The position numbers were made by a program, and so were the translations under genes. A stretch of DNA of 64,000 nt from an uncultured virus (IMG/VR IMGVR_UViG_3300027763_001732) (Duplodnaviria > Heunggongvirae > Uroviricota > Caudoviricetes). Each line of letters opens with the position of its first letter. Position 1 is the first letter of the stretch. The stretch lies in IMG/VR virus record IMGVR_UViG_3300027763_001732; one strand, written 5' to 3'. Positions 1-64,000 of this stretch are shown here, in pieces. The notes under the pieces are model-generated. The model was not told the origin of the DNA, did not search any database, and saw only the letters and a list, made by a program, of their open reading frames with translations.

Positions 1-44
1 CCGCCCCAGCCAAATCTACCATAACCCGGTAATAAACTATACAT
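1..44 (-). CDS. 5' part of a Gly/aromatic-rich protein (MYSLLPGYGRFGWG...), truncated by the window edge
   Basis: AAGGAGA RBS then ATG at 44, just downstream of the 65..619 stop; not in the ORF track. Confidence 0.6.
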   Translation of the reverse strand, partial: MYSLLPGYGRFGWG

Positions 45-64
45 ATCGGGTCTCCTTTCAGCGA

Positions 65-619
65 TTAAACGCTTGTTGGTGTAGCTGTTTGTGTTCCGCC
101 TACTGCTCCTGCACCTACAGTAACCATACCTTGACTAGCGATAGCACTGTTCAATGCATTGATTGCAGATGTAGAGTTAGCACTTTGGTAAGCACTTACT
201 GCGCCACCGTATGCAAGACCTAAACCACCGAATTGAACACCCAAACCAGTCAATGCTGTGTTTGTGTTGATCAATGCTGTGTTCAAGTTTTGTGTATTCA
301 AGTCGACGATTAAACGACGTGTAGCTTCTGCTTGTTCCATTACTAGACGTTGGTTAGCGGCACTCGTGGCACCAATAGCACTGTCTGTACGAGCAGCAGC
401 CAACATAGTTTGTAGCGTGCCATTAGCAACTTCTTGCTTGATAGCGGCTAGTTCACTTGCATCATGTAATGCAACTTGCATAGCGCGGTTGTTTACATCG
501 TTAGCTTGTGCAACTTGTAGTTTGTAGTTTTCAAATACTGAATCAGCAACTTTTTCACGAACACCAGCAACTTGGTTTGTAAGTGAGAAGAAGGGATCTT
601 GTGTTAACATGTCAGCCAT
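65..619 (-). CDS. Ala/Gln/Asn/Thr-rich low-complexity helical protein, function unknown
   Basis: 184-aa ORF with AAGGA RBS; helical N-terminal part, Gly/hydrophobic C-terminal part. Confidence 0.75.
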   Translation of the reverse strand: MADMLTQDPFFSLTNQVAGVREKVADSVFENYKLQVAQANDVNNRAMQVALHDASELAAIKQEVANGTLQTMLAAARTDSAIGATSAANQRLVMEQAEATRRLIVDLNTQNLNTALINTNTALTGLGVQFGGLGLAYGGAVSAYQSANSTSAINALNSAIASQGMVTVGAGAVGGTQTATPTSV

Positions 620-729
620 ATTATTTTTCCTTAAAGTAAATAATACTAGGACTGTTATTTTCGCCCTAGTGTTTGAGCAAACTAAAAATCTATTTCTAGG
701 TTGCTACTAATTTACTTAAAAGGAAATAC

Positions 730-752
730 ACTAAGTCTTGCTATGACTTAGT
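730..752. promoter_or_regulatory. Inverted repeat ACTAAGTC-N7-GACTTAGT, candidate operator
   Basis: Perfect 8-bp dyad between the LuxR-type gene and the 184-aa gene. Confidence 0.35.
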
Positions 753-808
753 ATTAGACTGGCTTCAGTATTAGAAAAGTTTTTGGATACGAATATATAC
801 ACGGTTAA

Positions 809-1480
809 TTACTTGGTTAGTGCCAATTGTGTTCTGTTTCTAACACATAAGTTTTTCATGACTGCGCCGACATGAATCTTAACTGTGCTTTCACTGATAT
901 TCAGCACTCTAGCGATTTGTTTATTGCTTAGACCTCGGCTAGCAATAAGATCAAATACTTCTTGTTGTCTGCCTGTTAAACTGTGACTTGTTTTTTCTTT
1001 TTTATATTCATTGCCAGGAAGTCTGCCAATAACGTCTTTGGGCCAGTGAGGGATTTTGTTTACAATATCTGTTATGGCAGCTCGTGTGTATTCAATGCCA
1101 AATGTCTTTGCTCCGGGAATTATGCCAAATATTTTATGTTTCTGCAATTCTTTAATTGTTGATACATGTGTGTCTGCTTCTATCGCAACACAGATAGTTG
1201 GATTTACTATTAAATCGTTATACTTCATCATAGTTTCTAACATCATCATAAACTCTGATATTGTGCCACCATGCCGTCGAACCATGTCTATGTGAAAACT
1301 AATAGTGTTTGGTTCTTCATGTAGTGCGTCTGACAATTCACTGAAACTTTTACAATGTCTAATATCAATGTCAATGTCTTTCATTATAAGTTTTTTCATT
1401 TCCACGGACATATAACAATCCGGGTCATCTCGGAAATAAATGTGAAGTGGTCTTTTATGTGCGTAAGTTAAGTTTTCCAT
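809..1480 (-). CDS. LuxR/NarL-family transcriptional regulator with a degenerate receiver-like N-terminal domain
   Basis: C-terminal LTGRQQEVFDLI..GLSNKQIARVLNISESTVKIHV..RNRTQL HTH signature. Confidence 0.9.
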   Translation of the reverse strand: MENLTYAHKRPLHIYFRDDPDCYMSVEMKKLIMKDIDIDIRHCKSFSELSDALHEEPNTISFHIDMVRRHGGTISEFMMMLETMMKYNDLIVNPTICVAIEADTHVSTIKELQKHKIFGIIPGAKTFGIEYTRAAITDIVNKIPHWPKDVIGRLPGNEYKKEKTSHSLTGRQQEVFDLIASRGLSNKQIARVLNISESTVKIHVGAVMKNLCVRNRTQLALTK

Positions 1481-1626
1481 GTAAACGGTTCTCCTGGGTA
1501 GTTGCTACTGTTTTTACTGCGGAATTTTTCATAATGGTCTTTCTATATTAATACTTACTGCGATCTATACTAAATGTTATTAGTACTCTGTAGTACTAGT
1601 ACTTCAGTGCTGTAATTATTATAGTA

Positions 1627-1655
1627 ACTATAACACATTTGCGGGCTAGAGTCAA
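1627..1655 (-). promoter_or_regulatory. sigma70-type promoter for the LuxR-type gene
   Basis: TTGACT-17 nt-TATAGT with a TG extension. Confidence 0.55.
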
Positions 1656-1696
1656 TCTTTCCAAAATAATAATAATCAACAACTAAATAATGTTTT

Positions 1697-2602
1697 ATGA
1701 ATAAACTTAAAAAAATACTTTTGGGCATGTGTATATGCATTTCGGCTCATGCTGTAGAATTCACTGTTCATCATGCTCCGGGTGGACCCAGCGACAGGAT
1801 CACCAGATTGATCACAAAAAACTTACCAGCGGCTGCTGGCTATACTGTGCAAAATCGTCCTGGTGCCGCTGGCAGAATTGCAGTCAAATATGTACTACAA
1901 GGCAACAGTGTGCTGATGGCTACTGTACCACAAATATATGTAACCAATCCAATAATGTTTAAAGATTTAGAATACAATCCAGACACGGACTTGGAGATAT
2001 TAGGAGTCGTTGCTGTTCTTCCAAATTTATTAATATGCAATTCAAAACTGGGAATCAAAACATTCAATGAATTTTTATCAACAACAAAATCATTGAGCTT
2101 TGCCATTAATGGTTATGGTAGCTCAGAACATATTGCATCTGAATCTTTGTTTGTCCATGCCAGAGGCAAGCATTTGGTAATACCCTATCCTGCAGGAGGC
2201 AACAAAGGTGCATTGGACGTAATGGCTGGAAATGTAGATTGTACATTCGGCAACTATGCCGGTATCAAAGCAATAATCTCTGATCCAAGAATCACTGTAC
2301 TATTTGCCAGTCATGACATGGGAGATAAGATAGTTACATGGGAACAATACTTTAAAGAACCATTTCCATATCAAAGTTATGTAGCATTAGTAGTTTCTAA
2401 ATCCATGGAAGCTGACAATAAGTCTAAGATTGTTGCTGATGTTTCAAAGGTATTCTCCAGCAAGGAATTCAAAGACACTACATTTGACGCAGGTCTACTG
2501 CCTGTGGGATCAACTGAGCCATGGATGATAAATTCTGTGTTAAAATCAAACCGAGCACTGACTAGGTTTATTCAAAACAATAAACTAGAAATTAAACAAT
2601 AA
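1697..2602 (+). CDS. Bug/TctC-family tripartite tricarboxylate transporter substrate-binding protein
   Basis: Signal peptide; PGGPSDRITR, VQNRPGAAGRIA, GYGSSEH, IPYPAGG..DVMAGNVD motifs. Confidence 0.85.
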   Translation: MNKLKKILLGMCICISAHAVEFTVHHAPGGPSDRITRLITKNLPAAAGYTVQNRPGAAGRIAVKYVLQGNSVLMATVPQIYVTNPIMFKDLEYNPDTDLEILGVVAVLPNLLICNSKLGIKTFNEFLSTTKSLSFAINGYGSSEHIASESLFVHARGKHLVIPYPAGGNKGALDVMAGNVDCTFGNYAGIKAIISDPRITVLFASHDMGDKIVTWEQYFKEPFPYQSYVALVVSKSMEADNKSKIVADVSKVFSSKEFKDTTFDAGLLPVGSTEPWMINSVLKSNRALTRFIQNNKLEIKQ

Positions 2603-2604
2603 AA

Positions 2605-3756
2605 TCAACGATCTGCAAAAGATCCTATTTTATAATTTTTTCCAAATAATTTTAATCCGTCAAGATCACCATTGCGGTGATTGGCAAATGTATGTAGTTT
2701 GTCTTTGACGAAGTTAACGCCTTCCAGCCAAATACCATATGCTCTCGTATTACTGTATCCATCTTCAAACCATTGATCAAATTCACTGGTCCAGTCTTTG
2801 ACTGCTTTGTCTGTTTGAAACCAATTTTCATTCCATGTCGTATATACAATATTTTTAAGAAGTTGCTCGTGGTAAATTCTAAATATCTTAGGATCTGCCA
2901 TTACTTCACTGTCAAACAATTTCTGCATTTCGGGTTTAAATTTTAACCAGCGACGAACAACATGGGCTTGCTTGGTTAAAATATCTATGCTGTCCGGACT
3001 CCAATAGTATAGTTCTACGGTGCTGTTTGTGTACTCATTCAAGTGATCGGGTATTGGTACAATGTTGGCGGCTCGGTCTGCAAATCTAATATAAAAATCG
3101 CCATTGCGTATAAAACAACGTGGTTTGTCCACACCCACAACAATGACCATGGATTTGTTTTTATCAAACTGTTTTCTAATTTCAGTCATGGCCAAATAAT
3201 TATATCTAGTGGCATTGGCAGCGTTAAGGCCTTCTTTGCGACCCAGTACCCAACTGGCATCTTTGGCTGAATTCATGTAGTCAAATAAGTGATCACTGAG
3301 ATCGCAGACTGTGATTTTTGTTCTAGGAATCAGTACTGCGATTTCTTTTAATCTAGGCACAGTCTGTAATCTAAACTCGGCAGGGGTATTGGTTGGATCT
3401 GTATTGTTTACATTAAGATCCGTGAATTGCCGGTTGGCTTTTTCCATGTTGTTTACAACAATTTCATCTATATGCAGACCTTGGCGGATAAAGCTCATTA
3501 AAATATTATGACTGTCTGCGCCACCCGAATAACTTAATACAACGTAGTCGTACTTTTCTCTAATCTGTCTGCTTCTTAAATTATATAATGCATCAAGACT
3601 TAATTCCGGCTCTACACTCCAATTGTGTTTTGAAAAAATCTCATCGTTGAAATGCCATTGAACTTCTCTGCCTGTGGAAACTGCATGTAGACATGCTTGA
3701 ATTTTAGATTCAAATTCTAGACCAGCACATGTATAATACCCTAATTTTTTGTTCAT
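2605..3756 (-). CDS. PP-loop (adenine nucleotide alpha-hydrolase-like) ATP pyrophosphatase
   Basis: VVLSYSGGADS PP-loop; later GVDKP motif. Confidence 0.7.
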   Translation of the reverse strand: MNKKLGYYTCAGLEFESKIQACLHAVSTGREVQWHFNDEIFSKHNWSVEPELSLDALYNLRSRQIREKYDYVVLSYSGGADSHNILMSFIRQGLHIDEIVVNNMEKANRQFTDLNVNNTDPTNTPAEFRLQTVPRLKEIAVLIPRTKITVCDLSDHLFDYMNSAKDASWVLGRKEGLNAANATRYNYLAMTEIRKQFDKNKSMVIVVGVDKPRCFIRNGDFYIRFADRAANIVPIPDHLNEYTNSTVELYYWSPDSIDILTKQAHVVRRWLKFKPEMQKLFDSEVMADPKIFRIYHEQLLKNIVYTTWNENWFQTDKAVKDWTSEFDQWFEDGYSNTRAYGIWLEGVNFVKDKLHTFANHRNGDLDGLKLFGKNYKIGSFADR

Positions 3757-3764
3757 TGTAGTGT

Positions 3765-3778
3765 TAAATACATATTTA
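3765..3778. promoter_or_regulatory. Back-to-back TAAATA late-type promoter boxes between divergent PP-loop genes
   Basis: TAAATA (+, 3765-3770) and TATTTA (-, 3773-3778) in a 32-bp intergenic gap. Confidence 0.5.
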
Positions 3779-3788
3779 TAACAGCGAT

Positions 3789-4649
3789 ATGCAATTAGAC
3801 ACAGATGAAATTGGATTTTATATAGAATATCGGCAATGCCACGGATCGATTGGCAATCTACGAGAAGAATATAATAGGCGTGCCAGAGATATAATTGCTG
3901 TTGACAGCAAACTCATACTGGGTATAAGTTCTGGTGTCGACAGTCAAGCAGCCTTGCTGAGTTTCATGGATCAGGGAATTGACATTGAAACAGCGTTTTT
4001 GTACATGCCGGGTTACAATGACAACGAGTATAATAATTTAAAATTGCTGGAATCTGCCTGGGGATTTAAAAGTCAAATTATCGATATAGATCCCATGGCC
4101 TGCAAAGAAGAAGTACTTGCAGTCAGCAACGATCTTGGTATACCACCATTTCAAATACTCCATAGGAAGTTCCTCAGTCAACTCCCTGACATAAACTTCC
4201 TACAAGGTGGAGACGGACCGCTTATAACCTTTGTCAAGGATATTGCACATTTCTATGAAGGATACAATACCTATGAAATGTCACGCAAACGAGCAGGAGA
4301 CACTCTAGGAAGAACTGCTGAATATATATTATTTGACAAGACCAGTGAGATTGTAGTAAGCACTGTTAAAGATGATATAATGACAGCATTTATCAATGCC
4401 CACTTATTGTACACCAAACAAGGTGTTCGTAATATAGATTGGTGGGATGTCTTTATTAAGCCTATGTATTATGGAAAGTATTGGGGTAAAGATTTAATGT
4501 ACTTTCCAAAAATGTCTGGTGCAGAAAACATTGATTATGTCATGCAGGGCATGGAACATGAATACAAGAAAGATCATATACTTGTACCATTGGATAAGTT
4601 AATCAACGATTTGCTGACCACTGGTGGCAAATACTATATGGTGAGATGA
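3789..4649 (+). CDS. Second PP-loop-like protein
   Basis: ILGISSGVDS variant PP-loop; layout similar to 2605..3756. Confidence 0.6.
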   Translation: MQLDTDEIGFYIEYRQCHGSIGNLREEYNRRARDIIAVDSKLILGISSGVDSQAALLSFMDQGIDIETAFLYMPGYNDNEYNNLKLLESAWGFKSQIIDIDPMACKEEVLAVSNDLGIPPFQILHRKFLSQLPDINFLQGGDGPLITFVKDIAHFYEGYNTYEMSRKRAGDTLGRTAEYILFDKTSEIVVSTVKDDIMTAFINAHLLYTKQGVRNIDWWDVFIKPMYYGKYWGKDLMYFPKMSGAENIDYVMQGMEHEYKKDHILVPLDKLINDLLTTGGKYYMVR

Positions 4650-4650
4650 A

Positions 4651-4675
4651 AAAGAAAAGCACCCGAAGGTGCTTT
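4651..4675. terminator. Intrinsic terminator ending the tmRNA coding piece, probably bidirectional
   Basis: AAAGCACC-CGAA-GGTGCTTT hairpin (UUCG loop on minus) with a U-tract on minus. Confidence 0.85.
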
Positions 4676-4717
4676 CTAGAGTTTCTGTTACGAGGTATGT
4701 CTTACCCTAAGCTGAGT

Positions 4718-4750
4718 TTAGGCAGCTAATGCGAACTGTGAGTCGTTTGC
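4718..4750 (-). other. tmRNA proteolysis tag reading frame ANDSQFALAA*
   Basis: GCA AAC GAC TCA CAG TTC GCA TTA GCT GCC TAA after GTAAAC; canonical AND...ALAA tag. Confidence 0.92.
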
Positions 4751-4860
4751 GTTTACTTTGTTGTGCTTCTTCGGCCGAGTTCCCCCAACCCTAACGGCTT
4801 CTACATTGCCGGACTGTCCATTTCAATACTTGTGACCCAATCGATCCTGTGTCAGGCCCA

Positions 4861-5019
4861 TCATAAAGATTTTATTTTTGATACAATATTGTAAACTTTG
4901 GAGTATGCTTTGGTGATCTCATCTAACTGATCTTCAGTTATTGATTCATCTAGTTCTAGATGAACCAGATCTTTGGCCAAGTTTTCTTGCAACTCTTTCA
5001 GTTTATCGGTATCATTCAT
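4861..5019 (-). CDS. 52-aa ORF inside the tmRNA intervening segment (MNDTDKLKELQENLAKDLVHLELDESITEDQLDEITKAYSKVYNIVSKIKSL)
   Basis: Hand-translated ATG..TGA with no internal stop; fills 159 of the 172 intervening nt; amphipathic helical pattern. Confidence 0.65.
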   Translation of the reverse strand: MNDTDKLKELQENLAKDLVHLELDESITEDQLDEITKAYSKVYNIVSKIKSL

Positions 5020-5100
5020 ATACAATCTTTATGGTGGACCTGGCGGGCACTGCCCCCGCGTCTTGAATCCTTTTCTGTCTACTTCATACAGTCTTAACTA

Positions 5101-5346
5101 TTATTTACATATAATATCAGTTTGTCGTTTATTATTTATTAGAGACGACAATGTTCTTTTAGTTTCGTCACTGGCAGTTTTCGCTATTTCTTGAATTGCA
5201 TTTAATCTTGCAATTTCTGTCATTGCATAATCTTTACTAATTGATTTCTGTGCTTCTAAACAAGCATTGATGTTATTATGCAATACTGCGTTCAGCGAAC
5301 TGCATCCCGATAGTAAGATTGTTGTTAATAAAATAATTGTTTTCAT
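5101..5346 (-). CDS. Small lipoprotein
   Basis: MKTIILLTTILLSGC lipobox. Confidence 0.65.
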   Translation of the reverse strand: MKTIILLTTILLSGCSSLNAVLHNNINACLEAQKSISKDYAMTEIARLNAIQEIAKTASDETKRTLSSLINNKRQTDIICK

Positions 5347-5359
5347 AAAATGTTCTTAG

Positions 5360-5446
5360 AGGATAGTAGGGGATTTGAACCCCTGAAAGACCTACGTCTT
5401 TGCCAACTTCGGAGATTGGTGTCATAAGCCTCTCGACCAACCATCC
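5360..5446 (-). tRNA. Class II (Ser-architecture) tRNA with CCG anticodon; CCA not encoded (T-CTA follows)
   Basis: Cloverleaf: GGATGGT/ACTATCC, D-arm GTC..GAC, anticodon arm CCAAT-CTCCGAA-GTTGG, 6-bp variable arm AAAGAC/GTCTTT, T-arm AGGGG-TTCAAAT-CCCCT. Confidence 0.85.
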
Positions 5447-5524
5447 ACTAAAAACATTTACACTAGTACTTAAAAGTAGTACCATGTAAATGTTTACAGC
5501 GAATAGTTTAGTTGTACATCAGTA

Positions 5525-5824
5525 TTAGTTAGTGCAAGTTCTTTCTCTATATATTTTACCATCAGAAGTCCAAACTTCTTTCCACGGCGTACAATTTTGA
5601 TTTAATGGTATTGGTTGCTGTTCGATATATACTGGTTGCTGTACAATCACAGGTTCTGGTCTAGTCAGTGTATAACCAATAGCGCCGCCAATAATTAACG
5701 GTGCTACCCAACCGCCGTGTCCTGGATGTCGATAATGGTGGTTGTGATGACGATGTCCATGATGCTGTGCCAATGCTGGTAATGTAGCACATGCTAATGC
5801 TAAAACGATGAATAATTTTTTCAT
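5525..5824 (-). CDS. Secreted His/Pro-rich small protein
   Basis: Signal peptide, His-rich tract, GGAIG hydrophobic segment, C-terminal Cys pair; GGAG RBS. Confidence 0.7.
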   Translation of the reverse strand: MKKLFIVLALACATLPALAQHHGHRHHNHHYRHPGHGGWVAPLIIGGAIGYTLTRPEPVIVQQPVYIEQQPIPLNQNCTPWKEVWTSDGKIYRERTCTN

Positions 5825-5862
5825 AATTATCTCCTTGTTATATATTTAACGCCTTGTTGCTA

Positions 5863-6027
5863 TTATTCGTTGACAGGTCTGTCAGGCCTGTTGGGACAAA
5901 ATTCACAGTTAGGATCGTCGCATTTTGATTCCAACCATTTATTACAAGAGCCACAATAGTAGGCATCATATTGATCAGAATGTTTTATCTTACTGCCGCA
6001 CTTACAATAATTTGGGTTTATGTCCAT
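5863..6027 (-). CDS. 54-aa Cys-rich putative zinc-binding protein
   Basis: Hand-translated MDINPNYCKCG...YCGSCNKWLESKCDDPNCEFC; overlaps the upstream stop. Confidence 0.6.
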   Translation of the reverse strand: MDINPNYCKCGSKIKHSDQYDAYYCGSCNKWLESKCDDPNCEFCPNRPDRPVNE

Positions 6028-6866
6028 AGACTATCCCTTGCTTTAATTAAACGGATCATCATGGCTTCGTCCTCTGCTTCATAGGCTGACTCTATTTCCT
6101 GTAGAAGCTTGTGTGATTTATCGCTCATAGCTTTAAGCTCGGGAGTTTTATCCTTGCCCGACCAACTTAGCTTGCCGCCGTTGGCAATACGACTTGCTTC
6201 GCAGTACTCACTCCAACCACTGGCATCATATGGATCTGGGCGAGCACGATAAGTCACGGTCCACCATGTGTAAAGTTCTTTGATTTCCTTTGCACGAACA
6301 GCTTGGCCAGTTGGACGACCGTAGTTTTCATCACCTTCTTCCACACCCATATCGTTGCCAAGTGTGAGTGTCATTGCCCAGTCAAGATGATCTATACCTG
6401 CCTGCGGACAACGCCAAGTACGCCAGCGCCACCAACCACTTGCCCAGAAGGGAGGATCGTACTTTGCACGATCTTCTTTACTGCCCCAGGCAATATGACT
6501 CCATGCTGATTCTATTTCAACAAAATCAACAAGCTCATTGAATAAGCAAGGCAAAAAGCGGTTCCCCACGTCTTGCCACTGGCCAGGCTTAATATCCCTG
6601 GGATGAGCGGTAAGGCTATGAGTGCGGGTAACAAAACGGTTGTTAATGTAGTACTTGATATCATAAATTTTCCTTATAGGCCATGTAACAAAATCTTGGA
6701 TATGTCCAAGTGCTTCTTCCGCTAACCAATAGCGAAAATTGTGCTTCATCTGTGCGGCTGTTGTCCAGTCGTCCCATTCCTCTGCTGTGCCAGCACTGAG
6801 TTTTTTAGTACCTCGTAGCCAGTCTGCAAAAGGTGTACAACTCCAGTAGCGTGTATGTTGTGCCAT
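6018..6866 (-). CDS. Trp-rich hypothetical phage protein
   Basis: 282-aa ORF in a tightly packed operon. Confidence 0.7.
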   Translation of the reverse strand: MAQHTRYWSCTPFADWLRGTKKLSAGTAEEWDDWTTAAQMKHNFRYWLAEEALGHIQDFVTWPIRKIYDIKYYINNRFVTRTHSLTAHPRDIKPGQWQDVGNRFLPCLFNELVDFVEIESAWSHIAWGSKEDRAKYDPPFWASGWWRWRTWRCPQAGIDHLDWAMTLTLGNDMGVEEGDENYGRPTGQAVRAKEIKELYTWWTVTYRARPDPYDASGWSEYCEASRIANGGKLSWSGKDKTPELKAMSDKSHKLLQEIESAYEAEDEAMMIRLIKARDSLWT

Positions 6867-6867
6867 A

Positions 6868-7170
6868 TTATCTGTTTCCTTTTAATCTATTTATAAATCT
6901 TGCTTCCATTAACAATCTTGCTGTTTCTGGATCTCTCATCAAATCTTTAAATTCACACAATGTATCTGCCATTGCTGCGAATTGTTGTTCCGGAATCTCT
7001 GCTGTGATCATTGTAACATGTTCTTCTTCTGGTTTATAAAAAATGGGGTCATCCCAACTTGTGTTAATATGTGTAAATGGATTTGCATTGTACTGACGCT
7101 TTACTTTATTGCCAGTAATAGTTATCTTATAATCCATTAACACTTGACGAACGCTGTCCTGTTTATACAT
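6868..7170 (-). CDS. Hypothetical protein
   Basis: 100-aa ORF abutting its neighbours. Confidence 0.6.
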   Translation of the reverse strand: MYKQDSVRQVLMDYKITITGNKVKRQYNANPFTHINTSWDDPIFYKPEEEHVTMITAEIPEQQFAAMADTLCEFKDLMRDPETARLLMEARFINRLKGNR

Positions 7171-7615
7171 AGCCTGTTTGATTAATTATAAGTGAATCGA
7201 CCTTTTTTGTCAACTTGTTGACATTCAATCCATTTGCTGTGTAGCCTTCAATCAAACAATCTTCGTAGCCAGTACTAGGAGCTTCTTCTGCACCTTTGGT
7301 GTGCATAATATAAGCCATGGCACGGATATGTGTATTGTTATTAACTGGCGTGTCTGGGATAACTATTACTTCAATTTTATCATAGTAAAAGGGATATCCT
7401 TCCAAGCGATCCAATGCTTGTTCACATTCTTCAGTGATGTCCCAAAGAACACCTTCCATTTCACTGCCCACAACTTCGTCAATGTCAGCGTGAAGTCGAA
7501 ACTTTAATTCAAAGCCAGTTAATGTACAACGACCGAGATTAACAGCCTTGGGACAACGATTTGCCATTTCAGCGACGTTAGTGTTCATGCCATATGCAAA
7601 ATAATATCTTTTCAT
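7163..7615 (-). CDS. Gamma-glutamylcyclotransferase (AIG2-like) family protein
   Basis: YFAYGMN, EGVLW, LDRLEGYP motifs. Confidence 0.85.
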   Translation of the reverse strand: MKRYYFAYGMNTNVAEMANRCPKAVNLGRCTLTGFELKFRLHADIDEVVGSEMEGVLWDITEECEQALDRLEGYPFYYDKIEVIVIPDTPVNNNTHIRAMAYIMHTKGAEEAPSTGYEDCLIEGYTANGLNVNKLTKKVDSLIINQTGYV

Positions 7616-7953
7616 AATTTTAATGTTACATTGGTAACGTTCTTAACTGTAAAACTCCGCCAAGCAGTTGCTTCTAAATCATATACTGAAATAATGTTTA
7701 GATTTTCTTTTTTAACTTTTGGAAAGTCAATGGGATTGTTGGTATTAGATTCGTGTACGGGCGCAGGTGGCAATAATTCTGGTTGCAGGCTACAAGTCAT
7801 TACACGTTCTGCACCATCTTTTTTATTAAATGTCACAGTTACCGGACCCGTCTGTAACATTCCCACTAACCAACTACGAAACGTAGTTATTTGTTCTTCT
7901 GTCCATTCACTGCTTGGAGGCTGTAGCAGTACGTTGTTTAATATATTCGTCAT
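7612..7953 (-). CDS. SH3/WYL-like beta-barrel phage protein
   Basis: VTFNKKDGAERVMTCSL ... VYDLEATAWRSF pattern. Confidence 0.65.
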   Translation of the reverse strand: MTNILNNVLLQPPSSEWTEEQITTFRSWLVGMLQTGPVTVTFNKKDGAERVMTCSLQPELLPPAPVHESNTNNPIDFPKVKKENLNIISVYDLEATAWRSFTVKNVTNVTLKL

Positions 7954-8380
7954 TGTGTATCCATTTATTGTTAACTAAAAATCCCCATTCACGTTTTTGG
8001 GGTCCGGGCATAAACATTGTCCAACATTCCACTGTGGGATCTAACTCAATTCTGTGATAACTATTTGCACTGTTTATTCTAAAACTTCCGGCGGCACGCC
8101 AAACTTGGTATTCACCAATCTTTTGTCCTTGGCTATTAAAATGGGGAATCCATTCCCAATATCCACCTTTAAGTATCAGGGAGGCATAAGGCCATGGATG
8201 ATCATGAACATCATCCGGATCAGATTTTAAAAATTTATGCAGGAAGATATTAAATGGAAACCATGTTCTATCTTTGAGAAATACATAGTAACGTTCCAAA
8301 TAAGGCTCATTGCTTTCTCGGTCTAAAATAATACGTTGTCTACCAATTTTGGTAAGTAATTTGGCAATTTGTTTAAGCAT
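7907..8380 (-). CDS. Cupin-fold protein
   Basis: HDHPW..GGYWE..HRI motifs. Confidence 0.7.
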   Translation of the reverse strand: MLKQIAKLLTKIGRQRIILDRESNEPYLERYYVFLKDRTWFPFNIFLHKFLKSDPDDVHDHPWPYASLILKGGYWEWIPHFNSQGQKIGEYQVWRAAGSFRINSANSYHRIELDPTVECWTMFMPGPQKREWGFLVNNKWIHNDEYIKQRTATASKQ

Positions 8381-8401
8381 TAGAATTACTCCTAGTGCAT
8401 A

Positions 8402-8430
8402 ATTATATACTGATTTCGACTTTATGTCAA
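8402..8430 (-). promoter_or_regulatory. sigma70 consensus promoter
   Basis: TTGACA-17-TATAAT. Confidence 0.8.
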
Positions 8431-8451
8431 ATGCTAGTTTACCAAATTAAT

Positions 8452-10590
8452 TTATATCAGTGTAATAGTAGATTGGATGGCGGTTCCGTCACCGAATTTA
8501 AAATAGAAATATGTTCTGTATTCTTTTGGATTAGAAACAATAAAATTCCTTGAAAGATCTGCGGAATCTATTTCTATATCGGTTTGAAATATAAATTCAT
8601 TTCTAGGAACAGTTGCTTTGTCCGATTCATTATACGAAGTAAGATTCCATCTAATAAATTCTTTGCCATTTGATTGCACTAATTCGAATTTAGTTTCATC
8701 TGAATTTGAAATTGGTGTAACTACTGGAATGAACTCACTACCAGATTTTATTAATCTAGTTAACTTATAAGAATAATTATCAGTATAAGGTAACTTAGAA
8801 GAATTTAAAATTGTAATTGGATCATCAAACTTCAATAATATACAATATGTAGCATTGGCTTCGTTTTGACTGGGAGATAGATAAAAATAAATCTGTGTAT
8901 ATTCCAATCCGTTTTCTGTGCTTACATAACGTTTGGTTATTAAATATGAGGTAGCGTTAAATCTTGCCACTGATTTAATTACTTTATTATTTGGATCAGT
9001 GTTTCCCAATTCGTCACTGGTTTCTGTATCTTCTTTTACTGTCATAGGTATTGAAGATAAAGATGTTGTACTTGTTATATTACCACTCGAATTGTATATT
9101 GTTGTTACTGTGTTATATGTTCTTGTTGTAGTAAACGAAGTAGACGATCCTAAAAAGTTTTCGTAGTTTACAGGAATCGCAGAGCTTGCCGGAACGTTTA
9201 CCAAATGTAAGCAGGCTTTTTTAACTGCCATGGATATGTCATACGTTCTATCTGCCAATGGTATAGAAGTTTCACCTGTGATAACAAAACTGCCAACCGA
9301 GCTATTGTTATTAGTTTTCCAATAAACAGTATTAGGTGTTGTTGGATTTTCTATTAATACTGCCCAGTCTAATTCCCCTCGGACAAATTTTGTATTAACA
9401 TCAGGAGTTATAATTTCCATGTCTTTACCGTAGTCTGGATTTCTGCTGTAGGTCAAGCCTTCTGTCCATACCGTCGTATAAGCAGGATCTGAGTAAAATT
9501 GAATTTCTTTGTTAGTTAATTCGAAATTAAGTCTGTAAGCAATGCCTCTTGACAGCGCCAAATCTGTGACAACTACGCCTGTGCTATCATAGACCTTGAC
9601 AGTATTGCCTTCTTGCTTAAATGTATATTTAAAGCTGGCATAACCTGCAATGGGATTAACTGTTGGATGATCAGTGTTAAGGCTAGGATCTCCGTTTGGA
9701 TCCCAGCCTATGTATGCTGGATCGCCAGTGACTGCTACTTTTTCATAGCCTATTACAACTCCACAATAATCAAGTAGTGGCTTAGTCACGTACTTAACTG
9801 GAGTTCGATCTCCGTTGTCTATTGTTGATTCTATATCAGCTGACACCATTGTTTTTAAAACGTTATCGTGAAGAATGCCACGGCTGTCTTTTACAGGATA
9901 TCCGTCGCTGACACTCTTAGCACGTTGCAAATTTCTTGCTGTATTAAGTTTATTGTTCAGTCCCAGTGGGTCTGCTAAATTTTGTTCTAGTCTTTTTACT
10001 TCTGATTTTAATCTAGATGTCTGTGATTTTAAATTTTGATTGAAAGCATTAATCGTAGCAGATGGTGTATTACCTGCTTGCTTGATTGCATTTTTAAGAT
10101 TTTGTAAGTCGCCTGGCATACTGTTCCAATTGATACCAAAGCCTCCTGGGCCTCCACCTAGGCACATACTGGGATTACTTACTCTACCCAATGCATTTAA
10201 AATATTAAGTCCTTGGCCGAATAGATTTGCATTCAACTGCGACAATAAATCCGGTATCATCGGAGCACTTACTGGGCTAGGGCACAACCCTCCTAAGCTG
10301 AATACATTATTGACCTGCCCCAATGCTTGATTCACACCTTGTAATATCTTGTCGTAGCCCGTTGCAGATTTCATTCCGTTAATTGCAGATTTCATTTTAA
10401 CAAGAGAATCACGCAGTGAGCCTAATGCACTGACTCCGGTTGCATCTTTGATTAAATCGTCTATGGCAAGCTGAGCACATACCAAACGTCCATTGAGTAG
10501 ATCTTTTAATCTACCTGCCAATAGCATACAGATAAGATCTTTTTCATTCTTGGGAAGGTTAGCGGGGAAGGTTAGTTTTAATGCTGACAT
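8452..10590 (-). CDS. Large putative virion/baseplate-associated protein
   Basis: 712 aa, directly downstream of the PAAR gene; helical N-terminus, beta-rich C-terminus. Confidence 0.55.
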   Translation of the reverse strand: MSALKLTFPANLPKNEKDLICMLLAGRLKDLLNGRLVCAQLAIDDLIKDATGVSALGSLRDSLVKMKSAINGMKSATGYDKILQGVNQALGQVNNVFSLGGLCPSPVSAPMIPDLLSQLNANLFGQGLNILNALGRVSNPSMCLGGGPGGFGINWNSMPGDLQNLKNAIKQAGNTPSATINAFNQNLKSQTSRLKSEVKRLEQNLADPLGLNNKLNTARNLQRAKSVSDGYPVKDSRGILHDNVLKTMVSADIESTIDNGDRTPVKYVTKPLLDYCGVVIGYEKVAVTGDPAYIGWDPNGDPSLNTDHPTVNPIAGYASFKYTFKQEGNTVKVYDSTGVVVTDLALSRGIAYRLNFELTNKEIQFYSDPAYTTVWTEGLTYSRNPDYGKDMEIITPDVNTKFVRGELDWAVLIENPTTPNTVYWKTNNNSSVGSFVITGETSIPLADRTYDISMAVKKACLHLVNVPASSAIPVNYENFLGSSTSFTTTRTYNTVTTIYNSSGNITSTTSLSSIPMTVKEDTETSDELGNTDPNNKVIKSVARFNATSYLITKRYVSTENGLEYTQIYFYLSPSQNEANATYCILLKFDDPITILNSSKLPYTDNYSYKLTRLIKSGSEFIPVVTPISNSDETKFELVQSNGKEFIRWNLTSYNESDKATVPRNEFIFQTDIEIDSADLSRNFIVSNPKEYRTYFYFKFGDGTAIQSTITLI

Positions 10591-10593
10591 ATT

Positions 10594-10866
10594 TTATCCG
10601 TTGGCATAAACATCAGGACTGCCTATTGCTCTAGGATGCCCACAAGTGTCAGGATCGCCTAATCTATTTACAGGTATATATTCAATGAATACATTAGGAC
10701 TGCCATTAGCAGTCAACGGGCCAGCGTGAACTCCAGGCCCATGTCCTGCAACCGGGCAACCGTCTACACTGGTTAATAAATTATTTGTATACACAGACGA
10801 CTGGATAACACTGACAATCGGAGCTCCGGCAGTATTATCATCAGTTAGTCTATGTACTTGTGGCAT
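10594..10866 (-). CDS. PAAR-repeat spike tip protein (T4 gp5.4-like)
   Basis: GSPNVFI..PVNRLGDPDTCGH..GSPDV; start moved to MPQVHRL. Confidence 0.85.
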   Translation of the reverse strand: MPQVHRLTDDNTAGAPIVSVIQSSVYTNNLLTSVDGCPVAGHGPGVHAGPLTANGSPNVFIEYIPVNRLGDPDTCGHPRAIGSPDVYANG

Positions 10867-10867
10867 A

Positions 10868-11176
10868 TTATAATATAATACTACTTGAATTACGAACTGG
10901 TTTGATTCCAGTTGTACTTTCAAGATAAGCATCTGCTACTTGATCGTTTGTATCTGCAACACACATAATTGTATGTGCTTTGAATACAAAGTCACTGTTG
11001 GGTTCGGCTGTCATCATGAATGGGATCATTTGCAGTCCATCTCTGCTGGCCGCTAGAATAACAGGCTTGCTGATAGTAAGACCTTCTGCTGTCTGACCTG
11101 TAATTTTACCAACGACTTCATCGCCGTTGGCTAGTTTCATACTGACTGTTTGTCCAATTTTATTTTCTTTTAACAT
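10868..11176 (-). CDS. Sm-like/beta-barrel hypothetical protein
   Basis: VSMKLANGDEVVGK pattern; TAAATA box upstream. Confidence 0.55.
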   Translation of the reverse strand: MLKENKIGQTVSMKLANGDEVVGKITGQTAEGLTISKPVILAASRDGLQMIPFMMTAEPNSDFVFKAHTIMCVADTNDQVADAYLESTTGIKPVRNSSSIIL

Positions 11177-11184
11177 ATATGTAT

Positions 11185-11424
11185 TTATTGAGTTTTTAAC
11201 CACGTGACTAGATCAGTATAACCTCCAATGGCCTGATCATCGATAAAGATTTGGGGCACTGTGCGTGGTGCTGCCCCCAATCTTGTTGTTAGACTTTCTA
11301 ACAATGTTTCTCTTGTTTCTGCTGTGATATAGTGTTCTGTGAACTCCCAGCCTTTGCTTTTAAACAAGTTTTTTGCTTGTACGCAATAAGGACATGCATC
11401 CTTTGTATAAATTTCTACTTTCAT
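11185..11424 (-). CDS. Glutaredoxin
   Basis: CPYC, TVPQIF, IGGYTDL motifs. Confidence 0.95.
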   Translation of the reverse strand: MKVEIYTKDACPYCVQAKNLFKSKGWEFTEHYITAETRETLLESLTTRLGAAPRTVPQIFIDDQAIGGYTDLVTWLKTQ

Positions 11425-11585
11425 ATTCCTGCTCCGTCTTCAAATAAATTCACTTCGTATTCTTCTAATGCTGTTTGATACTGTTCTTCTGTTAAACCGT
11501 GCCAACCACAGCATTTGCCAGTTGGACTACGGCCGCAACCACAATTACCAAATTCTTCTGGATTCTCTCTTACTCTGATCTGCAT
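11421..11585 (-). CDS. CDGSH-like iron-sulfur/zinc-binding small protein
   Basis: CGCGRSPTGKCCGWH resembles CxCxxSxxxPxCDGSH. Confidence 0.6.
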   Translation of the reverse strand: MQIRVRENPEEFGNCGCGRSPTGKCCGWHGLTEEQYQTALEEYEVNLFEDGAGI

Positions 11586-11586
11586 A

Positions 11587-11745
11587 TTATAAACCTTTTT
11601 TAATTTTATCAATGATTGACTTAGTGAATTCTGTGATAGGCACGTTTGGATAATCTTCTCTCAGCAGTCGCATATAGTTAAAGTTAACCAGCGTGGCCAT
11701 TCTTCTCTTGCGATCAATGATATCTTGTTTGGTTAGTTTTTTCAT
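11587..11745 (-). CDS. 52-aa basic hypothetical protein
   Basis: Hand-translated MKKLTKQDIIDRKRR...; fills the gap with an ATGA overlap. Confidence 0.5.
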   Translation of the reverse strand: MKKLTKQDIIDRKRRMATLVNFNYMRLLREDYPNVPITEFTKSIIDKIKKGL

Positions 11746-12173
11746 AACGCACGACTAGTGTCGTAGGTCTGAGCAAAGATATCTTTCTTTACTGCACCAT
11801 AATCGTTGACACCGTGTCTAACAATATAATCATTGCCCGCAGTGTAATTCAAATCGCCCCATGACGTATGAATAACCCCATCGTGGTCGGCAAGTTTAGC
11901 AACTTTAATAATTTTCTTAGGTGTACAAACACCATTACCCAAGTCGTCTTTCATTTCTCGAAATTTCTCAGGAGTAATTGGATATTTTTCGCCTTTGGGG
12001 CCAGTCATAATATAATGACCTGCTTGGTAATTTACAGGTCCTTCTAGAGTTTGAACTGTGCCTGCTTGTTGGGCAATCTCATAACGTTCTTTGGCTGGCT
12101 TTTTAAAAGTTTTGAAACTGCCTTGTTCAAACCACGCATCATTAATTTGTGCTACTACTTCGTTGATTTTCAT
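11742..12173 (-). CDS. PGDYG-like tandem-domain protein
   Basis: Two copies of T(L/S)xG....G.YI..G..G..Y....(E/D).F...Y. Confidence 0.6.
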   Translation of the reverse strand: MKINEVVAQINDAWFEQGSFKTFKKPAKERYEIAQQAGTVQTLEGPVNYQAGHYIMTGPKGEKYPITPEKFREMKDDLGNGVCTPKKIIKVAKLADHDGVIHTSWGDLNYTAGNDYIVRHGVNDYGAVKKDIFAQTYDTSRAL

Positions 12174-12184
12174 AACGTCTTTCT

Positions 12185-13297
12185 TTATAAAGTTGGCAAT
12201 GCATCATAATCGATGCTGTCGCTCATTATACCAATAACATAATTGGTGCTTTCATTTTCCTGCAATGCAGTTTGTTTTTTACTTGTGTCACTGTGCTTGT
12301 TAAACCAAGGGATAGGCGTTGACTTGGGGGCAGGACTTTGATATTTAATTCCTATATCCTTTAATGCGGACACTGCTGTATAATCAACAAACTCTTTTAG
12401 TATGGCAGCATTCAATCCAATAACCGGACCTTTCTTGAACAAGTAATCTGCCCAGGCTTTTTCTTCGCGAATAACATCTGCGTACATGGCATAAACTTCT
12501 GACTCGCATTCTTGTTTGGCTTTTACAAAGCGTGGATCTTCTTTAACCACTTGATTCATCAAATAAGCTGTCCAACCTTTGTGTAGCAATTCGTCTTGTA
12601 GAATCAAACTGATAATGTTTCCATTGCCAATAAAGATTTTGTTCTCAACCATTGCTAGGCTTGTAGCAAAGCTAACCATAAAACGGAACGCTTCTAAAGC
12701 ATAGCTAGCATTCAGTGCCATCCAAATTGCCTTGATGTGCGTTGTTTCTAACACTGTTTCTTTTGTAGGATCACAAATTTCTTTAAGACAATTTAATCTA
12801 TGTAAATCATCATAATACTTACCAACACTACTGGCCATGTCAACAATTTCTTTAGTGTCATGAATAGTGTTGAATACATCTTTGGGTACATTGTAAATAT
12901 TGCGAATAATGTGACTATAACTTTTACTATGGATATTTGTTTCGAAGAAACCCCAGTTGTACATCAATGCTTCAACTTCGGGCAAACTGCACACAGGAGT
13001 AAACACCTGTGTCGGACCGCGACCTTGTAAACTGTCCAGAGCCGTTTGACGTAGCAAGTTGCTGGTAAAGATATGTTTAACAGCATCACTGGCTTCTTTA
13101 AAATCATTGGCATCTTTGGTTAAGCTAATCTCTTCTGGTTGCCAAAAGAAGCCTCGAGCAGTTGCATCATAGTCTGCAATTTTTTTATATTTGACTTCTT
13201 CAAATCGTTGAATAGTCACAGGACCTTCTGGATCCAGAAACATTTTACGACTTAGATAGTCTGTTTTTGTTGTTAGGTTGTATTGTTGTTTTGACAT
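12185..13297 (-). CDS. nrdB: Ribonucleotide reductase class Ia beta subunit
   Basis: FFWQPEEI, ETNIHSKSY, DELLH diiron motifs; C-terminal ENESTNY. Confidence 0.97.
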   Translation of the reverse strand: MSKQQYNLTTKTDYLSRKMFLDPEGPVTIQRFEEVKYKKIADYDATARGFFWQPEEISLTKDANDFKEASDAVKHIFTSNLLRQTALDSLQGRGPTQVFTPVCSLPEVEALMYNWGFFETNIHSKSYSHIIRNIYNVPKDVFNTIHDTKEIVDMASSVGKYYDDLHRLNCLKEICDPTKETVLETTHIKAIWMALNASYALEAFRFMVSFATSLAMVENKIFIGNGNIISLILQDELLHKGWTAYLMNQVVKEDPRFVKAKQECESEVYAMYADVIREEKAWADYLFKKGPVIGLNAAILKEFVDYTAVSALKDIGIKYQSPAPKSTPIPWFNKHSDTSKKQTALQENESTNYVIGIMSDSIDYDALPTL

Positions 13298-13300
13298 AGT

Positions 13301-15637
13301 TTATAATTTGCAACTTTCGCAGTCTTCTTCGTCATCGAAGTTAATATATTCAAGAGGCATATCAGATAGTTCTTCATCAACGGCTTTTGATCCTTGTTTA
13401 TTGATAAGGCTATAATAAAAAGTTTTTAAGCCCCAATACTGACTTTGCATCAAATTTTTAGCAATTAATGTTGTTGGAACTTTTCTATCAGCAAAGTGAG
13501 CAGGATTATAGAATGTGTTAGTTGAAATACTTTGATCAACATAGGCAGCAATAACTGCGGCTGTCTTTAAATAGCCGTCGCAGTCTTTTTGTTCCCACAT
13601 TAATTGATACTTGTTCTTCAACTTATGATACTCGGGTACTACTTGCGTAAATGATCCTGCTTTACTTTCTTTAGTACTAATTAACGACATTGGCATTTCA
13701 ATACCATTAGTGCTGTTAATAACAACTGAACTAGATTCAACCGGAGCAACTGCCATTTGTGTAGCATTACGAACACCATGTTCTTTCATTTGTACTCGTA
13801 GTGTTTCCCAGTCTAGTTCAGGAGCGAAGTCAGCCAATTCATTAACACCATTGGCACGTAGTTCCCAAGGGAATATGCCTTGACCATAACGTGTCTTGTC
13901 ACTGCCCAGACACGCACCACGCTCTTTGGCTAGTTCGACACTGGCTTCAGTTAGATAGAATGCTTGATGTTCCATCCATGACTTAACTTCGCTTAAAGCA
14001 TCCTTCTCACCGTACCTGAGGCTTCGCTTGGCGTGCCAGTAGGCAAGGTTGGTGATACCGATTCCCAGCGGTCTGATTTCGTCGTTGGATAATTTAGACT
14101 GGATGGAAAGAAAGTCTTGATAATCGAGAATGTTGTTGAGGCTACGATGCAGTATACGGCAAGCGCGGCGCATGTCTTCTGGATTACGGAACGCACCCCA
14201 ATTGATTGAGCCCAAGGTGCAAAGTGCGATACGACCGCTATCGTCATCCAAACGTTTAAAGGACTTAGTAGGTAAAAGTATTTCACAGCAAAGGTTACTT
14301 TGATAAATTGTATGATACTCTGGATCAAACGGGCCTTGGTTCATTACATTGTCAATGAACACAAGATAGATACGTCCTGTATCTGTACGTTCTTTCAATA
14401 TGCCCGACTTGAATACTTCTTCTGCTGACATTGTTTTTGTACGAAGACCTGGAGTGTTTTCATACTTGACATACAACTCTTCAAATAATCGTGTGTTAGA
14501 ATAAAATGCTTGATATAAGTCAGGTACTTCGTTGGGATCAAAGAATGTTATTTGTTCTTTGTTTTTGAATCGTCTCCAGAATAACGCGGAAAGTACAACC
14601 CCATAGTCCATGTGCCTGACTCTTGTTTCCTCGGTTCCTTGGTTGTTCTTGAGTACAATAAGGTCGTCAAACTGGTGATGCCAGATTGGATAAAAGATAG
14701 TAGCACTTGCATTGCGAATTCCTCCCTGTGAACATGAACGCAGATCTCCAAACCATTTCTTTAAAAATGGAATCATACCTGTGTGCATGATTTCGCCGCC
14801 CCTAATGGGACTTCCTAAAGGGCGTAGTCGCCCAATTTCTAGACCAATGCCAGCACGTTTGCTGGCATACTTGGCCATCATTTCTCCACTAGCAAAAATA
14901 CTGTCGAGATCGTCATCGCTACGTATAAGAACGCAACTGCTAAATTGCTTGGTGGGAGTACCGAGACCAGCCAGTACTGGAGTGGCAAGAGTAAATAAGC
15001 CATCTGAAGCCGCATTGTAATATTCCTTTATATAACGCATACGAGCCGCATTAGGTTCTTCTTTGTGAAAAACTGTTGCTGCCGCTACCATGTAGCGAAT
15101 CTGAGGAGTTTCGTATGTTTCTTTTGTGCTACGATTCTTTACTAGATATTTTTCAATTAGTTGTTCAATGGCAGCATAACTGTATTGCTCATCTTTTTCG
15201 TGGTCGAGCATGTCATTCATCTTGTTCCAATCTTCTTGCGTATACCAGTCAAGAAGTTCACTTGTATAAAGACCTGTTGCTACATTCTTTTTAACGATGT
15301 CATAAAGGTGCGGTACTTCGTAACTACCATAGACATCTTTCCGTAGCATACTTAAACGTTGTTTGCCTGCTACGTATTGATAATTTGTGTGACCAATATC
15401 TGGATTAGCTTCTACGTCGATGAGATTAACAATAGCTCGTAGTGTAATCTCATCTATCTCTTGTGTGGTAATACCATCATAGAATTGTGGCTGTGCTTTG
15501 ATTTCAACCATGCTTTGGCTGACGTCAGCAATTCCAGAACATATTTTAGTAATCTGTGCCTGCCATTTTTCAATCATCAATTCTTCTTTTTGTCCACTGC
15601 GCTTGATAACAGTGATGGCTCGGGCCGATGTTGTCAT
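13301..15637 (-). CDS. nrdA: Ribonucleotide reductase class Ia alpha subunit
   Basis: ATP cone, QFSSCVL, SNLCCEI, TFYY, C-terminal CESC. Confidence 0.97.
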   Translation of the reverse strand: MTTSARAITVIKRSGQKEELMIEKWQAQITKICSGIADVSQSMVEIKAQPQFYDGITTQEIDEITLRAIVNLIDVEANPDIGHTNYQYVAGKQRLSMLRKDVYGSYEVPHLYDIVKKNVATGLYTSELLDWYTQEDWNKMNDMLDHEKDEQYSYAAIEQLIEKYLVKNRSTKETYETPQIRYMVAAATVFHKEEPNAARMRYIKEYYNAASDGLFTLATPVLAGLGTPTKQFSSCVLIRSDDDLDSIFASGEMMAKYASKRAGIGLEIGRLRPLGSPIRGGEIMHTGMIPFLKKWFGDLRSCSQGGIRNASATIFYPIWHHQFDDLIVLKNNQGTEETRVRHMDYGVVLSALFWRRFKNKEQITFFDPNEVPDLYQAFYSNTRLFEELYVKYENTPGLRTKTMSAEEVFKSGILKERTDTGRIYLVFIDNVMNQGPFDPEYHTIYQSNLCCEILLPTKSFKRLDDDSGRIALCTLGSINWGAFRNPEDMRRACRILHRSLNNILDYQDFLSIQSKLSNDEIRPLGIGITNLAYWHAKRSLRYGEKDALSEVKSWMEHQAFYLTEASVELAKERGACLGSDKTRYGQGIFPWELRANGVNELADFAPELDWETLRVQMKEHGVRNATQMAVAPVESSSVVINSTNGIEMPMSLISTKESKAGSFTQVVPEYHKLKNKYQLMWEQKDCDGYLKTAAVIAAYVDQSISTNTFYNPAHFADRKVPTTLIAKNLMQSQYWGLKTFYYSLINKQGSKAVDEELSDMPLEYINFDDEEDCESCKL

Positions 15638-15705
15638 TCTATTCTTTTCCTTATCTGCTATTTTAATTTTAGTATTTTATTTAACTCTGCACTGTAATAA
15701 TTCTG

Positions 15706-16158
15706 TTATATTTTAATGTGCAGTAAATCGCTTTTGGCGATCTTGTTTAAAGTCTCAAAGTCGCATTGCTCAATGGGCAATACATGTCCAAGTGTATAAT
15801 TTAGCACTGTCTTCTCATCAATAACTACTACTAGATGTATATCTTTTTCGCTGAAATTATTCACTAACCATAACTCTACATTGCTATTGGGTGTAGTTAT
15901 CCAAAGTGTATATGCTTGACCTAATGCGATTGCACTACGGCAGAATTCGCCACGATTGATCATATCCCACGGCGTAGGCCATGTTTCTGGCTTGTAAGGA
16001 TCTATTGTTTTACGTACCCACGGTGAGAATGTCCACCATGTATTGACTGCTTCAATTAGACCGTCTGTTGACATGTCTACAGCATTTTGTCTCAGCTCTC
16101 TCCAAGCTAGGATTTTTTCTGTAGTAGTCTTATACCAAATGCTTAAATTGTTTTCCAC
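15706..16158 (-). CDS. Hypothetical protein, possibly transglutaminase-like
   Basis: WPTPWDMI..FC..H pattern; start moved to GTG after the upstream stop. Confidence 0.5.
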   Translation of the reverse strand: MENNLSIWYKTTTEKILAWRELRQNAVDMSTDGLIEAVNTWWTFSPWVRKTIDPYKPETWPTPWDMINRGEFCRSAIALGQAYTLWITTPNSNVELWLVNNFSEKDIHLVVVIDEKTVLNYTLGHVLPIEQCDFETLNKIAKSDLLHIKI

Positions 16159-16165
16159 TAGATGC

Positions 16166-16837
16166 TTATTTATAATACTGATCAAGACGTTGTGCCCAAA
16201 GATCGCTGTAGTGATCAAACTCATTGCCTTCAATGATAAAGGGCTGTAGTTTAGCATCTCGGTCGATGATATTAATTACACATTTTTTAATATCAGTGCC
16301 ATGTACTTCATTATGTGCTAGTGCATAGGCGCAACATTGTAAAAAGTAATCTTCAATCCATTCTCTTTTTTTAGGCTTCTTAGTAGTCTTATGATCAATG
16401 ATCGCAGGTGTGCCTTTATGTACACCGATCATGTCACTGGTTCCTGCGTACAATCCAGGATAGTATAATGGAGCTTCAATTCCCCATACTTCATCAATGT
16501 CACAGAAGGCTTGATTAATCATAGTATCAGCCATGGCACGGGCCAGTAGTTGAACTTGGTTGTTACCCTGCGGACGTTCTCGACCTAAGACATGATATTC
16601 TAAATGTGTGTGCATCAGTGTGCCTAAACCCGCAGACTCTGTACTGATACGTGTAGCTTCTGCATCACCTACTCGCTTACGCCATTCAATTAGAAAAGTT
16701 TTGTCTTTAGTTGAGTCTAGCACTGTTGTGACGCTGGGAACTTTTGTTCCGTCAGGACAAGCATAAAGTCGCTTGCCTGAGGTCTCGTCACGATTGAGTT
16801 TTTTGTATTCGTAGATTGGATTTAATAGCATATACAC
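16166..16837 (-). CDS. PD-(D/E)XK exonuclease
   Basis: PSVTTVL, GTLMH, AGTSD, IIDHKT, YFLQCCAYA. Confidence 0.9.
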   Translation of the reverse strand: MYMLLNPIYEYKKLNRDETSGKRLYACPDGTKVPSVTTVLDSTKDKTFLIEWRKRVGDAEATRISTESAGLGTLMHTHLEYHVLGRERPQGNNQVQLLARAMADTMINQAFCDIDEVWGIEAPLYYPGLYAGTSDMIGVHKGTPAIIDHKTTKKPKKREWIEDYFLQCCAYALAHNEVHGTDIKKCVINIIDRDAKLQPFIIEGNEFDHYSDLWAQRLDQYYK

Positions 16838-16875
16838 TATTATACACTGATTTCAGTGTATAGTCTAGTTATATA

Positions 16876-17196
16876 TTACCAGTAAATTTGCCAATCGAAT
16901 GTTGTGCCGGTAACTGGATTGGATCTGCGTTCAACATTATAACCCAAATCAGTAAAATACTTAATTATACTTGCCATTTGAATTTCTTTTGCTCTGTCGG
17001 AGATTACACCCTTCCAGACATTGGCATATAGTACACTAGTTGACATAGTGGTAGTAGATAATGTTATACCATAGCTGCCAGCGGCACTGGCAGTTAAAAT
17101 GGCTAATTCAATGGCTCTGACTTCATTGAAGATAACCAAATCATTTTGAGCTTTACTTCTAGCTTGAGTAGCAGTTAACATAATCGATGCTATCAT
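16876..17196 (-). CDS. Hypothetical protein, probably virion-associated
   Basis: Overlapping ORF in a late-type operon. Confidence 0.55.
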   Translation of the reverse strand: MIASIMLTATQARSKAQNDLVIFNEVRAIELAILTASAAGSYGITLSTTTMSTSVLYANVWKGVISDRAKEIQMASIIKYFTDLGYNVERRSNPVTGTTFDWQIYW

Positions 17197-17519
17197 TTTA
17201 ATTTATCCATTGCTTGTTTCAGTGCCGTGCTTTTCATCTTATTAACGTCTTTATCATAATTGCTGGTCATAGATTTAATTTCATTGTTGTTTAACACAAT
17301 CGAATCATATGTAGCTGTTGTGATAATATCTTGCAAATCTTTTCTATGCTTGTTAAGAATGTGAACTAATAGTTCAGGTGTTATACTAGAATCATTTAAA
17401 TCATTGATTAATTGATTAGTGGGGATAGTATTAGCACCTTCGGCCTTTGCTCGTAAAAGCAAAGGCTTGATAATTCCTAAAACTTGTTCGTCACTGTCGA
17501 CAAATTCGTATAAACGCAT
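17193..17519 (-). CDS. Hypothetical protein, probably virion-associated
   Basis: MRLYEF N-terminus; operon packing. Confidence 0.55.
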   Translation of the reverse strand: MRLYEFVDSDEQVLGIIKPLLLRAKAEGANTIPTNQLINDLNDSSITPELLVHILNKHRKDLQDIITTATYDSIVLNNNEIKSMTSNYDKDVNKMKSTALKQAMDKLK

Positions 17520-18199
17520 TACTTCAACTCGCGTCCAGTTGGCAATTCTTCTTCACCACTTGCCGCATCAACCATGCCAAACTCGTCGCCTGCTGGTTCC
17601 ATTGCAGGAGCTGGCATTCCGCCGCTTAGGTCATCGCCCATGCCGCCCATTGGGCTTTCGCCTTTTAGAACTGCAACTGCATTACTTAATGCATCTTTGG
17701 CGGCCTTGACTGCGTCTAATAACGTAGAGAAAGATTGATCAGCACTTTGACCAAATGCTGAACCTTGCTCTTGACCAAACGTAGTCTTCATTTTTTCTTC
17801 CAATGGCATTAGTTCGTCAGTTTGCATTTGAGCAACATCTTCGGCCATCTTTTGTAGATCGTCAACCATGTTTTGAGCAACTAAGATCAATTCAGCTTGA
17901 GCCAAGTCTTCACCACTTTGTTCATTCATTTTACGAACTGTACGCATTGGTCCAATTTCTTTAAGAATGTGACGTAATGCTTCGATGATCATTGTGTTCT
18001 TTACATAAGTGGCATCGTTTTGAAAGCCAACTTTTGTGCTGGCAAATTGGTGATTTTCTTGAACTAATTTGCTGATCAGTGATTGCACTTTAACTGCATC
18101 GCCGTGAGCAGCCAATTTCAAGCCATAGTGGCTGTTCAAGAAGTTTTCTACTACACGCTGTTTGCGTTGTGTAGGGTTAAAAATTTCAGAGGTATTCAT
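17519..18199 (-). CDS. Putative prohead core/scaffold-like protein
   Basis: Helical, acidic Pro/Gly tail; TAAATA box upstream. Confidence 0.5.
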   Translation of the reverse strand: MNTSEIFNPTQRKQRVVENFLNSHYGLKLAAHGDAVKVQSLISKLVQENHQFASTKVGFQNDATYVKNTMIIEALRHILKEIGPMRTVRKMNEQSGEDLAQAELILVAQNMVDDLQKMAEDVAQMQTDELMPLEEKMKTTFGQEQGSAFGQSADQSFSTLLDAVKAAKDALSNAVAVLKGESPMGGMGDDLSGGMPAPAMEPAGDEFGMVDAASGEEELPTGRELK

Positions 18200-18223
18200 A
18201 ATAGGTATCCTTTAGATTATTTA

Positions 18224-18715
18224 TCAATATGTTTTAGATAATTTGGTTTTTGTTTCTTCTAATCTTACCTTGGCATCAGTTAATCTGTCTGCAAAAAGTG
18301 GGATTAATTCAGAGTTCACCGAGTTCATCTTATATCTGTAAAATTTGATGTTTTCTAAACATCGAAAATATTCTTGATCTAGTTCGTATATAATATCTTC
18401 CTGTGGGGCAGATTTATGTACCCCTTTGTGCAAGCAAAATATAATATGCAGTGCGCTGGAAAATAGCGCAATATTGTCGTAGACTGTGTCTTTAGTGTAT
18501 AAGTCAGTGATAGAATAGTCGTTCTTTTTATGTACATTCAAACTGTATCTATCATAGAACACTAGACTGCGTTCCTGTTCTTTCATAGTGACCATCATAC
18601 CTAGTATATTAGTAGGTATAGCATCATCTAGCATTGCTGCCACTTTAGACGAAAGTCTATCTGCGCTTTTTTTATCTATTGAATAATTTATAGATAATGG
18701 TTTGTGTTTCTTCAT
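18224..18715 (-). CDS. Hypothetical protein
   Basis: 163-aa ORF in operon. Confidence 0.55.
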   Translation of the reverse strand: MKKHKPLSINYSIDKKSADRLSSKVAAMLDDAIPTNILGMMVTMKEQERSLVFYDRYSLNVHKKNDYSITDLYTKDTVYDNIALFSSALHIIFCLHKGVHKSAPQEDIIYELDQEYFRCLENIKFYRYKMNSVNSELIPLFADRLTDAKVRLEETKTKLSKTY

Positions 18716-18887
18716 CGTATATTCTATCTAATAATCCTAGCCCTGTCATTTGTTCGGCTATTTTTTGTTTACGTTCGTCTAAGTCGGATCTAGTAATTTG
18801 ATTGTTTTCTTTAACCAATTTAACAAGTTCTTGTTGCTCGTTGGTTATCATTGTTTTGATACCGGATGCAAGTTCAACTATTTTCAT
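18672..18887 (-). CDS. Hypothetical protein, winged-helix-like
   Basis: 71-aa ORF with ATGA overlap. Confidence 0.5.
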   Translation of the reverse strand: MKIVELASGIKTMITNEQQELVKLVKENNQITRSDLDERKQKIAEQMTGLGLLDRIYDEETQTIIYKLFNR

Positions 18888-19279
18888 TTTGCAAACTTCT
18901 TCCAGCCACTGGCCACAGGGCTTGTTAAATTAACATCAGTGCGTTCTTGACTGCCTTTAGTAGTTAAGTTAATACTCTTTACGCCCATTAATTTATCTGC
19001 GGCTTTGATTTGATCTACTTCTGCATCAGTGTAACCGACCATGCCAATATTTTCTGCCCATGCACTTTCTTGTTGGAACTCGTCGTCTCCTGCTGCCGCT
19101 GCCGCAGCCAATGCTACACCATAACGCATTTGCATGTATGTATCTGTATTTCTTAATTGTGGTTCAATCATTACATTAGGCAAACTTTGATCAATGTCAC
19201 TGCGTTTGACCTTTCCATACTCTTTTGATTGGCCAGTAAAACCAGAATATGCTTCGTTGACAATGTCCTTGATTTTCAT
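18884..19279 (-). CDS. Hypothetical protein, probably internal head protein
   Basis: MKIKDIVNEA N-terminus. Confidence 0.55.
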   Translation of the reverse strand: MKIKDIVNEAYSGFTGQSKEYGKVKRSDIDQSLPNVMIEPQLRNTDTYMQMRYGVALAAAAAAGDDEFQQESAWAENIGMVGYTDAEVDQIKAADKLMGVKSINLTTKGSQERTDVNLTSPVASGWKKFAK

Positions 19280-19701
19280 CTGTTCTGTAGCCTTTGAAGC
19301 AGACTTTGAATCTGTTTTACTTCTGGTTTATTTTTATTCATCGGATCACTGACCATGTCTTCTAAATCACTTTGATCGCTGTCCTGTGGTCCGTTGGGAT
19401 TGACTGGCTTATTTGCTGTGCTAGGCAATGCGCCAACTGTGCCTTGAGGCTTGATTGGTTTAAATCCGCTGGTTTGAGCACCTTGTGCGCCAGCATATTC
19501 TGTGGCAACACTGAAGCGAGGATCATGCTTACTTAAAATGCTTCTAGCAGAGTCCATGTTATCTTTACTCACAGACGATATTAAATCTAATACTTCTGAA
19601 AATTTAAGTGAATTGGAAATGCTGGCAATCTCAGCATCACTGATTTCTCCGCTGGGGTCTGCGAATCTTATTATATCTGTTAAACTACGATCATCTGCCA
19701 T
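19276..19701 (-). CDS. Hypothetical protein
   Basis: 141-aa ORF with ATGA overlap. Confidence 0.55.
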   Translation of the reverse strand: MADDRSLTDIIRFADPSGEISDAEIASISNSLKFSEVLDLISSVSKDNMDSARSILSKHDPRFSVATEYAGAQGAQTSGFKPIKPQGTVGALPSTANKPVNPNGPQDSDQSDLEDMVSDPMNKNKPEVKQIQSLLQRLQNR

Positions 19702-19708
19702 ATATTTG

Positions 19709-20014
19709 TTACCTTGCGTTTGTTGATTTATTCATTGTCTTCAATCGTTTACTCAAAGGATTAGTTGCTTTTGTTCTCTTTGATTTTCTAACGATTTTAG
19801 CATTGAAACGTTTTCTAATTCGCTTCATCATAAATCTCTTCTTCATATTTATCGCTTTACTACAAGCACCGACGTTAGCAACGGTACGACCTTTTTTCTT
19901 ACCGCTGGTACAACGAATCATACGTTTGAGTTTTTTACCGCGCTTGGCCCAAACTCTTTTAGCCTCTGTTAAAGGTAGTTCGGTGTCTTCAACAATGACT
20001 TCAAATTCCATCAT
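19709..20014 (-). CDS. Lys/Arg-rich protein, prohead-core-like
   Basis: Acidic leader ending LTE followed by a very basic body. Confidence 0.5.
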   Translation of the reverse strand: MMEFEVIVEDTELPLTEAKRVWAKRGKKLKRMIRCTSGKKKGRTVANVGACSKAINMKKRFMMKRIRKRFNAKIVRKSKRTKATNPLSKRLKTMNKSTNAR

Positions 20015-20015
20015 A

Positions 20016-20330
20016 TTATTTTGCTAGTAGTTTGATAATATCAGTGCCATGAGCACTTATCCAACCCACTGCAACTAACACACCTGCCACTGTAAATGTC
20101 CAACGATCTTTTAACTTTTCCATGGCGGATATTTTACCTGCAAGTTCTGCATGTTGTTTGTCAGATGCATCGGACATTTCTTTTAATTTATCTGCTAATA
20201 AGTCTCTGGTTTGATCCAGACAATCGTGCATTTCTTTTACATCGACTTTTAACTCGTCCAATTTACTGTCGAGATTCACTACTTTAGTCTCGACTATTCC
20301 TAGCCGTTCTGCTGTTGATGCCATTAACAC
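20016..20330 (-). CDS. Coiled-coil protein with C-terminal transmembrane helix (holin/XhlA-like architecture)
   Basis: Heptad coiled coil then WTFTVAGVLVAVGWI; AAGGAG RBS. Confidence 0.55.
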   Translation of the reverse strand: MLMASTAERLGIVETKVVNLDSKLDELKVDVKEMHDCLDQTRDLLADKLKEMSDASDKQHAELAGKISAMEKLKDRWTFTVAGVLVAVGWISAHGTDIIKLLAK

Positions 20331-20454
20331 AATACTCCTTATAAAATGTGTTGCTTTTATTTTTTTTATGAGCCTGAGTATGTGCCAAATGAATGTAGTG
20401 CATATTGCTATGCACTACCGCGGTGCCTAAGTTTTATACTTGTATTTATGTGAA

Positions 20455-20901
20455 TTATAGATTATCGTTGCGATAAAAGTATATGTTCTTTTGATCTGCG
20501 GCATTGGTTTCAAATACATTTGTATCAAAAACCGCAGTTTCTTCTAAGTCATCATAGACAGGCAAGCCGTCTATATCTCTAACCAATGATGTAGTAGTAA
20601 TACTGCCAACTCTTTCACTGGCAAAACGTAAAATCCATACATTTTGATTCCCAGTAAAATCACTGCCAAAATCATAGTCAGCCAGATCTGCGGCCACAAT
20701 CTTTTCTACACTTGATAGAATTGGCTGACTGCCTAAACTAATTGCTTGTAATAATACATTTAAGTTCTGTGCTTGTTCGTAGCTATTACCTGCTGTTGGA
20801 TCATATACGCCCGAATCTGTAATATCTACTAATGTATAACAAGTAAAATATTCAATGTTGCCGCCTATTACTTCACCTGTTCGTCCTGTTGTGTTTCTCA
20901 T
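20455..20901 (-). CDS. Putative virion structural protein
   Basis: CYTLVDIT..Q.QNL..LLQAISL pattern; AGGAG RBS and TAAATA box. Confidence 0.5.
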   Translation of the reverse strand: MRNTTGRTGEVIGGNIEYFTCYTLVDITDSGVYDPTAGNSYEQAQNLNVLLQAISLGSQPILSSVEKIVAADLADYDFGSDFTGNQNVWILRFASERVGSITTTSLVRDIDGLPVYDDLEETAVFDTNVFETNAADQKNIYFYRNDNL

Positions 20902-20950
20902 ATTAATTCTCCTATGCTGTATTTAACCATATAATACAGAAGTTATAGTC

Positions 20951-20984
20951 AAAAGAAAAACCGCTATACCAAAAAGTATAGCGG
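20951..20984 (-). terminator. Intrinsic terminator
   Basis: CCGCTATAC/GTATAGCGG stem followed by a U-tract on minus. Confidence 0.75.
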
Positions 20985-21016
20985 CTTCCCATCCCGAAAA
21001 AATTACACTCTAAAAA

Positions 21017-21256
21017 TTAGAATGCTACGTTAGTAGCTGTGAAACCAGCTAGATCGCCAACGTCTGCACCTTCGATGATCATGTTAACAACATCGCTGAC
21101 GCCTGGTGTGAAAGCACCGATAGCTGTGATTGTTGAAGTTAACTGAACTGCTTTTACCAAGTTGTTCAAGTCAGTTTGACTTGCGTTTGTCTTAGCAAAA
21201 GCCTTGATGAATACGTCACGTCCGATTGCTGTAAATGGGGCTGCATTTTGTGCCAT
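21017..21256 (-). CDS. Small, probably abundant, structural protein
   Basis: Strong AGGAG RBS, own TAAATA box and terminator, Ala/Thr-rich. Confidence 0.55.
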   Translation of the reverse strand: MAQNAAPFTAIGRDVFIKAFAKTNASQTDLNNLVKAVQLTSTITAIGAFTPGVSDVVNMIIEGADVGDLAGFTATNVAF

Positions 21257-21336
21257 AATAAAATTCTCCTAATTTGTTTCTTCGAAAACTTTGTTTTCTT
21301 AAGTTTATTTATCTTCTTTTTAAGATATTATACTAT

Positions 21337-22107
21337 CTACTGCTTGTTTTTTGGACCAGTTAAAGCATAGCCCAGCTTATATCCTGCTATTAGTCCTGCC
21401 GCTGGTGCTAGTGCCGACAGCCATCCTGTTTTACCTGGTTCTGGCTTTTGTCCGTAGCCCAAGTTAGCAAGTTCTGCATCTACGGGAGCATTTAACTTAT
21501 ATCCTTTGGTTTTACCCAAGTCTTCTAAGAACACTGCCATTTCACTGCGTTTTGCAAACTTACGATAATATTGTAGCATACGTGTAACTACTAATTCTCG
21601 TTGCATGTCATTGATGGCAGGCCAGTCTTGTGCCAATCTGCGAATACTTTTTAATTTACTGTCTGTTATGTTTAATTGTTTTTCTAAGCGCAATAGCAAT
21701 ACTGCGGCATCTTCTTTTCTTAAACTTCCGTCTGCTAATAAATCCAAGTAGCGTTTTACAGTAGGAGTATGTACCTTTAGCTTTGATCTAAGCAAAGCAT
21801 CAGCTTCCGGATTTTGACGTATCTTTTTACTGAAAACACTGTCCGGATTAGCCAGTATGTTTAAGCTGGTATATAAGTCTGTGCCAGCAAGTCTAGGACG
21901 TAAAAAGTTTCTATATCCTATGGTTTTATCTGCATAGTTCTTTGATACTGGTGCAGTTTCGTATTCGTTTTGTAGTATGAACAGTGAAATTAAATCTAAA
22001 AAAGCAAAATCGCTGACATTTCTCAGATTAAGACCTGCTGTGTTTGAGCGGTACTGTCTGCTTTCTACTAGTAGATCCCAGCCCGATAAATGTTCAAAGT
22101 CTTCCAT
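21337..22107 (-). CDS. Hypothetical protein, probably head-associated
   Basis: 256-aa ORF with LVES near the N-terminus. Confidence 0.6.
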   Translation of the reverse strand: MEDFEHLSGWDLLVESRQYRSNTAGLNLRNVSDFAFLDLISLFILQNEYETAPVSKNYADKTIGYRNFLRPRLAGTDLYTSLNILANPDSVFSKKIRQNPEADALLRSKLKVHTPTVKRYLDLLADGSLRKEDAAVLLLRLEKQLNITDSKLKSIRRLAQDWPAINDMQRELVVTRMLQYYRKFAKRSEMAVFLEDLGKTKGYKLNAPVDAELANLGYGQKPEPGKTGWLSALAPAAGLIAGYKLGYALTGPKNKQ

Positions 22108-22354
22108 TATTTGCTTCTTTAATTTGTTTAATTCCTCTTCGGAATTTCATTTCATCGCCAGTTTTTAAGCTGTTGAATAAACGTTTTAATAAATCTTCAC
22201 TTTGCTCTTGGTTAAAGTTTTCTTGTATATATTCAACAAGATACCGAGTACTCGCAATGACATTTACGGCTTTGTTTTCCACAAAACTTTCCCTGTCCCT
22301 CTGCGGTACAATATTGGTAATTTCTTCAAGTAAAGAACGTGTATGTTTACGCAC
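22094..22354 (-). CDS. Hypothetical protein
   Basis: 86-aa ORF overlapping the next gene. Confidence 0.6.
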   Translation of the reverse strand: MRKHTRSLLEEITNIVPQRDRESFVENKAVNVIASTRYLVEYIQENFNQEQSEDLLKRLFNSLKTGDEMKFRRGIKQIKEANNGRL

Positions 22355-22415
22355 TATTATAATCCATCCTTGAAAGTATTTATCAGATAAATAACTTTAA
22401 CAGTGGAGTAATATT

Positions 22416-22877
22416 ATGACTATGATGTCGAGTACAAATTTTAATATGGGCACAGTTCTAAACAAACTACGAGCCATTGAAGAACAAGCAGAGTTAAACG
22501 AAGTAGATCCGGGCATGGAACAAAGTGGGAAAGAAATCGACAGCGGTAGTTTCACACGCACAATGAGTCGTTTGGCTTCTATCAAAGATGCAGTAAGCGA
22601 AGATCACTACAACGATCTAAAAGCTGGCGTTCGTGCAATGTATATGAACCGTAGACCAAGTCTAAATCAAATGACTGCTCTCATGGATTTATTAGAAACT
22701 GTGTTGGCATATGTTGCTGAAGATAACAGCCTATTCCAAAGACTGAAAACAGACTTAAATAAAGACTCGGAAGCCGCTGCTCAAGAACAACCTGCCAGCG
22801 AGCCCAACGCAGAAGTTGGTGCACCTACAACTGCTGAACCAACACCGCCACAAGAACCTCTTCGTGGTTTAAAGTAA
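22416..22877 (+). CDS. Hypothetical protein
   Basis: GGAG RBS and TAAATA box; convergent with the helicase gene. Confidence 0.6.
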   Translation: MTMMSSTNFNMGTVLNKLRAIEEQAELNEVDPGMEQSGKEIDSGSFTRTMSRLASIKDAVSEDHYNDLKAGVRAMYMNRRPSLNQMTALMDLLETVLAYVAEDNSLFQRLKTDLNKDSEAAAQEQPASEPNAEVGAPTTAEPTPPQEPLRGLK

Positions 22878-24344
22878 TCAACTCTTCTTTAGAAGATTAT
22901 TAAGTCTATTATTACTGTCCATTGTCCTAATCGCAATGGACGGTTCCACTTTAGACTGTGGTGTTTCTAAACTAAATCCTTCTTTGGCTTTCGGACGTTC
23001 CCATGTAGTTGATGCACTGGGTGTGCTGGTAGACTCTGTATTAGCTTGGCGTCGCAGTCTATCATGTAACACATCTGCTGTAGTAGGTGCATCTGGGCTA
23101 TCTTCATCTAAGTCTGTGATACGCAAACTTGTTGTATTAAACTCTAATTCAATCTTTGTACCCACAGCACTACTGCTACGTGTCTTCATAAACTGCAACT
23201 GTACTCTGCCACGCTCACGCATGGTCATACTGTTAAAGATACCAATAACGTTGTCAGCAGTTTGGATTTTAGATAAACCTCCGCTGATGTGACTATGATC
23301 AAATTCAACACTTTCCACTGCGCCACGATTCAACTGACTGGCTGTGCAAAATAAGAATCCACCCTGTACTGCCATAGCCCTAAGTTCTTCCGAAACGTAC
23401 TTGTCTTTAATAAAAGTATTCTCTGCTGAAATCTTTACAGACACTGGCGTCATTAAATCTAAGTAGTCAACTACTACAAAATCAATTTTATTATTGTGTT
23501 GAATTTGGAATTCTTTTATCCAAGACTTCAAGTCGTTGACAGTAATACCTGCTGTGAGTTGCACAATCTGTAATCTTCCCGACTTCTTGCCTTTTATCTT
23601 AATGTTAAGGTCGACGTCGTCGATGTTCTTATAAATGTCTTTAGTAGCGATTCCCATAAGCATGGCATCCATACGCATACTACATAGACCTTCGCTGAGT
23701 TCAAGACTAAAGTAAACTCCATTAAGTCCTTGTTGACTCCAATTCAATGCCAAGTTTTGTAAGAACAAACTCTTGCCCGCACCACTGCCGCCTGCAAAGA
23801 TATTAAGTTCGCCTCTGTTGAATCCACCATATAACTTTTCATCAATGGTCTTCCACCCTGTGCTAGTACCGCCATTTTGATTCTTAAGTAACATTAGTCG
23901 ACCCATGGGGTCTTCGTAGTAGTTTGTACCAAAGCTCTTTGGTAATCCAATGTTACTGGCGTCTTTGATAAGTTTCTCTACTTCACCATAACGCTGTTTG
24001 TCCAACAAGTCAGCACTGGTTAGAATGGCTTTCTCTAATGCTTTGTGGCGGGCAAACTGTTCAAACTCTGCTAAGAACCATTCTTTATGACTGGCAGCTT
24101 CTCCAGGTATGATTCTTAATTCTGTATCTGTTACTGCTTTAATTTGTTCTACTGTAGGACAGTCGCTGTACTTGCCAGCATATTCTTTAATGAACTCTGC
24201 GGTTGCCTGCAAACTCCTACTAAAGTAACTGCCTTCTAAAACGTTTTGGCAACGACTCAGCAACTCCTTGTCACTTACTAAAAATTCTAAAAATAACTTT
24301 TGTAAGTCTGTACTATATTCTTTTACTTCATTACTCATTGACAA
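22878..24344 (-). CDS. Replicative DNA helicase (T4 gp41/DnaB-like)
   Basis: GGSGAGKS Walker A, SLEL, VVVDYLDL, TASQLNR, TAD. Confidence 0.95.
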   Translation of the reverse strand: MSMSNEVKEYSTDLQKLFLEFLVSDKELLSRCQNVLEGSYFSRSLQATAEFIKEYAGKYSDCPTVEQIKAVTDTELRIIPGEAASHKEWFLAEFEQFARHKALEKAILTSADLLDKQRYGEVEKLIKDASNIGLPKSFGTNYYEDPMGRLMLLKNQNGGTSTGWKTIDEKLYGGFNRGELNIFAGGSGAGKSLFLQNLALNWSQQGLNGVYFSLELSEGLCSMRMDAMLMGIATKDIYKNIDDVDLNIKIKGKKSGRLQIVQLTAGITVNDLKSWIKEFQIQHNNKIDFVVVDYLDLMTPVSVKISAENTFIKDKYVSEELRAMAVQGGFLFCTASQLNRGAVESVEFDHSHISGGLSKIQTADNVIGIFNSMTMRERGRVQLQFMKTRSSSAVGTKIELEFNTTSLRITDLDEDSPDAPTTADVLHDRLRRQANTESTSTPSASTTWERPKAKEGFSLETPQSKVEPSIAIRTMDSNNRLNNLLKKS

Positions 24345-25309
24345 TATCTCTTTCCCATTAATCTAATTTTTGTTGGACTATGCTCTGCGGCCTGTAGTAT
24401 GCTGTGAATAGCAAACAATCGTCCATATTTCATTACTGCGTCACTGACGTCTTTACAGTTTTCCCATTCGGGAAAACTTACACTCCAGCCGTAGTCTGCG
24501 GCACGTTCTACTAAATCTCTGCCTGCTTTATCTCTGTCCGGAATCACGATAGGTTCTATATTTAAGTCTTCGATCAGTTGTGCTTGATGGTCACTTAAAT
24601 TATTACTACCAATGCTTAAACCGCTGGTTAACAATGCATCCATTTCACCTTCTGTGACAATAACAAACTGTCTATTATCTCTTTGATTGTCTAAACCAAA
24701 TACATAGTCGGCTGGTGCTTTCTTGTAATACTTGGAAAACTTACTGGGCAGTTCTCCTATGACATGCCTGCTTTGAAAGCCCACTAATCTATTTTCATAT
24801 GTTAATGGCAGTATAGCTCTATTATTTAATCCTGCATATGTTGTGTCAGTTTCCAACCATACTGCTAGATCATACACTTGCCTGTGTTTTAAATATTCTA
24901 TCTTGTCAGGAGTATCTAAAGGTCTTACTTCAAATCCCAGGTCATAGTCAGGCCAGTTAGGAGTCCATGTCGGTTCTGGTTCACGTTGTACTAATGTTTC
25001 TACATCTGCTTGGCTCAGTAGTTCCAAGTTTAATCGTTGTACTTCTGCTTCATCAAAGCCTAACTGACGCATAAGTTTACGCATCTTAAAGCTCAGTGTT
25101 CTTCCTTGTGTCCAACTTGTTTTGAACTGACAGTTAAAGCAGTGATAACTGACAGCACCATCGGGATTAAACATCATGCCGCCGCGACGTTTTGAATCAG
25201 GGCGACTCTGCCCATTGACCACACACATAGGGCAATTAAAACTCAGCCAGCCTTTGGGACTAGGTCTTCCGTGTATGCGAGATTGTAATAGTGTTTGTAA
25301 GGCCGACAT
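24335..25309 (-). CDS. DNA primase (gp61-like)
   Basis: CPMC..YHCFNC zinc finger; TEGEMDA and PDRDKAG TOPRIM motifs. Confidence 0.93.
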   Translation of the reverse strand: MSALQTLLQSRIHGRPSPKGWLSFNCPMCVVNGQSRPDSKRRGGMMFNPDGAVSYHCFNCQFKTSWTQGRTLSFKMRKLMRQLGFDEAEVQRLNLELLSQADVETLVQREPEPTWTPNWPDYDLGFEVRPLDTPDKIEYLKHRQVYDLAVWLETDTTYAGLNNRAILPLTYENRLVGFQSRHVIGELPSKFSKYYKKAPADYVFGLDNQRDNRQFVIVTEGEMDALLTSGLSIGSNNLSDHQAQLIEDLNIEPIVIPDRDKAGRDLVERAADYGWSVSFPEWENCKDVSDAVMKYGRLFAIHSILQAAEHSPTKIRLMGKRYCQ

Positions 25310-25321
25310 GACCTTACTATT

Positions 25322-26137
25322 TTAACTTCTGTAAAGTATTTTGTCAACTGTTCCGGTGTTATTGACATCAGGTGTGTATACCACTTTTATCCAACGGAAG
25401 CTGCCTTTAAAGTTCCAGCCCTGGGTTTGGTGAGTACCTGTTATAGCAATCGTAGGACTAGTTGGACTCGAGTTGATAGGCAGAGAATATTGCCCATCGA
25501 TAAATTTGATCGGACTATAGTTGCCCATGCTGCCATATTCTAAACTACCAAAGGCAGTTAGTGTACCTACAAAGTTAGTTGTTTCGATTTGAAGGGTATG
25601 TAATGTGCTACTGTCGTTTTTCTGTAGATTACTTGCCACCGGCTGACTAATCATCGCTACATTGTCTTGAGTAAAATGCAATAACGTACTGTCAAAGAAC
25701 TTTGGATATGCTCCGTCGACTAATTCAATTTCCATGGTAGCCGCTCTGTTTAAATCAGAATACAAGCTTCGAGCCATACCATCATCTTCGTATAGTTGAG
25801 CACTGAGTTGATATATTCCTGGTTCCAGATCAGTTAAATCATAGCCAAATATACTAAACTCGCAGTAACCATTTTGTGGTTCTTTGATCTGTGCTCTGCG
25901 CTGTAATACTAACTCGCCGCGTCTGACCTGCATGACATTGACCATGATAGTTTTACCTAGCAAGTTAACAGGTTTACGGTCTTGATTTTTTATATCAAAA
26001 CCCAGCTTGGTGTCTACTCCCTTGTAGACCGTTTTTCGTGTTGTGCTAAATGGCATGTTTTTTGTCCTGCTGTATCCATCAGAGTATATTAATACGCTTC
26101 GTTGCGGATAATCTAGTAATGTGAATGTATCGCTCAT
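25322..26137 (-). CDS. Putative baseplate/structural beta-sandwich protein (BppU-like)
   Basis: VYKGVD...KNQDRKPVNL..DL..G.Y pattern; TAAATA box. Confidence 0.45.
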   Translation of the reverse strand: MSDTFTLLDYPQRSVLIYSDGYSRTKNMPFSTTRKTVYKGVDTKLGFDIKNQDRKPVNLLGKTIMVNVMQVRRGELVLQRRAQIKEPQNGYCEFSIFGYDLTDLEPGIYQLSAQLYEDDGMARSLYSDLNRAATMEIELVDGAYPKFFDSTLLHFTQDNVAMISQPVASNLQKNDSSTLHTLQIETTNFVGTLTAFGSLEYGSMGNYSPIKFIDGQYSLPINSSPTSPTIAITGTHQTQGWNFKGSFRWIKVVYTPDVNNTGTVDKILYRS

Positions 26138-26182
26138 AGTTATATTTATTTAAATTAATTGAATTGAAATGGCTGCTAAATA

Positions 26183-26557
26183 TTGACAATGTCAGATCAC
26201 AAAGAAATATTAGAAAAATTCCCTTTCTTAAGCCTATGCAGGGCAGGGGAAGATGAAGTCATAGGTATAATACAAAACTATACTCAAACTCTGGCCAGCA
26301 TATATGTGTTAAATGTATTAAACTGTGTCGAAGATCGCCAAGAATTCCTAGAATGCGGGGAAGAGTGGTGGTGGCAAAGTAATAGACAGTTACCAATTAA
26401 TTTGTTTATAGGACCCAAATTTAAACGATTCAGCTACAGTCTTCGAACATATAATGTCAAAGATTTTGAATTGCTACATGGCGAAGCAGTTAGTCTACAA
26501 AACATTATCACCAAACGCATTAAACGCAGACAAATTCAACTAGTTCAAAAATTATAA
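26183..26557 (+). CDS. Hypothetical phage protein
   Basis: FPFLS..GIIQN..WWWQSNRQLPINLF. Confidence 0.6.
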   Translation: MTMSDHKEILEKFPFLSLCRAGEDEVIGIIQNYTQTLASIYVLNVLNCVEDRQEFLECGEEWWWQSNRQLPINLFIGPKFKRFSYSLRTYNVKDFELLHGEAVSLQNIITKRIKRRQIQLVQKL

Positions 26558-26570
26558 GATAAGTATATGT

Positions 26571-27281
26571 ATGCTAGAAATACTATATACTCTCATACTA
26601 ACCCATATCACCATCGTCTCTGTGACCTGTTTTTTACACAGAAGCCAAGCACATAAATCAGTTACATTTCATCCCATTGTTGAACATTTTTTTAGATTAT
26701 GGCTGTGGTTAACCACTGGAATGATTACTAGACAATGGGTAGCAATACATAGAAAACATCACAGCACAACTGATAAAGAAGGCGACCCACATAGTCCACA
26801 TGTACATGGAATTTTGAACATACTATTCAGAGGTGTTTACTATTATTATTTGTCGGGCAAAAATGCAAAAATGGTAGTGAGTTTTGGCAGGGGCACACCC
26901 GATGATTGGATTGAAAGAAAACTATACACTCCCTATAATTACTCAGGCGTGATTGTAATGCTAGCCATTAATTTATTGTTATTCGGATGGATGGGACTTG
27001 TGATATGGGCAGTACAGATGCTGTGGATACCGTTTTGGGCGGCAGGAGTTATCAATGGCTTGGGTCACTGGTGGGGATATAGAAACGGCGACACCAAAGA
27101 TCGTAGCACTAATTTAATACCGTGGGCTATATGGATCGGTGGCGAAGAATTGCACAATAACCATCACATGACTCCAGCTAGTGCAAAGTTAAGCAAACGA
27201 TGGTTTGAATTTGATATAGGATGGTTTTATATTAAAACTCTCAGCCTATTAGGTCTTGCCACTGTTAATACTGTAAGCTAG
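26571..27281 (+). CDS. Membrane fatty acid (delta-9-type) desaturase
   Basis: His boxes HRSQAH, HRKHH, HNNHH; EFDIGW; TM segments. Confidence 0.92.
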   Translation: MLEILYTLILTHITIVSVTCFLHRSQAHKSVTFHPIVEHFFRLWLWLTTGMITRQWVAIHRKHHSTTDKEGDPHSPHVHGILNILFRGVYYYYLSGKNAKMVVSFGRGTPDDWIERKLYTPYNYSGVIVMLAINLLLFGWMGLVIWAVQMLWIPFWAAGVINGLGHWWGYRNGDTKDRSTNLIPWAIWIGGEELHNNHHMTPASAKLSKRWFEFDIGWFYIKTLSLLGLATVNTVS

Positions 27282-27827
27282 TTGATTAAGCTGTAGCACA
27301 ATAGCAGCCGAATACCCAATGGCATGACTCTTCTTAAAACTATAAACATCTTCTGTTTTAGTCCATACTTCTTTTTCTATCTCACTCCAGCTACGTCCTA
27401 TTAAATGTTTCTTTCCAGGACGTATAACTGCCAATACCATGGCAAGTTGTTCAATACTACGTGGCTTCATTCTAATAACCGTATCGCTGTGATTGTGAAT
27501 ATGGAACAACTGTTGAATAACTTCTCTATGTTCCAATAACTCCCACATTGGTTCTTTGTCTAATAACTCGTCTATCTGTTCGTTGCTAGAGAAGTTACTG
27601 TAGATGCCAACGTTAAGCAAGTCAATTTTAAACCAGCCTGTGTTTTCTGCCTGTTTATAATCTAATGTACATAATCCTGTAAACGGATTAGTAGGTACAT
27701 GATGAAAATAAACACCTGTATTATGTTTACGTTCTTTACTGCCTTCTTTTTGCATGGCGGCAGTGTGGGTTACTAATTTAAGAACTTGTTCTCTATCTGC
27801 AAAGTCTATATCAACGTCAAAGCTCAA
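27249..27827 (-). CDS. DNA polymerase III alpha (DnaE) catalytic-core fragment
   Basis: DVDIDF, KHNTGV, KIDLL, IRPG, FKKSHAIGY in only 192 aa. Confidence 0.8.
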   Translation of the reverse strand: MSFDVDIDFADREQVLKLVTHTAAMQKEGSKERKHNTGVYFHHVPTNPFTGLCTLDYKQAENTGWFKIDLLNVGIYSNFSSNEQIDELLDKEPMWELLEHREVIQQLFHIHNHSDTVIRMKPRSIEQLAMVLAVIRPGKKHLIGRSWSEIEKEVWTKTEDVYSFKKSHAIGYSAAIVLQLNQLAYSINSGKT

Positions 27828-28054
27828 TGTAAACTCCTGGCTTCATAAGGTTGTACACTATCTTTCTTATCCACAAGACTATCGATCATAGTACTATAAT
27901 CTTTGTCACTTAAAACAGTTTTGTACAAACCCAAGGCTTGACTTGCTAGTACTGCGGCAATAGCCAAGGGATTTTGATCTTCTTTTAATAGCCGTTCCAT
28001 GACCATTAACACTTCATTATAAACGTATTCTAAACTAGTATCTTTTTCACTCAT
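27824..28054 (-). CDS. Hypothetical protein
   Basis: Overlapping operon ORF. Confidence 0.55.
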   Translation of the reverse strand: MSEKDTSLEYVYNEVLMVMERLLKEDQNPLAIAAVLASQALGLYKTVLSDKDYSTMIDSLVDKKDSVQPYEARSLH

Positions 28055-28280
28055 TGTTCATCCTAGAGGCTCTATTTGCTTTGTTGTCAGTGGCATATAG
28101 TTTTTGTTCTAATACTGCAACCTTTTTGAGTAAACGCTGATATGATTCGGCAGTGGGTACAACTACTCTAGAACCATTCATTTCTATTTCAACCATGTCG
28201 TTGATCAGTCTAACTCGTGCTTCCTGTACTTGTTTACTTTTCAGTAATACTGGCACTGCTCGTTGCTTGTATTGATTCAT
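28047..28280 (-). CDS. Hypothetical protein with C-terminal coiled coil
   Basis: Overlapping operon ORF. Confidence 0.55.
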   Translation of the reverse strand: MNQYKQRAVPVLLKSKQVQEARVRLINDMVEIEMNGSRVVVPTAESYQRLLKKVAVLEQKLYATDNKANRASRMNNE

Positions 28281-28957
28281 TTAATTTCCGCCTTGTTAAA
28301 AACTTCCTGCACCCAATCAGCATCACACTGCTGACGTTTTACTTTGGCCTTCCATGATAAAGGCTCAATGTAATCTATCAATGCTTGAACCTGTCCGGGT
28401 TCAAACCTATCAATTAATCTGCTACCTTGATCTGTAGCAAAGGTACACCATGGACTGATACGACCCATTCTAATATCCTGTACTGCGTCTACTGTGCTAA
28501 CTTTAACAAAGTATTCACCCCAACTATATCCGGTCTTTTCTGCCCAGGCTTTCATATTTAACAAACTTCGCTCAATTGCTCGCTCTACTGTTTCTTTTTT
28601 GGTTGTGTCTTTAACGTAGGTTTCGTAGACAACTGCTTTACACCAGTCATCTATCTTAATAGCATTCTTTAAAACAAACCTGACAAACTCTTCTGGCTTG
28701 TCTAAATTCAAATCAATGATATGCTTAGACACTTTCATAAAATCCAGATAGTATCTATCACTGATAAAGTCTTCATAAGGCTTGTCGTGTTTAACGTTGG
28801 CAATGATCATCTTGCGATATATCAGCCAGCTTTGATAAGCGATTCGATTTTGCTTGGAATCTTTGTCCATCATTCTACGCTTTTTCTCACATAAGTGAGA
28901 CATAAGTGTAGTTTCTCTAACAAAATCTTTATTACAATATCTGCATTTATAAGTCAT
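28277..28957 (-). CDS. Zinc-finger-containing replication-region protein
   Basis: YKCRYC..F......HLC; start moved to MTYK. Confidence 0.6.
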   Translation of the reverse strand: MTYKCRYCNKDFVRETTLMSHLCEKKRRMMDKDSKQNRIAYQSWLIYRKMIIANVKHDKPYEDFISDRYYLDFMKVSKHIIDLNLDKPEEFVRFVLKNAIKIDDWCKAVVYETYVKDTTKKETVERAIERSLLNMKAWAEKTGYSWGEYFVKVSTVDAVQDIRMGRISPWCTFATDQGSRLIDRFEPGQVQALIDYIEPLSWKAKVKRQQCDADWVQEVFNKAEIK

Positions 28958-29432
28958 TGGCACTAGCGATAACATCTTTGTCTTTAACATGGTATTGTTC
29001 TAACATATCCTTTGCGGATTTTTTATCTAAGTTACCGATCCAAATATCTAATTCTTGATCATCCAAGTGAGGATATTGCTCACGTAACCATGATCTAAAA
29101 GCATTTTTCTTTTTTCTCTTGCCACCGCCTGGAGCAATGTATGGGTGCTTGAGGCTTTTACCAATACCTACCATACTCATCAACTTCCAAGTCATCTCAG
29201 GATCTTTGACTTCACTAAAATTAGTATTAACAATGTCATTGGTCATAATCAAGTAATGTTCAATAATAGCATTATTAGCACTTTCAGCACTACTTAGATA
29301 TCGTTGAACAAGCCAGGGACTAAACCCTTTCATTTCTTCCTCTGTGAGGTTTTCATAAAGAGTTTTATTACGAGTATCCAAAGCTGGAAGTACTCGCTTA
29401 AACATATCTAACATCGGAGATTTTGTTGCCAT
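28947..29432 (-). CDS. Putative clamp-loader small subunit (gp62-like)
   Basis: FSPWLVQRYLS..H.YI pattern; replication context. Confidence 0.45.
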   Translation of the reverse strand: MATKSPMLDMFKRVLPALDTRNKTLYENLTEEEMKGFSPWLVQRYLSSAESANNAIIEHYLIMTNDIVNTNFSEVKDPEMTWKLMSMVGIGKSLKHPYIAPGGGKRKKKNAFRSWLREQYPHLDDQELDIWIGNLDKKSAKDMLEQYHVKDKDVIASANDL

Positions 29433-29449
29433 AGTGTATTATACACTCT

Positions 29450-29950
29450 TTAATACATTTTGTCTATGGACAGCACTTCCGGTAGCTTGGTAGTTTCTTT
29501 GACAAAGTAAGCACATAAAGGTTTGGGACCTGTTTCTAAAGGCACTGCTAGAATATGTCCATGTTTAAGTTTAGGTGTATACCAGCGAATGTCTTGAAAC
29601 ACATTGATAATTTCCAGTGGCTGAAAGTCTAATCTAAAACTACTGATAGGATTAAAAGCAAATGCACTGAAACCCCGATCATTGATATTCATAATGGGAA
29701 CAATCTCTGGATCGCCGTGATCTTTTTCACCTATGACAATATACCAATCTAAAGGAACTTGAATAATATAGTCACCAATTTTTAATACCGCCGCAGGCGC
29801 ATGGAATGTTTCCATGAAAATCAATGGCACAAAATGATAGTCAACGTTTTTAGGATCGTTCCAATCGAGAACTCCATATCGCAGATCTTCTACTTCCTCT
29901 GGTAAAGAATTCAACTCAAAGGCTTCATTATCTGAAGTTAGTATGTTCAT
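29450..29950 (-). CDS. Hypothetical protein downstream of uvsW
   Basis: 166-aa beta-rich ORF with ATGA overlap. Confidence 0.6.
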   Translation of the reverse strand: MNILTSDNEAFELNSLPEEVEDLRYGVLDWNDPKNVDYHFVPLIFMETFHAPAAVLKIGDYIIQVPLDWYIVIGEKDHGDPEIVPIMNINDRGFSAFAFNPISSFRLDFQPLEIINVFQDIRWYTPKLKHGHILAVPLETGPKPLCAYFVKETTKLPEVLSIDKMY

Positions 29951-31401
29951 AGGTATTTCACTTTCTCGATTTTATAAGGATAACCCGCTTCCTCATAGTA
30001 TTTCTTTCTAGTAGTAAGATGCTTCTTACTAAACTTTGCACTTGACGTCAAGTCCCAAATTTCTACATGGTCTTTATCTTGAGCACGTCTAATGCCTCGT
30101 CCAATACTTTGTATAACTCTGACAAAGCTCTTTCCGGGTTCCAAAAGAACCAGATTAAAAATACGAGGAATATTAATACCCACAGCGGCCACACCATAAG
30201 TCGCCACAATAACCTTGCCATCGCTGTCTTTAATTTCATCATAGTGTTCTTTTCTATCACCTGTTTTCATTGCTCCGCTGACGAATACACTATCTGGAAT
30301 CCTTTCACAGAGTAATTCACCTGCTTTAATTCTATCTACTAATACTAATGTGTTTCCTGACAGTGCAAGACTTTTTACAAACTCTGCGATAAAATCTATA
30401 CGCCGAGTATTTGTTGTTAAGAATGTCAGTTCTTCTTGATATGTCTGGTACTGTGCTGTCTCTTGAAGTTGCACTACGTTAACTGTACAGTTGGCTAGTA
30501 CTCCTTGATCCTGTAGGTCCTTGGCAGCGATCTTATTTACCACCGGACCCAATGTTGCAATTAATCCAACTTTTTCAAAGTCTTCTTTGGGAATAGTTCC
30601 TGTCAAACCCCAGCGAATAGGAACGTTAGCAAAAGGTCCGCTTAACAATGCCTTAAGCACATCTGCTTTTGCTTGATGAACTTCGTCGACAATAATTGCT
30701 ACCAAGTCTTGTCCAAACTCCTCTAGACTTAAAGGACTGAGTCCGTCTTTAAAACGTTTCTCTAATACATTAAGACTTTGCCAAGTACAGATAGTATGTG
30801 TCTTACCTAGTTCTTTTTTATCACCAAAGTAAACTCCGACGTCAAGACCCAGTAGTTCATAATCTTCTAATGTCTGCTTGACCAAGTCTTTGTTAGGGAC
30901 GATAACTAAACTTCTGCCGTAGTCCTGCACACTTCCGGATAATGTTGCTGTTGTAATAGTTTTGCCAGCGCCAGTACTAATTTCTTGTACGCATTGTAAA
31001 TTGTTAAGGAACTTGTTAATAGCATCCACTTGATAGTCACGTAGTAATACTGGCTGTCCTTCGTTGACGTGACCTTTGGGCCAAATAGTTTGTTCGTGTG
31101 TAGTTTCAGTTACTTCGACGAATTGAAAGTTATGATTAGTTCTTTGGTCATCAATCTCAATGTTATAACCTTCATCTACTAGGATAGGCAGTATTCTATC
31201 TAATAAGTTAAAGTAAGTGCTGCCGCCTAAACTAAAATAACTGACACAACCATCCCAACGTCCTAGCTTATATGCTGGACTATGATAAGCCCATGGCTGG
31301 AAGTATTTGAATTCTTTTTCTAGTCTGCGTCTAGTTGCAGTTGCAAGGTCTGAAATTTTTATATTTACTTCGTCTTTTATGGTGAGCGTACAAGATGTCA
31401 T
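29947..31401 (-). CDS. uvsW: UvsW-like SF2 helicase
   Basis: WDG, LRDYQ, STGAGKT, DEVH, LTGT, QSIGRGIR. Confidence 0.92.
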   Translation of the reverse strand: MTSCTLTIKDEVNIKISDLATATRRRLEKEFKYFQPWAYHSPAYKLGRWDGCVSYFSLGGSTYFNLLDRILPILVDEGYNIEIDDQRTNHNFQFVEVTETTHEQTIWPKGHVNEGQPVLLRDYQVDAINKFLNNLQCVQEISTGAGKTITTATLSGSVQDYGRSLVIVPNKDLVKQTLEDYELLGLDVGVYFGDKKELGKTHTICTWQSLNVLEKRFKDGLSPLSLEEFGQDLVAIIVDEVHQAKADVLKALLSGPFANVPIRWGLTGTIPKEDFEKVGLIATLGPVVNKIAAKDLQDQGVLANCTVNVVQLQETAQYQTYQEELTFLTTNTRRIDFIAEFVKSLALSGNTLVLVDRIKAGELLCERIPDSVFVSGAMKTGDRKEHYDEIKDSDGKVIVATYGVAAVGINIPRIFNLVLLEPGKSFVRVIQSIGRGIRRAQDKDHVEIWDLTSSAKFSKKHLTTRKKYYEEAGYPYKIEKVKYL

Positions 31402-31428
31402 AGACTTATTATAACATCTGTAGTCAAG

Positions 31429-31460
31429 AAAAAGCAAGCCTTTTTTAGGACAAGGCTTGC
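31429..31460 (-). terminator. Intrinsic terminator
   Basis: GCAAGCCTT/AAGGCTTGC stem with a U-tract on minus. Confidence 0.65.
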
Positions 31461-31469
31461 CTTATTTGC

Positions 31470-32171
31470 TCAATCTTCAAAAAGACTTTTTAAACTAATT
31501 TTGATTTTTAGCTTTTTCTTTTCTTCTTTTGATTCACAGATATCATACATTCGTCTATCGTGTATAGTCCACCAAACTTTTGTGTGCGTACTATCTCGAA
31601 TAGCCGACCAAAATCCACAATGACACATTCCTTGTGTGCTAGTCTTATTTGGGCATTCCTTGCATCGTTTAACTGCTACTGGTGCTCGATCATCGATAGT
31701 AGGTTTCTCCCAATTGAAGTATTCTGGATCTTCTACAATCTTTAATACAAAACTACCAACAGGAATTTCCTTTCTTGTCAGTTTTTTATATCTATTCCTA
31801 AACAAAGTATCGTCTTGTACTAAATGATGTTCGGCATCTTTTAACGTGTAATCAATTCTAACAAATTTACCATTAGGATCAAACATTATGTATTGAGGTT
31901 TAGATCTTTTATATTTTTGTCGTTTATCAGCAGTTCTACGTTTAAATAGTCTATAGTAAGTACTAGGTTGAGACAGTCTTTCGTCGTCGAACCATTGACC
32001 CGGAAACGCATCTTTTGCAGGAAGCAAACTTCTGTAAAGTCTCGATCTTGTTTTACCAGAAGAAGAAAATGTTCTTAATATATTGGCTAATTTTGTACTA
32101 GAAGAATGTTCATAATGACTAGCGTGTCCTTTTGGAATAGGACATAGTAAAGGAGGATACCATTTACTCAT
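31470..32171 (-). CDS. Basic hypothetical protein with Cys cluster
   Basis: CKEC..CHC; Lys/Arg-rich. Confidence 0.55.
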   Translation of the reverse strand: MSKWYPPLLCPIPKGHASHYEHSSSTKLANILRTFSSSGKTRSRLYRSLLPAKDAFPGQWFDDERLSQPSTYYRLFKRRTADKRQKYKRSKPQYIMFDPNGKFVRIDYTLKDAEHHLVQDDTLFRNRYKKLTRKEIPVGSFVLKIVEDPEYFNWEKPTIDDRAPVAVKRCKECPNKTSTQGMCHCGFWSAIRDSTHTKVWWTIHDRRMYDICESKEEKKKLKIKISLKSLFED

Positions 32172-32434
32172 AGTTTCTCCTTTACTCGATTGATTACCTC
32201 CAAGGCATCGTTATAGTTGGCGAAATGTTCTCTGAAGAAGTTCTTGTGCTTTACTATAATTCTAAAATTACGAGTTTCTTCCCTGTATGCTGTTCTAAAC
32301 TTCATAACAAAGTAAGCACTGGGATCTCCAGCAATTTGTTCGATAGTATCGATTTCAAGATTGTCGCGAATCCAGTCATCGCCCCACGGGGCAGTTAATC
32401 TGGGATCTCCTGGTTTAAAAAATTTGATTGTCAT
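32168..32434 (-). CDS. Hypothetical protein
   Basis: 88-aa ORF with ATGA overlap. Confidence 0.55.
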   Translation of the reverse strand: MTIKFFKPGDPRLTAPWGDDWIRDNLEIDTIEQIAGDPSAYFVMKFRTAYREETRNFRIIVKHKNFFREHFANYNDALEVINRVKEKL

Positions 32435-32450
32435 AATTATACCCCATACT

Positions 32451-32774
32451 TTAAAGAGGTATAATTTTCTTTTCGATTCTGTATCCTGCTCTTGCGGCTA
32501 CATCATCAGGTGTTATGTTAGATGATGTAATACCATTTGTAAGCATAAAATCAATCTCTTCTTCAGTCATAGGTGTTTCGAGATGCTGATTGACTAATGT
32601 AATCTGACGAAGTTCTTCAGCTGTATATTTAAATACATCGATATTATCAATTTGTTTACTTACTTTTATCGTTATTAAATCTTTACCTTCTTCTTTAATA
32701 ACGATACGATCGTTATAGAAGTCGAAAGATTTAGATGTACCTTCAAAGGTGGGGTTGAATAGAATTTTTCTCAT
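32451..32774 (-). CDS. Hypothetical protein
   Basis: AAGGA RBS before MRKILF. Confidence 0.55.
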   Translation of the reverse strand: MRKILFNPTFEGTSKSFDFYNDRIVIKEEGKDLITIKVSKQIDNIDVFKYTAEELRQITLVNQHLETPMTEEEIDFMLTNGITSSNITPDDVAARAGYRIEKKIIPL

Positions 32775-33017
32775 TTGGTTTTCCTTTATGTTAGTTAAGA
32801 AATGCAAATATGCCTTAATCGATGTGTTCGAAAAGAACCATCCATTACCATTTGACGATGATAATCGCCAGCTGGACTGCCTGTATGTTCGCTTCTTACA
32901 TTGCGTAAGGGGCCGGGCAGTTCTTCCTATTTGCCTGGAAGTTTGTGTAATGTATTTAACTTTTAAAAATAAAAAATCCCCTGTGTTAGAGAGGATTAGT
33001 TTTGGTAATTTAACCTT

Positions 33018-33197
33018 TTATGCAAGCTCGATTCTCGATGCCTGCTCAATCCATCCTAAGACTAATTTCTCGTCGATAGAAGCGGCATATTTTAAGTTAG
33101 ATAATCGTAGATGCTCGTACACGGACATTTTCATTGTGTGAGTTGCATTTAGTTTTTCTAAAATAAAATCTACTTTTTGTTTAAGTGCTAGTTCCAT
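33018..33197 (-). CDS. 59-aa hypothetical protein (MELALKQKVDFILEKL...)
   Basis: Hand-translated; AAGGA RBS upstream. Confidence 0.45.
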   Translation of the reverse strand: MELALKQKVDFILEKLNATHTMKMSVYEHLRLSNLKYAASIDEKLVLGWIEQASRIELA

Positions 33198-33269
33198 ATC
33201 TAAAGTTTCCTTAATAAAATGCTTTTAAAAGCTGTATAATATTTACAACATCGTCTAGTTTATTATATG

Positions 33270-33848
33270 CTATGCTAATGTCGGCGTCTTATCAAAAAGT
33301 TTCTTTATAACTTTTTCTTCTGCTTCTTTCTTAATACGTTCTTGTTCTTCTTTTTGTTTTTTTAATTGTAATTTTTTTTCTTTATTACGTAAACGTTCTT
33401 CAGTCTTTCTTCTAGCAGGTCCCATTGGTTCAAAGTTATATCCAAATTTTAATGCATCACGGCATTGTATATTTTGTTCTACAATAGCAATGAGTTTCGG
33501 ATCATTGCTACCGCAAAGCAATCTCTTACGACATAAATCTACATTATCAATCATCAAGTCGATGCCGTATACTGTAGATAGTGCCTGTTCAAAGGTGCTA
33601 CCATTTTCCATTTTACGGATTAACACTTCACCTAAAAATTGTCCGTCTCCGCAACTGTTGTCTAAGAAAAATTTAGTAGTATCTGTAAACTGATCAACAT
33701 GTATCTGCTTTAACACTTCGCGCACTAGTTCTGTTGGAGTAAAGACCTCGCCAGTGGCCTTTACTCTTAGTCGATCGCGCTCAACTCCGGCCATATAAGT
33801 GCGGTTTCGAATATGATCTATAACTTCACTTAACGTTGGCTTCAACAT
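33270..33848 (-). CDS. DNA methyltransferase SAM-binding half (motifs X and I, no NPPY)
   Basis: TGEVFTP, FLDNSCGDGQFL, YGIDL, CRDAL; Lys/Glu coiled tail. Confidence 0.8.
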   Translation of the reverse strand: MLKPTLSEVIDHIRNRTYMAGVERDRLRVKATGEVFTPTELVREVLKQIHVDQFTDTTKFFLDNSCGDGQFLGEVLIRKMENGSTFEQALSTVYGIDLMIDNVDLCRKRLLCGSNDPKLIAIVEQNIQCRDALKFGYNFEPMGPARRKTEERLRNKEKKLQLKKQKEEQERIKKEAEEKVIKKLFDKTPTLA

Positions 33849-36800
33849 AGTCAACTTCTTCTGGGGTAAGATCAACTAATTGGTACAACTCAATATCAGT
33901 CCATGTGCGTGTAAAATCCACTATTGGAAATAGATTTTGCAATGGTTGGTTACGCCCGTTTTTATATAATTTGCCAATAAATTTATAAAATTTAGTGTTA
34001 AATACTGCTTTGATGTTCTTTGCACTGTCTTCGTCTGCTACGTATAAGCTCAGCATATCCTCGCCGTGACCACAGTTATTATCGATTACTACTTTGTCAA
34101 TTGTTGAGGTTAAAGGAACCATTACTTTCCATGTATCGTGTTTAGAAAATTTAACAGAAGTATAACGTGTAATTGCGGCACTCACGTGATGAGTATACGG
34201 AAAATCCTTAGTCTTTGTATCTGATACTCGTTGCTTTTTCTTCAAGCCTTGATTGTGGAATTCACAACTTTTAATAAACTCAATCTTAGCAAAAGATTTT
34301 AACTTGTTGTGTATAGCAAGATTAATAGGCTCAAGTTGTCCTGGCCAAAACTTCTCCTTGGCAATGTTAATAGTTCCAACAAGGTCTTTAGTTTTCTTAG
34401 AAAACTTTGCAAAATATAAGTTAGTATCAGTTTGTCGAGGAATATTTTTAATAATAGAGTAAGATACTGTTGTACCTTCTTCAAATGGGCTATCATCTTT
34501 GTCGAAGATAACCGCTTCTTCAACTTGTTTCTCTTCAAACACTCGATAGCTGTTATGGATGTTAGTAGATGCAGTTAACCAAGTCGATGGCGTAACTACG
34601 GCAATGTATCCGTTGTCTTTGGTGACCTCAGCCATCTTATCAACGATCTGATTCCACAACATGCGTTTATCGTTTTTTGGATCTTGGTAGGGGGGATTTC
34701 CTACTACTACATCAAATTTCATATTAAACTCCGTTGTTATAAAGTCTCCTTTAACTACAGTTATAGAAGGATACTTACGTTCAATCTGATTACAGAAAAA
34801 ACTATATTTGTCATTATACACTATTTTGTGTATAATATCAACTCCAAACATTTCCACTAACACATCAACTTCCGATCCGTGACCGCCGGCCGCTACAAGG
34901 ATCTTTTTACAATGTTTGCTATTAATAAACCTTTTTAATGCTCGGTTAAGAAAAATGTCAGACCAAAGTTTGGCATCATCCTTAAGAATAGCCAGTGCAT
35001 TATTCTCAATGTGCTTTTGTGTTGTGTTGTATTTACTCATACGCACAATCATGTCTAGCGTAGAAATTTCCAACCTCGGTGATAGTCGTTTGATAGATGC
35101 AGGTTTAATACCATACAGTTCTATAAACTCTTGGTGCATCTCTATATTATTTTCAATAATATCAATACATTCTAAAAAACTTTCTCCTTCGTAATTACTA
35201 AGGGCTAGTATAGTAGTAGCACTACCGTTAATCATTCGGATAGCTTTTTCTACTATTGCTTTAAGAGGGTCTTTTTTGGAACGACCCGATGGGGAATGAT
35301 TAGACTCAAAAGTTTTGCCAGTGGCAACAATTTTGTCAATTTTAGATCGTTCTTCTTTACTACTAGTTGATCTCTTTGCAAGTTCGCCAAGATCTTCCCT
35401 ATCCTCAAAAGTTAAGTCCTCGATAGTAATACGAGTGTGGGCATTAGCAATCTCTAACAGTTTATTATTATCTTCAAATTGTTTAATAACTTCTTCGGCA
35501 TCAATCCACTGTCCAGAAATCATATCCTTGATATTAACACTATTCATTACCTCGCGAACAGCTTCTGGATAAGTTTTACCCTTTTGACGAATTAACAATG
35601 CCGCTTCTACTGCCACGCTCATCACAGAGTTGCGAGTCTTGCTTTGATCAAAAGCAAAGTCAAAGATGTGTCCAAACTTCTTACCAAAGCCAGGAGTAAG
35701 GCATCGGCTATATTTCTGCATGTAAGGATATACATCGCCGCCTTCTTGCATAAACAAGCAAGCCTGAATATCTGGAATACTATAACTACGAGTACCCATC
35801 ATGTTAGTGATCACCAGCAGTTTATCGCGACCTGGATAGTAACCGTTTTGCAGTCGGATTAATTCTTCTTTGGTAACACCTTCGGCTTCTTTGTTGTCAG
35901 TATAGTCACCGTTGAGAATCAACACCTTGTGTTCTCCGCAATATGTCTCGATAATTTTTGCCAATGCTTCCATTGACTTCTTAGAGATATTAACAAACAG
36001 CATAAGATGGTTGATAATCTCACCTGCCGCTTGACTTAAATTCATTCCGTAGATGGGCTGATATCCTAGCAGATCCTGGAATACTGCGGCAATAAATTTT
36101 TCCTGCGATCGAGACTTTTCTAGGATCTTATTGATGTTAGGCAATACATCCTTGTCAAAGTCTTCTAGTAGTTTGTTCATCTTAGGATTAAACAACATAT
36201 TGTAGAATCGTCGCACTACTACATTTGGAATGCTAGCGTCTTGTTCTACCATACAGTACGGAACGCTGATAATCTCATCAATAGCATTCTTGCCAAACGC
36301 TTTAGCAAGGCGTCCGATATTGGTACCGCTAGCATTAATACGAGTAACTGTTTTGTTTTCTAAAATGTAGTTGACTTTTTCTACTTGGCTATCTGTATGA
36401 GTACCAAAGTCAGTTTCTTCTAACAAGGCAATATGTGTTCCTGTTAGTTGGTTAATCCATTCGTATTTTTCTTCTGCTTCCGGATTGAGGCTAATAAAAA
36501 CTATTGGCATCTTGCCATCTGCAATAGCCTGTTTATATTGATATTCGGCATCTGTGTCTGACGCATCAATAAACTGCATATTAGCAAAATCAATATATTT
36601 TTCAACTTCGTTTTTATATGATGTCTTAACACTAAGACCGACACCATAAGCCATGATAAACATAGACTCATGACTAAATTCTTCTTGCATATTTTTTGCA
36701 AGTTCTAGGAAAAGAATAGTTTTACCAATTCGCGCGGCCAACTCGCAGACAAAGTTTGTTACAATTCCATTTTGTTGTAAAGCAGATATTACTTTCTTAA

Positions 36801-37293
36801 TAACAAGGATTTGTACATTTCGAAGATTAACTGCTTGCTTCTCATGCGAAGGATTTAGTTTTGACGCACACTTTCGAATTTTCTCATTAAGCCAAAGTCT
36901 AATAGGTTCAAAGTCTTTGGATTTGATAAATTCATCAATAAGATATTGCTCTACTGCAACTCGAAACACTTCGTTACGTTTTTTTGTAGTCGGGTCTTCT
37001 AATTGTGCCGCAAAGGTTTGTCGAATTTCTTTGTGCAATGCATAGTCTCTGTATCCAGGAGTAGGGATAGAATCTAACAAATAATGTTGCCATCCTAGAT
37101 TTTTAGAACTTTCGTGACCGCGCATACGACTTGCAATAGTGCTATACTCAGAATCTTCTCGAGTGTCGCCAACTCCGAACTCTAAAAAGCCGGTCGACAC
37201 CATTGCTTCTATACGAGGTTTATTAGACTCGATATAGATACCCTGGCAATCGGTTTTAAGACCAAGTTCAACGGTACTCTTAACATAGCTCAT
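33826..37293 (-). CDS. Type IIG/ISP-like restriction-modification polypeptide: SF2-like helicase plus N6-adenine MTase and target-recognition region
   Basis: AARIGKT Walker A, EETDFGTH Walker B variant, ASGT, QKYSR; FDVVVGNPPYQ, GYIAVVTPSTW. Confidence 0.75.
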   Translation of the reverse strand: MSYVKSTVELGLKTDCQGIYIESNKPRIEAMVSTGFLEFGVGDTREDSEYSTIASRMRGHESSKNLGWQHYLLDSIPTPGYRDYALHKEIRQTFAAQLEDPTTKKRNEVFRVAVEQYLIDEFIKSKDFEPIRLWLNEKIRKCASKLNPSHEKQAVNLRNVQILVIKKVISALQQNGIVTNFVCELAARIGKTILFLELAKNMQEEFSHESMFIMAYGVGLSVKTSYKNEVEKYIDFANMQFIDASDTDAEYQYKQAIADGKMPIVFISLNPEAEEKYEWINQLTGTHIALLEETDFGTHTDSQVEKVNYILENKTVTRINASGTNIGRLAKAFGKNAIDEIISVPYCMVEQDASIPNVVVRRFYNMLFNPKMNKLLEDFDKDVLPNINKILEKSRSQEKFIAAVFQDLLGYQPIYGMNLSQAAGEIINHLMLFVNISKKSMEALAKIIETYCGEHKVLILNGDYTDNKEAEGVTKEELIRLQNGYYPGRDKLLVITNMMGTRSYSIPDIQACLFMQEGGDVYPYMQKYSRCLTPGFGKKFGHIFDFAFDQSKTRNSVMSVAVEAALLIRQKGKTYPEAVREVMNSVNIKDMISGQWIDAEEVIKQFEDNNKLLEIANAHTRITIEDLTFEDREDLGELAKRSTSSKEERSKIDKIVATGKTFESNHSPSGRSKKDPLKAIVEKAIRMINGSATTILALSNYEGESFLECIDIIENNIEMHQEFIELYGIKPASIKRLSPRLEISTLDMIVRMSKYNTTQKHIENNALAILKDDAKLWSDIFLNRALKRFINSKHCKKILVAAGGHGSEVDVLVEMFGVDIIHKIVYNDKYSFFCNQIERKYPSITVVKGDFITTEFNMKFDVVVGNPPYQDPKNDKRMLWNQIVDKMAEVTKDNGYIAVVTPSTWLTASTNIHNSYRVFEEKQVEEAVIFDKDDSPFEEGTTVSYSIIKNIPRQTDTNLYFAKFSKKTKDLVGTINIAKEKFWPGQLEPINLAIHNKLKSFAKIEFIKSCEFHNQGLKKKQRVSDTKTKDFPYTHHVSAAITRYTSVKFSKHDTWKVMVPLTSTIDKVVIDNNCGHGEDMLSLYVADEDSAKNIKAVFNTKFYKFIGKLYKNGRNQPLQNLFPIVDFTRTWTDIELYQLVDLTPEEVDYVEANVK

Positions 37294-37478
37294 TCTTCAT
37301 CTCCATAATCTGCACTATCCAATTGTTCTTGGAGAAAAGCCTGAGCTTCGGCTTCTGTAGCAAAGGTGTCACCTAGTTGAACCCAACTGTTTAAACCTCC
37401 GGAGAATTGTACAATCCATTCTCCGGAGCACACTTCTATAACTCTTGTGTCAGACATAGTATGTCCTTTTGTTAACAT
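37290..37478 (-). CDS. Small acidic hypothetical protein
   Basis: First ORF behind a sigma70 promoter; ATGA overlap with the RM gene. Confidence 0.55.
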   Translation of the reverse strand: MLTKGHTMSDTRVIEVCSGEWIVQFSGGLNSWVQLGDTFATEAEAQAFLQEQLDSADYGDEE

Positions 37479-37484
37479 GTACGT

Positions 37485-37513
37485 ATTATATAGTAAAAAC
37501 TATATTGTGTCAA
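37485..37513 (-). promoter_or_regulatory. sigma70 consensus promoter (RM operon)
   Basis: TTGACA-17-TATAAT. Confidence 0.8.
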
Positions 37514-39601
37514 TTAGAATGATTTAACTGCCATTACACCAATGCTGTTAGCTGTATTGCCAGCAATGCCCGAGACATTAAATTGTCGAGCTACTCGAAT
37601 GTTCACGCTGTCATAGCCTTTACCAATTACAGTATAACCCAATACCAAATCCATGGGCTTGACTTGAGCTCGCAGACTGATTGTTTCTGTACTAACAATA
37701 GCCCTAGCATCTGCACCGTCACCATTGTCTGTGAACTCGTAGCCTGTGACACCTGTAACTGTTGCCGAGCCATTTCGCACACCTACAGGACTAACTACAC
37801 TTAGGCTTAGTGCATCTTTGCTTTGGAACACATTGTTCTTGGCAACACCCATTCTCCAAGTGTCACTGTTAATACGATTACCAAGTTGGATCATGCTATC
37901 TGCCACACTTCCGGTGCGAGTAACACCAAATCCATAACTACCAAATACCGCAACATCACCAAACTTATGTTCAGTGCCTAATTGCAAATAACTTGTACTA
38001 CTGTCACCCAATGCCATTGCACCTGCACCATAGTTACCAAGAAAGCCTGCCTTTTCTGTCATTGCACCAAACTGCACACTATAGCTGGCGCCTTGTTCAC
38101 TGTAAGTAATCTCACTGGCATTGCCTGCCTGACTCTGCATCATTTTAATGCTGTAGTTTTCATTTACTGGCACAGACATTTCATTATAACCCACAGGGCT
38201 CATTGCCAAATAAGAACTAGAACTGCGATATGTAGCCACAGGATTTGCTACCACTGCCCGAGTCATGTCCAATGTATAATTGCGATTATAACTGTCCAAG
38301 CCTTGTACATTTTTCAGCACACTACTAGAATTAATACTAGCACTGCCGCTGGATGCAATACCTGTGGATGACAACGGAGTTGCACTTGCATATCCTTTAA
38401 AGTTAGCAATCTTCAACAAACCCTGTGGCTGAGTGGCTTTATCAAAATTAACCATACCCCAACCATAAACTTCATCTACACCTTTAGCACCCAAGTCAGT
38501 GGCAGTAGTTTTAACCAACTGGACAATCTGTGCGGCACTGAGCTGTGGCCACGCTTGCTTAATAATCGCAATGCCGCCGGTTACAATCGCTGTTGCTTGA
38601 CTTGTACCAGAAACAAGAGTGCCAGCAAGAGTTTCTGCCGCATTACTCTTGTCATATGCTACTGCAACAAAGTCACCTTTCAGTGAAGAGCCGCCAGGAG
38701 CAACAACATAAAAATCTTTCACACTATATAGATCTTTACATGCACCTGCAACCACGTTAGTACAGATACTACCTGCACGATTACTATAAGAAGCAATATT
38801 GTTGTTGGCGTCGACCGCACCAACAATCAACCAACGACCACCAAACAACAATTCACCTTTGTCATTTGTAGCAGTGGCAAAAGCACCCGGATAGCCTGAA
38901 TACGCCAGTCCTTGATTGCCGGCGGCCGCAACAATAACACTAGTTGTATTGGTTGATGTAAAATATGTCTTTAGTGTGTCTACTTTACCATACATCGCAC
39001 TAGATGTTGCGCTACCTTGATAAAAATCAGTGTTGCCGATCCGTTTAGTACCATTAACGTAATCTACATTAAAGGCAGAACTAAAGCTCATATTAACTGC
39101 AACTGCTTTATTTTCTCCAGCCCAGTTTAATGCTCGAATAACTGCGACATCGTCAATTTGTGGCATTCTGCCGCCTTGACCTGCCTGTGCAAGTAGCAAG
39201 GTTGCATCATATGCAACACCCACTGTACCTACACCAGCGCCATATCGGCCTGCGGCAATACTTGACATTGCCGTGCCATGCTCGCCCCAACCAGTGTTGG
39301 CGGCACTGATAGAACCTACATAAAAGTTTTTATAGCTACCAACAGCGCCTTTTAAATCGTATGTACCCAAGTCAAATCCGTTGTCAATGATAGCTATACT
39401 AACTCCTTTACCTGTATAGCCACGCGACCATGCTTCTGGCGCACCAACTCTGTTTAATACAGTTTGGATCTGATATTGTTCAATGCTACTATAGCGTTTT
39501 CCATTTGGAGCTAGGTATTCTTGGGCAGGTGGAGTTTGTGCTTGCACACTTCCAGCCAATGCCAAAACTGCTACTGCTACGAGAGTGGGTTTGAATTTCA
39601 T
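37514..39601 (-). CDS. Secreted S8 subtilisin-like protease with C-terminal beta-barrel-like domain
   Basis: Signal peptide; IIDNG, HGTAMS, AAGN, SGTSQAT; amphipathic strands ending in Phe. Confidence 0.88.
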   Translation of the reverse strand: MKFKPTLVAVAVLALAGSVQAQTPPAQEYLAPNGKRYSSIEQYQIQTVLNRVGAPEAWSRGYTGKGVSIAIIDNGFDLGTYDLKGAVGSYKNFYVGSISAANTGWGEHGTAMSSIAAGRYGAGVGTVGVAYDATLLLAQAGQGGRMPQIDDVAVIRALNWAGENKAVAVNMSFSSAFNVDYVNGTKRIGNTDFYQGSATSSAMYGKVDTLKTYFTSTNTTSVIVAAAGNQGLAYSGYPGAFATATNDKGELLFGGRWLIVGAVDANNNIASYSNRAGSICTNVVAGACKDLYSVKDFYVVAPGGSSLKGDFVAVAYDKSNAAETLAGTLVSGTSQATAIVTGGIAIIKQAWPQLSAAQIVQLVKTTATDLGAKGVDEVYGWGMVNFDKATQPQGLLKIANFKGYASATPLSSTGIASSGSASINSSSVLKNVQGLDSYNRNYTLDMTRAVVANPVATYRSSSSYLAMSPVGYNEMSVPVNENYSIKMMQSQAGNASEITYSEQGASYSVQFGAMTEKAGFLGNYGAGAMALGDSSTSYLQLGTEHKFGDVAVFGSYGFGVTRTGSVADSMIQLGNRINSDTWRMGVAKNNVFQSKDALSLSVVSPVGVRNGSATVTGVTGYEFTDNGDGADARAIVSTETISLRAQVKPMDLVLGYTVIGKGYDSVNIRVARQFNVSGIAGNTANSIGVMAVKSF

Positions 39602-39630
39602 TTGAATTCCTTATGTTGTTTAACAAAGTT

Positions 39631-39659
39631 ATTATAACACGATGCCCAATTAACATCAA
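39631..39659 (-). promoter_or_regulatory. sigma70-type promoter overlapped by inverted repeat ACGATGCCCA/TGGGCATCGT
   Basis: TTGATG-17-TATAAT; the hairpin may terminate the upstream gene. Confidence 0.6.
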
Positions 39660-39679
39660 TTAACTGGGCATCGTTTAGT

Positions 39680-40756
39680 TTAGCACACTTCTGCACGTTT
39701 CAAAATTGTTGTCTCTGCAAGACGTTTCCAGTTATGCTCACTCATCTTACGCAGGTCTGCAATCTTCAAAACTGTACGCAAGCTCAGTTCACGCAAACGA
39801 GTTTTCATTTCCCACATGTAGTCCACAATCTCTTGTGCGGCTCCATCTTCAAAATCATAACTGTCCAACATACCATCACGTACAATCTGTTTAATACGCA
39901 GGAATTTGTCACGTTGTGTGTCCATTGTCAAGTCCAAATAGTGGCAACGGCTTTCCAGCGCATCCAAATGGTCTTTCAATTTCTTACTGCGAACGTGCTC
40001 AAACTTAATGTTAGTGATAAAAATCACACTACCTTTAAATTCAAAACGATCCGGAATGCCTTCGCGACCCAACATACTAGAATCTGTGTTCCAAGAAATA
40101 TAACGTTTCTTAGAACTGTCCAATGCGGCTTTCAAAATGTTCAGCGACAAGTCGTCAAGCAAGATGCTGTCACAGTCATCAAACACTAACACGTTGCCTT
40201 CATCTGAGAACTTGTAAAGTTTAGCATACAGTCCTAGTGCAGACATTGCACCCTTAACAACTTCAAAACGGTTCTTGCGGTTTGCCATCTTGTCAAACAA
40301 ACTAGCCTGCTCAAGCACCTTCTCAACTCCAAAGGATTTACCTACGCCTGGAGGGCCACTGACAATCATAGCACGAACTGCACCAGTGGTGGTGCCTTCT
40401 GCCATTTGATCTAGAATATCAAAACGTTCACGAATACGTTCGATGGCCTGTTCGTCTGTTTCTGTGTACACTTCTGGCTCTTTAGTAGTTACCAAAGAAA
40501 ACACATTCTCATCTTTATTTGCTTTGCGACGCTGACTATCTGACATGTCAGCAATAGTTTGACCACTCACAGTGATATCCTCCATTGTTTTAACTTTAAC
40601 ACGAACACTCTTGCCTTTATAGCCAAGAGTACCATCATCTTGAACTGTCACGTACATACCTTTGCTACCAGACTTAATGTCTGATACCAAGCGGAAAGTT
40701 TGGTTACGAACTTTAGTGCCACGATACTCGCCTGCAAAAATAGTTACATTAGCCAT
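39680..40756 (-). CDS. AAA+ ATPase
   Basis: GPPGVGKS, VFDDCD, IFITN, ALESR. Confidence 0.85.
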   Translation of the reverse strand: MANVTIFAGEYRGTKVRNQTFRLVSDIKSGSKGMYVTVQDDGTLGYKGKSVRVKVKTMEDITVSGQTIADMSDSQRRKANKDENVFSLVTTKEPEVYTETDEQAIERIRERFDILDQMAEGTTTGAVRAMIVSGPPGVGKSFGVEKVLEQASLFDKMANRKNRFEVVKGAMSALGLYAKLYKFSDEGNVLVFDDCDSILLDDLSLNILKAALDSSKKRYISWNTDSSMLGREGIPDRFEFKGSVIFITNIKFEHVRSKKLKDHLDALESRCHYLDLTMDTQRDKFLRIKQIVRDGMLDSYDFEDGAAQEIVDYMWEMKTRLRELSLRTVLKIADLRKMSEHNWKRLAETTILKRAEVC

Positions 40757-40790
40757 TTGTAAAACTCCTGTTTTGTTAATCTATGTATGT

Positions 40791-40819
40791 ATTATAGCAC
40801 TGAAACCAATTTGTGTCAA
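40791..40819 (-). promoter_or_regulatory. sigma70 consensus promoter
   Basis: TTGACA-17-TATAAT followed by ACATACATAG. Confidence 0.85.
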
Positions 40820-41040
40820 TTAATCACTGCTACTTTGAACATTTGTAAGCTGGCATTATCAGCACAAATTGTAGTATGAGTGTCAAATTTAGCACCATTT
40901 TGTGCTGGAACAAAAAGTGTAACAAAAGTATTAAGAAATCCAGGCTTTGCTGTAGGAGTAATTTTGATGTTAACTACTTCTGCATTACGGGTACCTGCGG
41001 CACTTGTATAAACAATTTTAGTTCCGATTGCTAGTTCCAT
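40816..41040 (-). CDS. Small hypothetical early protein
   Basis: AAGGAG RBS; bracketed by duplicated promoter modules. Confidence 0.65.
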   Translation of the reverse strand: MELAIGTKIVYTSAAGTRNAEVVNIKITPTAKPGFLNTFVTLFVPAQNGAKFDTHTTICADNASLQMFKVAVIN

Positions 41041-41071
41041 TTTGGACTCCTTTTTGTTTCGCTATGTATGT

Positions 41072-41100
41072 ATTATAGCAAAGAATCCAATTTATGTCAA
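41072..41100 (-). promoter_or_regulatory. sigma70 consensus promoter
   Basis: TTGACA-17-TATAAT followed by ACATACATAG. Confidence 0.85.
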
Positions 41101-41562
41101 TTAACCCAAAGTAGTGTCGTCCATGCCCGCTACACGTAGTTTGACAATGTTGGTGATTTGCCATTGTTTAACGTCAATGGCTTTCATGATACCAAGGTAC
41201 TTGTTACGAATCATAGCAAACTCATTTACAAGAATTTGCCATTCAATTACTTCGTCATCTCCGTCAACGTACTTGTCAGCACTACGGTCACTGAGTGCTC
41301 TGTTATAACTCTCAGTATATTTCCTAAACATCTCACTGCGTTTTTTTCGTAGTTGGATGTTTAGGAATTCCAGTATAGCTTCGACTTCTTGCAATTGGTT
41401 AAATCTGTGTTCTACTATTCCAGGCATAAGTCTAGAGTTTGTTTCCAAGTTGCCTTTGATACTAGTTTCAATTCTAGAATCTTGTAACTCGGCTTCATAG
41501 TAGGCAATCGCACCTGGCAACTCGCCTAAGTTGCCAGTAACACGTCTATACCAATCGCTCAT
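41101..41562 (-). CDS. uvsY: Recombination mediator UvsY-like
   Basis: Helical protein with KYVDGDDE and W.I.NIVKLR, near uvsX. Confidence 0.7.
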   Translation of the reverse strand: MSDWYRRVTGNLGELPGAIAYYEAELQDSRIETSIKGNLETNSRLMPGIVEHRFNQLQEVEAILEFLNIQLRKKRSEMFRKYTESYNRALSDRSADKYVDGDDEVIEWQILVNEFAMIRNKYLGIMKAIDVKQWQITNIVKLRVAGMDDTTLG

Positions 41563-41834
41563 TCTTCGTCGTAGTCGGAATCGTAATTATCTTCTTCGTA
41601 GTCATCGTCTTCGTCGACAATGTCGTTGGCAGTATATAAGTCTTTAATTACTGTGTCCAATGTACTGTCATTGCCAAGAAGTTCTTCTGCAACACTATCC
41701 ATTTCATAGTGATTTTCCAAACTACGCAGTAATGCACAAGCGGCATCATAGCGTTCTTTCTTGTCAATGTAAGTTTTGACAGTGGCCCATACATCTACAA
41801 TTAAATTAACTTGATCATCATGAAGCATCTTCAA
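41559..41834 (-). CDS. Acidic-tailed hypothetical protein
   Basis: Overlaps both neighbours. Confidence 0.6.
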   Translation of the reverse strand: MKMLHDDQVNLIVDVWATVKTYIDKKERYDAACALLRSLENHYEMDSVAEELLGNDSTLDTVIKDLYTANDIVDEDDDYEEDNYDSDYDEE

Positions 41835-42888
41835 TCTCCTCGCTGGTTGGTTCTGCTGTATTTACATCTGCTGTCAGATCTCTAAGCATGATATCTGCCA
41901 TTACTTTGTCCAAAAGCTCATTGGTCCATGCTTTACGCATTGCTTTAAAGACTTCGCCTTCTTTAGTTGTATAAAGATAGCTGTTGCCCTCACGCTTCAA
42001 GCTGCCACGTTCTTCCAGCAAGTCAAACAATCCGCTGTAAGGACTCATACCTGTTGCATATGGAATTTGTACATGAACTGATTCGAAAGGTTTAGCATAA
42101 CGAGTTTTCATAATCTTACAACTGGCACGAATACCGTTGACTGTTGTGGTTTTATTACCATCTTCGTCTAACTTTAACTTTAGTTTACGCATAGCAACAA
42201 CAATAGAGCTGGCATAGATAAAGCCCTGTCCGCCTGAAATCTTGTCGTCTGGGTCAAACATGTCTTGGCTAGCGTATGTATGATTAGTACATACCATACC
42301 AATATTCATATTGCCAAACATATTAACACAGTTACGAACCAAACTAGTCAATGCCTTGGGCTTACGACCCATGTCACCTTTCATGTCACCTGCTTGGAAC
42401 TGATTAACGTCTGTGGGTGTTAACAACATGCCCAAGCTATCAATGACAAACAATACTTTAGGACGAGCATCTTCTGGCAGTGTTTTATAGTCTGCTACGA
42501 ACTTAGTAATAGTCATAGCCACATCATCGATCATGGCCATATTAAGTTTAAGCAACTTATCCTCGCCAGTGTTTACACCCAGTGCATGAAGCCATGCTTC
42601 GTCTAGAGCGTTTTCTGTGTCAATCAGTACAACATAAATGCCCTGCTCTTGTGCATGACGAATCAAGTTACCTGAGCAGATATAACTCTTACCTGCGCCA
42701 GATTCTCCGGCAAACACAGTGACCTTGCCCATAGGAACACCTTTGAAAAAGTCTCCGCTGATCAAATAGTTTAATGTATAGTTACCTGTGCTAACCCAAT
42801 CAGTTGGGTCATTGAAACCAATGCTAAGACCTTCAATGCTCTTAGTGATTTCTTTTCTAAATTTACTTACGTCAAATGGTTTTGTCAT
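41818..42888 (-). CDS. uvsX: RecA-like recombinase UvsX
   Basis: STGN, AGESGAGKS, IDTENA, VIDSLG, SGGQG. Confidence 0.93.
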   Translation of the reverse strand: MTKPFDVSKFRKEITKSIEGLSIGFNDPTDWVSTGNYTLNYLISGDFFKGVPMGKVTVFAGESGAGKSYICSGNLIRHAQEQGIYVVLIDTENALDEAWLHALGVNTGEDKLLKLNMAMIDDVAMTITKFVADYKTLPEDARPKVLFVIDSLGMLLTPTDVNQFQAGDMKGDMGRKPKALTSLVRNCVNMFGNMNIGMVCTNHTYASQDMFDPDDKISGGQGFIYASSIVVAMRKLKLKLDEDGNKTTTVNGIRASCKIMKTRYAKPFESVHVQIPYATGMSPYSGLFDLLEERGSLKREGNSYLYTTKEGEVFKAMRKAWTNELLDKVMADIMLRDLTADVNTAEPTSEEIEDAS

Positions 42889-43132
42889 TTTGTTCTTCCT
42901 TTTGTTCTATTTTATATACTTCTAGCATCCTTGTCAAAGGTTCCATTTTCTCTTGAAACACATCGGGCGCTTTATCTGCGGCACATTTCATATCCCATGC
43001 ACTGGGATAATGACGCAAACAGTATCTTGCACCGTCTTTAATTGATTTAGGAACTCGCGGAGTAGACAGAACTTCTTTCAAGAACTTTTCTGTCTGTACC
43101 ACTGCACGATATCTTTCGTCTGGTAATGTCAT
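42872..43132 (-). CDS. BPSL0761-like hypothetical protein
   Basis: MTLPDERYRAV..TPRVP..LRHYP. Confidence 0.6.
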   Translation of the reverse strand: MTLPDERYRAVVQTEKFLKEVLSTPRVPKSIKDGARYCLRHYPSAWDMKCAADKAPDVFQEKMEPLTRMLEVYKIEQKEEQNDKTI

Positions 43133-43228
43133 ATCTTTATTAGTTAATAAACGTTTCTTCTGCATAGAAGAACCCGGGCGATACAATAACCATTTACCGG
43201 TTAGTTATCGCAGAGGCCCGGGCCATAT

Positions 43229-44242
43229 TTACTTTTGTTGACGATTGCGAATCATTGCAAGAATGTCATTGACATTCTTTTTGCCTTCTGGCGCGGCTGT
43301 TTCGGCAACTTCAAAAGGTGCGTCATCTTCGTCATCAACTATTGCTGGCTTTGCTGCCGCTACAGGAGCAGGGCGAGCTGCCGGAGCTGGTGCTTTGAAG
43401 CTTGCCTCAGCGGCATCAACATCTGATGCCACACCCAAGTTACCAAGATTTACACCTGCGGGTTTGAAGTATTGACCCCAACGCTTGGGATCATACAGCT
43501 CGCCATCAACGCTGGCTTTGAACATGTCATAAATGACGTCAACTTCTTCTTTAGTTGGCTTTTTAGGCATAAAGTCATTTAAGTTGAACAAGTTGTGATC
43601 TGCAATAGCTTGCAGTTCTACTTCGTTCAAACCACGTTCTTTACGGGCAAAGCTACTTGTGCTGTAGTCTGCGTATTGACCTTTTGTAGTCTTTGTTAAA
43701 CGGAAGTCTGTGCCATTCTCGTAGTCTGTAAACAGATTATCCATTTCTGGATCCATCAACGCACCTTTAACAATGTTAAAGATACTTGGGTTGATAATCA
43801 AACGACGGATTGGGTTTTCCGGTTGCACATCTTCTTGTAGCTTTGTATCTACAACAAAGCCTTGGAAAACATAAGATTTTTTCTTCCAGTACTTACGACC
43901 CAAGTCTTCCAAAGATTTATCTTTGAACCAAGGACGAATCTCTGCGTGGATAGGACAAGTCTCTTTCCACATTTCCATGCAAGGAACTGTTACAGTTACT
44001 TTCTTACTTTCGTCTCCACCTAGAACTCCTGCGAACTCTAGTCGGATCATTTGACGCTCTCTCCATGGGAAAGTGTTAGTGTCATCTCCATCTGGAAGGA
44101 AACGTAGTACTGTTGTTGAGTTTTCGGGAATATTCCAGAACGGAAAGATTCCATTGTCGCCCTGTGAGCGATTGTTTGTGCCGCTTTGACGTGTGTCTTG
44201 CTCAAGTAAGCGAGCGCGGATTTCTGCTAGTGATGTTGCCAT
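43229..44242 (-). CDS. Single-stranded DNA-binding protein (gp32-like)
   Basis: LRFLP, CPI, YWKKKSY, G.DF.L.K, ADYSTS, acidic tail. Confidence 0.88.
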   Translation of the reverse strand: MATSLAEIRARLLEQDTRQSGTNNRSQGDNGIFPFWNIPENSTTVLRFLPDGDDTNTFPWRERQMIRLEFAGVLGGDESKKVTVTVPCMEMWKETCPIHAEIRPWFKDKSLEDLGRKYWKKKSYVFQGFVVDTKLQEDVQPENPIRRLIINPSIFNIVKGALMDPEMDNLFTDYENGTDFRLTKTTKGQYADYSTSSFARKERGLNEVELQAIADHNLFNLNDFMPKKPTKEEVDVIYDMFKASVDGELYDPKRWGQYFKPAGVNLGNLGVASDVDAAEASFKAPAPAARPAPVAAAKPAIVDDEDDAPFEVAETAAPEGKKNVNDILAMIRNRQQK

Positions 44243-44322
44243 AATAAATTTTCCTTATTAAAAATGCCAGGGTTAAAAAAAGTTTGTTGCCTGGAACACA
44301 AGATACTCTCATCTTGTGAACA

Positions 44323-44352
44323 ATTATAACACTCTATTAAGTGCTATGTCAA
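44323..44352 (-). promoter_or_regulatory. sigma70-type promoter for the ssb-uvsX operon
   Basis: TTGACA-18-TATAAT. Confidence 0.7.
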
Positions 44353-44400
44353 CAGCAATTTTTCCTTTTGGATGAATTGCTGTTGAAAATATTTATATTC

Positions 44401-45669
44401 TTATTTCAGTATTTCTTTTAACGTGAACTTGGCCATAACCGATTCGAATACTTGATCCACTGTATTCAATTGATGTACAATTTTGTAATTGGATTCTTTA
44501 ACTTGACTCTTACCAATAATGCTACGAGTTAAGTTTTCGACTTCCATGGCATCCAATTTGCCTTCACGTACATATTCGGATACACGAGTTAAACGAGTTT
44601 TTACTTCTTCATCTTCTAGCACTGGTAAAACCATGTTGATTAGTTCGGTGGTATTGATAGTTGGGCTTTCGTAGACCATCATGCTCATCATATCTAAATC
44701 TGGAATAGCACTAACTTGGATTGATGTTGATTCTTCTACTTGTTGTTTTAGAGTTTCGAGTTCTTGTTGAGCTTCCATTTGTTGTTGATATTGTTTTACA
44801 TAGCCATTTAGTTTTGGTAATAGTGTGCCAATGCTTTCGTCAAAGACGTTTTTAGTTAGTTTTTCTTGTAGTGCTTCCAGATTTGTTTCATCGGCTTCGG
44901 ATTTATCTTCCATAAATCTTGTTGGGTTATATCTGCCCAATAGGCCTTTAATTTCGCTGAGACGTCGAGAGACTGCAAATTGTACATCACCAGCTTGTTC
45001 TTGCAAGCCTTGGCTCTTAATGTACTTGGATACCTGTGAAAGTTGATTGCGTTCTTCACTTAGCCCGATGATCTTTTGTCCAACTTCATCGTAGGGTGTG
45101 CCGCCTTCGGCAACGTGTTGAGTCATAATACGAGCACCAGTTAAGTGATTGTGCGGATATTTGAATCTTTCACCCTGTGCGTTTTCAATAAACAATGCGC
45201 TGATGTTGCGACTACGACTGCCACGAACTTCTTCGTTGACAGCAGTGTTATGTCTAATGATTAGTTTAGCACCTTCGGTTTGTTGGTAACTAGTTTTAGT
45301 TGAACCCATTGTTGGGCTTAAACTCTCTTGGACTTTTGCCATGTTCTCTACATCCTTTAATTCTATTTCTTTGCCAGTGTACGGCAATCTATCTAATCCC
45401 AATGGAGGGTATTTCTTTGCTATAGCACCAATTGTATCTACTAACTTTTTGACCCGGGGCATGTCTGTACTTGTGCCGTACTTAAATTTGATAACATTGT
45501 CATCTTGATCTAATTCTACTGTAAACTTTTGATCTTTACTGTAAAAACTACGTCCTTGTTTAGCGTTGGCGGTTTGTCGACCTTTATCATCAAAGATGAT
45601 AATGTCGTGACCAAAGCCTTTAAGTTGGTCAAATATTCTGTCTGCAACTGCGTTGTAATCTATAGCCAT
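44401..45669 (-). CDS. Head-region hypothetical protein
   Basis: 422 aa downstream of terminase; TAAATA box. Confidence 0.65.
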   Translation of the reverse strand: MAIDYNAVADRIFDQLKGFGHDIIIFDDKGRQTANAKQGRSFYSKDQKFTVELDQDDNVIKFKYGTSTDMPRVKKLVDTIGAIAKKYPPLGLDRLPYTGKEIELKDVENMAKVQESLSPTMGSTKTSYQQTEGAKLIIRHNTAVNEEVRGSRSRNISALFIENAQGERFKYPHNHLTGARIMTQHVAEGGTPYDEVGQKIIGLSEERNQLSQVSKYIKSQGLQEQAGDVQFAVSRRLSEIKGLLGRYNPTRFMEDKSEADETNLEALQEKLTKNVFDESIGTLLPKLNGYVKQYQQQMEAQQELETLKQQVEESTSIQVSAIPDLDMMSMMVYESPTINTTELINMVLPVLEDEEVKTRLTRVSEYVREGKLDAMEVENLTRSIIGKSQVKESNYKIVHQLNTVDQVFESVMAKFTLKEILK

Positions 45670-45690
45670 ACACTTATTTACCTATTTTAA

Positions 45691-47226
45691 TTAAATTATT
45701 CCAATTGGCATTGGCTGTAAATAATCGCCGCTGTTACGCTCGACTAATGTGTTATATGTTGCTTCGTCGTACTTCATAACGTATTCAATTAGCCTAACTG
45801 CTAGAATTGTACCCATGACCAAGTCATCAGTTTCGCCTTCTTTGGCAGCAAAGCTAGTTCCTTTGGCCACAAAGGTTTTTAGTTCTTGCACAAGACTCTT
45901 ACTTTTTGGATGCATTTTACTGCTTTCGATATAGTATTTTAATTTGGTACAAGCGGCTATTTTACTTTTATTTGTTGTGTTAAAGCCACGGCGTTTGGCG
46001 CCAGTTTCGCTGATAAAATGTCCAGCAATACGTTCTTCGCCATATTCTTGAATAGCAACTAGTGCGGCTTCGCCCAGTGTATTGTTTTCAACACTCCAGT
46101 AGATATTATCATTGCTCGCGCCTTTTTCACGTAACCAATCCAATATAGTAACAAAATTTCTAAGCTGGCCGCGGATGTCTGTTTTGTTATGTTGCCATTC
46201 TGCTACTTGAACCAGATCAGGCAAGCTGAAAATCTCGATGGCCGCGGCATCGCCGCCCGTGCCTAAACTAGGATCCCATGCAGCCACATATATTTTATCT
46301 TTGTCTATAGGAGTATATACTCGTAGTTGTCCCACTCGTTCATAGGGATCTTCTCCTTGCAAGTTTGTTAATACTAGACCACTGATCAATGTTTCATCTG
46401 CTGTGATGAACAAACATTCATGTTCACGCATGAAACGTTCATTGCCAATTTTACTGCGTTCATGATCTGCCCAAGCTTCATCTCTGTCTGGATGGTCGCT
46501 CCAAATGTACTTAATACTTTTAAATCCGTTTTTGCCGACTTCACGTTCATTGCCAAACTCGTCAAACTTTTTAATGGCATCATTCCAAATTTGTGCAAAC
46601 TGATCATTGTCTTGATTAGGTGTACTTGTAATAATACACTTACCGCCTGTTGACAGCGTTGGGCTTAGTGATGTCCAGAACTCTTTGGCAATACGTGGCG
46701 GAACGAAGGCAAACTCATCTAAGTATACCAGTGTAATACTCATACCACGACCAGTATTTTCTGTTGTTGTGGCGCTGACAATGCGACTGCCGTTGTCAAA
46801 ATCAATGCTACCTTTGTTATAACTCACTGCACCGGCTTTAATCCATTCGGGCAAACTTTCATACATGAAACGCACACGTTGCATGATCTCCTGCGAACCT
46901 GTGTATTTGTGTGCGGCAATGAGAATTGTCGAATCAGGAACAAACATAGCGAACCATAACAAATACCCTGCGGCACAGGTAGACTTGCCCATTTGTCGCC
47001 CAAGCATATTGATACTATACTTGTGATTTTGATAAGCGTTGATTAATTCTATTTGATAGTCGTAGAGTTCAAATTTGACACGACCTTTTGTGGGATGTTG
47101 AATCCACATGTACTCTCTGATAAAGTATATAGGATCAGTAGCGGATTTTACAATCTCCGCTATCTGATTCTCTGTATAATTTTCTTTTTTGTATGGCTGT
47201 TTTACTAAAACCGCTTGACCGCTCAT
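45691..47226 (-). CDS. terL: Terminase large subunit (T4 gp17-like)
   Basis: LYDYQ, RQMGKS, YLDEFAF, ITSTPN, WDPSLG, VENN, DDLVM. Confidence 0.96.
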   Translation of the reverse strand: MSGQAVLVKQPYKKENYTENQIAEIVKSATDPIYFIREYMWIQHPTKGRVKFELYDYQIELINAYQNHKYSINMLGRQMGKSTCAAGYLLWFAMFVPDSTILIAAHKYTGSQEIMQRVRFMYESLPEWIKAGAVSYNKGSIDFDNGSRIVSATTTENTGRGMSITLVYLDEFAFVPPRIAKEFWTSLSPTLSTGGKCIITSTPNQDNDQFAQIWNDAIKKFDEFGNEREVGKNGFKSIKYIWSDHPDRDEAWADHERSKIGNERFMREHECLFITADETLISGLVLTNLQGEDPYERVGQLRVYTPIDKDKIYVAAWDPSLGTGGDAAAIEIFSLPDLVQVAEWQHNKTDIRGQLRNFVTILDWLREKGASNDNIYWSVENNTLGEAALVAIQEYGEERIAGHFISETGAKRRGFNTTNKSKIAACTKLKYYIESSKMHPKSKSLVQELKTFVAKGTSFAAKEGETDDLVMGTILAVRLIEYVMKYDEATYNTLVERNSGDYLQPMPIGII

Positions 47227-48260
47227 TTGCCTGCTTTAAAGTGTTTGTAATCTTCCATCATGGCTTGTTCGCTCATTGGGTTGTCACCACTGGCACGTGT
47301 ACCAGGATAGTTTGGTTTGCCTGTGCCTGTGCCTTTTTGTCCCCAGTCACGGATGTCGCCATGTGCCTGTGGGTCACGTGCTCGAGTATTATCAGGAGTA
47401 TTTTCGTAACCAGACTCTTCTACTTCTTGTTCGCCTTCTGGAGCTGCCGTCTTAGTTACTTCGGCGCCCTTGTTAACACCCGCTAATTTCATGATGTGGA
47501 TAATTTCATCAGGCATGTCAGTTGTCATGCTTAAATTGTTTTCACCATTTTGAATATTCAATGTATATGTTGCTTTCGGAGCTTCTGCTGCCATAGGAAC
47601 TTCCATGTGCGGACCTTCTGGTTCAGCTTCGGCTTCAGGATTACCAATAACTTGGATAGGACTGGCCATGTCGCTGACAGCACTCATTGGACTCATTTCT
47701 GAACCCATTGACATGTCTCCACATTCGTTTACTTTATATTTCTTGCCGCCTACTTCGAATTCTTCCTGACCTGCATCTTTGGCTGCTTTTAATGCGCCAC
47801 TGAATTCATTGCCTTCTTCGACTTCGTCTTCTTTGATTTTTGCTTCTTGAATGCCAGCGTATCTACGTAATAAATTCAAAGCACTTTCTTTCATTGATTT
47901 TTCTTCTTCGCCGGGCTTTTTACCCGTCTGTGGTAAGCCCATCTTACGTTGTAAATCTTTGATCATTTCTTCGTCATCAGGATGTCCTAATGTGTCTAAT
48001 GCTTTTTTGCCGAATTTCTTTAATGTATCTAGTGCGCCTTCGTCAACTTTTTCTTCTTTGTCTTTGAGTGCATCGGACATAGTCTCTTTTTTATTACCAT
48101 CATTATCTGCATCTAAGAAATCTGGCTTTTTACCTTCTTCAACTTTGTCTTTGTCATCACATTCACAAGGAGTGCAACCACATTCAGAGCATTTTTCTTC
48201 TGCTTCAGTGACTTGGCCAATACTGCTTAGTCGTTTCATTAAATCATATAAACTGTTCAT
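47223..48260 (-). CDS. Acidic low-complexity protein, prohead core/internal-protein-like
   Basis: Repeated (V/I/M)xE sites; PDFLDADNDGNK motif. Confidence 0.55.
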   Translation of the reverse strand: MNSLYDLMKRLSSIGQVTEAEEKCSECGCTPCECDDKDKVEEGKKPDFLDADNDGNKKETMSDALKDKEEKVDEGALDTLKKFGKKALDTLGHPDDEEMIKDLQRKMGLPQTGKKPGEEEKSMKESALNLLRRYAGIQEAKIKEDEVEEGNEFSGALKAAKDAGQEEFEVGGKKYKVNECGDMSMGSEMSPMSAVSDMASPIQVIGNPEAEAEPEGPHMEVPMAAEAPKATYTLNIQNGENNLSMTTDMPDEIIHIMKLAGVNKGAEVTKTAAPEGEQEVEESGYENTPDNTRARDPQAHGDIRDWGQKGTGTGKPNYPGTRASGDNPMSEQAMMEDYKHFKAGK

Positions 48261-48271
48261 AATATTTTTCC

Positions 48272-48901
48272 TTATTTCTTAGCAATCACTGGACCGCGAT
48301 TAGCCACTGGACTTTTTTTGTTAGTTGTTGCGCTGTCACCAATCACTGGTGTGCTTGCAGGAACGTCTGGATCTTTAACAATCTTAGGAGTTTTAACTTC
48401 CTTCTTTTTGCTGTCACTGATCTTTTTAAGTTCTTTTAATAAACTGCCGTTAAACTTATCGCCGAATACTTCACTGGATTTGACATTACTGCCTTCGCTT
48501 TTGTCATAGTCTGCGCCCAGTTTAACTTTATATTCTTCTTTTTTATCTTGAAACTTTTCTTCTTCTTGTTCTATTTCTCTATCTTCGTTTGTGCCACGAA
48601 CAACAACAAGTCCTTCGCTGACATTTAATAAACGTGCTAGTTCTTGTTTAAGCATTTCATTACTTACTGGCAAGTTGCTAGTAAAATCAATAATATAAAT
48701 CTCACCCATGTCCAGATTAGGAAAGTCTAATGGACGAGCTTGTAAAATTGTTTTGCTTGGACTTGATACTTTTTCAGCATCATACTTTTGCAAGTGACGC
48801 TCAATCTTGTCCATCATTTCGTCTGTTACTTCGCAGGCGAATTTAACACGCACTTCGTGTTTTTCTTTTAGTTGTTCAATATATTCAAATAGAGTAGGCA
48901 T
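48272..48901 (-). CDS. Hypothetical head-associated protein
   Basis: MPTLFEYIE N-terminus; TAAATA box. Confidence 0.55.
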   Translation of the reverse strand: MPTLFEYIEQLKEKHEVRVKFACEVTDEMMDKIERHLQKYDAEKVSSPSKTILQARPLDFPNLDMGEIYIIDFTSNLPVSNEMLKQELARLLNVSEGLVVVRGTNEDREIEQEEEKFQDKKEEYKVKLGADYDKSEGSNVKSSEVFGDKFNGSLLKELKKISDSKKKEVKTPKIVKDPDVPASTPVIGDSATTNKKSPVANRGPVIAKK

Positions 48902-48918
48902 TTCGTTTCTCCGATACT

Positions 48919-49425
48919 TTATTTATCTTTGTTTTTAAGGTTCTGGCTGATTAGATTCAATATAGCATTGCGATCTGTAGTCAAATCACCCAGGCCTTGT
49001 GGGCCATTATCATCTTCAGTTTTAGCCGTTTGTGCCAGTTTAGCTGCCTTTAATTGTAGATCAATCATCTTTAGCTTCTTGTCCAGTTTGGCTGTTTTAG
49101 CAGAAATGGCATTATTCATCATAGTGCTGGCTACTTCAAATACTTTACCGGCATTTCTATCATCCATGTTGTAGCCAAGATCCATTAGTCTTTCAAAGCT
49201 ATCCATAGCTCTGGCAGCATAATCATCCAAGTCTCGATCTTCTACATCTAATCCTCTAACTGTGGGCAGTGCTTGATCAATTCTATCTGCTATAGTCAGT
49301 TGTTCGTGTACAAGGGCTATAGTTGTTTCTATTGGCACTAGTTTTTCGGCTGTCAGGGGGAGTTGATCCTCTACATCCGATTCTGTATTGTCTACATTAA
49401 AAAAGTCTTCAAGTTTTTTAGTCAT
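48919..49425 (-). CDS. Helical protein, possible terminase small subunit
   Basis: Helical hairpin plus coiled coil ending DRNAIL; between gp4 and terL. Confidence 0.45.
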   Translation of the reverse strand: MTKKLEDFFNVDNTESDVEDQLPLTAEKLVPIETTIALVHEQLTIADRIDQALPTVRGLDVEDRDLDDYAARAMDSFERLMDLGYNMDDRNAGKVFEVASTMMNNAISAKTAKLDKKLKMIDLQLKAAKLAQTAKTEDDNGPQGLGDLTTDRNAILNLISQNLKNKDK

Positions 49426-49886
49426 CGTTTTTTCGTTCTTTTGGCAGCGGTTCTTGGTTGCCAGTTATTGTATATATCTTCTTCGGTGAGTATTCTAAAC
49501 TTCATACCATGTCGTTGGCACCAAAGTCTACATGCTTCCCACTTGGCCATATTTAACACTACAGCCGCTTTTTCCTGCTGTGTATTTGCTTCATCTAGTC
49601 TAGCTTGTTTGCGTGGTTTAACTTCTATGATCTCGCTGATTTTATTACCAGATTTGTCTTGATAAGTGATTAAAAAGTCTGGATAGTATGTTGTATCTTT
49701 ACCTGTAAACGGATTACGATATGGTATGCGTAGACTTTCACTGGCCCATCCTATGACCGCAGGATGATTATCACAGAATCTCATCACTGTTAGTTCCCAA
49801 CTGCTACGATACTTGGGACTATTACTGCCTATATACTTACTTGGGTTAGTAGGGGTAAAAAATCCCTGTGTAAAATTGTAAGCCAT
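49422..49886 (-). CDS. Head completion nuclease (T4 gp4-like)
   Basis: YRSSWE, WASE, YYPDF, IEVKP, KWEA, ILTE. Confidence 0.9.
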   Translation of the reverse strand: MAYNFTQGFFTPTNPSKYIGSNSPKYRSSWELTVMRFCDNHPAVIGWASESLRIPYRNPFTGKDTTYYPDFLITYQDKSGNKISEIIEVKPRKQARLDEANTQQEKAAVVLNMAKWEACRLWCQRHGMKFRILTEEDIYNNWQPRTAAKRTKKR

Positions 49887-50165
49887 TTACACTGCCTGTT
49901 TAGCAATAGCAAGCGGTATGTTGTTTTGATCTATATAACCAATTTGACTGCTGTTTGTTCTTGCTTTATTTAATAATGCATACACTTCATTGTCAAATCG
50001 AAGTCCGTTTGAGTTGACATACTTTAGTAAATCGTCTGTGGACACACCTTGTTCTGTACTAATATCATATAACACTTTTGATAATGCCTTGGCTTGATCA
50101 ACAGCAAGGCCTAATTTTAATAGTTTGCCATAAAGTACGTCATATTTAGATGCTTCTAATGCCAT
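49887..50165 (-). CDS. Hypothetical tail-region protein
   Basis: 92-aa ORF in operon. Confidence 0.55.
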   Translation of the reverse strand: MALEASKYDVLYGKLLKLGLAVDQAKALSKVLYDISTEQGVSTDDLLKYVNSNGLRFDNEVYALLNKARTNSSQIGYIDQNNIPLAIAKQAV

Positions 50166-50168
50166 ATG

Positions 50169-51053
50169 TTAACCTCGACCGCTGGCAAGTCTTGCCTTGA
50201 TTATAGGGTCGTCGCCTGTATAAGGAGCCGCATTTGGATCTCCCAATCTATTAATTGCTTGATCAATTGATCTAGTAGGCGACATTGCTGCCGTTTGAGA
50301 TTGCTTTACACTTTCCGCATTTAAATCTTTGGGAGGAATAGTGTTATTTAATTTAATTTGCTCTTCTACTTGTTTAGCATAAGAGTTGTCTCGATCAGCA
50401 GAAGTTGCCTGCGGACTACCAGTTGTTGCCTGCGGGCTACTGACTGTCGATGAAGTGCTATTAGAATAAGTAACACTTTCATATCGCAGACTTACCTGCC
50501 ATGTAATTGCTTCGCTGGCACTATAATCTAATGTGTCATGTTGCACATCAACAATCTTTGGACGCCATAATGTCACTACACTGGGTGTTTGTAGATTTTC
50601 TCTATCAGCATCTGCGCCGTAAAATCTAGTAATAACAATTTTATCTATGGGACAATCTTTACCAGTCTCTAACATCCTAATACCAAAATCATCAAAGCCT
50701 TTACGCATGGACTTTGTCTGTGGCGCAAAATTACCACTGACGATGTTCATATAGTTTTTAATAAAAGTTTGAAACCTATTATCTAACGTATCAGTAAATG
50801 AAATACTAATCGGTTCAAAGTTAATTTTAGTTGGAATAGGTTGACGCACATTCCATGCGTTTGCTACTTCTGTTTCTATGCTATACTTAGGAAGTTCAAT
50901 CGTGCGAACAGCATCAAATATCAGCCTAGCTGGTGTTTGAAGTTGTCCTGTATACTGTGAGCTAAAGATTTCTACTTTAAAATGGAACTTTAGGCGAGCC
51001 GCTTTAAGACCGCCTAAGTTATACCATTTCATAGCGTCAGTTAATGCCGCCAT
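50169..51053 (-). CDS. Tail tube-like / baseplate tube initiator (gp54/gp19 fold)
   Basis: ELPKY, FEPISISFTD, LDYS..VSLRYE. Confidence 0.7.
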   Translation of the reverse strand: MAALTDAMKWYNLGGLKAARLKFHFKVEIFSSQYTGQLQTPARLIFDAVRTIELPKYSIETEVANAWNVRQPIPTKINFEPISISFTDTLDNRFQTFIKNYMNIVSGNFAPQTKSMRKGFDDFGIRMLETGKDCPIDKIVITRFYGADADRENLQTPSVVTLWRPKIVDVQHDTLDYSASEAITWQVSLRYESVTYSNSTSSTVSSPQATTGSPQATSADRDNSYAKQVEEQIKLNNTIPPKDLNAESVKQSQTAAMSPTRSIDQAINRLGDPNAAPYTGDDPIIKARLASGRG

Positions 51054-51062
51054 GTATTATCC

Positions 51063-51674
51063 TTATGTTGCAGAGTTACCTGCGCCAATCGGTAATACGC
51101 CAGTAGTCAATCCGCCTTGTGTAGTAGCTGATCCAACTGCTTCACCGTGAATGTCTGCGGCGTCGTAACGTATCTGTAGTGTAATTTGCATTACATCGCT
51201 GGTTGCATAGTTATTTTCGCCGTAGTTTACGTTTTGGATGAAACATCCATTTAAACTCCAACTTTCAATGACTAGTCCTGGTTGACTACCATCCAGCTGT
51301 TCAATTACCATGCCAAACTTATAGTCACGTCCTGCTGTTGGAGCACTTTGCAGACCTTGGTTTAATTGCTTTTGTAATTGACTTGCTACAGCTTTAGTAA
51401 CTGTACCGTTGATGTCGTCACGTAAAGTTAAAGTAACGGGTTCCCATGTGTGCTTACCAGCAAGGTAAGCACGACTGTTGTACGCATCTAATGTAACTTC
51501 ATCGTGTGTTAGACTGGGTCTAGTTACACTAATTACGTTCTGTGTCATCGCAACCGTACTACCGTTGTTTCTACCAAAGTCATATAAATTAACTCTGAAT
51601 CGATATTGGAGTTTAGGCATCACCATTGCATTAGTGCCTGTTGTTGGAACTCCAAATTGTGTTAAATCTGCCAT
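51063..51674 (-). CDS. Tail tube protein (gp19-like)
   Basis: PKLQYRFRV, AGKHTWEPVTLTLRD, ITLQIRYD; follows sheath. Confidence 0.9.
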   Translation of the reverse strand: MADLTQFGVPTTGTNAMVMPKLQYRFRVNLYDFGRNNGSTVAMTQNVISVTRPSLTHDEVTLDAYNSRAYLAGKHTWEPVTLTLRDDINGTVTKAVASQLQKQLNQGLQSAPTAGRDYKFGMVIEQLDGSQPGLVIESWSLNGCFIQNVNYGENNYATSDVMQITLQIRYDAADIHGEAVGSATTQGGLTTGVLPIGAGNSAT

Positions 51675-51705
51675 GTTGTTTCTCCTTCGGCTATTTTATT
51701 TATCA

Positions 51706-54135
51706 TTATGATAACTCGCCTGTGTTAACAACACGAACTGGAATGTAAATGAACTCAGCAGCCTTAACTGGCTCGATGGCAACATCTACATATAATTCGT
51801 TTCTGTCAATTCTAGCAGGTGTGTTGTTTGTTTCATCACAGACAACAATGAAGTCATAGATAGCACGTTTGGCAAGCAACTCGCCTAGGAAACTATCAAA
51901 TACTTGTTTTACGTTAGCACGAGTAATCTTGTCGTTTGGTTCAAATATGAACGGACGTGCAAGAGGATCAAAACGCTCACGTAAGTAAGCCAATAAACGA
52001 GCAACGTTAACTCTATCTAAAGCACTAGAACCAGTTTGTAATGTTTTCTGACCGAAAACATAAACACCTTGTCCTGGGAAACGTGCAATTGGATTTAAAC
52101 CAACTCTACTGCCATCGCCGTACAATGTATCACGCTGACCTGTTGTCAATGCCACTGGTATAAATTCGCCTTCTCCGTTGATGTAACCCACGTTACTTGC
52201 ATTGGTTACAACACCGCGTGTTAAACCAGCTGGAGCGAACCAAGGATAAGCAACTTGGTCGTTGTATGCATAAGTTCTTAGAACAACGTGACTTGCTGGA
52301 ACAACAACATCGTTGCCACTTAAATCAGTTGCCAATGCACTTGGATAGTAACATGCTGCCTGATATGCAGAGCCACCGCTGACAATTAAACCATCTTCGC
52401 CTGTGCTACTTGCATTATTACCGCTCATCCAGTCAATTAATGTTTGACCTTGTGGGGCTAAACGCAATGGAGTATCTACGATAACAAATGCTGTTTCTTT
52501 ACGATCTGTGTTCAATGACAACATTTCGTCGATTAGTTCTGGATAACCTGGAGCCGCAATCAGTGTAAAGAAGGTCATTTCTTCACGAATTGTTTCATTG
52601 CTAGAAACCGCGCTTTGTAATGATTTAACTACTGCTCGACGTTGTGCTTTACGCAACATATATGGGCTACCGTCTTCTTTGTTACCGCTGAATGTAAACC
52701 ATGCTTTGTCGCCTGTAGCAACACCGCTGGCATCTAGTACATCACTGTATTGTTTAACGTTACCCGTTGAAACAATACCATTCCATAATAAAATACCATT
52801 TGGATACAATAAAGGATCAGGAGCATTTTCGTCAACTGCCGTTGCACCGCCTGTGCCATTTGTAGTGTCGCTTGGTGTATATGTTAAATCAGCAAATACA
52901 ACACCATTAGGAGTTGTTTGATCTGTTACATTGCGAGAAACCCAAGAACTACCATCGTATTCATAAATTGCAGGATAGTTTTCTACATCACTACTGTCAA
53001 TCCAGAAGTCACCGTTTGCAGGACTACTCGGAGAATTAGAATCGATAGTGATATCGGTGCCTATCGGTTCCCATTGACTATTTGCTTTTACATATAAGTC
53101 AACTGCCAAACTAGTATTGTACCATAATGCACCGTCTATTGTTGCACCTACAGGAGCACTAGCACCAGATTGTTCATCTAATGAACTCCAATTGCTGCCG
53201 TCATAATAACGTAATTCTACATTGGCACTTCCAGTGTCTGCTTTAGCATATACTTTACCTGCAGATAATGCACTTGCAAAACCTGTAGTGGCCGCCGAGT
53301 CATTGGCATAAACAGGAGTTGCTACAATTACCCACGGGCTACTGTCTGGAATATTAGCACTTACATATTTTTTAACTGCTAAACTTAAACCATTGTTAGG
53401 ACTTGTAGTCTTTAACCATACATCGCCAGCCGCTGTTGCTGTAGGAATATTGTAGTGAGCTGAAACAAAAACTGTAGGGATTGCAGTATTTGTTGTTGTA
53501 CAAATTTCCCAAGCGCCTGATACTTTTTTATACACTTGATAACTAGAAACTGTAGAAGTTGCTACAACTGCATAATCACCGTTGGCACCAATGCCAACAT
53601 AAGGAGTAACACCCAAACTGTTAGTAGTGTCGTTGGCGTCAGTGATAACTAAAGGAGTTTTTGCAACCCAACTAGATGTACCAATTGCTGATGCTTCAAA
53701 AATACCCCAGCTTGTATTAGCCAAGTCTAGCCAGTATGTACCATTGGCAGGTGCGCCAGCTGGTTCAATGTCTGTTGGTTCTAATTGTAGCAAATCAATG
53801 TCTGCACGTAAAACATAAGCACGATTGGCAAGACCCAAATAGCTGTAAGCAGACAATAAGCCATACTCGTTGACTTCTGAACCATGTACTGCTGTACCGT
53901 TTACTGTTTTAAATTTTGGTTGACCAAATTGCTCGACAAGTTCGCGTTGACTTGTTAGCAAATAGGGCTTATTGGCATTTGCAGGAATTGTTCCTGTTGC
54001 ATAGCCTGTGCCACTTACATTGTCTTTGTTAGACTGTGTGGCTAAAATGATTAAAGGAACTGTTCCTTGGCCAGCAGATCCGAATTGACTTTGGTCAATA
54101 ATCGAAATCTCTACGCCTGGTGATGTTAGTGCCAT
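51706..54135 (-). CDS. Contractile tail sheath protein (gp18-like)
   Basis: SPGVEI, WFAPAGLTRG, GQKT, DRVNVARL, FEPND, CDETNN, AEFIY. Confidence 0.96.
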   Translation of the reverse strand: MALTSPGVEISIIDQSQFGSAGQGTVPLIILATQSNKDNVSGTGYATGTIPANANKPYLLTSQRELVEQFGQPKFKTVNGTAVHGSEVNEYGLLSAYSYLGLANRAYVLRADIDLLQLEPTDIEPAGAPANGTYWLDLANTSWGIFEASAIGTSSWVAKTPLVITDANDTTNSLGVTPYVGIGANGDYAVVATSTVSSYQVYKKVSGAWEICTTTNTAIPTVFVSAHYNIPTATAAGDVWLKTTSPNNGLSLAVKKYVSANIPDSSPWVIVATPVYANDSAATTGFASALSAGKVYAKADTGSANVELRYYDGSNWSSLDEQSGASAPVGATIDGALWYNTSLAVDLYVKANSQWEPIGTDITIDSNSPSSPANGDFWIDSSDVENYPAIYEYDGSSWVSRNVTDQTTPNGVVFADLTYTPSDTTNGTGGATAVDENAPDPLLYPNGILLWNGIVSTGNVKQYSDVLDASGVATGDKAWFTFSGNKEDGSPYMLRKAQRRAVVKSLQSAVSSNETIREEMTFFTLIAAPGYPELIDEMLSLNTDRKETAFVIVDTPLRLAPQGQTLIDWMSGNNASSTGEDGLIVSGGSAYQAACYYPSALATDLSGNDVVVPASHVVLRTYAYNDQVAYPWFAPAGLTRGVVTNASNVGYINGEGEFIPVALTTGQRDTLYGDGSRVGLNPIARFPGQGVYVFGQKTLQTGSSALDRVNVARLLAYLRERFDPLARPFIFEPNDKITRANVKQVFDSFLGELLAKRAIYDFIVVCDETNNTPARIDRNELYVDVAIEPVKAAEFIYIPVRVVNTGELS

Positions 54136-54202
54136 TTGTTTTCTCCTCTATAGGTTATACATATTTATACTATTTCGGAGAAACCAGGCTATTTAGCGGA
54201 AT

Positions 54203-54835
54203 TCATATTTTCGAGCGTTCGGGTTGCACCACTGTTTCTACTTGATTAAACAAAGAGTCTAATGTAGAATTATTATCTAACATATAATCAAACTTAGTAC
54301 CTACCCAAGCTGTTTCACTGGCATGAACACCCAATGCTTTGAGCTTTGCGGCAGCAAATGCATCACCTTCATTTGCTTTGGAGGCCATAATATACCAACT
54401 AGGCAATTCTCCCCGGGCAACACAAACAATAATGCCGGTGGCATTTTTAATACTAGCTATTTCATTAGGAAATCTACAATCACTGATAACAATGTTATCT
54501 TTGCTTCTGCGTAATTTATTCTCTACACTAGCAATCCAAATGTCATCATGAAAGCCTCGACGGCATACCTCCGTGCCCCATTGCTGTAATACCCAACGCG
54601 GTGTTAGATTAGGCAAGTTTAATCGCTCTGCCCACCATGGATCTACTTGTTCACGCCATTCACGTGCTTCTTTAGTACGACCTTCCAGCATAACTCTATC
54701 CCAGCCAAATACTGCGGCCACTGCATCTTTTAATGTGTTAGCAAAACTTTCACGACGAAAGCCGTGTACATTTACTAGATAGTCTGCAATGGTATCTTTA
54801 CCACTGCCAATAAAACCACATACGCCGATAATCAT
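54203..54835 (-). CDS. Deoxynucleoside monophosphate kinase (gp1-like)
   Basis: GFIGSGKDT, FANTLK, TPR.VLQQWGTE, SDCRFPNE, HASE. Confidence 0.92.
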   Translation of the reverse strand: MIIGVCGFIGSGKDTIADYLVNVHGFRRESFANTLKDAVAAVFGWDRVMLEGRTKEAREWREQVDPWWAERLNLPNLTPRWVLQQWGTEVCRRGFHDDIWIASVENKLRRSKDNIVISDCRFPNEIASIKNATGIIVCVARGELPSWYIMASKANEGDAFAAAKLKALGVHASETAWVGTKFDYMLDNNSTLDSLFNQVETVVQPERSKI

Positions 54836-55317
54836 TTTAATGTCTCCTCCAGCCATAGTTTACAGTCAGGCCATTGTTTATATATGTGAGATAGCCCTCC
54901 GGCACTGCGCCATTCTTCGCAGTTACTTGTTCTGTCATCAATTAGTATATCTCCTTCTTGACAGTGACGATGTTTGTCGTGACTGAATGGTCCAAAGAAT
55001 ACTGTGATATCAGGATAGCGTTCATGTGCCCACCATACTTTATCGCTGGCAGCATAGGGCATTGTATAGTCATGGGGTAATGCTGTTAGAAAGAATAAAC
55101 CACAGTTTGTTCGATCTCTGTAGTCCCTGCACCACTGTACAAGTTCATCGGCGCCAGGTTTTTTAGGAAGGTCCCGATAGAATCGTTGTCGTGTTTGTAG
55201 TTTTTTCCAATCAGCGTCTGGAATTCTTTGTCCGTAATCCCAGTTGCGCTGTACCATTTCACGAGCAGTCTTCATCCAGTCTGCTACTACGTCATCCATG
55301 TCAAGATATATGTTCAT
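54832..55317 (-). CDS. HAD-family 5'(3')-deoxyribonucleotidase
   Basis: YLDMDDVVAD, FLTA, ILIDDR. Confidence 0.88.
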   Translation of the reverse strand: MNIYLDMDDVVADWMKTAREMVQRNWDYGQRIPDADWKKLQTRQRFYRDLPKKPGADELVQWCRDYRDRTNCGLFFLTALPHDYTMPYAASDKVWWAHERYPDITVFFGPFSHDKHRHCQEGDILIDDRTSNCEEWRSAGGLSHIYKQWPDCKLWLEETLK

Positions 55318-55323
55318 GCTAAT

Positions 55324-55352
55324 ATTATATAGCAAACAAATCTACTTGTCAA
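55324..55352 (-). promoter_or_regulatory. sigma70 consensus promoter
   Basis: TTGACA-17-TATAAT. Confidence 0.8.
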
Positions 55353-55359
55353 CGGTATT

Positions 55360-55551
55360 TTACTTTTTAGGAGTGGGATTTTCGCCAGTTAATTTTGGTC
55401 TAGCGAACCATAACTTGAACCATTCGTCGGTGCCTGGACGAATGTTATTCTTACGCATGTACTCACCTTTGTCTGTTCCAATCTCACCGGTGATGGGACT
55501 GACTGCATTTTTATCAATGCCGGCAAGTTTGCGTAATTTATCTTTATCCAA
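55360..55551 (-). CDS. Small hypothetical protein
   Basis: LRKLAGI..IRPGTDEWFKLWF. Confidence 0.6.
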   Translation of the reverse strand: MDKDKLRKLAGIDKNAVSPITGEIGTDKGEYMRKNNIRPGTDEWFKLWFARPKLTGENPTPKK

Positions 55552-56290
55552 TTATGAATCCCAATGGGTCACTGCCGTCTGCATATAGTTTTAAGTCTTC
55601 TTCTAACTTTTCCATGTCGGCGGCTGCTTCTGATTTTAAATTGTCACCATTTAAACTTGTTCCACCTTGTGGTCCTGCAATAGTACTAAACTTACTACGA
55701 GCTTCTCCTAATATAAACTTGGCCTGTGCCATGGCGTAGTCTTTGATCCAAGGACCACAATATACATCGTTTAATAACTCGTCATCGGCTTTTTCAACAA
55801 ACGTCCAAAGATACACTTCGTCATCTGCTCTAAACTTACGGTGTATGAATAACGTACGATCACTAGGATTAAATGTAAAAGTGCAGTATGCTCCGAACAT
55901 ACGTGCTAAAAGTTCCCTGCGATCTGCATATAGTTCATAGTTTAATAAACCTGAGAAGTTGGTGTTACTTTGTAATAACATGTTACTCAAGTACATTGTA
56001 TTGAATGGTTCGAAGTCAACACCAGTACTGCTAATGCCCATGGCACCAGTGCTTCGTAAAAATACATCACGAATATTAACCACCTGTTGCGGCAGTTGAT
56101 ATTCTTGCTGTTCCATTTTAATGTTTAACTTAAGAAACTTTTCTATAACTGATCTACTGCCGCGTTGACGATATTTGCGTAGTGCTTTTGAAATAGCCAG
56201 CTCATAGTGATCTGAATCCAGTTCGACATCGACCATACCGCCACCTAGGCGTAATTCTATCTCTCTAATTAATTCGTCTTTCACGCTCAT
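55544..56290 (-). CDS. Neck protein (gp13-like)
   Basis: RLGGGMVDVEL, WIKDYA, ARSKF..GPQGG.SLNG. Confidence 0.85.
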   Translation of the reverse strand: MSVKDELIREIELRLGGGMVDVELDSDHYELAISKALRKYRQRGSRSVIEKFLKLNIKMEQQEYQLPQQVVNIRDVFLRSTGAMGISSTGVDFEPFNTMYLSNMLLQSNTNFSGLLNYELYADRRELLARMFGAYCTFTFNPSDRTLFIHRKFRADDEVYLWTFVEKADDELLNDVYCGPWIKDYAMAQAKFILGEARSKFSTIAGPQGGTSLNGDNLKSEAAADMEKLEEDLKLYADGSDPLGFIIG

Positions 56291-56347
56291 AAGAAAATCT
56301 CCCGTTATGTATATTTAGCGGGAGATTTAAGTTTAGAAGTTTAGATT

Positions 56348-57181
56348 TTAGTCTACTGCCGGGCTAAAGGCTTTTACTTGCTGGATTTTTGTTTCAATTT
56401 TAACTTCGTCAAAATAGACAATCTGTGTTGGCATGGGTCCATTATTTCTGCTAATCAAGGTGTTGTAAATACCATATTTAACAAAGAAATCTTTGGCTGT
56501 GTAATTAACAAGAGGTTTGTTAATCGAACCTTTAAGTTGTCCATTTACATAAACGTGAACAAAACCCTGGGTCTGTGAAGTTGAAAAATGTAATGCTACA
56601 TCTGTCCATTTTTCTTTCATCTCATCAATCTTAGACATTTTAATATCTGTACATACCGTGGTTCCAGCTGCCGGGTTTGTTAATTCTTGCCAACAAAAGT
56701 TGTACTCGTTGCCCAGCATGTATAACTGAAACAGTGATGGTGCTGATGCAAAACCTGCATAAGTACCAGTGGGACCGTTTCTAGGTTTGATTTGTCCAAC
56801 AGTGCTTTTTACAGTACTAGAAGTTTGAAAATCATTTGGCAGAAACAAAGAGAATGCAAACCAGTATTCTTTACCGCTTGTCATATTTTGTTCTACTACG
56901 ACCTCGGTTCTAGAACGATCAGTAGTGCAATCATTCCATCCTGGCTGAGTAGCACAATCACCTGCTCGCAACTCAAATCGTTGAGCAGTTTTTCCAGCTC
57001 TAACAGGCTCTGGATTTTGAACTATTTGATAGCCATGAGGCGTGTTGCTCAATGACCTAGTCACTGTGAGTTTTTGGTACCTATCAGTAGCAACAACATC
57101 ATTTTTGACAATTTCAGCATTACCACTATAACATGCTGTTAATAAAACAATTAATAATGAAGCTAATATGGTTTTTTTCAT
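56348..57181 (-). CDS. Lipoprotein with polysaccharide-lyase-like beta-sandwich
   Basis: LTAC lipobox; RFELRAGDC, RSRTE, KYGIY, VYFDEV. Confidence 0.75.
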   Translation of the reverse strand: MKKTILASLLIVLLTACYSGNAEIVKNDVVATDRYQKLTVTRSLSNTPHGYQIVQNPEPVRAGKTAQRFELRAGDCATQPGWNDCTTDRSRTEVVVEQNMTSGKEYWFAFSLFLPNDFQTSSTVKSTVGQIKPRNGPTGTYAGFASAPSLFQLYMLGNEYNFCWQELTNPAAGTTVCTDIKMSKIDEMKEKWTDVALHFSTSQTQGFVHVYVNGQLKGSINKPLVNYTAKDFFVKYGIYNTLISRNNGPMPTQIVYFDEVKIETKIQQVKAFSPAVD

Positions 57182-57194
57182 TTAATTTTAGTAG

Positions 57195-58616
57195 TTATTG
57201 AGTTGTAAAAAATAAGTCAGGATTTTTAGATGCGTATGGGGCAATACCTACTACATTATTTTTTGTTTGAATAGTCCACCATTCAATCCAAGTTCCTAAC
57301 TGATTATACAATAATGAAGATATCTTAGTAGATACGTTATAGGCTTGCAATACATTGTTAGAATAAGTTGTTCTGCCAATATAAATTACTGTTTGATTAC
57401 TTGCATTTTGCGCTACAGTAAAGTCAAGTGCAGAAGGAGCTTCTGCAATACCGGGAATAACTGTTTTACGTGTTCCAAAAGTATTATTAGAATTTCCATA
57501 TAGAACTACTGTTTCAGCAGAGCCGATGGGCGATTCATGTCCACCTGCAATTATATCAATGATTCCATCTTTATCTACGTCGACTAATTCTACAGAATAA
57601 TATCCAGCAGTATTACCTTGTCCAAAAATTCTATTATTATCAAATACAAAGGTTCCATTTTTTTGATTAATCAATGCTGTGATATTGGCGCCGGGACTTC
57701 TGAAACTATCTGTAATAACAATATCAATCCATCCATCTCCATTTACGTCTGCGGCGGCGGCACCGTGATAATAGCTGGTACTGGTTGTGCCAACATCTGA
57801 TACTGCAAATTTGCCTTGACCTTTAGAATCATTTAACAATAGTTTATTAATTTCGCCTGGCCATTTACCATTTACTTGCATATCCCAGCCGTGACACACA
57901 ACAAAAATATCAGGGTGACCGTCATTGTTAAAATCAGCAACAACGGCTTTTCTCGGAGTAAGACATCCTGCTATTTTTGTAGTAGTGGATTCAAGATTAC
58001 CGTTGGCGGACAATTTAAAAAATTGAAACTCTGCTCGATGTTCATCTTTGATATACATAGGTGCTGTACCTATACAATTAGGATCGATGCCATTTGGCTT
58101 GTAACATTGCAGACTGTTTGACTTGGCAATCATTACTGCCATCTTATTATCTCCAAAGAAATTTCCAACAGCCCAAGCCGAAGTATAATTATTAGGATTT
58201 ACAATATTTAATCTTGGAATATTTTGCAACTTTGCATTTTCATAAGATGTTTTGTACAAGGTTATTGTCGATACCGGCGAAGATGCGCCAACCGATAACA
58301 CTGTTCCTACATTAATAATAACGTCATAGTAAACAAACCCATAGGCGCTTACACTGGGAATTGTAAGTTGATTTTTATATGGATCATATGAATCATAAGT
58401 AGTGCTTGGCTTTGCTGGATATTTTGAATCCAGACTAGAACCGCCTACAGTTAAGATAGGACCAACTGTGATAACAACATCACGGTAAATTATTTCTCCC
58501 ACCAACACCGCTGGAATAGTTAGTTGATTGTTTACATGATTATATGTGTCTGTGGCATAAACTATAGGAGAGAAAAATGCCAGCAACGATAAAAATAATT
58601 CATTAATATATTTCAT
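57195..58616 (-). CDS. Secreted FG-GAP/VCBS repeat protein with a duplicated N-terminal module
   Basis: ADFNNDGHPDI, ADVNGDGWIDI, VDVDKDGIIDI; two copies of Y....NQLTIP.V.....Y.DV.I.VG.(I/V)L.VG. Confidence 0.85.
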   Translation of the reverse strand: MKYINELFLSLLAFFSPIVYATDTYNHVNNQLTIPAVLVGEIIYRDVVITVGPILTVGGSSLDSKYPAKPSTTYDSYDPYKNQLTIPSVSAYGFVYYDVIINVGTVLSVGASSPVSTITLYKTSYENAKLQNIPRLNIVNPNNYTSAWAVGNFFGDNKMAVMIAKSNSLQCYKPNGIDPNCIGTAPMYIKDEHRAEFQFFKLSANGNLESTTTKIAGCLTPRKAVVADFNNDGHPDIFVVCHGWDMQVNGKWPGEINKLLLNDSKGQGKFAVSDVGTTSTSYYHGAAAADVNGDGWIDIVITDSFRSPGANITALINQKNGTFVFDNNRIFGQGNTAGYYSVELVDVDKDGIIDIIAGGHESPIGSAETVVLYGNSNNTFGTRKTVIPGIAEAPSALDFTVAQNASNQTVIYIGRTTYSNNVLQAYNVSTKISSLLYNQLGTWIEWWTIQTKNNVVGIAPYASKNPDLFFTTQ

Positions 58617-58617
58617 A

Positions 58618-58794
58618 TTAACCGCCGTTCTTTTTTAGTAGAGGTGCAAAGGGATCAGTTGGTGCAGGTGTTGCTGGTTGAGTAGGCAATGACTTCCCCA
58701 GTGCTTCCTGAAAAGGATTTGCCTGAGTTGCCACACTTCCTCCGCCACCACAGGCAGTTAATGTTACTGCTAAAATTAAAATTAAATTTTTCAT
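58618..58794 (-). CDS. 58-aa Pro-rich lipoprotein
   Basis: Hand-translated MKNLILILAVTLTACGGGG...; ATGA overlap. Confidence 0.7.
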   Translation of the reverse strand: MKNLILILAVTLTACGGGGSVATQANPFQEALGKSLPTQPATPAPTDPFAPLLKKNGG

Positions 58795-59987
58795 TTGTAT
58801 ACCTTTAACAAAATTACATCTGTACTTATACGTCCGTTAAGTTTGATCTCTGTGCTTTTAATTCCTTTAAACCATTTCTTAGCGGCAGGCTTGCCATTGG
58901 CACTAAACTCTTTAATCTGTTCTTTTGGCTTGCGTAGGGTTTTTTGCACACTTGCTGTGGCGTCAAATCCCATAATAGAACTGTTCTTAACTGTTAGTGT
59001 ACCTGCATATTGGTCTGCAATGTAGATACCCAACTTGCGTGTCTTAGTATTGTAAACCCATAGCTCTTGTGCTGTAAGGATTGTAGTCGGATCTGCACTT
59101 TTGAGAGCCAACTCTTTAAACTCTTTTGCGTACTTCAATTTGGCCACTACCTTCTCCGGCAGTACTGCTTTCTTCTTACGTGGAGCTTTGCTGGCTTTCT
59201 TAACTACATTGTAGCTGTTAGCATCTGTTAGAGCCTGTGTCCACCATTTAACCATGGCAGTAATCTGGCGCTTGCCTAAATGCTTGTAAGCTTCTAATAC
59301 CTGAGGATCTTTGCTGTTGTTGACTTCTTCAAATTCTGAGATCTTTTTGCTGATGAACTCTGTTACAGTTTTAACCTGTACTGCTGGCACATTCATTTGT
59401 GTCATCAACTCCACTAGTTTAGGCTCGCCTTTAAACTCCGCAATAAAGTCATCAAAGCGACCTTCTAGTTCTCCCAAGAACTCTGACGTCTTTTCTGCCA
59501 TGCGTTCTTGTATATTGAACTTGGGCTTGTCGTCTACTACAACTTCTGCAACTTGAGCAGAAGTATCAACGCCTTTGTCCGCTTGTTTAAGTTGTTTAAC
59601 CAATGTACGTAGTGTACCAAACCTTAGTGCCAAGCCGACACGACCTGCTCTTAGTGCAAAGCCAACTGTGGTACCGGGCCACACATCGCCGCGACGAACT
59701 GCATCTGCTGTTTTTTGGCGGCGTGGATTACGTGCAAGGAATTGACTAAGCCATTCTGCGCTTTTCTTTTTGTCTTGTGTGTGTGCGTACCAATTAAGTG
59801 TACGCATTACCTGTGTCCTGTACTCACTATCAGTCCAGGCCTGTTGTTCTTCTACGCTGGGGTAAGTGGGCTCCTCGCCAACATACTTGACATCTACTTC
59901 TCGGTAGACAACTGTTTTGGCAAGGGGCTCGTAGCGCCATGCCAATTTATCTGTGCTTGTTTGTTTAACTGCTTTTTTGGTGGCCAT
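58791..59987 (-). CDS. Hypothetical early phage protein
   Basis: 398 aa, AGGAG RBS, own sigma70 promoter. Confidence 0.7.
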   Translation of the reverse strand: MATKKAVKQTSTDKLAWRYEPLAKTVVYREVDVKYVGEEPTYPSVEEQQAWTDSEYRTQVMRTLNWYAHTQDKKKSAEWLSQFLARNPRRQKTADAVRRGDVWPGTTVGFALRAGRVGLALRFGTLRTLVKQLKQADKGVDTSAQVAEVVVDDKPKFNIQERMAEKTSEFLGELEGRFDDFIAEFKGEPKLVELMTQMNVPAVQVKTVTEFISKKISEFEEVNNSKDPQVLEAYKHLGKRQITAMVKWWTQALTDANSYNVVKKASKAPRKKKAVLPEKVVAKLKYAKEFKELALKSADPTTILTAQELWVYNTKTRKLGIYIADQYAGTLTVKNSSIMGFDATASVQKTLRKPKEQIKEFSANGKPAAKKWFKGIKSTEIKLNGRISTDVILLKVYK

Positions 59988-60009
59988 ACTTGCTCCTAGT
60001 AAAAATGTA

Positions 60010-60038
60010 ATTATACACTAACTTCTATTTTGTGTCAA
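60010..60038 (-). promoter_or_regulatory. sigma70 consensus promoter
   Basis: TTGACA-17-TATAAT. Confidence 0.8.
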
Positions 60039-60459
60039 TTGCCCGGCGCAACAGGAGTTCCTGTTTTGAGAAAGCGTCAATTTCCCAAGGCATGTCCAAA
60101 TATTTTGTTTTTTTGGTATAACGTTTACCCTTCCAATATCTAACTTCATTTGGGGCAAACTTCATAATACCTTTGGCAAGTTGGCGGACATGTACCATCT
60201 CATGTGCCAATGTTGTGGCCATTTCCATTAACGCCATCGGTGTAAGACGTTTTGGTGCTTTAATTAATACAAGATAGCAGTCTGCTAATTCTATATTGTG
60301 TGTAGCGCCTTGAAAATCATCTTCCAAATCTTTAGTAACTTTTACTAGAACTGCTCGTTTGCTGTTAACCAAACTCAACTGCTCAATAAACGATGGCATT
60401 AAACTGTCCAAAAACTTTTCTATTTTGGGACTGTCTGCATCCACATCATACTCCATCAT
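60025..60459 (-). CDS. Zn metallopeptidase-like protein
   Basis: TLAHEMVHVRQ and PWEIDA. Confidence 0.8.
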   Translation of the reverse strand: MMEYDVDADSPKIEKFLDSLMPSFIEQLSLVNSKRAVLVKVTKDLEDDFQGATHNIELADCYLVLIKAPKRLTPMALMEMATTLAHEMVHVRQLAKGIMKFAPNEVRYWKGKRYTKKTKYLDMPWEIDAFSKQELLLRRAIDTK

Positions 60460-60487
60460 ACCCGACTCCAATTTGTGTGTATAGTGT

Positions 60488-60516
60488 ATTATACTATAGA
60501 CATCAATTTGTGTCAA
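60488..60516 (-). promoter_or_regulatory. sigma70 consensus promoter
   Basis: TTGACA-17-TATAAT. Confidence 0.8.
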
Positions 60517-60518
60517 TT

Positions 60519-60540
60519 AAAAACCCGCCGAAGCGGGTTT
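60519..60540 (-). terminator. Intrinsic terminator after the porin gene
   Basis: AAACCCGC-CGAA-GCGGGTTT hairpin (UUCG loop on minus) with U-tract. Confidence 0.85.
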
Positions 60541-60561
60541 GTGCTAATCAATTACTATTAA

Positions 60562-61443
60562 TTAGAAACGGTGTGTTAAACCAACACCAATTTGTTCTAC
60601 GTCACGTGATGTTCCAACGGCATCAACATTGCGATATACAACACCTACATCAGTACGTTTACTAAACGCATATTCTACACCAACTGCATAGGCTTTAACA
60701 TCTGTACTCGTTGTACCATAACTTGCTTTAGCAGTAACAGCACCAAATGATTGACTTACACCAATTAAATTACCCGTGCTGTTTACGGCACCTTCATTGT
60801 CACTGTAAGTATAAACTACTGTGGCTTTACCAACTTTAGTATTCAACCCAACTACTGTACTTTTTTCAGAGCCGGCAGTATAAGTTGCCACAGTACCATT
60901 GACACCATATGCACCAGCACTCAGGCTATAAGAACTTGCATCAGCACCCGTTGCATTGTGAGCATTATCAGCAGTAAGTGTTACACCTTTCATAGGAGTA
61001 ATGCTAACGAATGTACCATTGCTCATACGTAGACCGCGTAGGTTATGAACATCGCCGGCAATAGAACCATACATAACTCCGAATACATCGTTCTTAGCAA
61101 TAGCTGAGAATTCGCTGTGAACATTGCGACCTAAATTAATGCTGCCTAATTTGTTCGATAGACCAACTGTTGATTGACGATCTCCTAATTGAGTGTCGGC
61201 TGATTTTGGATCGTTTGCAAACAGTTTAGTATCGATAACAACTGAAGCTGTCAAATCGTTGCCTAATGTTTCTGAACTTCTAAAAGTGATATTACTAGTA
61301 GGTTCCGAAGCCATACTATTAACTGTGGTAACCCCAGTTTTTGTGCTATCAATATATTGTCCGATTTTACCAGAAACGGTAGGTTGAGCCGATGCTACAG
61401 TTGTTACTAATACCAACACGGTTGCTAAGATTGTTTTTTTCAT
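60562..61443 (-). CDS. Gram-negative porin (betaproteobacterial type)
   Basis: Signal peptide; E.LGNDL.A, RQSTVGL, G.I.LGR, YAFSKRT, terminal GLTHRF. Confidence 0.88.
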   Translation of the reverse strand: MKKTILATVLVLVTTVASAQPTVSGKIGQYIDSTKTGVTTVNSMASEPTSNITFRSSETLGNDLTASVVIDTKLFANDPKSADTQLGDRQSTVGLSNKLGSINLGRNVHSEFSAIAKNDVFGVMYGSIAGDVHNLRGLRMSNGTFVSITPMKGVTLTADNAHNATGADASSYSLSAGAYGVNGTVATYTAGSEKSTVVGLNTKVGKATVVYTYSDNEGAVNSTGNLIGVSQSFGAVTAKASYGTTSTDVKAYAVGVEYAFSKRTDVGVVYRNVDAVGTSRDVEQIGVGLTHRF

Positions 61444-61597
61444 ATTAAATTTCCTTTTTTTGTTTAGCAAATTAAAATAATTTACTATCTTATATATTAC
61501 ATGTATTCAGATTCTCCTGTCAAAGAGACTAAAATCAAATATTTCAATGAGTTTTTGGTAGTAGACAATTAAAAAACTTTAGGTAAATAGTTATACT

Positions 61598-62644
61598 ATG
61601 CCAAGACTAAGCCTGTGGAAACCTGAAAAAACAAACGACTATCATTTCATGGATAGACTTATCCGTGAACAATTTATGGTAGGCGGTACTGGTGTGTTGA
61701 TCCACAAATATTTACAACCAGCAGATCAAGGTGCCAGCAATGATCCGACCAAGCCCAACTATAGAGCCGATGATATATTAAACGAAACTAAGATACAAGA
61801 CTTGCTGTTCTTAGAAATTCGTGATAGAATTTATGATCCCGACGTCTACGAACTTCGCGGAGTTTATAACGTAGGTGATCAGGATTTTGACTTAACACAA
61901 TTTGGTTTATTTTTAAGTGCTGATACTATCTATATTACTTTCCATACCAATGACATGGTCGACAGAATGGGACGTAAACTCATGGCAGGAGATGTACTAG
62001 AACTGCCGCATATTCGCGATGATTTATTGTTGGACGAAACCAAGCCCGCTATCAATAAGTTTTACGTTATTCAAGATGCTAGTCGTGCCGCAGAAGGTTT
62101 TAGTCAAACTTGGTATCCACACATTTGGCGTATCAAAGCCAGTCCAATGACAGATGCTCAAGAGTATAGAGATATTTTATCACAGCCTGCAGACAATGGT
62201 GTCGACACATTAAAAGATGCATTGAGTACGTATCAAAAAGAACTAGAAATATCCAAAGCTATTATTGCTCGTGGTGAACAGCTTGCACCTACTATTTTAG
62301 ATGATGGCAGTAATATATTACAAAACACAACCAAGCCTTATCAAGCAGATGCTGATCCAACTTATAATCACGGAGAAGCATTAGACTCGGGTCTAAGTTT
62401 CCCTTTAACTCCAAAGCAGGGAGATTTCTTTTTACGCACAGACTACAAACCCGCGGCATTGTTTGCTTATCGTGGCACACGTTGGCAACGTATGCAAACT
62501 GACAATGGACCAGTTGACTTAAGAGACAAAGTTCTCAATGCCGCTGGCTTTATCAATAATGATGCTGTCACTGTTGTTGGCAATCAAGAATTCCCAGAAC
62601 GTCAAGCACTGAGCCAAGTAGTATTACCTAAATCAGATTTTTAA
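61598..62644 (+). CDS. Neck / head-closure protein (gp14-like)
   Basis: IQDLLFLE.RDR.Y, DLTQFGLF, GDVLELPH, WYPHIWR. Confidence 0.75.
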   Translation: MPRLSLWKPEKTNDYHFMDRLIREQFMVGGTGVLIHKYLQPADQGASNDPTKPNYRADDILNETKIQDLLFLEIRDRIYDPDVYELRGVYNVGDQDFDLTQFGLFLSADTIYITFHTNDMVDRMGRKLMAGDVLELPHIRDDLLLDETKPAINKFYVIQDASRAAEGFSQTWYPHIWRIKASPMTDAQEYRDILSQPADNGVDTLKDALSTYQKELEISKAIIARGEQLAPTILDDGSNILQNTTKPYQADADPTYNHGEALDSGLSFPLTPKQGDFFLRTDYKPAALFAYRGTRWQRMQTDNGPVDLRDKVLNAAGFINNDAVTVVGNQEFPERQALSQVVLPKSDF

Positions 62645-62646
62645 TT

Positions 62647-64000
62647 ATGCAACAATATTTTTACGATGAACAAATAAGAAAATACCTAACGCAGTTTATG
62701 CGTATCTTAGGGGGATTTTCAGTTAAAACTGGCAAGGATAGAAACGGCAACGAAAGTTACATTCAAGTGCCTGTGCGCTATGGCGACATTAATCGTATGG
62801 CTGCTCACATTTTAAAAAATCAAAGTGAGAACATGATTAACACCGTTCCGTTTATCAGTTGTTATGTCACAGATCTACAAATCAGCGCAGAACGTAGAAG
62901 TAATCCTACACACGTTAGTAAAGTGCAGGTCTATGAAAAGAAAGTTGATCCCACAACCGGAGATTACATCGAAGGCGAAGTGGGCAATACTTATACTGTA
63001 GAACGCTATATGCCTGTGCCCTACGACTTAACAGTACAAGTGGATATATGGACCAGTAACACAGATCAAAAGCTACAATTAATAGAACAATTATTGGTAT
63101 TATTTAATCCCAGTATTAACTTAAAATCCAACAGCAATCCCTTTGACTGGAGTAACTTAACCTACACCGAGCTAGTAAACGTTGTATGGAGTGTGCGACA
63201 AGTTCCTCAGGGCACAGATGACATCATCGATGTTGCGGCATTAAATTTTAACATTCCTATATTAATTAATCCTCCGGCTAAAGTTAAACGTCAAACTCTT
63301 ATACATACAATATTAAACGAGATTAAAAAATTAAAAGAAGAAGATCCAATAGATTGGATCGAAGATGATCCAATACCAAACAAACAATGGGTAGTAGTTA
63401 CATTTGAAAATTTAAAATTGCAGGTTAGAATAGAAGGTGATCGTGCCACGCTGTTAAACAAAGCAGGTGGGCTCACTGACGAAGATGGCAACTTACTATC
63501 ATGGGAAACTTTATTAAAACCATTTGGTGATTTAAGATTAGGTATCAGTAATCTACGTCTACGACGAGGCAGTGATCCCAGTGATCCCAACAACGACATT
63601 GTTGCCACTGTTGCAGAAATAGACACAGACAATCCAAATGTTGCTGTCATAGATGTTGATCAAGATAGTTTGCCCAGTGCTAGTTTAGCGGCTATCAATG
63701 CAATCATTAATCCCAGTCGTGTTGCCCCTGGCAGAAATTTACCTGCGGCAACAACAGGGCAACGATATCTAGTATTGGAAGATGTGCCTAATAATAATTT
63801 CTGGGGTGTAACAGACGCTCGAGCCAATGACATTATACAATACAACGGAAGTAACTGGATTATAAGTTTTAATTCATCTGCTAATACCGAAGCCATTGTA
63901 TTAAATACGACTACTGGTATATTGTACGAGTGGCGATCAGGTCAATGGATTAGTGTGTTTGAAGGCACATATCAAAACGGATGGTGGAGAATTTATCTTT
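62647..64000 (+). CDS. Tail terminator / sheath stabilizer (gp15-like), stop codon not within the window
   Basis: MQQYFYDEQIRKY..VPVRYGD..MPVPYDL..QL.EQLLVLFNP; absent from the ORF track because it has no stop here. Confidence 0.8.
   Translation, partial: MQQYFYDEQIRKYLTQFMRILGGFSVKTGKDRNGNESYIQVPVRYGDINRMAAHILKNQSENMINTVPFISCYVTDLQISAERRSNPTHVSKVQVYEKKVDPTTGDYIEGEVGNTYTVERYMPVPYDLTVQVDIWTSNTDQKLQLIEQLLVLFNPSINLKSNSNPFDWSNLTYTELVNVVWSVRQVPQGTDDIIDVAALNFNIPILINPPAKVKRQTLIHTILNEIKKLKEEDPIDWIEDDPIPNKQWVVVTFENLKLQVRIEGDRATLLNKAGGLTDEDGNLLSWETLLKPFGDLRLGISNLRLRRGSDPSDPNNDIVATVAEIDTDNPNVAVIDVDQDSLPSASLAAINAIINPSRVAPGRNLPAATTGQRYLVLEDVPNNNFWGVTDARANDIIQYNGSNWIISFNSSANTEAIVLNTTTGILYEWRSGQWISVFEGTYQNGWWRIYL

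Follow-up and report, generated by a model that had tools for sequence, protein, structure and literature searches.

A 52-codon gene in the intervening segment of a phage two-piece tmRNA, a probable occupant of an exchangeable small-gene slot

Two-piece tmRNA is a textbook case of gene permutation, and the segment that intervenes between its two pieces is treated as disposable. Permuted tmRNAs of Alphaproteobacteria, Betaproteobacteria and Cyanobacteria are represented in Rfam by RF04321 and RF01849–RF01851, with Caulobacter as the prototype. Coding sequences that are flanked by tRNA-type processing sites are known from tRNA-punctuated mRNAs, which are freed by RNase P and 3′ processing in mitochondria, in the bacterial tRNA-tufB operon, and in the tRNA region of phage T4.

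Two-piece tmRNAs of phages have also been published. In the accessible part of PMC9004378, 53 ARAGORN calls among isolate phages are given (50 of them aquatic), OM43 phage Melnitz and the pelagimyophages are named as aquatic phages with a two-piece tmRNA, and the Melnitz ssrA is reported to carry a riboswitch in its 3′ domain. For intervening segments, the accessible part of PMC11915505 reports one tRNA-Ala gene and one repetitive element there, and it describes group I introns with homing-endonuclease genes in the tmRNA T-loop. A protein-coding intervening segment is not mentioned in the main text, so far as accessible, of the tmRNA surveys PMC11915505, PMC4383926, PMC4131195, and PMC9004378, and a full-text literature search found no paper on ORF-bearing phage tmRNA spacers. 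Going by the accessible part of PMC4990558, the published system that comes closest is the 23S rRNA IVS with its S23p ORF (Coxiella burnetii, Leptospira).

Here, a tmRNA locus of an uncultured virus assigned to the Caudoviricetes (IMG/VR record IMGVR_UViG_3300027763_001732) is described; the whole analysed stretch of 64,000 nucleotides is called the window. Like the two-piece tmRNAs of bacteria and aquatic phages, the locus has the order acceptor piece, CCA, segment, coding piece, a G3-U70 pair, and a tag of the ANDxxxALAA type. Unlike the bacterial genes, in which the segment is short and non-coding, it has a segment of 172 nt with a long covarying stem and a protein gene under selection. The 23S rRNA IVS is likewise a stem-closed, ORF-bearing insert in a stable-RNA gene and is excised without religation, leaving a fragmented yet functional RNA (accessible part of PMC4990558; excision is predicted for the tmRNA spacer). 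It differs in being excised by RNase III and in carrying a single protein family, S23p, which is decaying in Coxiella (same part of PMC4990558), whereas the tmRNA spacers would be removed by tRNA-type processing (predicted) and carry 32 families, most of them with a Shine-Dalgarno sequence (SD) and under purifying selection. In the window, the host gene is a tmRNA and not an rRNA, and the encoded protein has no S23p match. With the group I introns of tmRNA genes, the window shares a protein-coding insert that is removed from the RNA (predicted here); the insert, however, has no intron fold, no splicing or religation, and no endonuclease domain, and it lies at the permutation junction instead of in the T-loop. 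A group I intron or homing-endonuclease insert was rejected, with no Rfam intron family at gathering score in the window, an insertion point after CCA, and a 52-aa helical hairpin as the protein. As in tRNA-punctuated transcripts, a coding sequence stands between tRNA-type processing sites in one precursor, with the difference that the flanks in the window are halves of one tRNA-like domain and pair across the ORF.

The permuted tmRNA gene and its 52-codon ORF

The following features of the locus are listed in the direction of transcription.

5360 to 5446, minus strand: tRNA-Arg(CCG) with a long variable arm (ARAGORN; Rfam RF00005, 46.3 bits; fold)
5101 to 5346, minus strand: 81-aa lipoprotein-like ORF directly upstream of the acceptor piece, i.e., in leader position (ORF list, sequence)
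5100 to 5128, minus strand: weak sigma-70-like promoter match, ACGACA-17-AATAAT (9/12 positions)
5032 to 5093, minus strand: tmRNA acceptor piece (RF04321 alignment, model positions 1–63)
4860 to 5031, minus strand: intervening segment, 172 nt (insert between RF04321 model positions 86 and 87)
4677 to 4859, minus strand: tmRNA coding piece (Rfam alignments and sequence; 3′ limit approximate)
4655 to 4676, minus strand: intrinsic-terminator-like hairpin followed by a U run, closing the tmRNA transcription unit (terminator search)

The permuted tmRNA (minus strand, 5093..4718) was identified with Rfam model RF04321 at 100.5 bits (cut-off 47) over model positions 1–213 of 213, and its acceptor/T-arm piece precedes the 5′ half; the alpha_tmRNA model scored 58.3 bits on the same locus. 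ARAGORN missed this tmRNA and called only the upstream tRNA there. In the acceptor piece, the long helix contributes its 5′ strand; then come the T-arm (GCGGG-GGCAGUG-CCCGC), CAGGUCC as 3′ acceptor strand, and the discriminator A, with CCA at 5034..5032. The coding piece opens with the 5′ acceptor strand GGGCCUG (4859), followed by GGAUCGA. Alanine identity is given by the 7-bp acceptor stem GGGCCUG/CAGGUCC with G3-U70, the discriminator A, and the encoded CCA. The tag frame at 4750..4718 (GCA AAC GAC UCA CAG UUC GCA UUA GCU GCC UAA) encodes ANDSQFALAA, beginning with an alanine resume codon and ending with a hydrophobic ..ALAA degron and a stop. By sequence reading, the intervening segment is limited by CCA on one side and on the other by the G paired to the 3′ strand of the acceptor stem; from these boundaries and the model alignment, it is predicted to be missing from the mature two-piece tmRNA.

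The upstream tRNA places the tmRNA in a tRNA-type transcription and processing context. The sigma-70-like match has its predicted start near the 5′ end of the acceptor piece, and the region contains 5 such sites as against 3.6 expected from shuffles; it was taken as a hint only. A signal peptide and an LSGC lipobox were read by eye in the 81-aa leader ORF, for which Pfam and PHROG searches gave no match. No SmpB was found among the window ORFs scanned, and an Rfam scan of this window gave no glutamine riboswitch of the Melnitz type. The window represents a myovirus-type phage genome with a large terminase, tail sheath and tube, ribonucleotide reductase, UvsX-like recombinase, helicase, and primase. 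Its nearest viral record (G001) had no tmRNA match. Against isolate phages, blastn with the locus or its coding piece and tblastn with a neighbour protein returned nothing usable, the one match being 35 nt of a Vibrio phage at E = 0.5.

The segment holds one ORF of interest.

4861 to 5019, minus strand: gene for a 52-aa helical-hairpin protein, MNDTDKLKELQENLAKDLVHLELDESITEDQLDEITKAYSKVYNIVSKIKSL, and TGA stop (ORF list, translation, homologs)

A preliminary description of the DNA had placed a 52-codon ORF (5019..4861) in a 172-nt segment (5031..4860) of a two-piece tmRNA, and the sequence, RF04321, and the ORF list agree with it. The ORF runs from ATG at 5019 to TGA at 4863..4861 (52 codons and stop), nearly filling the segment. 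As also described there, and as the sequence confirms, it is preceded by a leader of 12 nt without SD, and its TGA stops 1 nt short of the mature 5′ G. The leader, UAAAGAUUGUAU, directly followed by AUG, contains no canonical ribosome-binding site, whereas homologs such as those at loci L018, L097, L128, and L299 have AAGGA 5–7 nt before the start.

The length of the ORF is beyond chance, since only 2 of 1000 mononucleotide shuffles of the segment gave an ORF of this length. Nei-Gojobori dN/dS was 0.21 against L018 (differences at codon positions 9/2/14) and 0.10 against L097 (17/3/22), the changes lying mainly at third and first positions. Three diverged versions in viral contigs keep frame, length, and start position (ATG or GTG), and pN was far below pS in 21 of 21 pairwise comparisons of the 52-aa family over seven genomic contexts. 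A search of 5.8 billion proteins yielded 45 homolog clusters at the 90% level (62–100% identity), 39 of which are exactly 52 aa long, and a profile search yielded 64 representatives at the 50% level, nearly all of 48–66 aa. Homologs longer than 52 aa are gene calls whose start falls within the acceptor piece; a search for longer or fused homologs of the protein itself found none. Because of the low dN/dS, the codon-position pattern, the kept length and start, and the shuffle test, the ORF is called a genuine gene under purifying selection on comparative evidence, with its expression predicted. The same evidence refutes a chance ORF.

AlphaFold with the homolog alignment confidently gave a two-helix hairpin (helices 3–23 and 29–51, pLDDT 86.8). 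Against Pfam, the 52-aa protein (P0001) matched only Med15_fungi at 16.7 bits, under the cut-off; PHROGs gave no match, Foldseek against the PDB gave none at E ≤ 0.001 and just generic helical hairpins, and in the ESM Atlas only one unnamed cluster was found (0.83). We take the protein to be an accessory phage protein of the 'moron' type. In 22 RNA runs, only small shares of the stretch were covered. Four RNA-library runs from four studies (contigs, carrying neither ends nor strand) matched conserved tmRNA portions of relatives whose spacers differ, and 4892..5003 was uncovered.

Closing stem, cargo and exchange in related phages

The two ends of the segment form a closing stem.

5024 to 5033, minus strand: 5′ arm of the closing stem, CAUAAAGAUU (fold, covariation, SD census)
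4862 to 4871, minus strand: 3′ arm of the closing stem, AAUCUUUAUG (sequence, fold, covariation)

The 5′ arm CAUAAAGAUU sits where relatives have the SD AAGGA, and the 3′ arm AAUCUUUAUG doubles as coding sequence, supplying the final codons, (K)SL, together with the stop codon's first two bases. That the segment ends pair and extend the acceptor stem had been proposed from the letters alone and is what the minimum-energy fold gives (−57.5 kcal/mol, z = −6.97 in 200 shuffles). In the window, the SD is weakened from AAGGA to AAAGA; the G-to-A change puts an A-U pair in place of G-U and thus perfects the stem at the expense of the SD. Initiation may hence be weak with this degenerate SD, and with the SD region and the stop both in a stable stem, translation of any folded form would be hindered.

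For comparison, segments of related phages were delimited in two tmRNA lineages. Lineage 1 was found in IMG/VR with the exact 31-nt T-arm/acceptor string of the window (at least 120 loci), and its segments were delimited in at least 113 loci (112 viral contigs and the window). Lineage 2 is a second phage tmRNA lineage with another T-arm, scoring best in Rfam with the beta_tmRNA model; 110 loci were delimited, and 10 further loci, unresolved by the heuristic, were left out. Among the matches listed, lineage 1 comprises 64 unique segments of 27–382 nt, 26 of which (41 loci) are coding as judged by downstream context and by criteria of which the SD was one. Lineage 2 comprises 83 unique segments of 20–382 nt, 23 of them coding (33 loci). 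Both lineages together amount to at least 223 viral loci and, among the matches listed, 147 unique segments of 20–382 nt, 49 coding and 98 non-coding. All lineage-1 segments of at least about 120 nt are coding (20/20 unique versions, among the matches listed), with one sense ORF filling 80–97% of the segment and an ORF shuffle P ≤ 0.018 each.

As a baseline, a pattern scan of bacteria for permuted tmRNA genes sharing the T-arm motif gave 107 genes, mostly alphaproteobacterial, from which 13 further loci, unresolved by the heuristic, were left out. Their segments measure 5–139 nt (median 30), the longest internal ORF has 16 codons, and the end-to-end stem has a median of 4 bp versus 3.3 in shuffles. 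The expectation voiced beforehand, that such segments are usually short and non-coding, holds for these genes.

The register of the phage stem is constant: in 142 unique segments, nt 1 after CCA pairs with the fifth-last nt, and pairing continues inward from there. Stem positions 2–9 are paired in 94–100% of these segments versus shuffle means of 43–92%; 4–6 pair types occur at positions 5, 7, 8, and 9, and shifted registers pair poorly. The closing stem is thus a conserved, covarying RNA element. The last four bases of the segment are UGAU or UAAU in 62 of the 64 unique lineage-1 versions among the matches listed. In a typical coding version, the 5′ arm UAAGGA provides an SD 5–8 nt before the start, the 3′ arm provides the last codons, and UGAU contributes its UGA as stop codon. 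Of the 20 lineage-1 coding segments of at least about 120 nt, 14 have an SD-like motif 3–11 nt before the start, versus 2 of 34 non-coding segments with such a motif in their first 14 nt (both among the matches listed); as the SD was itself used for classification, the pooled association is partly circular, while the count on segments of at least about 120 nt is unaffected. Twenty-two cargo families reach the end of the segment, and in 18 of them the UGA is read in frame, where one third of them would be expected (binomial P = 4e-6). Altogether, 28 of the 32 families stop before the processing site, 10 of these ending 12–15 nt earlier, just before the 3′ arm; the other 4 overshoot into the mature tmRNA.

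Among the matches listed, the 49 cargo ORFs fall into 32 unrelated blastp families, 4 of which occur in both tmRNA lineages. The 52-aa family of the window is the largest of them (6 unique segments, 10 loci, among the matches listed). Two cargoes, both membrane proteins, score above curated Pfam cut-offs (DUF2061, 72.6 bits; DUF6356, 39.3 bits); other cargo includes hydrophobic peptides of 20–45 aa, Cys-rich mini-proteins, and proteins of 100–123 aa. Seven families have two members: four of these pairs are diverged enough and give dN/dS of 0.06–0.18, and two are too similar to judge. In the cargo pair L049/L061, non-synonymous changes outnumber synonymous ones by 6 to 1, a dN/dS of 1.4 on very few changes. 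In the non-coding spacers of relatives, no Rfam family was found besides tmRNA and tRNA.

Exchange of the cargo is most directly visible at three loci (L008, L017, L058), where the upstream DNA is 91–96.5% identical and the coding pieces are 93.5–100% identical, yet the ORFs are three unrelated ones. Similarity is lost right after CCA-UAAGGA and regained at CUUAUGA(U/G)-GGG. From such alignments, cassettes have evidently been swapped at fixed boundaries, and the slot exists. Swaps are not frequent over short time scales, because close backbones share the segment: where both 400-nt flanks are at least 90% identical, the same segment was found in 31 of 31 pairs, and there were 0 pairs with both flanks at least 95% identical but different spacers.

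Interpretation of the segment and of the 52-aa family

The 172-nt segment is probably one occupant of an exchangeable small-gene slot in the intervening segment of phage two-piece tmRNAs, and its ORF a passenger gene. The ORF would have neither promoter nor terminator of its own and would ride on the tmRNA precursor transcript in a tRNA-type array. The closing stem of about 10 bp would clamp the tmRNA halves across the long insert and thereby let the tRNA-like domain fold; the folded domain would then allow an RNase P cut at 4859/4860 and trimming at CCA. The cassettes appear to be built round this stem, with the 5′ arm as SD, the 3′ arm as last codons, and the conserved UGA of UGAU as stop. 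Ribosomes may load on the nascent precursor prior to transcription of the 3′ arm. Formation of the stem would mask the SD and end translation, the RNA would be committed to tmRNA maturation, and the excised segment would be discarded. Cassettes would spread by homologous recombination between co-infecting phages, the conserved tmRNA halves serving as homology arms. A passenger gene in a tolerant site had been put forward in the preliminary description as the simpler alternative, and it fits best. The comparative test proposed there came out positive, with homologous segments keeping the ORF (dN/dS 0.10–0.21) and other relatives swapping cargo inside the covarying stem.

Another use of the segment is conceivable but rather unlikely, namely that the excised, stem-closed RNA, with its SD start and an end 1 nt past the stop, is the translated species, a mini-mRNA released by processing that may compete with tmRNA-SmpB at its 3′ end. 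As the cargo ORFs of 28 of the 32 families end before the cut site, the excised RNA would hold a complete SD-ORF-stop unit; 18 of the 22 end-reaching families use UGA at −4..−2, and the panhandle could protect both ends. The stem sequesters SD and stop in the excised RNA too, however, and the four families that overshoot the cut site would yield non-stop messages. The published analogue also speaks against it: in the accessible part of PMC4990558, the IVS RNA of the Coxiella 23S rRNA is quickly degraded once excised, and its ORF is apparently untranslated.

The distribution of the 52-aa family bears on a different reading, in which the protein is a dedicated partner in trans-translation that modulates the phage tmRNA pathway, for example by binding SmpB, tmRNA, or a protease adaptor, and is co-encoded for joint production. 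All 42 viral loci with the 52-aa gene have it in, or at most 3 kb from, a permuted tmRNA or its remnant, as a functional partnership would give, and the family is the most frequent cargo family and under strong purifying selection. Its sites comprise the segment of both tmRNA lineages, the 5′ leader, positions 0.04–2.8 kb upstream on the same strand, and a decayed tmRNA remnant. The latter was seen at L129/L130, where the T-arm is lost, ORF and stem are kept, and an intact tmRNA with a non-coding segment follows. Leader copies end about 14 nt before the acceptor piece (L121/122, L133–138, L159). The closest viral relative of the window, L121 (83% aa identity), is such a leader copy, and DNA similarity between the two begins a few bases before the ATG and ends exactly after UGAU.

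Taken the other way round, the association is loose, with the gene present within the fetched flanks in 17 of 240 tmRNA loci among the matches listed. The co-occurrence is thus one-directional (42/42 versus 17/240, among the matches listed), and no family or fold match points to a trans-translation accessory factor: Pfam, PHROG, PDB-fold, and Atlas searches gave no link to a translation or proteolysis factor, and no SmpB was found among the window ORFs scanned. The slot also hosts 31 further, unrelated families, and of its 147 unique versions among the matches listed, 98 are non-coding. Recombination within the tmRNA flanks would keep the gene always in or beside a tmRNA without need for a role in ribosome rescue, and such spread explains the linkage equally well. 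A dedicated partner therefore appears unlikely. The suggestion that the ORF product is linked to ribosome rescue as a protease adaptor or a modulator of SmpB found no support, with 32 unrelated cargo families, two thirds of the unique segments non-coding, the gene in 17 of 240 tmRNA loci (among the matches listed), and copies of it outside the segment. The 52-aa gene is tied to the tmRNA locus, while the tmRNA has no need of the gene; a functional tie is conceivable.

A more far-reaching version, which we consider quite unlikely, sees in the spacer a purpose-built expression module: tRNA-type processing would excise an end-protected SD-ORF-UGA-U mRNA with the stop at its 3′ end, the output of which is set by trans-translation capacity. 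Termination would compete directly with tmRNA-SmpB entry, and the product of overshooting cassettes would be obligatorily tagged. Cargo output would also report the trans-translation capacity of the cell, and the product of the 52-aa family, which is confined to the tmRNA locus, would feed back on the pathway.

The position of SD and stop inside the stem arms in most cassettes makes translation and stem formation mutually exclusive by geometry, and it could be argued that translating, not the peptide, is what matters, with ribosomes on the 3′ arm melting the stem and thereby timing or gating tmRNA maturation. Such a regulatory ORF is very unlikely in view of amino-acid sequences that are conserved (dN/dS 0.06–0.21) and two cargoes that belong to curated protein families. 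Two thirds of the unique segments are ORF-free (among the matches listed) and the tmRNA is conserved regardless, and copies of the 52-aa gene persist outside the segment as well as in a dead tmRNA remnant.

Sharp and constant boundaries with inverted-repeat ends, together with the recurrence of one ORF module, ending in ..UCUUUAUGAU, in both segment and leader, would also suit a self-mobile cassette, i.e., a MITE-like or integron-attC-like element inserting after CCA. No integrase or transposase is associated, though, leader copies are without the 5′ arm, and the 'repeats' show the covariation of an RNA helix, G-U pairs included, which argues for selection at the RNA level; a self-mobile element is accordingly highly improbable. 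A chance ORF in a non-coding spacer, in favour of which the AT-rich segment and the missing canonical SD could be cited, has a practically negligible probability given the shuffle test, the codon-position pattern, the low dN/dS, and the length and start kept in 45–64 clusters.

Significance of the tmRNA spacer as a gene slot

Phage two-piece tmRNAs themselves were known; new is the two-piece tmRNA spacer as a slot for small genes. At least 32 small-protein families in more than 70 uncultured phage loci share a covarying RNA clamp whose arms hold the ribosome-binding site and the stop. For small phage genes, this amounts to a new class of hiding place, which tmRNA and gene annotation pipelines both overlook. 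The slot offers a defined, portable cassette site for studying the exchange of accessory genes between phages, and a natural system in which a single transcript chooses between messenger and stable RNA. If it were true that cargo expression depends on RNase P processing or on trans-translation, this would constitute a new regulatory principle.

Genes upstream of the tmRNA and elsewhere in the window

The region 5' of the permuted tmRNA (5093..4718, minus strand) was found to hold a tRNA and a short reading frame, the latter filling the stretch that separates the tRNA from the acceptor piece of the tmRNA. The features considered here are as follows:

5360..5446, minus strand: tRNA, anticodon CCG (Rfam tRNA, 46.3 bits; tRNA-Arg by ARAGORN)
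5101..5346, minus strand: 81-aa ORF with signal peptide and LSGC lipobox, between tRNA and tmRNA acceptor piece
1697..2602, plus strand: TctC/Bug-family periplasmic receptor homolog
60562..61470, minus strand: Gram-negative porin (Porin_4)
49422..49886, minus strand: protein with a TnsA-like endonuclease N-terminal domain (79 bits)

The tRNA (87-88 nt) has a long variable arm and a class-II, tRNA-Leu/tRNA-Ser-like body, yet bears an arginine anticodon; it may be a phage tRNA that serves recoding or is mischarged. The 81-aa ORF, which had no match in Pfam or PHROG, lies in the leader slot that is taken by the 52-aa helical-hairpin gene in relatives (L121, L134, L159). The TnsA-like gene is located amid tail and structural genes.

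Host range hints

TctC/Bug receptors and Gram-negative porins of the Porin_4 type are typical of Burkholderiales-type hosts, and the tag ANDSQFALAA together with the beta_tmRNA matches of some relatives likewise point to such a host. The T-arm motif, by contrast, is alpha-like. The T-arm motif GGGGGCNGUNCCC was present in one-piece tmRNAs of Patescibacteria/Saccharibacteria MAGs (L198, L233, L235, L236), and elsewhere in alphaproteobacterial two-piece tmRNAs.

Spacer content of related tmRNA loci

Non-coding spacers, i.e., segments between the tmRNA CCA end and the mature 5' G, contained T-arm-like hairpins (GGUUCGAAUCC, GGUUCGAUUCC, GGUUCAAUUCC) at five loci (L044, L113, L009, L011, L040) and may be tRNA-derived modules; an Rfam scan of three of them (L044, L009, L011) returned no family. 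L129/L130 (640..880) hold a decayed copy of the tmRNA that lacks the T-arm and whose 5' half breaks off after about 20 nt. This copy has retained an intact 52-aa gene together with its closing stem, and an intact tmRNA with a non-coding spacer follows directly downstream.

Among coding spacers, the cargo proteins of L019, L305, L047/L362, and L037/L055 share an N-terminus, MRI(K/N)E(L/I) or MKISEL, beyond which they are unrelated; this could reflect a recombination joint within the first codons or a common signal. A number of ORFs in spacers, although preceded by a good SD and opened by ATG, have no stop 5' of the RNase P site and overrun into the mature tmRNA by 13-69 nt (L007 and nine other loci; L058, L083, L295, L318, L287), examples being a 30-codon peptide (CPSC..HKC) and a conserved membrane peptide (WYH..LCLAVP..NYFYW). 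Such ORFs would become non-stop messages once processed.
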